DNA of 34,538 nucleotides from Basidioascus undulatus (lineage: Eukaryota): the NCBI GenBank assembly GCA_000826855.1, contig JTLS01000074.1, positions 1 through 34,538 on the forward strand, given 5' to 3'. The position numbers and the translations under genes are program-made. The notes beneath the pieces were generated by a model. It saw only the letters and a program-made list of their open reading frames with translations, did not search any database and was not told the DNA's origin. Within the stretch, counting starts at the first letter, position 1; each line of letters starts with the position of its first letter. Positions 1 through 34,538 of the stretch are shown here, in pieces.

Positions 1-29
1 CAACCCCTTCCTCACCCCCTCCCGTCCAG

Positions 30-621
30 GTTTCTCCCAAGGCGCCGGCCTTGCCGCGCTCCTCGCCTCCCTCGTCGCCCGTCCCTCGCTCCACCCCGAC
101 TTCACCGCCTCCCACCCGCCCTTCAAGTTCGCCATCACCGTCTCCGGCTTCGTCTCGCACGAGCCCGCGCACAAGGACTGGTACCCCCTCCCCGGGCTGG
201 AGACGACCAAGATACTCCATATTATCGGGCGGAACGACACGCTGGTCGTGCCGGAGCGGAGCGAGGCGCTCGCGAAGCTTAGCCCGGGGGGGAGGGTGGA
301 GTACCATGTCGGCGGGCACTGTGCGTCTTCCTTAGCATCTCGACTCGTATCTCCATCTCACCCTCCCCTTCATCCTCGCCAGTCCTCCCCTCCACAGCTG
401 CCTGGCGCCGCTTCTTCCACCAGTACATCTCCTCCTTCTCCACGCCGGACGGGGTGCAAGGCGACGTCGAAAGCCCCGTCGCCAACCCTTCTTCCAACCC
501 TCCCTCCAATGCGTCTACGCCTGCGCCCAGCCGCCCTTGGACGCCCGAGCGCGGCGCGGAGAAGGACGCGGGCCCGGACGCCACGCAGAAGCAGGAGGAG
601 GTGCCGAAGCCGCAGCTTTGA
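30..621 (+). CDS. Serine hydrolase, FSH1/OVCA2 family (3' part; 5' exons outside window)
   Basis: After the acceptor ccag (26-29) the frame reads GFSQGAGLAALL...FKFAITVSGF...ILHIIGRNDTLV...HVGGH. Intron 321-382 (gtgcgt...ccag) then gives FLPSTAAWRRFF... to TGA 619-621. GFSQG (Ser), G-x-x-D (Asp) and HxGGH (His) match the FSH1-family triad motifs. Confidence 0.85.
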
Positions 622-834
622 GGGGTAGACGGCGGAGGAGCGTCCCAGTTGACATGGACATGGAGTTGGTCACGGACTCGCCTCTTGCCGCTCAGATAGC
701 GCACGCTTGCATTGACGTGGTTTGTGGAGGTGCATGTGCCTAGTTGATGAGCAGGAGTGTTAAAAGTATCTAAGTGCGTTTGAGTGTCAATCTTTTAGCC
801 CTCCGTATGTCTCTGCAATAATCCTTTGATTATA

Positions 835-912
835 GCTTGGCTGGGGTAGTGGTAACCTGGGTCGTTGCCATTTGAATTCGACCCGCCCCGTGTTCGATTC
901 ACGGGTCAAGCA
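835..912 (+). tRNA. tRNA-Gly(GCC) with 7-nt intron (871-877)
   Basis: Acceptor stem GCTTGGC/GTCAAGC plus discriminator A. D arm GGGT-AGTGGTA-ACCT. Anticodon stem GGTCG/CGACC with loop TT-GCC-A-[tttgaat]-T. T arm CCGTG-TTCGATT-CACGG. Spliced length 71 nt. Confidence 0.93.
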
Positions 913-1855
913 TTGCTGTTCCAGTTTAAGGTACTGGTATTCACTTTTGACCCTAGATTTATGCATGATCTTCACAAACTTTAATGGCACTTAACATTCC
1001 ATTCAAAAGCCCTACATGACTATGGAGGGGACCGGAATAGGTAACGGCAAGCTCCAGCACGCGTCACCCTTCACGTCTTCTCGCCTCACGACCACGACAC
1101 GACCGCTCCGCATTGAGTGATACCCCGCATCGCTAACCGTTCTCAACCTTCGATCACCTTGTTTCGATCATATTCGATCCGTCTTTGCCTCGAGGCTGCA
1201 CTCAGGTCCCAGAGTTAAGACTGCAGGCGCAGGGACCACAACAAAATGATAGCCGCCTGAATGTTGTTTTGGGCTCGACGACGGATTGGGCTTGAAGACA
1301 GCCATATGCACAGTTGAAAGCTTTCAGCGATGTGAGGGGTTAGCAAGACTGACCATTGCGGCTTTTGCTTCGGATCACACAGTGTATCATGGGCGCTGGC
1401 TGCTTTTGCAGCCCTCAATATCCTGGTCGTCAGTGTGAGCGCTTGCCCTTGTATGGGCAGAGAAGCCGCGGATCTCACTGAGTTACTTCCATTCTGCATT
1501 GACTAAATCGTTTACGGGACCAAGAAGAACTAACCGGCAGATACCTTTTAAGTTCTCGATTCCAAAGACGGATGGCACGTGCGAATTTTTATGGGCAACA
1601 GAGCCGTGTTTCGTCCTCGGAAATCTTGCGGCCCTGTTGACGAGTTGTCTCTATCCTTCGAAAACAGAAGCCGAGGCTCTCCTATCTCTCTCCTATAGTT
1701 TTGTTAAATCTGGATCCCACATCACTGTCTTCGCATGTACAGCCGACATGTCTAAGAACCCTCCAGGCCAAGCCGCTGCTTTCAAATTTCCACGATGTTC
1801 CCCTACCCAAAAAAGCCATCCTGTGTCACCCAACTCACATCCCACATCCCATCTC

Positions 1856-2400
1856 TCAAGCGCTAAGCATGCATTCCCACGACCCCGCCAACAAGCTCCC
1901 GGAGTCCCACCGAAGCCTCTCGAGCGCAGGCAGCCGCGCAGCGATGCGCTCCACAGCTGCGCAGAAAGAGCGCGTGTGCGCGCGCATCCAATCTCGGATC
2001 TGGAGCGCGCACTGCTCATCAATTAGGTCCTCAGAGTACTTCAGAACAGGGTATCTGCAAGGGACTTCCGAACGGAGCTCGGGGGCAAGCCATGCGGGGC
2101 GATGGACGGCGGGAGGGGGAGGACGTTGATAAGGGTGAGGGTGCGGACACGCTGGAGCGGCTGGAAAGCGTCAATGAAGGTTGACTATGAGATGCAGGTT
2201 GTGTGAGCGCAGGATGTTAGATAAGTGAGATAGGAAACGTATGTATAAAGGGGAGGGGACATGCGCGCACAATATCGAGAGTAGAGGCCGGTCGCGGCCC
2301 AGTGAGTGAGAACGGGTAGACCCCGAGCGAAAAGGTCGACGTGAGCGATGGGCATGGTGAGTGCAAAGTATTTCGAGAAGCTGGGAGAGAGCAAGAGGAA
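1856..2400 (-). pseudogene. Decayed LRR/RNI-like (F-box-associated) gene fragment
   Basis: Protein-like segments in different frames (FIDAFQPLQRVRTLTLINV; AAVERIAARLPALERLRWD...SA*) are separated by a stop and frameshift. An intron-like gtgcgc...ctaac...catag is present. No intact start found. Confidence 0.35.
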
Positions 2401-2709
2401 GAGGAAGGTCCCTCTGGCGGCAGAAAAAGGAGACAACGCTCGGGCGCGGCACAGTCACTTTGGAATCTGGCGGCGGCACCGCGTGGGACGAGCCAACGGC
2501 AGCGACATCGCACCCTCACACTGTCCAATTGCAGCAGAGGTTTACAAAGAATGCCATTAAAGATCAAAGTATTCCACCACCAACGAGTCTAAGTTTGAGC
2601 GGCTGTGAACGGCCCACAATGCCGACCTCAGGAGCGGCAGGCCGCTGTCAGTGCTTGTACTCGAACCATCACCATTGCTCCGCCAGCTCATCGCGCGCAC
2701 CAAGCTCAT

Positions 2710-3750
2710 ATGGCAGACACTCATACTGAACCGCACATTTCCCATTTTTGTTCCGATCGACATCTTCGCACACATCGTCCCCTGCTTGGCCCAGCCGTCG
2801 CACCCGCTCGCCTTACGGACTCCTCCGCGACGTGCTCGATGCGCTTCTCGCCCTCATTCTCGTCTCGCACGACGTTCGGGCAGTCACTGTTCCGCACTTG
2901 TTCCATAACGTCCGCATTCTGAACGTTGAGGGGCTGTCGTCTCTTGCACTCTCGACGCACTTGAGCTTTGTTGACTCCCTCTCGCTGTGCGACGTCGAGC
3001 ACTGGGACTACCGGAACAGAGTCCAGTCGGACTGGACAGATCTCGTGCGACCTTTTGCTCAGTGTCTTCCAGCTCACTCAACCTCGTTTGCGCCGTCTCC
3101 TCGTGGACTAAACAAGTTGCGATCGACACCCACCCATCTCGAAGAGTCCTTTCGCGCTTTGAAGGATGAGCTGCAGGAACTTGCACTATCCGACGGGCTT
3201 TCTGGGAAGCAAGAACTCTTTGACTGGGCGAAGTTCACCACGGCCATCAGTCTCAGGCGATTGGCCATGTTGAGACTCTGCATATCGGCCCCATGCATTA
3301 CTCGCCATCAGGCTGCAACGATCGGAACATTCACAGGACTCACCAATCTCGCACTGACTTACATTACTTTTGATCAGAGTGCTCTGTGGGGGACCTCCGG
3401 CGTCTCCCAATGATGCAGCGCGTCCATTGATCGTGAGCGACTTGGCGTCTCCCCTTGCGCGCAATTGGTTGCGAGCCGTTGCCGGCGTTTTGAGTGACGG
3501 CCCCCTGCAGCTACTGGTACACTTGATTTGTGAAGCAGAATTCAACTCCCCGTTTCTAAATGCTTACGAGTGAGCGCGAGAGAGGTTGATGGACGGGACG
3601 CTGTGGGAACTAGATGGCTTGAGCTTGAAGGAGGCGCTGAAGGATGCGGACTGAATGCGCTGGGGGTGGGGGGATCCGGCTGTACCTGCGAATGAAAGAC
3701 GCTCGATTCTTTGTCCAGAACATGATGCAGACCATTGCATGTGGCAAGGG
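2710..3750 (+). pseudogene. F-box/LRR-like pseudogene (copy 1)
   Basis: ATG 2710 (MADTHTEPHISH) shifts frame to PIDIFAHIVPCLAQPSHPLA, then shifts again (~2813) to YGLLRDVLDALLALILVSHDVRAVTVPHLFHNVRI. LRR-like LRRLAMLRL and LTNLALTYI follow, with further frameshift and in-frame stops near 3411-3654. Confidence 0.65.
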
Positions 3751-3962
3751 GGCATTGAGTTACTGCCATTGACGCAAATTGACGCTTACGCTTTGCCCTG
3801 CGGCGGTATCTGGCGGAATTTGTCAGCCGGAGTGGAATCTTACCGCCTGGGCCTCCTGGGCTTCTCGGCGGGAAAAGCCCGGAGCTTCTCTGTACCTGAC
3901 TCTCATCTTCTTCTCCCTCTCCCTTTCTTTTCCAACGATACACTCGTTTGCTCAGTATAGAA

Positions 3963-5311
3963 ATGCCGGTGGTACACGCAGAGTGCGTCTTCTCTCTTCT
4001 GGACGTGTTGCGCGTACTGAAAATCGCATGGTGCCGCCGGTGTCCCTCCTCTTTCGTCTTCGCCCGCTCGCTCGATGGTACTCTTATCGATATTCTTGAA
4101 GAGCCCGTGCGGTACTCAGTGACATGGATGGCACTTTGTGCGATAGCACTTTTGCCGTCGAGGCAGCTTGGCATCATTTTGCGAAGCAATACCCGTTTCT
4201 CGACGTCCCCGAGATCCTCAAGCGTGTGTCCTTCCCCTTGCACCTGTCTTCGCTCCACTGTAATGACAGACCGTACATGCAGACTCACACGGGGTCCGGA
4301 CGGTCGAGGTGCACTTGAATCGTCTTGGTACCGAAGTGAAAGCATCCCCGGAGTTGATGGGCGGATATCGTGGCTACAGAACATGCGGACTTGGTGCAAG
4401 CTTGAGGACCCGCAGCTGCTGGAGGTGATTGTTTCTCCATACACGGACCATTTCTCATTACTAATACATCCAAAATTACACGCCGAACAGAGCGAGACTG
4501 CACGCTTCGAGCGTGCAATCGTCGAGCAAGCTGCAGAGCGGCAAGCACGCGGCGAGCCTGGCCTTATCATCCTTCCGGGGGTGAATGAGCTTTTGACGAA
4601 GGTGAGAAGCAAGATCTATTCTCTATCGGCAGCTCTATGGAAAGGTGTCCTAATGCGTCGCGAGCAGTTGGACGTCGCTGAGCCCAAGGCATGGGCGATT
4701 GTCACGAGCGGTGCGGCCCTGCTCCTTCTTGGTCACCCGTCCACACACCCATGCGACAAACGATTGACTTACCTTTATGATCATGCAGCTACGAAGGTGT
4801 ACGCCCATGCCGCTGTGAAGACCGCGGGCATCAAGCACCCAGAGTGCGTCTTCCCGTTTACCTGCTGTCCTCCTCGGAGCTCTTCAGCATATGCTGACGT
4901 GGTGATGCAAATCTCTTCTTACCCTTCATTGCGTCCGTTAGTGCCTTTGTCACGGCCGAGTGGGTACAGCAGGGCAAGCCGATGCCGGACCCCTACCTCA
5001 AGGGTGCCGAGCTCCTCGGTGTCCCCGCTTCCGACTGTAAGGCCCCTTTCCCCTGATTTTCCTGCTGGTCCGCGGTCGCACTTGCAGAAACTGAACTGTT
5101 TATCTGGGTGACAGGCATCGTCCTGGAGGATGCGCCGAGCGGCATTCGTTCGGGCAAGGCTGCCGGCGCGAAAGTCATCGCCGTCCTCTGCTCTCACGAT
5201 ATCGAGGCCGTCAAGATCGCCGAGCCCGACTTCATCGTCAAAGACCTGAGCGACGTGTCGGCTGAGTGGAAGGACGGGAAATACCACTTCACTATCAAAA
5301 CTATCGAATAG
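3963..5311 (+). CDS. HAD-superfamily phosphatase (glycerol-1-phosphatase / 2-deoxyglucose-6-phosphatase / YfbT-like), multi-exon
   Basis: Spliced product contains motif I DMDGTLCDS, AVEAAW, SHGVRTVE, LPGVNELL, motif II WAIVTS, motif III GKPMPDPYLKGA and motif IV VLEDAPSGIRSGKAAG; TAG 5309-5311. Introns include 4309-4379, 4425-4490, 4602-4667 and 4711-4788. The 5' exon structure is uncertain. Confidence 0.88.
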
Positions 5312-5563
5312 ATTAGACTCTCGTATAGACGTGTCTCATACTTATACATTTGGGATTGAGGTACCACGACATTTTGCGCTTGTGGACTAGCTATGCTCGC
5401 GCCAATCTGTATCATTCGTTTGTTGCGGATTACGCCAGGAAGCAATGTGTTATTTACCCGAGGGAGCACTCACTCTCCTGTGATGTTCCGAAAAACATCT
5501 CGCCTTGCTACACACCGCATCCAGCCCAGCCGCACCAGATCAAGAGCCACATCAAAAGACGCA

Positions 5564-8500
5564 TCACTCCCCTACCTCAACCAGCTCCGCCCCCGCCCTC
5601 TCCGTCCAGATGCTCAGCGCCCAGCGCTCCCCAACCCCCACGCCCTGCGCGTAAGCACTCATCACGACAGTGTACGTCCCCGCCTCCAGATGGACATCCT
5701 CGACGAGTGCGCCCGCGCGTGCGTCTGAGTATGGCCCGGAAGTCGCTATGGGGGCTTCGGGACGGGAGTGGGCGGAGTAAGAGGGGAGAGGGCGGAAGAG
5801 GGAAACGTTCAGGGGAAGCGGGGCGGACGAGGAGGTCTGCTGAAGACGGATGCTGAGAAGCGTAGTGCAAAGCGATGAGTTTCGAGCGGCAAAGGTTGGG
5901 GGTAGGGGGATGGAGCCAAGTACCGAACGAGCCCGCTGCTCTTGAGCTTCAGCCCGAGCTTCGGATTATCGCCGTACCGCCCAAAGCGCGGTGCACCGCC
6001 TGCCGTATGCTCCGTCCATTCTCCTCGTGCGGTGAGCGCAAACATCCCCGCGCCCTCAGCGGGGATGGGGTCGAGGTCGAACGGCAGCGTGCATTCGAGG
6101 TGGAGGGTGAACGCGGCGAGGCGGCCGGGGGTGAAGGTGGAAGGGACGAGGGTGTAGGTTCCGGCTGTGGAGAGGAGGAGTCAGTATGTAGCGCGCCGAG
6201 AAGGGTAGGTAGAATCGTACGCGAGACGCCCGACTTTTCCAGTAGGGCGAGTGAGTGCGTGTACTTCCCGGAATCTGCAAGGGCGTCGCCGTCCGCGAAA
6301 CTGTTCATCCTCCACCGCATCAGTGACGGCGCGATACAACAGACGACCCGACAGCGTACTTGTATACCCGCTTCCCCTCCCCCCAAACGAGCTTGACATT
6401 CACCGGCACGTCCCCCGCCGTCTCGACCGTACATCGCAGCGCAGCGGTCTGCGGCCCTCGCACAGTGGGCGGGCGGATGTTGAGCCTACACTGTGGGTTG
6501 ATATGGAAGGTGGGGAAGGTAGGGTTCCCGCCCGCTGTGCGGGACGTCCAAGCTCCGTCGACCTGCCCGGCGTGCGAAGGGGAATGAGCGATGCGGTGAG
6601 ATGCGTGGGAGACGCAACCGCGAGCTCACCTGTTGAGTGTATGGGAATCGATGTGGCGGGTCGGAGATGGTGAGCGGGACGGAGGAGTAGGCGGAGAGGG
6701 TGTACCCGATCTCGGGGTCTTCGCCCTCGGAAGACGGCTCGGCGCGGCGGTGGGAGACGACGAGCGCGAAGGGGGCTGTGGAGGAGCGAGTGGTGACGCG
6801 AACCTGTACAGAATGGGGAGGGTGAGCATATCTCAGGTGGTAGGGGCAGCCAGCGCGGGAAGGCGTACCAGGATGTGCGGGCTGTCGGTCAATACGTCCT
6901 GCTTGTCCGCCACTGCTCAGCATCCTCCCAAAAAGCTGCATCCCAACACCGAAGGCAGAAACTCACGCCCCCCACGCCCTTGTCCCTCTGCACGCCATCA
7001 TCCGCCCCGTCCGTCCCATCTGTCTCGAACACGTGCAGCGCCGAGAGCCAATCGCCGTCGCTCTTCTTACTGGCAGTATGGCGGGTGAGGAGGATCCAAA
7101 GTTCGAGCGGAGAGGATGAGGACGCCGACGGGGACGAGAAGCTGAGGCGGAACTGGGGGTTGCGATCTGCGGAGTGGGGGTAAGCTTCGGCCGCGCGGCA
7201 AGTTGAGCGGAGAGACCTTACCGAGGTAGGAGCTGGAGGTGGTGCTGACTTTGTGCGTTCTGCGAGTATGCTCCGAAGGATCAGTGTTTGTCTGCGAAAT
7301 GAGAGAAACTGGAGGAAGGACGTACGCGTGCACGCTGGTGGAGTGAATGAAGATGTCCGGGTCCCAGTTGAGGTACAGAGCGTCGAAGAAGTCGCACACC
7401 TCATCCCAGGACAGATCAAAGACGCCTGCGTACCCTCCCAATCAGTAAACCATCTTTCACATTCGCAAGGGGCTTTTCTACCTTCGCGCTGAGTCCCGTC
7501 CTCCAGGACTGCCCGCAAGTCGTATGTCCAGCCGTCGGCGTGCACAGGACCGCCTTGACTCCGCCACGGATTCGCGACCCGCACGATCCGCCGCCCGTCT
7601 TCCTCACGCACATCTGCATAAATACGTGAGCTGCCTGTGTCGCAAGAATAGGAGTGGGAAGAAGCGCACCTTGCACAGCATAATCGTGGCTCGTGATGAA
7701 CCCCTTCCGCTCCAGCAAGGCGTCCAGGTTCTTCCCCGTTCCTAGACTGACCAGGCACGTTCCTATCCAACGACCATCAGCTCAGCTCTACAGGAGTCCC
7801 TGCTTAGCGAGCAGTGCACACGCGAAGGGTCAGCCCTCACCGTGTCGGAAACCGTTGTGTATCCTGAGCCAGGTCTGCTCGCGCTTGAACGAGGTACTGA
7901 GGCGAAGGCCAAGCTTCAGCCAACGTCTCCAATGATCCTGCAACGTGGGGACGCGCGCTCACTCTTGTAGAGAGACGTGCTCGGGTATCCAGCCTGTCAG
8001 GGCGCTGCGGTCCGGCACGGGTGCTCAGCGCGCGTTTCCAGAAAACGGATAAAGTGGCTGTACTGAAGGTCTATGCTCGAGTTCCTGCTCAGTAAAATAC
8101 AATACGTCGTGAGCGGCTGACGGAGACGCGGGGCATGAGGAAGGCGGAAGCGCACGAGCCAGGGAAGTCGTATCCGCCCATGAGCTTCATGTACTGTTCA
8201 ACCGCAATTGTGATCAGCATTCTCCTTATCCTTTCCTCTGGATTATGGGTAAAACTAAGGACCCACAGCCTTCTCCAGCAGCGCCGGCCAGATCTCCGTC
8301 CCAGCGCGCGGGGTTGCCGTCATGAGGCGGCCGTCGGGATAGGTGGGGAGACGGTCGTCGATCTCTGTTCTCGTCATGTTCCAGACCTTCCATCAGCCTT
8401 CCTGTGTGCGTTTTGCAGAGAAGGCGAAGGAGGTCCCCCACCTATTGAGCGGTGCGCGCCGTTGATCAGCAGACGCACCAGGTAGCCGCCGCTCTCGCTG

Positions 8501-9443
8501 CGGATTGGTAGGCCGCGGGGGTCCTGGGGGTACAAGCAGTCGATAGCGAGCTACCAGCATACTTCCTCATCAGCACCTCTCCTCAACCCGGAAAATGAGG
8601 CAGTGGGGAGGTGGGAAGAGGAAAATGGGAACGCGCACCTTCCCCCCAAAGCGGTGGTTGTGCGCTGCGCACACGCTCAGCGCGGCGACGACCGAGCAGT
8701 CGGTCGCGACGTCCTGGACGACATCGTCTGCGCCCCCTTGAGACTCGTCCAACCAGACGGGCGAGAAGGAGAGCGCGCGGACATAGGTTCCGCCTTGGGC
8801 GAGTTGGGCGGGGGAGAGCGAGGGTGGGCGGGGGTCGCTGGTGTGAGAGAAGGGGTGAGATGGTGTAGGGGGTGGTGCAGCGTGGGGAATATGGTACCTA
8901 TATAGAGAGGGGGTGGATGGTGCGGAGAAGAGCGTGGGCGGCGGGGGGGAGAAGATGGGGTAGCGATGGGAGTTGATGAGCGCCGACTTGTACAGCGCGA
9001 GGTCCTGCTCATCTGTCCATCCCTCCACCGAATCAATCCCAATCCTCCACCGTCCCATCCCAAATCCCCGAGCTCAATCGCAAACGGACTCACCTGCGCT
9101 CGTCCTCTCCCTCCTGACCTCCCCAACAGCTTTCAAGCCCTTAAGCGCCTCCGCCCGTCCCACCACGCGCCTCCACCGTTCCTTCAAGCGCGCCTTGGTC
9201 GGCTTGTCCGTCACGGCGCGGAGCAGCGCGAGGTACACCTCCGCGGCGCGGACGTAGAGCGCGAAGGCGCTCGAGTGGTCCGCCGCGTGCTCGGCGCGCG
9301 CGGCTTGGGCGGCGAGGTCCTGGTCACCATCCCGCTCGGTTCAGCTGGAACCTGCGTGGGGTGGTTGGAGGGGAAAAGAAGCTTACTTCGGCTTCAGAGA
9401 GGCGGGAGGAAAGTGTAGGCCCCTTGCGGGAGGAGGAGGTCAT
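5564..9443 (-). CDS. palB: Calpain-like protease PalB/Rim13 (MIT domain + CysPc + C-terminal domain III), multi-exon
   Basis: ATG 9443 (MTSSSRKGP...). MIT-like helices DLAAQAARAEHAADHSSAFALYVRAAEVYL. Catalytic Cys VVQDVATDCSVVAAL (~8697), YLVRLLINGAHR, LEKA|YMKLMGGYDFPGS, LTGWIPE, catalytic His ITSHDYAV (~7686), catalytic Asn RVANPW (~7570). C-terminal GTYTVVMSAY; TGA 5564-5566. Confidence 0.9.
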
Positions 9444-9947
9444 CGTGGGTGGGCAACCTCGCGAGCGGGCGCTGGCACGTGAATCTTGGAGAGGCACACA
9501 CACTGCACGCAGCCGCTTCAACAGAAACAGCGCTCACATTCGAAGCTCGAAGACAAAGACACGACAGCTAGCTCGACGAACTAGAGAATACAATAAACTA
9601 CGACAAAAGGGCGAAGTACAACAGCATAGACGGGAGAGACGCGTGTACAGGTCTCGAGCGCCGCGGAACAACAAGCCACCACGAAGAAACGAAGCAACGA
9701 GAAGCCAAAGGGAATAAGACACGTAGACCCGAAGGTGACCGTTCAGACCAAGAACACAAGGAACACAAGTGAGAGGGGAGGGTAGGGGAAGGGAGAAGGA
9801 AGCAAAGGAAATAAGAACTACGCGGACAACCAGACGTCGTTGACGATACCGTCCAGCGGGTGAACCAACCGATCAAAAAGCGAAGAAACCGTCCCAACTC
9901 CCTTCCCCACCCAACGCCCTTCTGAACCGTCTTCGACCTCCCAGCCC

Positions 9948-10292
9948 TCACCTCCCCCACCCCTCCTCCTCATCCTCCTCTCCATCCTGAAGCCTCAGCT
10001 TCAGCGCGGAGCCCGGCGCAGGGTACTGCGGCTGCATCGGCGCCTGCGGCAGATCCTGGCGGACATCCTGCTCTCCTCCACCCACGTCCGCGAAGGCGGG
10101 GACTAGGAACGTGTAGGGATCGAAAGGCTGGAAGAACTCGGCTGTTGCGGGAGGGAGCGGGTACCCGTACTCGTACGAGTGCACGTGCTCGTACTCGTCC
10201 TCGCGCTCCCACTCGGCGTACGTCCGCGGCGAGGGCGCGTACTCGCAGTCGTACCGGACGAGCACGGGCGGGCCGGAGGGAGGGGCGAACAT
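9948..10292 (-). CDS. Small acidic, Pro/Tyr-rich hypothetical protein (114 aa)
   Basis: Single-exon ATG-to-stop ORF with strongly C/G-ending codons, followed by a pyrimidine-rich UTR-like tract. No recognisable domain. Confidence 0.5.
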   Translation of the reverse strand: MFAPPSGPPVLVRYDCEYAPSPRTYAEWEREDEYEHVHSYEYGYPLPPATAEFFQPFDPYTFLVPAFADVGGGEQDVRQDLPQAPMQPQYPAPGSALKLRLQDGEEDEEEGWGR

Positions 10293-12860
10293 TAGTGCGT
10301 GGAGAAGGGAGGGATGGTATGTGATGATATTGGGTGTACCGGTGCAGTTTTGTGGGGGAGCGCACGTGGAAGCGCTCTTCCTTCACGGCTGGTGCGGGTG
10401 GTTGTCTGTCGGGCGGTCGAGAACACGTTGTTGGCGTTTCGCAACGCTGTCTTGTCAGCACTTGTGGCTTCGTCTTCTGCTGACATTCGACTCGGCGCTG
10501 ATGTGCACTAGATTAATCGAACGCACTGCATCTCTGAAAATCGTTGTAAGCGGGACAGGCCAAGGTGACTTCTGTGCCCGCAACGACTTGCTCTGGATCC
10601 GCACTGCGCCCCGCCCTTCTCCTTTCACCTTCAATCACCTCTCCAGTAAACAGTCTGCGCGACTGACCTGGCGGGGAGTGGGCAGCACACCACTGTCAGC
10701 TGTATCTGTCACAGGCCACGCCGGCATTGTTGCAAAGTTGTAATCAAAAGTAAGTTGTGATAGGTCGTAATAGCACAGAGGGAGACCTCGCTTTCCTCCC
10801 TTTTCTTTCTCATCCCAACACACTCATTACAAGGATCTAAAAACTACAGGACAATGCTCAGAAAGAACTCTATATTAAAGCTTGTGCTTGCCGGAGCTGT
10901 AGCTTGAAGTTTTCCAAAATCAGTCCTTTGTTTCGTCCATCCTGACGTAAGGCAGTCTCATGTGCACTCAGAGTCACGTGTACGGAGTCACGTGCACTTC
11001 CAAAATGCGGCCAGCAACTTCGACCCGCTTTAGCAAACATGCCCTCGATACCCAAATATATGGTCTCTGGGTGCATCAATTGCTTCGGTCAGAAGGGCGG
11101 GGCGTTCTGAGACCCATTTACCGTTTTGCCCAGCTTACGTAAGTGTGGGAAAAAATTAACCGAAGACACAACAGATGGTTTTAACCCATACTTTCTTATC
11201 AAAATTTTCATGACAAGGTTTGAATCGAAGCGGCGAGCGAGCCTGGAAAGTATGGAGAAGTGCCTTTCTTCACTGTACGCTGCCCTGACCAGCCACTCGA
11301 CGCCTCCTATCATTTTGTTTTTGCATCCTCGTATCACGGTTGATGCAGGGTGACGTCTGTAAGAGGCCCGGTCCGGGGGCGAGGGAGCGAGGGAGCGGGC
11401 GGCCGCACCGCGAAAACGTCCCGGGCTCGCGCAGACGCTCTGCATGGGGTCGTTTGGCGTAGTCAACCGGAGACGTGAAGGAAGGCTTGATATTCAATGC
11501 GGTTTCTATCGTCTGGTACGATTGCTAAAGATATGTAGCCGTCAATTATGACAGGCAAGGGTGGTAGGAGTGGGGAGGAGACGGCGAGCTGGAGGAGCGC
11601 ACGTTGGCGCGCGCTCTCCCGGCTGCCTCCAAACCATCACCGTGGCTTCCAGGTTAACCATTATGCTCTGTCGCCCTCCCGATAAACCTCACGCCAACAC
11701 ACCCTACCTCCCCTGGGACGCAGCGACCACTCAGTCCACCACGCTCCCTTGTCTGACCTCCCCAAGCGGTTCGTCGCTTCGCTCCTCGCCGCTTCTTTGC
11801 CCTTGCGGAGGTCAACATGTTGGCGGTACGCGGTGATAAAGCTATCCATCGGGTTGTCACCTTTCAATTCGATAAATCCAGCTAGTGTATAGTGTTTTCC
11901 GAGACGTTTGGTCGCTGGAACAGGATGGCTCTACCCACAACTGACGGACGTGCCGCTCAACTGGCCCACCTCGAACGTCTCGCCTCCGCTTGCTGGTTTT
12001 CACCATTTCTACCTCATCCGTGCTTTCGATTCTCAAATGAATTTCTTCGATTTCATGCCCCTGTATTTCATTCCTCGCTAGGAGGGTGCGTCCACGCCCT
12101 CACCGCAGGATGTACCCTGCGTACCTGGGTCTGGGTGTCGTTGGTCGTGGTTCCTGTCCCTGTCCCTGTCGATCCGCTCAGTCGCTCGGCTGCGCTGTGC
12201 TGCTCAGTATCGTGCCCAGGAAAGATGACTAGGGGCGGCGCCATCAGATACGCCCATTGCGCGGGCGCTTCGCTATCCTCTTTGCTTCTGCTTGTCCACA
12301 TCCTGGCACCGCAGTCCACGACCGCCGTTGTTTCCGCGTTGTCGTCCCTCTCTTCTCACGGCCCCTCGCACCATCCACACCTCTCTACCCTTCGCGAGCA
12401 GACGCCCAGGCAATTACTCGGAGTTACACGAGTAGGTTGTGGGGTGCTCTCGTTATGGCCGGCAGTGGGGAGAACGACGGTGAGTGAACTTCAGTTTCGT
12501 TCGCCTCTTCATTCGTCTCGTTTTGACAGGAGCCTTTCCACCCCCGTTGCCCGTCGCTCAAGCATCCGTTCTGACCCTCATACACCCTCCCTCCCTCCGA
12601 AGCTTTGCTGGGCCCTTGGACACCCCTTGTACGCACCTGCCCGCCCTCCACCTTTGGCCGCCCATCAACTGATCCCGCGTTCCCATCTTCGATGCCCTCC
12701 TCCCGCAAACCACCGCCGACCCGTCCGCCACAGACGTGCACAAATTGTCGTCTCCGCCCGCGCGCTCACTCCTACACCCGCCGTGACGTTCTGCATCCCA
12801 GGCCTGACACCTCTCAACCCCACGCTCGCGCTCCCCGCGTCACCGCCTCCACGAACTCGG

Positions 12861-13640
12861 TTAACAACCCCTCCCGTCAACTTGTCCACCTCTAACACCC
12901 GCTGTACTCTCCTTGCCATCCAGATCGACCGCGTCCGCCTCGAGCTCGGCGATCATCAAGAGGCAAGGCTCGTACAGGCCGAGCTCGACCATGTCAGGCC
13001 TCCGCCAGTTGCGGCTCTCGTGGTACGAGGTCGGCCTCCGGCTGTCGCGCTCTTGAACTATCTCGCGGCAGAAGCGGATTTCGGATGTGCGCTCCTCGTC
13101 TGCTTGGAAAATCTTGCCGCAGACGGGTAGCGCGTTTTTGAGATCTTCCTGCAGCGAGTTGGTTCGCAGTACGACGGCGAGTGGCCGTTGTCCGTCGACG
13201 AGTACCTTGACTGGCGCAGACCGTGTCCCTTCGACCTCGGCCTGTGTGGGCTCTGCCGCTTTGCCTGGCCTGGCGTCAGGCAGACGTGGCGGAATCGGCG
13301 GACCAGGCGGGTATGGAGCTCGTGGTGGGGGAGGCGGAGAGCGGGCCGAGCCCGGGCGACGACAGAGTTGAGACGCCGTTGCGGAGGATAGAACTGGGGA
13401 GGAGGTGCCCGTGGCGCTGCAGATATCGATGGAGCAGCGTCTCAAAATGCGTCTTAGCTCTTTGCGCCCATCTATACCGGCACTTCGCCGGCGTTCTGAA
13501 CATCCACTTCTTGACCCCTTCTTTCCTTCACCAGTATCTTTTTCCTTCGTTTCTGTAATGCGTTGGCTCATCCCTTGCGTATACATATCATTTCCAGATT
13601 TCGAATCCCAACTGTACCGCTGTGCGCCGCCGGTCGCCAT
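12861..13640 (-). CDS. Hypothetical protein or gene remnant
   Basis: 259-codon ORF. The distal part (PVKVLVDGQRPLAVVLRT...LMIAELEADAVDLDG) has GC3-biased codons and globular-like composition. True start unclear; no family recognised. Confidence 0.3.
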   Translation of the reverse strand: MATGGAQRYSWDSKSGNDMYTQGMSQRITETKEKDTGEGKKGSRSGCSERRRSAGIDGRKELRRILRRCSIDICSATGTSSPVLSSATASQLCRRPGSARSPPPPPRAPYPPGPPIPPRLPDARPGKAAEPTQAEVEGTRSAPVKVLVDGQRPLAVVLRTNSLQEDLKNALPVCGKIFQADEERTSEIRFCREIVQERDSRRPTSYHESRNWRRPDMVELGLYEPCLLMIAELEADAVDLDGKESTAGVRGGQVDGRGC

Positions 13641-14054
13641 GAAGCCAATTCTCTTCCTGCTTCGGGCGTCTAGGGTTTCATTTCACTATTTGTGGCGCCG
13701 ACTCCGAGTACTGGGATGATTGAAGCGTCCGCGTTTGGGATAGTTGTCTCAATTGAACTTCTCCCCGAAACAGGCGTGAGCGCGATGCCAACGTCCTCGC
13801 CAACGCCTCACGCCAATCTCACGCACTCGTGAACGGAAAGGACGAGGGTTTTCAAGGGCATCTAAATTTATTGCATGAACGTCCATCTGCTCAGGCAGAT
13901 GTACATAGCACGCTCCGATGTTGCTTACCGGATCGCGCTTATGCGCAGCCGTAACAAGATTGCATTTCACGAGTTTATCGGGCTATTCTGACACAGAGTC
14001 TTACGAAACATCATAAAACTTCAACAAAGATACTCCACAGCAGAAGCCCTTCCT

Positions 14055-15265
14055 TTACGGCCACTCGTCCCAATTGCCCCAGCTGGTGCCCGAGACGGCC
14101 TGGTCGTACCGCCACTCCGCCTCGACCCAGTTGATGACGTTCCAGATAGCGGCGAGGTACTACTAACCTGTATCAGCCTGATTAAGGCAATTCTTTAGGA
14201 ATATACTACCCACAGCACCACGGTTGTTAAGGTACTCCAGGTAGTAAGCGTGTCTGGCGGGGAAACGAGTATTGTCATCAGCAACGGTGAAGGACAAGCG
14301 AAGTGCAGGCTAGGCTGAATACTCACTCCCACTATTCGGAGGAAGGAGTGGGAGCATTATGAGCAGAAGTTGCACTCTCTGTGGAGCTCACGTACAACGT
14401 CGATGCCGATGATTGGCACATGCGGTGGAGAGGGTGGAATGTCTTGATTCGCAGTCGCTGTGGGGCAAACCCCCTTCAGTAACAAGAACGGTTAGCCTCT
14501 TGGAGATGAGAAAACCGGCCTTAACTGATAATGTCGAGAGCCTTGGCATAACGGTTGTAAGTAAGCCAGCCCCACCCGCTAAAAGCACGCGTCGTCAGCA
14601 GTTCTTCAGTCTGTCTTCTTAGAAACCTCGGACTGAAGGCCAAACGTACGATCCTTGAATACCAACAGTGATACTGTTGAATAGGGTAATGAAGCTCGAA
14701 AGGGACCCGAATTGCTCCACAATGGCTTGTTCTAGATCGGACCCTGTAAAGCAGTCATGAGTTAGAGGACTCTGCCCGGAAAACTTTGCGGTCTGGGAGC
14801 AAGACCAGATGGATCACCTCGTGGAATGGTGTGGTTGGTGGAGTTGTTCGGGGTGAGGATCCTCCAGAACAGGGAGTGGTTGATGTGGCCTGAACCGGCG
14901 TTCCTCCATGAATCAGCACTTTCGCCCACGCTGCACATTGAAAGTCCGAACGGCTCACCTCCCCCATTAAACCTCAGCGGGCTCGTGAGCTGCACCTCAG
15001 CCGTGACGTTTCCTACCGAAATGGCGTTGCACATCTCCCTCTCGGCGGTGTTGAGCCCGGTCACGTACGCCAGATGGTGCCGGTCGTGGTGGAGCTGCAT
15101 GATCTGCGCCGAAATGTACGGCTCGAGCGCATCGTACGCGTACGGCAGCGGGGGGACGGTGTGGTTACGGAGGCCGGAGCAGTCCAGCGTTGGGCGGAGG
15201 GGGAAGATCTGCGCTGAGCCTAGCGAGGCGATGGAGGCGAGGGGGAGGAGGACTGCAAGAAGCAT
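14055..15265 (-). CDS. Mn-type (Fe/Mn family) superoxide dismutase with N-terminal signal peptide, 8 exons
   Basis: Exons approx. 15265-14959, 14889-14818, 14743-14650, 14578-14526, 14457-14396, 14331-14327, 14253-14214, 14159-14055. Product: PPLPYAYDALEPYIS...LHHDRHH...FNGGGHINHSLFW...GIQGSGWGWL...TANQD...IGIDVWEHAYYLEY...IWNVINW. All four metal ligands (His, His, Asp, His) are present. The GGG and NQD signatures indicate Mn specificity. Confidence 0.95.
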
Positions 15266-16324
15266 GTTAAGCTGTGCAAGAGGGGAGTGGGGAAAACGGT
15301 GAAGGAGGGCGGTAGTTCAGTAATAAACGAGAGGCCCTAAGACATAATGTCCTGGATTTTCAAGAATAAGCTGCCCGTCGTACCTCAGGACCTCTGGAAG
15401 CGCCCACTTGTTTCCGCAATAGCACTACAGGTGCGTGTCACTGAACCACCTGTTTTAGCGACACAGATACGGGAATGGGACGACCAACTTTTCCATGAAG
15501 CAAAAGTTTCACGTTCCGCCTTCTATAATTATGGCCGTTCACAAGGCGGGACCTCATCGGGCTGTGGTCCACAGACAAGCACAACCGCTCCCGCTACTGC
15601 CACACGCAGGTCAGGGACAGCCCAGCAGATGCATTGACGTTTTTCTAGAAGAGTAGGGTACTTTTCTTCAGTACATCAACGCAATCAGAACGTCCACAGA
15701 TGCGCGCTTAATGTGACTGTCGTAATTATCTCGTGCTGCAGACAAGGCTCCGTTCTTGACAAGGCTGGTACGAAACCACTTGGTTTTCGGTCTGGCCTTG
15801 CATCAAGCAACATATTTGCGGTAGGACCTTGATAATCTGAAGGCCTGTTATGAGCCAACGATGAAGCTGAAGGCGCTTGTAACTGCTGCGCGCGACAGTC
15901 GCGACAGCGCGGTCGCAGCGCGGCGCGTTCAGAGCGAACGGTCTTTCTGAAGAAGTCATCTGCCCGTACAAAAGGCTTTCCTGATCATTCAATTACGCTG
16001 TGAAACGAATACGACTGAATTGCGCCATGTCCTCCGAGCGAGACTGGGCGAGGTGACAGCAGCGAGAGAGATCCCAGACCATATAACACACGCTATTCAG
16101 CACCAGCTTCAAGTTGCAGCTCAATTCGTTACGATGCGGTGCGCTACGGTAGGTAGGTGCGTGAAATACAACAATGAAGATCGACTATAGTTATATATCG
16201 ACTGTACCACCCCATTAACTATGGTTGGGGTGGGTGGTTTCTCTGCGCAATATGACCGAGACGATGTTGAACGCGAAGCGATATACAAAGCGGACGGGGG
16301 AGGGATGGAGGAGTGAAACAAAGT

Positions 16325-18318
16325 CTACATAGCAGTGATGTGCAGGCCGCCCAGCGGCGGCGGTCCGGCCGCACCGCCGGAGGGCGCGTCCCCCCCGCCT
16401 GCGCCGCCGTTCTTGACATTGTCCGACTTGCGCTTGGAGTTGCGCTTGGCCCAGCGGAGACCGCAAGCTGCTCAATCGGTCCGTCCGTCAGTCTCGAAAG
16501 AAGGAACGCGTGGTTGGGATGACCGTCACGATAGGGTGGGTAGGGCAGGGGAAGGCAAGGTGGGGACGACGGACCATTGCAAAGCGTCTTCGCCCCCAGC
16601 GGGCCCTTTCTCCACTCGGGGCTATCCGTCCTCCCACAAGTAACGCACACGTGCGTATCGTCGTCCACCGCCTTCCTCCGCTTCTTCTTCTGCCCGCCCG
16701 CATCCTCGTCCGCTCCGGCGCCGACGACCTGCATCGGCTGGTGGGCGGCGGGTGCAGCAGCGGCGGGGGCGGTGGTGAATGGTGGGTTCGCGGTGGGGGG
16801 AGGTGGGGAGTCGGTGTGCTGTGTGGAGGGGTCGCAGGAATGCGTGGGGAGGGAGGGCTTGATGGGTGATGTGGAGGGGGCGGTGGTGGTTGAGGTGGTG
16901 GTGGAAGAGGTGGTGGAGAAGAGCGAGGAGCCAGGGTCGAGCCCCGCGCGCCGCGCTTCGGCATTGTTGCGCAGCTCCTGAGCGCGGGAGAGGGGGCAGG
17001 AGAGGAGAGGTGTAAGAATAGGAACGAGTTAAGGAGGGAATGAGGGAGAAAGAGGGAGAGACAGAGAAGACGCACCTGCAGCTCTTGTCGCAGCCGCTCG
17101 TTCTCCATCTTGACTTCCAAGAATGTGTCGAGCCTGTTCCCGCGTGCTCTCCCATCAGTCCCATCCCGTCCCACTCAACCCCATCGCCCACCGTGGAAGG
17201 AGATGAGAGAGCCAGCGACGCACGATTCTGTGTTCCGATTCGGGTACGGCCTGCCCATCGCGAAGAAGCACTTGATCTCCTCCCCGCCGTCATTCCCGTT
17301 CCCGCTCGCGTTCGCGCCCTCCTCCTCCTTCGCGTTGATGTTGTCCCTCCGACTCCCGAAGTGCGGGTGCCCGCGCACCTCGAAGAGCACGTCCTCGCCG
17401 GACTTTGTGCGCAGGCGGTAGATGATGGACGCTTGTGTGCGGGTGACGATGGCGTGCTGGAAGGAGGAGAGGAAGGAGGGGCGGTCGTCGGCTGTGGGGG
17501 GTGGACGTTCGGGGTGAGGGGAAGGGGCCATGGAAGTGGAGGGAGGAAAGAGGAAGGAGGAAGGAGAAGAGGGACAGACGGTGGATAAAGTCGACCATCT
17601 GCTTTCCGACCATGTCGTCCGGCGTCCAGCCGGACAGCTCGGTGATTGCGGGAGACTGGACAGAGAAAGATAGGTGAGGGTGGGTGCGGAAGAAGGAAGA
17701 CAGGGCGGATGGCAGGCTCACGGCAAAGAGCAGCTTCCCCGTCGGGGTCAACGCGTGCATGAACGTGTGCGCGAGCTCGGTGATGAGCACGTCCGCCCAC
17801 TTCTTGCGCTTCGTGAACTCAAACTGCTGCTTCTGCGGGCGGGCGGGCGCGGCGGCAGGCTCGGGCGGCTGCTCCTGCTCGGGTTGGGGCGGGGGCGGAT
17901 GGAAGAGTGTCGGCTGCGGCTGATGGAACGCGGCCATGTCGTGCTGCGGCGGCGGGGGGGGAGCCTGCTGGTAGTACAACTGCTGGGGTGCGGAGGAGGG
18001 GCCGAGCGCGGGCGGCCGCGCGTCGTAGAGCTGCTGGCGCTGGTAGGCAGCGTGGTCGTGCTGGAGCTGGAGATTGAGGTAGGACGGCGGCGGCGGCGGC
18101 CACTGCTGCGCGTATGGCTGCTGTGCGTGTGCGTGCTGTGCGTGCTGCTGGTGATGATGGTGGTGGTTGTGGTGCAGGTGTGGGTGACCTTGAATGGGAC
18201 TCGATGGCCCAGCGCCGGCGTAGGGCCCGGCGCCGCCATAGGGCCCGCCGATCGCAGTGGACGACGGGCCCGGGGCGGCGGATGACGATGAGGACGCGTG
18301 CGGGTGATGGAACGACAT
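16325..18318 (-). CDS. wc-2: White collar-2 (PAS domain + GATA zinc finger) blue-light transcription factor
   Basis: His/Gln/Pro-rich N-terminus. PAS region [15 protein letters not shown]...[10 protein letters not shown]...VDFIH...YRLRTKSG, then FFAMGRPYP and [18 protein letters not shown] finger [32 protein letters not shown], split by an intron. TAG 16325-16327. Confidence 0.9.
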
Positions 18319-18427
18319 TTCGCTCGCTATCGCCAGCTGGCTATTGCTAGCGCGCGCGTATTAGATTCGGCACCGTCTCAGATGGCGACCGCGCGACGGC
18401 TGGAGAGACAGCGACACCGAAGGCGGA

Positions 18428-18454
18428 GGATCGACAGAGGACGAGCGGATCGAC
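18428..18454 (-). promoter_or_regulatory. Paired GATCC repeat (light-response-element-like) upstream of wc-2
   Basis: GGATCGAC occurs at 18428-18435 and 18447-18454. The minus strand reads TCGATCCGCTCG...TCGATCCTCCGCCT, about 110-135 nt upstream of the ATG. Confidence 0.35.
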
Positions 18455-20435
18455 GATGGATGGGCTGCCTGGGTTAGGTGTGGGAGGCCTTTGGTAAGTA
18501 CCAAGTAAGACTACGAGATTTCGCATAAAAACATGGCCAGGTCAACAGGCCGCAAATCTCCACAGGTGTACAGTGCCCATTTGTGCCAGCCTCAGGATCC
18601 GTACACGTTACCCCAAGGCTTGTTACTCTTGAGCTCGCTCGCACAAGCAGATTTAAGTAGATCAACTGGATCCACAGTCACCGGGATGTTGTGAGTCCAG
18701 GCCTGAGGCACTGAAGTTTGCAATTCTGGACGGATTCGCCGTATATCAGCGTTTCAACTGCAAACGGTCTCGCCAGCTCTCGCAGTACTGAAGCTCGAAA
18801 CACCCCTCCTCACGACCGTCTCATCTTGCAAGAGAAATGTAACTCGCAGTGGCACAGAGAGTACGTTTTTTCCCCCTACAGCGTCAACGTACGCTCCAGT
18901 GCTTGGATAGCAATACTGACCTACAGTCCGTTGCGAACAGCATTCGACATGAGGCTCGACGACTCATTGCTGGCAAGATGCATAGGGCTCTTCAGAGCAT
19001 GGACCCTTTCGGGCTTCAGACATCTTGAGGTGATATTGGTCTTCTATCGCATCGACTTCCGTGGTGCCCCCCCTCTTTCGGGGAAGATTTTCAACTGCAC
19101 TCGGTGCCCAAACATGTCCAACTCCTTCACCACAACAGCGCCTATCACAGAGACCCCGTCATAATGTCAATGAATCTTCTCGCGTAAGTCAGAGATGAAC
19201 AAGGTACAGGAGAAATGGTCACAGATTCTTGCAGCGGCATTCAACGCATGCGCGCTCGGAGATACCCTCGCGGTCCATCTTGTACCCGCCTTCCCACTCC
19301 CAGACTCTTAAGATCCGGAAGGACCCAAGAGCCAGCCATGACCGTCGGCTGAAATAACAGTCCGAGGAAGGAAACAGCTCGGCAATCGGTCATTGCTCGC
19401 CGTCACTCCGGGTTCGGTTCGAACCACTTTCCGCGTGCGCCGCATCGTGCATGCATGAATTGAAGAGTGAAGACCCAAGAAAACTATTTAATGTCCTTTA
19501 GACATCAGGTCTTTTCCTGCAAACATCAGGAAAGCTCACATACTTACTGGCTTACACCCGCTGTGCGCGGCGCGGTTTGCCAAGCGGTTGGCAGGCCCGC
19601 AACCTCGAATCGCAGCTCTCAGCGTCGCTGCATAAAAAACGTGAGCCCTGTTGAGGAGAGGGATATTCAGATCGCAAAAAAAAGGTCAGCAAATGCTAAG
19701 AAGGCGTGATAAGCCACTACACCATATGCCCTACCCTACAAGATTCTTAGCATTGATCAATCATCACACTCAAATCCAAGAACACGGAGCACCTTGGGTA
19801 CATGTGGAACGTAGTCTTAATTGTGTTTGTTCAAGTCCAATGTGCCTTCTATCCAGGCAGTGAATTAAGAGCCAAGCTCCTCCATCCGCGGGGCTCAGCG
19901 AGATTTAGGTCAATGGGTACAGTACCATGGTCTCGGCCGAGTACCTCAAGTTGTCCTTTGTACACAGTCGAGGTTGTCTAGGCCGTATCTCTATCATCGT
20001 AGCCCTGAGTGATCCACAGAGGCAGGCCCGTTTATCGTCCCTCTCCGACCGGGCCTTGACCTCACCCTCAGCGTAGACCGGCAGCTGTCACAACTTGGGC
20101 GAAGGATGTGTGGCTGTCCCGTCGATCAAGTCACCTCTTTCTTTTCAACGTTAGGGAAGAGGTGAAAATTTCTCAAGAAAGGGTGTTTCCTGTACTCAGG
20201 TGTTTCTTTGAAGATTTTCACCGCTGCGCGGGGCCCGGAGCAAGTCCGACTCAGCAGCGCCGTCGATGAAGCGCGGCTGGCCGCCAAGCCGAGCCCCTCT
20301 CGGTCGCTGGCAGCGCACCGGCGCAACATCTCAGCTTCACACCGCCATCACCGTCGCAAGCGTCAACCTGTCCTCTTCTCTCTTCTCTATACTGCGCACT
20401 TCACTCTCGACGTAGAGCAGTTGATTCGGAGCGCG

Positions 20436-22170
20436 ATGGGCTTGTTCAACCGGAAACGAACACGGAGGGAGGACGATGATGGTCCGGACGGGACCAAGGG
20501 GACTAAGAAGGAGAGCAAGAAGCCTGCCAGTGAGTCGGGTTATCGCTTGCCATTCTACGTGGCAACGTTTGGTGTGGGTTGATGTTGGGAATGGGGAGGG
20601 ATGCCGTCGCCTTGGTGGCTTGGGCGCGATGAGGGGCGGCGGTTGGAGGGAGATCACGCCCTGGGGAGCCACCCGCTGCGTCCACCATTCGAGCCTAGCC
20701 AGGGCGATCCTGCTGCTCGCGCTGCCAGTCGTCCCGCAGCACTAACGCTGACCACACTTGGTCTACCCCTGCAGATACCGCTTTCAAGCAACAACGACTG
20801 AAGGCCTGGCAGCCGATCCTGACGCCGAAGCAGGTCCTGCCCTCCCTCTTCCTCATCGGCGTCATCTTCGCGCCGCTCGGCGCTGTCCTCCTTATCTACT
20901 CAAATCGAGTACGCGCCAATCCCTCTCCCCCCAAGCCCCTCCGCTTCCCTATCTGACGCTGGGACGATCCCCCAGGTACACGAGTTCACGCTGGACTACA
21001 CCGCGTGCGACTCGCTTGCGCCGTCCAACTCCTTCGCTGCCATGCCCTCCTCCGCCTTCTCCTATCCCTCCTTCTCCACCTACTCCACCCCCTCCTGGTC
21101 CTTCACGAACGACTCCTCGCGACCCGTCGGCGAGGAGGCGCAGTGCACGATCCGCTTCGATGTGCCGGCCGACCTCGACCCGCCCGTGTTCCTCTACTAC
21201 AAGCTCACGAGCTACTACCAGAACCACCGGCGGTACGTCAAGAGCGTCGACACGGACCAGCTGCTCGGCAAGGCGCCGAGCAAGTCCGCCATCGACGACG
21301 GCAACTGCAAGCCAGTCGGCAGCTACAACAACAAGATCATCTACCCTTGCGGCCTCATCGCCAACTCGTTCTTCAACGGTTCGTCGCCCCACCTCACTGC
21401 CACCCCGGATTCCCTTGACTTACATTTCGGCCGTCGCAGACACCTTCACCGTCCCCATCTCGCGATCCACCAACGCCGAGTATGCCTTCACGGACCGCGG
21501 CATCGTGTGGCCACACGAGAAGGAGAAGTACAAGTTCCCGACCGGCTACCCTACGAACGACTCAGTCTCGCCCCCGCCTAACTGGTACCGCCGCTTCAAG
21601 GACGGGTACACGGATGAGAACCCGATCCCGGACCTGAGCAAGGACGAGCACTTCCAGGTCTGGATGCGCACCGCCGCGCTCCCGACGTTCCGCAAGCTCT
21701 ACTACCGCAACGACAACGACACGCTCACCGCGGGTGAGTACGAGATTACCATCCACATGAGTGCGTCCTTTCCTATGCGCCTGTGGGGCTTCTCGGGATG
21801 GCGGGGCGATCCAGGCGGAAGGGTGCTTGCTGAGTGCGGATGTGGAATGGTTGCCTTCTTGCAGATTACCCCGTCGCCATGTTCGGAGGAACCAAGTCCC
21901 TCGTCTTCTCCACCGTGTCCTGGCTCGGCGGGCGCAACTCGTTCCTCGGCATCGCGTACATCGCCGCAGGCGGCGTCTGCGTCCTCCTCGGCATCGCCTT
22001 CACCATCCGCCATCTCATCAAGCCTCGGTCCGTCCCGTCCCACCTCTCATCCGCATCTCCCTCTCCCCTCTTCTCTTCCATCCGCGCTCCTAACTCCAAC
22101 CCCTTCTCTTCCGCGCAGGCGGTTGGGCGACATGTCCTTGCTCAGCTGGAACCAGCCCGGGGCCCGATAG
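20436..22170 (+). CDS. CDC50: CDC50/LEM3 family P4-ATPase (phospholipid flippase) beta subunit, multi-exon
   Basis: [22 protein letters not shown] (intron 20530-20774), TM1 [81 protein letters not shown] plus TM2, [15 protein letters not shown] 22168-22170. Confidence 0.95.
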
Positions 22171-22920
22171 ATCTCGTTCACCTGGAGGAGGCAGCGGCGG
22201 GTGGAGCGGTTGTTGTGTCTGGTTGATGTTAGTCGGGTCGAGGACGATGCCTTCTTTCTCTTCTCATTCTCACTTAACCCCCTTGCTTGCTTCTTGCCTC
22301 CGTGTCTTCCACCCCTATCGTCTCTGGACTGTTCTATTTGCGCTTTTTAATGACCACCCTCACGATACTCGATTGATGTGCGACGTTATTTGTGCTCAGA
22401 TACCCCCTTATCTTCAGCATGCGTGCTGATCGCCTGCGTCTTGTCGAGGACCGCAACATGCACACCTGCACTGAAGCGCCATAGTAAGCCGCACCGCGCA
22501 GAGATGCGGGCGTTCCCACGGCGACGGTTCGGGATGGAGACAAGTGAGACAAGTGCCGAGTGAAGGTAGGAGGACCTGTGTAGAGCATGGAAGCTGGTTG
22601 CAAATATTGGTTGCAGGGCCGGGGCTGGCAATCGTCGAGCGCCGAGCCACCTGCCGTGGCTGGGATGAAGATCTCAACGATGTTTTCTCAAGGTTGTTTT
22701 CTGTCCCATTTAAGTATGTCTATGAAGCACCACATGAAACAAGGAGTGGGAGGACCAACAGTCCCTAAGGCTTCGAGCGGCAACATGCGGCGACGACAAG
22801 TGGCAAGTGCCACTAAACGCCGCCGCTGTGCCGCATGCACGCTGTTGCCTTCAACCACCACCTCCTCCTCTCCTCTTCATCCGCGTCCAAGGTGCATCTA
22901 CCCACATTCCCTAAGCCAGA

Positions 22921-23728
22921 ATGCCACTCCCGTCGTTTCCCCTTGAAATTCAGCACCGCATCATCTGCATCGATGCAACCCCCGCACCAGCTCTCCTACA
23001 TCCGCGACTGGCGCACGCTCGCATCGCTGTGTCGCGTATCTCGCTCGCTGCTTCCCATCGCACAGCGCGGTCTCTACGGATCCATCGTCATATTCTCTCG
23101 CGACCAGCTGAGCGCACTCTGCGCGAGCCTGCATGCGAACGCGGACCTGCCTCGAGTGGTGCACTCGCTCGCTGTGCTTTCGTTCTCTGCGCAGGATGCA
23201 GACGACCCGTATCCCTGGTTCGCGCGCGAGCTGAGCCTCGTTCTCTCCCTGCTGGGCCCGACGCTCCGGCGCATCGCAATTGAGGAGGCCCTCCGGGGGC
23301 TCGGGAGCCTTCCCAACCTCGAAGAGTGCGTCTCGGGTGCGTCGCCCTCTCGCTCCTCAGCCCCTCCAGCACGACACACCTGGTCCGCGTCGCCTCGGGG
23401 AAGTTCCACAGCCGCAATCAGGTGCCGCACGGCGCATCCTTCCCGCTCACAACCACATCGTCCTCCCATCGCGCACGGGCTGTTCCAGTACCGCCGTAAC
23501 CCCCTTGCGAACCCGACGGTGCTCGCCAATCTCGACGCGCTCGTACGCCCGTGCGTGGCGCTGAGGAGGTGCGTGTTTGTGGGTCCGGTGCAGCGGCCCG
23601 CGGCGGACGTGGAGGGGTTGAGGTCAAGCGGGTGGTGGAAGGAGAGGGAGGGGGAGGTCGTGTGGCTGGAGGAGTGTGCGAGCGCTGCGAAGGCGATTAT
23701 GGCGCTGGCTGTGCGGGGGACGCCGTGA
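22921..23728 (+). pseudogene. F-box/LRR-like gene with frameshift(s) (copy 2)
   Basis: MPLPSFPLEIQHRII (F-box start) is out of frame with PPHQLSYIRDWRTLASLCRVSRSLLPIAQRGLYGSI, and no GT-AG intron lies between them. LRR-like LGPTLRRIAI and LGSLPNLEE follow. Further compensating shifts are probable at 23330-23470. Confidence 0.65.
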
Positions 23729-26654
23729 GATTTAAGAGGGGAGTCGCTCGCGTCGTGATTGGACATGAAGCTGTGCATCTGTGTGGAAATGTGGAAATGT
23801 GGTGGATGCGCTGTGTCCTCTCCGGACTTGGAGAGCCTAGTGGAATTGGCTTGTAATGCAATTTGCAGGAGGTGCGGCAGGTAGTTACCGTCCTTTTCAT
23901 CGCAGAGTCGCAGCGAGCATAAATTTCGTCCCACGTGGGGTTCGCATGATTGCCTTGCCCGGTCACTTGTACCCTCCCCTAGTTCCTTGGGATCTCCAGT
24001 GAGGACCAACTGACATCGAAGCGCTCCGAGGAAAGTCCTGACATTGCATTCTTGCTCTGCACTCGCCGAGAGGGACGCTGACGCCCTCCAGTCCTCGCTC
24101 AGCATGCGTGCGGATTGTCCGCGCTTTCTGGAGCCTCACGGCTTTCATGCCGGCTTGATCATTCTGGCCAATCTGCCTTGAAGCTCTCGTTCAACGGCAA
24201 CTTCTCAAACCCTCTTCCTCTCGGTGTCGCAGAGAGCAGTCCTTCTGTCCTCACGTAGGATTGGCCGCCAAAAGATGCACACTTGCAAGTGGATCCACGC
24301 CGACAGAAGAAAGCAAATGCACCGCGGAGACGTTACTCACGCCCATGCGACTTTCATAAGATAGCAGCAGGCACAACAGAGAATATTCATCAACGAATGC
24401 CAGGTTTCATGCATGGGTACCAGCTACAGTATTGTTTTTCATGCCGATTCGAAGTTGAAGTAGCTCTTTCCCCACCATACTGCTACCCCCTGGCGCGCCA
24501 ACTGCTCGGTCACTCCAGCTAGCTGAACAAACACAACCTCCTCAATGCTCCACTTCATGTGAATGCGTTGTAGAGACGCTGGCGTTGCGCGGTTGATGGC
24601 TCACCTTTGAGCAGCGGTGCAGAGATCGATCGCGCCAAGAGGGAGGACCGCTCCTCCCTTATGCCGGACCCACTACTGTCATCAGCGTGATAATATCCGG
24701 CATCGGTAAGTCCATAGTCAACATTGGCGGTGGCCGACAACAAGGTACGTCAAGCTTCTTCCACTGCAATATGTCCAAAACTGCAACTGCACCCCGGCTC
24801 TGATCAATTGTCCTGACCATACATCCTAAACAGAAATGCGGGGAGTTCGCAAGACGTGGCCGAACTTCAACGTGCGCTGTGTGCCTACGTAAGTTTTAGC
24901 TGATGGGCTGAGCCACTTCCGCTGTGTGCGCCTTCAGGCTGTGATCTGCCACACCGAGCACTAAACAAATGGGACGGCGAGCGTGGCGTCTGTGGCACGA
25001 GTACCGGGAGTTTGACATTGCCATTGGAGGGACGGTCGGGGCGCTTGTTTCAAGCTTTTCATGTTGCTGTGCTGCAGCTACTGACGTATTTCTTGTACTT
25101 GCGAAATGTACAGCTATGAGATGTGTGGATTCTTTTATGTGCTATGATGATGTGCACCTGACTGGTAGACAGTGCTGCTTCGCAACTTACCGCAGACCTC
25201 GCGTCCGGCACCTTCACGCTCGAGGGTGAGGCGGCTACCTGAACATACGCAACCCCCCTTGCTTCAACTTCCACTTCATCTTCTTCACCCCCTGGCTGCA
25301 ACATGTTCCGTTCAAAGTGGGCCTAGTCGGGCAACAAGGTGAAGGACGAGGACGGAGGACGGGACGCTTACCTTGGCGGAGCCCGCGTGAAGGCATGAAG
25401 CTGGCTAGGCTTACAGCTTCTCTCGATCTTCTGCATCGGAGGAGGAACTCGGAGTTTACTCTAGGACTTTCTTTTATCCTCGTAGGCTAAAGGTAGCTTG
25501 CACAATCTTTTCTCCAGACCCCGCAACCCTTGTCCCTGCATACATTCGCTTGATCTGTTACGTACTGTGTATTGCCTCGCCAAAGCACACATCGTGCACA
25601 ATGGTAAAGCTGTGGTTTGGAGCGGCGGGTGGTACGTGTTATCCGGTGGCCTCTACCCTTGGCATGTTAAATATGCACTTCCTCACCATACCGACACGTA
25701 GTGTGGCATGGTCTTGCATGGAAAAGTCGGGGCGATTGGTCCCCGGAGGCTATATATCAGAAGTCTAAACAAGTCTTTTCAGCTGGGATATGTGCGGCGT
25801 AGCTCTCAGTCGAATCCGCATCGTCTTGTCGCTGCTTGTAGACACACCCACCATTGGTTGACAATCTCTTAATCCAGAGCACCAGAACAATTTCCAACGG
25901 GAGATTTTTATTGCTGAGATTCCCGTTTGTCGCTTCATGATAGGCCTTTCGATACGGGCGACCGGCTGACTTGCAGCGCGCTGCCCATCCTCCCCGTTCC
26001 TCCCTTCCTTCATCTGTCACCCTTCAGAACGATGCGTGACTATGGACCCACATAATTTCACGTAATGAGATTATTGATCTGCTGCTCTAGTTAAATCACA
26101 TTGCGCCGAGCTAGGAAGGCCTTGCCGGCCGCGCCGCGCCGTTGCCATGCTGCAAAGCGTGTCTCTCTGCACTGCGATGGCAGCCCCCAATCAGGCGCAA
26201 AAACACAGTCAGGCGCGAACAATGTTTGAAATTCCGTCAATATTATTAGTATCTGAAATTATCCTTGTAACAAGGATGGAGGGAGCTTTTGGGCAGCTTG
26301 TCCGTCGTTGGTCCCTGAGCACTATGCCCCCCGTCGTTGCGAAAGCCCCACCGACGGAGGGGAGCAAGCCAGGCATAGACTTGGCACCTCCTTTTCAGAT
26401 GATTTTCCGACTAACTCCTTCGAATAATAAAAAAGTCGCAGCGAAAGTCCAAGCAGTTACTAGGAGGCCGTTTTGCGTCCACAATGTCTCGCTTCGTCAA
26501 CACGTGAAGACCCCGTTCCATCCGGACCAGGCAGACGATCGCAAGCGCCCTAGCAACCACTCAGCCACTCATCTCACACCAAGATCCAGGGCTTTCATAA
26601 CTCAGACCCACCAACCGCCTGATATCTCAGCCAACCCAATCGCACTACTCCCCC

Positions 26655-27048
26655 ATGTCCCCCGGCGCCCCCTCCCCCCCCTCGCTCCCGACCCTCCGCG
26701 CTGCGCTCCTCCGTCTCATCGAGCTGCTTGACGACCAGGGTTCAGCCTCTTCTCTCGCCTCGCTCGAGACCGAGAACGCCGCGCTTCGTGCAGAGCTGGT
26801 TGAGTACAAGTTCAGCCGTTTCTTTTTCGCTGTCCGGCAGTACGGGTGCATGCCTGACAGGGCTGGTGAGGTGGGACAGGCGAGAGAAAGAGAAGGAAGG
26901 CAAGCTGAAGCAGGCGAGGGACGAGCTCGAGTCGCTTTATACGACGGCACTGGAGAGGGGGATGTGGGGAGGGAAGGGCGGGAGGAAGGATGAGAGGCTC
27001 GGCGGAGGCGGAGGGGGGAAAGGCAGGAGGGACGGGCCGAAGCTGTGA
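26655..27048 (+). CDS. Small coiled-coil hypothetical protein, 2 exons
   Basis: Exon 26655-26803 (LRAALLRLIELLD...LETENAALRAELVE), intron 26804-26879 (gtacaa...ctgac...gacag), exon 26880-27048 (REKEKEGKLKQARDELESLY...). Splicing joins two heptad-rich segments in frame. The donor is weak. Confidence 0.55.
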
Positions 27049-27846
27049 GGGTGCCCCCAGTGGAATCGACAAGGCTTCCCGGGAGCTTAGAGCAGGCGTA
27101 TGACCCAGATCGGGTATATCTGTGGTTGTGGTCCTGGGGGCTGTGGGTTACCGAGGCGAGAGGAGGTTGAGTGGGCAGTACTCTGTGTGCAGCGTCGAGC
27201 TGTGAATCCAGCCCCCAATGATCGTCGTCACACTAAGGCATGTTACATAGAAGATCCAGACTTTCCTTTCAGAGGTCCCAGTGTCTTTGTGTAGGGGCTT
27301 TGACTTAACTCATCCGACGACGAAGGCGTGTACGCCGCCATGTGAGGCAGAATCTAGTCGTTGGAGAGACATTTAGGCCATTCTTCCGCCCGTTCTTCCG
27401 CTCCGCTCTTCGACATGTCTTGCCCGCCCCTATATCTTGCCCTCGGACCATGATCATCTTATGTTGAGACACCTCTAAGCCTGCGCTCTTTCGCCCTAGC
27501 CAGGTTTTGCTCCACACGCCAACTACTGTTTTCAAACGGGTCACGCTCGCGCCTTGATGCGGACCAGTTCAAGGACTCGAAGAATGCGTCTCTCGCGATA
27601 CTTTGCTATCTGCAAGAGAATGCAGGACGGACGCTTGCCTGGAGGATGGTATTACGGCACCTGGACAGATGGCGTTGGTACTTGGCAAAGCGAGCTACTC
27701 TCCGCTCTGCACAGCATGGGATGCAACGCACACTGCGGAAGTGAGTTTTTTTCTGTAGTTCCTGTATAGAGGGCCTTGTCATTCGAAGAATACATTTGCT
27801 GCTGATCTGAAATAGAAGAAATTCCTGCACTGTGCAGGGCATAAAA

Positions 27847-27925
27847 TGACAAGAGTGGGATTCGAACCCACGAACCGAAGACTAGCACCTGAAGCTAGCG
27901 GATTTGACCGCTTTCCTATCTTGTC
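27847..27925 (-). tRNA. tRNA-Leu(CAG), intronless
   Basis: Minus strand: GACAAGA/TCTTGTC acceptor plus A73, D arm GGA-AAGCGGTCAAA-TCC, anticodon arm CTAGC-TTCAGGT-GCTAG, variable region TCTTCGGTTC, T arm GTGGG-TTCGAAT-CCCAC, followed by TTTT. Confidence 0.9.
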
Positions 27926-28306
27926 AGGATTTTCCTTAATCATTAAGACCTATCTGTTATCTGACTGTGTGCGGAATCAGAGCACCGAGCACCCCGATTA
28001 TAGACAGTATAGAGATCCTACACTGCATTTTGACATTTTGAACGGTCTTTGCCTGTAAAAGAGTCTGAGCTGGCCGCCGGCATGGCTTTATTGTCGCTGC
28101 AGGAAGGTTGACAGGCACGTGCCGGCAAGTGTCAAGCAACTGTCAAGTGTAGGACGAGTGCGAGGGCACTCCGCGACTCCGCGTGCAGCCCCAGCCCCAG
28201 TCCCCAATCGCACCGCCCTTTGTCCCTCCAGTCTCAATCTCCCAACGACCGCCCCGACTGACTCCTCATAGCGGTTTGGCGCTCGCCATTGCTGTTCACC
28301 CGGACG

Positions 28307-30300
28307 ATGCCTCTCCCCCAGCACCAGCCGCTCGAGCTCGGCCCGCCTAGCGGCGGGCGCAAGCGTGCCGTCGTCCTCCGGCTCTCGGACGACATGCTAA
28401 GCCGGCTGGGAGATGCGCTCGCGCAGGGGAAGGATCCGAGAGAACTGCTGAGGATTGATTTGGGCAATGATAACCCTGTGAGTTGAGATGCCTGAGCGAT
28501 TGGAGCGGGGACAGCCGAGGAGATGGACTGCTGCACGCTGGATGCACATCCTGATGGACGGAGGAGGGCATGGGCTGGCTCAATTCGGCGTTACTTCCGC
28601 CGTCCATCATTGACATAGACGTGCAGTCTAGTAAGGAGTCTGACGAATATCCCATTCATTCCAGATTCTGCATTTCCTCTCGACCGCCCACGCCCTCACC
28701 TCGCACGCCTCCTCCGCCCCGATCGACCTGTACTCGCGCCCGTCCCCGAAAACCTCCTCCTCCGCTTCACAGTCCCTCCCCTTTTCCGCCCCCCTCACGC
28801 ACACGCTCTCCCTCAAGCCAAGTCTGGCCAACTCGGGCGCCTCCTCGCGCATCCGCGAGCGCCAAGCGACAATCGCGAAGGAGAAGGAAGCCAAGAAGGC
28901 GATCGTGCTCGACGCGCCGCCGACGACCGCCAAGGGCGCTTCGTCGTCTGCGAAGGGCAAGAAGAAGGCCGCGGGGGGCGGGCTCGGGAATGGCATCATT
29001 CAGGCCAAGCGGGAGGGCAGCGAGCTCAGACGCACGCCTACGCCCGCTGCCGCGCCTGGCCCGAGCGCCAACGGCGGGGCGGGCGGCATCCCCCTCCGTA
29101 CACGCGTACTGCAGCTTCTGGCATTGGGACCAAAGGAGGCGTCAGATGTGGCTGCGACGGTCAAGGGTAGCTTGGAGGATGTGCATGGTGTCTTGTCCGA
29201 AGTACGTCTATCTATCCCTTCGGCTACCGCCTCTCTCCCATCTCCGGCTTGGCACTGATCCGCATTCCCTGACGCCTCAGGTCGCCTCCGCCACCCGAAC
29301 ACGCGCAGTCGCCACTCCACTGTACTCGCTCAAGCCCGCCTCCTATATCCACGTCCAAACGCACACCTGGAAGCCATACAGCGCATTCGAACGCGACGGC
29401 GTAATTGCCGCGTGCAAGCGCGCGTTCGACAAGCTCGAGCTCCCCGCGGACGCGCCCGAGCGGCGCGCGCTCGCGGGCGCAGGGGCGAAGCGCGAGCGCG
29501 GCGCGGACGAGGACCTGCCTGGGCCGGGCGGGCCGGCGCTCAAGAAGAAGAAGACTATCGAGGGCACGCGACGGAACATCTTGCGGGCGAGCGAGGGGAA
29601 GCCCAGCAGGTCGCCAAGCCCATCGAAACCATTGACGGCGTCCGCTGGCGGCGCCGCCGCCACGCCTAAGGCCGCGTCCGGCTCGCGCTCGTCGTCCGCC
29701 GCTTCGGAACCGCCAGCGTCGTCATCTACAGCGAAGAGGAAACGAGCCGAGCCCGAACCTCCACAAGCGGCCGCACCTACTCCCCCTCCCGCACGCTCAA
29801 ACGGCACCACCCCCTCCTCTTCCTCCAAACTCCGCAAATCATCATCTTCCACCACCGCCGCCGCTGCCGCTCCCCCCTCCTCCTCTGCCACCGCCACCCC
29901 CGCCGGCTCCGGTGCCGGTGCCCCAACATCCAAGAAGCCGCGCACGACCCGGCGACCCTCTCCAACATACACGTCGTCCTCCTCAGACGAGGACGACGCG
30001 GAGGGCGAGCCAGACCCGACAGCGCAGCCTTCCACGTCCGCCTCCGCTTCGGACGCCCCACGCGCGGACCTCCGCAAGCGGTACGCGAACCTGTACCCCG
30101 CGTATGCAGCCGCCGTGGGCGCCGTGCAGGCGCAGCAGGCGCTCCTCGCCGCTGCGGCGAAGGGCGAGGGCGGCGACGCCGCGCTGGACGGGTACGTCGG
30201 CGAGGGCGCCCTCGCGGCCATGGTCCAGGGCGTAAGGCAGATGCATGATGAGCTCGAGGACATAAGACGGAGGCTCGAGGGGAGGAAGAAGGGCGCGTAG
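28307..30300 (+). CDS. RNA polymerase II elongation factor ELL/Ell1-like protein, 3 exons
   Basis: Exons 28307-28477, 28665-29201, 29281-30300. N-terminal AVVLRLSDDML; central PLRTRVLQLLALGP...LYSLKPASYIHVQTHTWKPYSAFER resembling the ELL winged-helix segment; Ser/Ala/Pro linker; C-terminal helical DLRKRYANLYPAY...MHDELEDIRRRL resembling the occludin/ELL domain. Confidence 0.75.
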
Positions 30301-30789
30301 ATGCGAGCGGAGGGGGGCGACACTGTTCCTGCAGGTTGTTATGCCTTTGTTTTCACCTGAGTGCATTCATACGAGACGCTTTGGCTTGTTCTGCTGTGCG
30401 GGCTCTCTTGTGGTCCTGCTGGCTGGTGTGCGGCCGCGACTGCAGCGATCGATGTGGCCTGCCGTTCGCACTTGCTTTTCCAAACTGCAAATGTGTCTGG
30501 ACGGTCAAGCCTTCGTGAGCGATTCTTCGTGAAAAGTAGAGTACTGCCCAATCAAGTTTAGATATTGTCTCTTGGAGGTAAATTTGAAAAGTCATGCAGT
30601 GAACGGTTGGACGTTCGACGACAGGACCGCGCAGACTTTACGCGGAAAATACAGCTGTACCCCGCAAACATCTCGTCCCGCCAAAAGAATACAGGACAAA
30701 AATCTGTGAACTGAAACATTTCGCTCTTCACATTTCGCCCATCAATGCCTCCCACATCGTCCTCCAGTTCCCAGATCGTTCCGTCAATG

Positions 30790-31662
30790 ATTCGGTCCGC
30801 GAACCACGATTCCGCTTGTCGGTCGGATCCGGGCTCGTCTCGGACGAGGACGAGGACCTTGGCATGAAGCGGCGGAGGCAGCAGCGCTTTTTACTTTGCC
30901 CAGGAAGTGGTCTATCGCAGTCTGCGGGGAGGCCGCTGACGCCAGGAAAATTCTAAGCCTCGGATATACTCCCAGGATGACCTTCTGTAAGGTGAGCGAA
31001 TGCAGCACAAGCCTCGAGAGATCGGCGATATAGTCATCATTGAAAAGATTAATGGAACCGCCATTTGCGATAGCGAGATGCCTTGAGGCTCGGGAACCTT
31101 AGGAGTGAGTCAACCTTGGCCGCATCGAAAACGAAGTAGCTGAGTGCGAGACGCTGGACATTGCTGAAAGCCGCATAGCTACCGAGCTCTGGACCTCTAA
31201 AGAGGCTTGCTTCCCCATGGGTTCGCATACTCCTCAAGCGACGGCTGACCACCCCATGGCGAGGTCATAACGAGGTCTGAGCTGCGCCGTAGAGAGGGCA
31301 TATTGTGCAAAATATTCTCAACCTGGTGGGATATAAACGCGGATGACGGCGTGTGGTAGCGCTTGAATAAAAAATCGAAATCGAGCACGAGTGAGCAGGT
31401 CAGGGCGGGCTTCTGCAGTACGAAAAAGCTTGGCGGCCGGGCTTGACCTGGTGGCGCCATTTTCACCTGAGCTTGCGAAGTTGTAGGATACGGTATACCA
31501 AGCCTAGAGTAGGGAGGTGGTGAGCTCATTGAAAGAGCGTGAGACTTGGCAGAGCGAGGCAAGCGTCGCCAAGTCACGAACGTACGCGAGCGGGTGCGAT
31601 GGGGCAGCGACCTCCTCGATGATGAGCCTGTGAACATCGACGGGCAGCGTTTGATTGGACAT
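30790..31662 (-). pseudogene. F-box/LRR-like pseudogene (copy 3)
   Basis: MSNQTLPVDVHRLIIEEVAAPSHPLAYVRDLATLASLCQVSRSFNELTTSLL* ends with TAG at 31506-31504, where copy 2 has Tyr. Downstream LRR-like pieces lie in other frames (ENILHNMPSLRR; FSNVQRLALSYF; LLRFPSLK). Confidence 0.7.
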
Positions 31663-32848
31663 GGCGGTGAAGGGGCTGTCACTGTGGTGAAGGGAGTGTC
31701 ACGGTGGTGTAAGTATGGTGTATGTGAGAAGAGAGAGAGGAAGGGGGGAGAGGGAGAGGAAGGGGGGCCTCCCACTTCCGGTTACTCGTAAAACGTTCTT
31801 TTTGTCATCCCTGGAGTGATAAGGCGATGCTGCAGACCCCTTAGAAGCTTCTTGAATATTCTCCGTGACCAGGGAAGTAGAGTTACTCTACATGCGCAGA
31901 GACCCGATTCTAGAATCTCGGATTCACCTTCACGTTGCGCGCACTCATGCACTGTATCTTCTGACGTCCGCTACGGGCGAAGGAGTACAGCCGTTTGCAT
32001 ATCAGCTTTAGCGTTCATACCTACCCAGAACACCTAAAAATCCAAACTTACGGTGCTTCACAAAGGGAGCACGGGAGGAAGATCGCAAGGCTTTTGAGAA
32101 GACCTGAGCACCGCTGCAGTCTTCGCATCCCGTGTGAATGCCGTGCGGCCTGCCAGCACTTACATTCGCCAGTATTGACCTTTCATGCTACACCTACACT
32201 TACAACCCCTGAACCCGTAGGCCTATACTGCCTTTTGAGATACCCCTGACGTCGCCTCGGACCTTGCACCCGCCGAGCTGCGGTGCAAGACATAGGTTAT
32301 AGTGACGGGGACACCACTTCAAATAGGCCATTCAGGTACTCAATGAAGCTCAGGGAAACCAAAGAGGTCCCTTGATCGGATACAAAGATGAGAGTTGGCG
32401 ATGTGCTGAGTGGGTCTAACTGAGTGGGTCTGACTAAGTAACTCTCCTTTTCTGAGATGCGATGCGCATTCTGCCTTCCATACCAAAGAAAGTCACGCTG
32501 GAGAAGGTTACATATTTCAATGAAGTTGTTCGTTCCTGTGCTACACGGCACCGCCTCTAGAAACGCCTCTGTCCGCTGCGGTGTTGTCGTCTGGGAGAAG
32601 CCTGTCGGTTCATGCTGCGAACAATATTTTCCGAGCAAATACTGCACAGGGTACTGAGAAACACATTTACACATGGAATTGAACAGAATGGCCATTCTCC
32701 CCAAGCTGGCACAGCTTTGAAACGCGTCCAACTCCAACGCGTCGCCTTTTCCGCGGATGCAACCGACGCGTCCCCCACCTTTTCCAGCGTTCACAACTCT
32801 CATCACCCTCATCAGTTTACCGCATCCATAGCCGTACCCATCCACACC

Positions 32849-34538
32849 ATGCGCTCGAAGCTGGCGGCGTCCTCCCCGCTCACGTCCGCGTCCGAGGACG
32901 AGGCGGAGGCAGACATCTCGTTCGACTCGATGACGCCCGGGAAGGTCACGGCGCACGGTGAAAAGGTCGTCTACGGGCGGGGGAAGACAGTCAAGAACAA
33001 GAATGGGCGGCGTGGAGGGAAGGGAAGGGCGGCGGCGGAGAAGGATGAGGAGGGAGAGAGCGAGGAAGCCGAGGAGGACGAGGAACAGTCGCCGAAGAAA
33101 CGCGGCATGCCTCCAAAGGCGAAGGTGCCGGTGCAGGCGACGCCGAAGGAGGTGACGCCCAAGCGGGGTCGGGGGCGGGCATCGGTCAAGGGCAAGGCCG
33201 CCGCGGACGTCGAGGACGCGGAAGACCCCCCGTCGCGCACGCGCAAGCGACCGCCAACTTCGAATCCTCCCTCCTCCTCCCGCCCCGCCAAAGCCGCCAA
33301 ACCCTCCCCCGCGCCCTCCTCTTCCTCAGCTGCTGCCGCCCTCTCGTCGTCCAAGAAACGCACCCGCACATCCACCGCATCCACCTCCAGGCCGGCCCCC
33401 GCTCGAGAGACGAGCACCCTGCTCGCCGAGCTCCTGGACTCGTCCAAGGCCCGCGAGCCGCCTCCGCGTCGCAGCGTCAAGGCCGAGGAGTGGAAGCTCA
33501 GCAAATTCTCGAACGGCGTGGTCGCATGGGTCCGTCTGGACGCAATGGGGCAGCCTGTGGAGAAGGGAGGAAAGTTCTGGTGGCCTGTTGATGTGCGTTC
33601 CTTCCTTGCTGCGTTTGTGCCGTGCAGGTAGGATTGCTGACGCCTGCAATATGGGGACGGCCAGGTCATCGATAATGGCATAGACGGCGTCGAGGTCTCC
33701 TTCCAGTACGGGAAACCTGATCCGGCACCTTCGTACGCCGATTCTCTGCCCCCCTGTCCCAGATTCCCTCCCACCTCTCACCCTCCCACCTCACTTCAGC
33801 CAATACCAATTCTTCGTCCCCAACCCCTCCCCCGCGAACCTCCAGCCTTTCCGCATCCCACCCACCAACGTCCTGCGCTTCTACTCCCCAATCTCGCCCC
33901 CGTCTCTCCACACCGCCTCCCCCACCTCGGCTCAGCGCACGCAGCCCGAGCCGTTCCACGTGTCTCCGCCCAACGCTCTACACAAGGCGCTGCTGTCCGC
34001 GCTCGAGTGCGCGCAGGAGGACGACGACGACTCGCTGCCTGATGCGGACCCCGAGGCGTGGATCTTCGCGGCCGCGAGTGGGACGGGGCTGGGGGGCGAG
34101 GAGAGCGACGGGGAGGCCAAGTCGCTGGTGCCGACCAGCCCGGATGCGATGGACGAGGATGAGGCGAGCGCCCCGGATCCTTCGTGCGCCGTTCATGACC
34201 TTCTCTTCCGTATGTTATTTCAGCTGCTAATGGGTTACCGTGAGCGCAGGATCGACATGCCCGAGTCCGTCTTCGCCGAATGGCAGCGCTGCTACTGGCC
34301 CGCACGCGTCATCGACTTCCTCCCCGCGGACGCGTCGACCACGCTCAAAAACCGCAAGAAGAAGGACCTCTACCTGGTGCAATTCGAGGACGGGACGGAG
34401 AAGAAGCTCCCGCGCGACAAGTTCTTTACGTCGCTGGAGAAGGAGGGGTTCACCACTTGCCCGGTCCGTCCCCCTCCGCTCTTTCCATTTCCCCCCCCCC
34501 CCCTTTTCCACCTCTCTTCTCCTTCTCCCTCTTCCCCC
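32849..34538 (+). CDS. Chromatin-associated protein with PWWP-like and Tudor-like domains (3' end outside window)
   Basis: Long Lys/Arg/acidic disordered N-terminus with PKRGRGR. VAWVRL...KFWWPVD|VID (33517-33670). Later VFAEWQRCYWPARVIDF...YLVQFEDGTEKKLPRDKFFT (34268-34430). The window ends in an intron (gtccgt at ~34464). Confidence 0.7.

Follow-up and report, generated by a model that had tools for sequence, protein, structure and literature searches.

In reviews of the subject, the extracellular superoxide dismutases (SODs) of fungi are members of the Cu family, and the MnSODs of basidiomycetes are mitochondrial or cytosolic proteins (among others PMC10512322). The Cu-only extracellular SODs, among them Candida Sod4-6, Fusarium FoSOD5 and Puccinia PsSOD2, are usually GPI-anchored and monomeric (PMC10512322). 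The concept of an exported MnSOD has precedent in Arabidopsis MSD2, in Podospora anserina PaSOD2 and in predicted MnSODs of rusts. MSD2 possesses a signal peptide and SOD activity and is directed to apoplast and vacuole in a leader-dependent manner (bioRxiv 10.1101/2021.12.01.470564; PMC9543660); an MSD2-mCherry fusion gave a strong signal in guard-cell vacuoles (bioRxiv 10.1101/2021.12.01.470564). PaSOD2 is reported as an MnSOD which is either associated with the (perinuclear) ER or secreted (PMC8868140, PMC9605262). Furthermore, the Verticillium MnSOD VdSOD3 is secreted unconventionally, without a signal peptide (PMC11162859). In a survey of basidiomycete SOD2/3 proteins one of 138 was predicted to be extracellular (Polyporus brumalis 1319619), and Rhodotorula glutinis appears there with one mitochondrial and one cytoplasmic copy only (PMC10512322). 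The SODs with a signal peptide in the accessible sections of PMC12891635 are of the Cu/Zn type only. A full-text literature search returned no description of a clade of signal-peptide MnSODs from Sporidiobolales and related basidiomycetes, for which subscription journals and secretome supplements may hold identifications; the accessible parts of PMC4071342 and PMC4161775 contain no matching passage.

The gene described here is located on contig JTLS01000074.1 of Basidioascus undulatus (assembly GCA_000826855.1). The window, i.e. the whole stretch of 34,538 nucleotides that was analysed, is one entire contig of this assembly of 32 Mb and 2992 contigs. A prediction made from the letters of the window had placed at 14055..15265 an MnSOD that was apparently retargeted to the secretory pathway, and this span coincides exactly with the ATG and stop limits of a gene on the minus strand (ATG at 15265, stop codon at 14057-14055). 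The open frame of 738 nt comprises 245 amino acids plus stop and is distributed over eight exons; the seven introns between them are 54-74 nt long, of the GT-AG type and each provided with a branch-like motif. Such short introns and the nearest named relatives are those of a basidiomycete. The exon-intron model was built from splice signals and homology (Table 1), and the micro-exon was included because the DxWEH motif is otherwise incomplete. Weak points of the model are the stop-free, in-frame intron 1, the donor of intron 4 and the acceptor of intron 7, a tandem TAG-TAG at which splicing at the first AG leads to a stop. The GC3 value is 0.55 in codons 127-211 versus 0.86-0.94 elsewhere. Immediately upstream of the ATG lies a pyrimidine run with a terminal CAG, six bases before the start codon.

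Table 1 Features of the MnSOD-like gene of Basidioascus undulatus, listed in the direction of transcription. The offset to the numbering of human MnSOD is 33
Feature	Position	Strand	Remarks
Exon 1	14959..15265	-	Start codon, leader, Cys29 and Cys79, sequons N34 and N86, ligand H59, outer-sphere H63 and Y67, helical hairpin; PF00081 E 9.5e-27, AlphaFold
Putative signal peptide, residues 1-18	15212..15265	-	Uncharged, hydrophobic, ends G-S-A; equivalent leaders in 14 relatives
Cys29	15179..15181	-	N-terminal extension; five residues ahead of the human K1 position
Cys79	15029..15031	-	Helix 1, human Q46 position
Sequon N86-V-T	15002..15010	-	Hairpin turn (human D53); site shared with members of the secretory clade
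Intron 1	14890..14958	-	69 nt, in frame, stop-free; L003, the leaderless paralogue, has an intron at this position
Exon 2	14818..14889	-	Ligand H107 within sequon N106-H-S; added sequons N117, N118 and N121 in the loop past helix 2
Exon 3	14650..14743	-	Last residue is outer-sphere Q156 of the QGSGW motif; intron 3 follows
Exon 4	14526..14578	-	Followed by intron 4 with the atypical donor GTTAAG
Exon 5	14396..14457	-	Last residues are ligand D195 and V196; intron 5 follows
Exon 6	14327..14331	-	Micro-exon of 5 nt, W197 and two bases of E198; placed through its AG/GT borders and the conservation of DxWEH
Exon 7	14214..14253	-	Ligand H199, Y202
Exon 8	14055..14159	-	Final helix, Trp-rich tail (residues 235-245, 14090-14058), stop codon

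Judged by its sequence, the gene product is an Fe/Mn-family SOD of the Mn type. PF00081 (Sod_Fe_N) is matched with 93.7 bits at a cut-off of 27; PF02777 (Sod_Fe_C) is matched piecewise by single exons, below its cut-off. Only Sod_Fe families match the gene in Pfam, and this together with the missing GPI signal rules out a Cu-only SOD of the Sod5 type. The spliced protein is 54% identical to a full MnSOD (Galerina) over 216 residues. All four metal ligands (H59, H107, D195, H199) are intact, as had been predicted, and the outer sphere is present with H63, Y67, Q156, W197 and E198 (human H30, Y34, Q143, W161 and E162). GGGH at 101-104 and QGSGW, which we take as the mark of an Mn-type SOD, are found as well. 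An AlphaFold model of residues 19-102 has a mean pLDDT of 91 (90 in the block containing Cys29), and the modelled hairpin matches those of human, Arabidopsis and Trichoderma MnSOD at about 1 Å (1.0 Å rmsd for the human protein). The ESM Atlas returned generic Sod_Fe_N clusters only, at 0.80, and a metagenome scan 80 loci of generic SOD relatives with at most 81% identity over short stretches.

The leader was described in the original prediction as uncharged and hydrophobic rather than Arg-rich, and the comparison bears this out. Residues 1-18 contain neither R/K nor D/E and reach a best 8-residue Kyte-Doolittle mean of 2.9, whereas the same span of mitochondrial MnSOD leaders contains 2-4 R/K in 20 of 20 cases; among 63 named intracellular basidiomycete MnSODs the hydropathy has a maximum of 2.3 and a mean of 1.1. 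According to the (-3,-1) rule, small residues precede the cleavage sites of signal peptides, and the predicted cleavage after A18 (G-S-A) agrees with this rule. The use of a downstream start that omits the leader had been considered from the outset. Met1, Met56 and Met78 are the only Met residues of the protein, and since Met56 is already situated in the catalytic core, no downstream AUG yields an intact leaderless SOD.

Two Cys in the N-terminal region had likewise been predicted and are found at positions 29 and 79. In the MnSOD fold the N-terminal strand lies along helix 1, the site of Cys79, and a Cys29-Cys79 disulfide is therefore plausible. The copies of R. toruloides have Cys at 27/32 and another at the end of that same helix 1; the six Rhodosporidiobolus relatives compared have no Cys at all, so the pair is not conserved in them. 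The C-terminus is acidic and non-hydrophobic by inspection. The predicted Trp-rich tail without GPI signal was found in residues 235-245, where inspection revealed no hydrophobic tail, and the C-terminus has no ending of the HDEL/KDEL type. In an AlphaFold model of the relative P0135 the core scores above 90 and the last six residues, at the Trp tail, have a mean of 80.

A PF00081 search of the genome resulted in three loci, this gene, L002 and L003, and when a secreted relative served as query in a search of the tblastn type, these three contigs alone were found. L002 has an Arg-rich leader with 3 R/K and is thus the separate mitochondrial SOD2 that the original prediction had expected; in addition, L003 is leaderless and begins right at the catalytic domain. 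The identity of the secretory candidate is 52% to L002 and 57% to L003. Intron 1 is shared in position with L003, intron 3 with L002 and intron 5 with both, and because of these three positions in common with the genome's own paralogues the gene is a fungal paralogue, and a bacterial horizontal origin is ruled out. L005, a degenerate Sod_Fe_C without ligand motif, was rejected as a fourth enzyme. Three Cu-SOD motif patterns run on the genome gave one match (L087), which is contained in no Pfam match and was taken as chance. Seven NAD_binding_6 loci were detected, including L089, which by its family motifs we take to be NoxA-like. PF00080 yielded 0 candidates in the fragmented assembly with a search that misses intron-split domains, and the conclusion that the genome lacks a Cu/Zn-SOD is a weak one, because the same search missed the intron-split C-terminal domain of the gene under study. 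This null result agrees with published PF00080 counts, which are 0 in Microbotryum, Sporobolomyces, Rhodotorula, Ustilago, Sporisorium and Malassezia and 2-18 in Mixia and rusts, the Microbotryomycetes being given as devoid of PF00080 (PMC4469406).

Relatives were collected with three word-indexed searches and one exhaustive profile search; the best 120-150 matches of each were used and the counts are lower bounds. Among the matches listed, at least 14 proteins have hydrophobic leaders. They come from Rhodosporidiobolus (ruineniae, microsporus with two, nylandii, lusitaniae, azoricus and poonsookiae) and Rhodotorula (toruloides with four, kratochvilovae, and paludigena with two), and their database names are hypothetical, generic or 'mitochondrial'. 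The hydropathy of their leaders (KD8) ranges from 2.0 to 3.55. A dibasic KR/RR past the leader is present in 5/14 and absent from the Basidioascus protein. Thr at position 94 occurs in 10 of the 14 listed relatives versus 9 of 427 other fetched SODs, and Trp within the last three residues in 14/14 versus 5/427; the Basidioascus protein has both.

These signal-peptide MnSODs of the Sporidiobolales, for instance Rhodosporidiobolus ruineniae GAA6043863.1, Rhodotorula paludigena GJN92498.1 and the 'mitochondrial' copies of R. toruloides, have in common with the Basidioascus protein the hydrophobic leader, the added sequons (the one at the hairpin turn among them), T94 and a C-terminal G-x-x-W, and are probably its orthologues. 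However, the Basidioascus protein is about 47-50% identical to P0137 and P0135, many of the relatives have a longer pro-region carrying Arg or a dibasic site, the Cys pair is absent or elsewhere, and some lack outer-sphere residues. In R. toruloides the outer sphere is altered at four positions (H63 to G, Y67 to H, Q156 to K/R and W197 to F). Because several relatives are changed in this way, their lineage appears to be free to drift in its chemistry.

The protein contains six N-glycosylation sequons (N34, N86, N106, N117, N118 and N121). The four sites originally named are present, but the one given as 'NNST' represents two overlapping sequons (N117, N118), and N106-H107-S108 had been overlooked. 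The latter adjoins the metal ligand H107 on the metal-ligand helix. All of 65 intracellular basidiomycete MnSODs have this N-H-S sequon, where it is harmless. It is altered (NHA, LHS, NHF) in 5 and kept in 7 of the 12 secretory relatives that can be aligned there, two of the 14 being omitted with models broken at the site, and it is altered in 3/3 plant MSD2 sequences. Since the site is changed in secretory relatives and in MSD2 and intact in 65/65 intracellular proteins, the pattern suggests selection against a glycan near the metal site after ER entry. Its retention in the Basidioascus protein would be a liability, as a glycan would stand beside H107 if the site is used. Counted without the common N-H-S/T site, the Basidioascus protein has 5 added sequons and the 14 relatives have 1-6 (mean 3.1), versus a mean of 0.38 in the 65 intracellular basidiomycete MnSODs (Mann-Whitney p = 5e-10 against the relatives, for sequences that are non-independent by kinship). 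A sequon at position 86 exists in 6/14 listed relatives versus 11/427 other fetched SODs. Taken together, the leader, the pro-region and the gained sequons give the best indirect support for the proposed ER entry.

In a 67-row tree with bacterial outgroups 12 of the relatives form a clade at 100/99, and the Basidioascus protein is unplaced, being pulled toward the bacterial outgroup (63/92). In a 40-row tree without bacteria, whose columns may include the leader, it joins the clade of the relatives together with the signal-peptide protein P0323 (86/97), and this clade is sister to the ascomycete PaSOD2-like group (82/92). A core-only tree (192 columns, 38 rows, the long-branch rows P0371 and P0336 left out) again groups it with the relatives (SH-aLRT 98.7, UFBoot 73), and the ascomycete link is gone. 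Furthermore, the protein was regrafted on all 72 branches with the remainder of the tree fixed, and AU p values were calculated. The best three placements all join the signal-peptide group at its base, and 7 of the 72 fall in the 95% set. The phylogeny with the genome's other Fe/Mn SODs, which the original prediction had proposed, rejects a sister position to L002 (p = 6e-5) and to L003 (p = 0.013). A position beside plant MSD2 (p = 0.0006) or inside the Pezizomycotina PaSOD2-like clade is rejected as well; a sister position to the entire ascomycete PaSOD2-like group has p = 0.08 and stays within the 95% set. The terminal branch is 0.6 long versus about 0.2 for L002 and L003, long branches run throughout the relatives' clade, and the grouping could be inflated by them. 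L002 and L003 fall outside the intracellular clade of the Sporidiobolales, which suggests that the secretory lineage extends past this order. Most likely the Basidioascus protein belongs to an older, undescribed basidiomycete lineage of secretory-pathway MnSODs. The assumption of a retargeting in this genome specifically is thereby replaced by that of an older gene lineage with relatives in Rhodosporidiobolus and Rhodotorula.

Compared with the described systems, the protein resembles MSD2: each is an MnSOD paralogue that begins with a signal peptide (putative in Basidioascus) and exists beside a separate mitochondrial copy. Both have a Cys in the N-terminal extension, at 28/29 in three Brassicaceae sequences. 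Secretion and activity of MSD2 are shown by experiment. However, the two are of independent origin; MSD2 has one Cys, zero sequons and a lost N-H-S, the Basidioascus protein five added sequons, two Cys and the Trp tail. PaSOD2 and Sordaria SMAC_03915 are extramitochondrial fungal MnSODs (reported in the ER) that exist alongside a mitochondrial MnSOD (PMC8868140, PMC9605262), but they represent an ascomycete group whose fungi retain Cu/Zn-SOD1. Podospora australis P0009, taken as PaSOD2-like from its length and its non-mitochondrial leader, differs in having no strongly hydrophobic leader. As far as tested, the protein seems to resemble MSD2 and PaSOD2 in function but to be a member of neither by descent. 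With the Cu-only extracellular SODs it would share the proposed role, the removal of superoxide outside the cell after passage of the ER, but their fold and metal are different and it has no GPI tail. VdSOD3 and the rust MnSODs are similar in being fungal MnSODs reputed to act extracellularly. That secreted SODs are predicted in Pucciniomycotina pathogens is correct for Melampsora ESTs and for Hemileia 00297/01268, which are predictions only (PMC2996950, PMC3953675), but the Melampsora orthologue 107563 is mitochondrial by prediction in the later survey (PMC10512322). The rarity of a secreted MnSOD had been overstated, as secretion is shown for MSD2 and an ER-associated or secreted form is reported in Podospora.

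Summed over the three secretory readings considered here, entry of the protein into the ER is very probable, and that it is an active extracellular or cell-wall MnSOD has a slightly better than even chance. The third MnSOD paralogue would enter the ER via its 18-residue signal peptide, would be N-glycosylated on surface loops at N34, N86, N117/118 and N121, might be clamped by a Cys29-Cys79 disulfide, would be loaded with Mn2+ within the lumen of ER/Golgi and would be released to the cell wall or the medium. There it would convert superoxide to H2O2 and O2 outside the cell, the superoxide coming from the fungus's own NADPH oxidase and ferric reductases, from neighbours or from hosts. It would stand in place of the GPI-anchored Cu-only SODs of other fungi; no Cu/Zn-family SOD was detected here. 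The sequences show a gene model that agrees with an intact MnSOD, the properties of the leader, the set of paralogues and the pattern of leader, sequons and Trp tail across the clade, whereas we infer the entry into the ER, the glycans, the disulfide, the bound metal, the final location and the physiological role.

A leader does not imply an extracellular location, and ER, Golgi or vacuole accord with it just as well: MSD2 is also vacuolar, and for PaSOD2 the perinuclear ER has been reported (PMC8868140). The enzyme may work in the lumen of ER, Golgi or vacuole on superoxide from an ER or vacuolar NADPH oxidase or from oxidative folding, for which the NoxA-like gene is a possible source and the terminal Trp of 14/14 listed relatives a possible sorting or membrane-contact signal. 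Kex2 cuts at dibasic sites in the late Golgi. The Kex2-type sites in 5/14 relatives point to late Golgi passage at least, the ending lacks an HDEL/KDEL-type motif, and exported proteins typically carry added sequons in such numbers, so that a lumenal function, despite the strong signal of MSD2-mCherry in guard-cell vacuoles, is regarded as unlikely.

Somewhat less likely again, the protein is secreted but no plain scavenger. A glycan at N106, mis-loading with Fe or an altered oligomer could make it weakly active, or it could be a source of H2O2 or radicals for extracellular chemistry or signalling. The N106-H-S that it keeps is lost in 5/12 alignable relatives and 3/3 MSD2 sequences and in 0/65 intracellular proteins, and several relatives such as R. 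toruloides have altered outer-sphere residues; however, the Basidioascus protein itself retains all ligands and outer-sphere residues, and 7/12 relatives evidently tolerate the N-H-S. A decaying or barely expressed paralogue, with leader and sequons as relics, is highly improbable: the branch of 0.6 versus about 0.2 in the two paralogues, the drop of GC3 to 0.55, the atypical donor of intron 4 and the tandem acceptor of intron 7 are compatible with decay, but eight exons including the 5-nt micro-exon are free of stops and frameshifts, all catalytic residues are retained, and long branches are common to the whole clade. That the product is one more MnSOD of mitochondria or cytosol whose leader happens to be unusual, or that the start of the gene is mis-modelled and an upstream exon is joined at the CAG that ends the pyrimidine run, is hardly credible, since the first 18 residues are without a basic residue, start site and leader type of the relatives match, the upstream ATGs at -80, -231 and -292 run into stops or need introns of far more than the 54-76 nt observed, and the 'mitochondrial' labels of some relatives are automatic.

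Returning to the preferred reading of an active extracellular or cell-wall MnSOD, a wider proposal is put forward tentatively, at somewhat less than even confidence. The Basidioascus protein, those of at least seven species of Rhodosporidiobolus/Rhodotorula and a Logan protein might form an old basidiomycete lineage, hitherto undescribed, of MnSODs that are N-glycosylated and secreted by the classical route; it would have arisen where Cu/Zn-SOD was lost and would provide copper-free control of extracellular superoxide. Its adaptation to the ER would have been stepwise, with a gain of sequons in surface loops and at the hairpin turn, a repeated loss of the buried N-H-S as in MSD2, lineage-specific disulfides and the Trp tail; some members may have a new active-site chemistry, and the lineage may share its origin with the ascomycete PaSOD2 group. 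If the latter is true, a secretory MnSOD would be ancestral to Dikarya. A lineage of secreted MnSODs in culturable red yeasts and their relatives would correct the picture that fungal extracellular SODs are of the Cu family and basidiomycete MnSODs mitochondrial or cytosolic, and several 'mitochondrial' database labels would need correcting. It would also explain how fungi without Cu/Zn-SOD handle superoxide outside the cell, and would offer a tractable system for the question how an enzyme that is normally metallated in the matrix obtains its Mn and folds under the oxidising and glycosylating conditions of the ER/Golgi.

The signal-peptide relatives of the Basidioascus undulatus MnSOD do not all share the same active-site surroundings. 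In a sequence comparison, the signal-peptide MnSODs P0148, P0210, P0250, P0252, P0253, P0138, P0139 and P0323 keep the metal ligands and are altered in outer-sphere residues (numbering of the B. undulatus protein). P0148, P0210, P0250 and P0252 are proteins of Rhodotorula toruloides, a yeast in wide industrial use. In P0148/P0210, H63 is replaced by G, Y67 by H, Q156 by K/R and W197 by F. Furthermore, Y67 is replaced by F in P0138, P0139 and P0253, the last of which also carries a Q156 to P exchange. Judged from these residues, a loss or alteration of the chemistry is possible in the R. toruloides signal-peptide MnSODs. In Rhodosporidiobolus microsporus the secretory copy is tandemly duplicated (P0135 and P0139), as the locus tags JCM6882_001280 and JCM6882_001281 are adjacent and the contigs are of equal size.

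Within the B. undulatus gene, codons 127-211 (window 14214-14743) have a GC3 of 0.55, compared with 0.86-0.94 across the remaining mature protein. Neighbouring domains were sought in 100 frames of the window, picked by length and GC3. FSH1, calpain domain III, CDC50/LEM3 and the Crb2-type Tudor domain are ordinary neighbours. The PAS and GATA zinc-finger gene, which we take to be White Collar-2-like, is probably close to the MnSOD gene by coincidence.

Neighbours of the MnSOD gene in the window
Feature	Position	Strand	Remark
FSH1 serine hydrolase	2-625	+	
Calpain domain III	5812-6180	-	
PAS + GATA zinc-finger gene	16219-18360	-	about 1 kb upstream of the MnSOD gene, same strand
CDC50/LEM3	20752-22223	+	
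Crb2-type Tudor domain	33684-34538	+	

Elsewhere in this genome, exons of an NADPH oxidase, presumably NoxA-like by its motifs, are located at L089:430-880 (contig C2022) and represent a candidate endogenous superoxide source. In addition, L005:1-245 (contig C2214) holds a degenerate Sod_Fe_C domain that lacks the ligand motif and resembles the mitoribosomal SOD-fold protein.

In the P0016 cluster of Trichoderma MnSODs, labelled mitochondrial or generic, a hydrophobic leader lies N-terminally of an inner Met in 11 of the 15 members listed; the others start at or near this Met. Two starts may yield secretory and cytosolic forms. Signal-peptide-like leaders are found on further eukaryote-like MnSODs, namely the Logan proteins P0323 and P0348 and P0371 of Ascodesmis nigricans. 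P0371 additionally carries sequons, a terminal Trp and an RR site. Secretory retargeting of MnSODs may have occurred several separate times.
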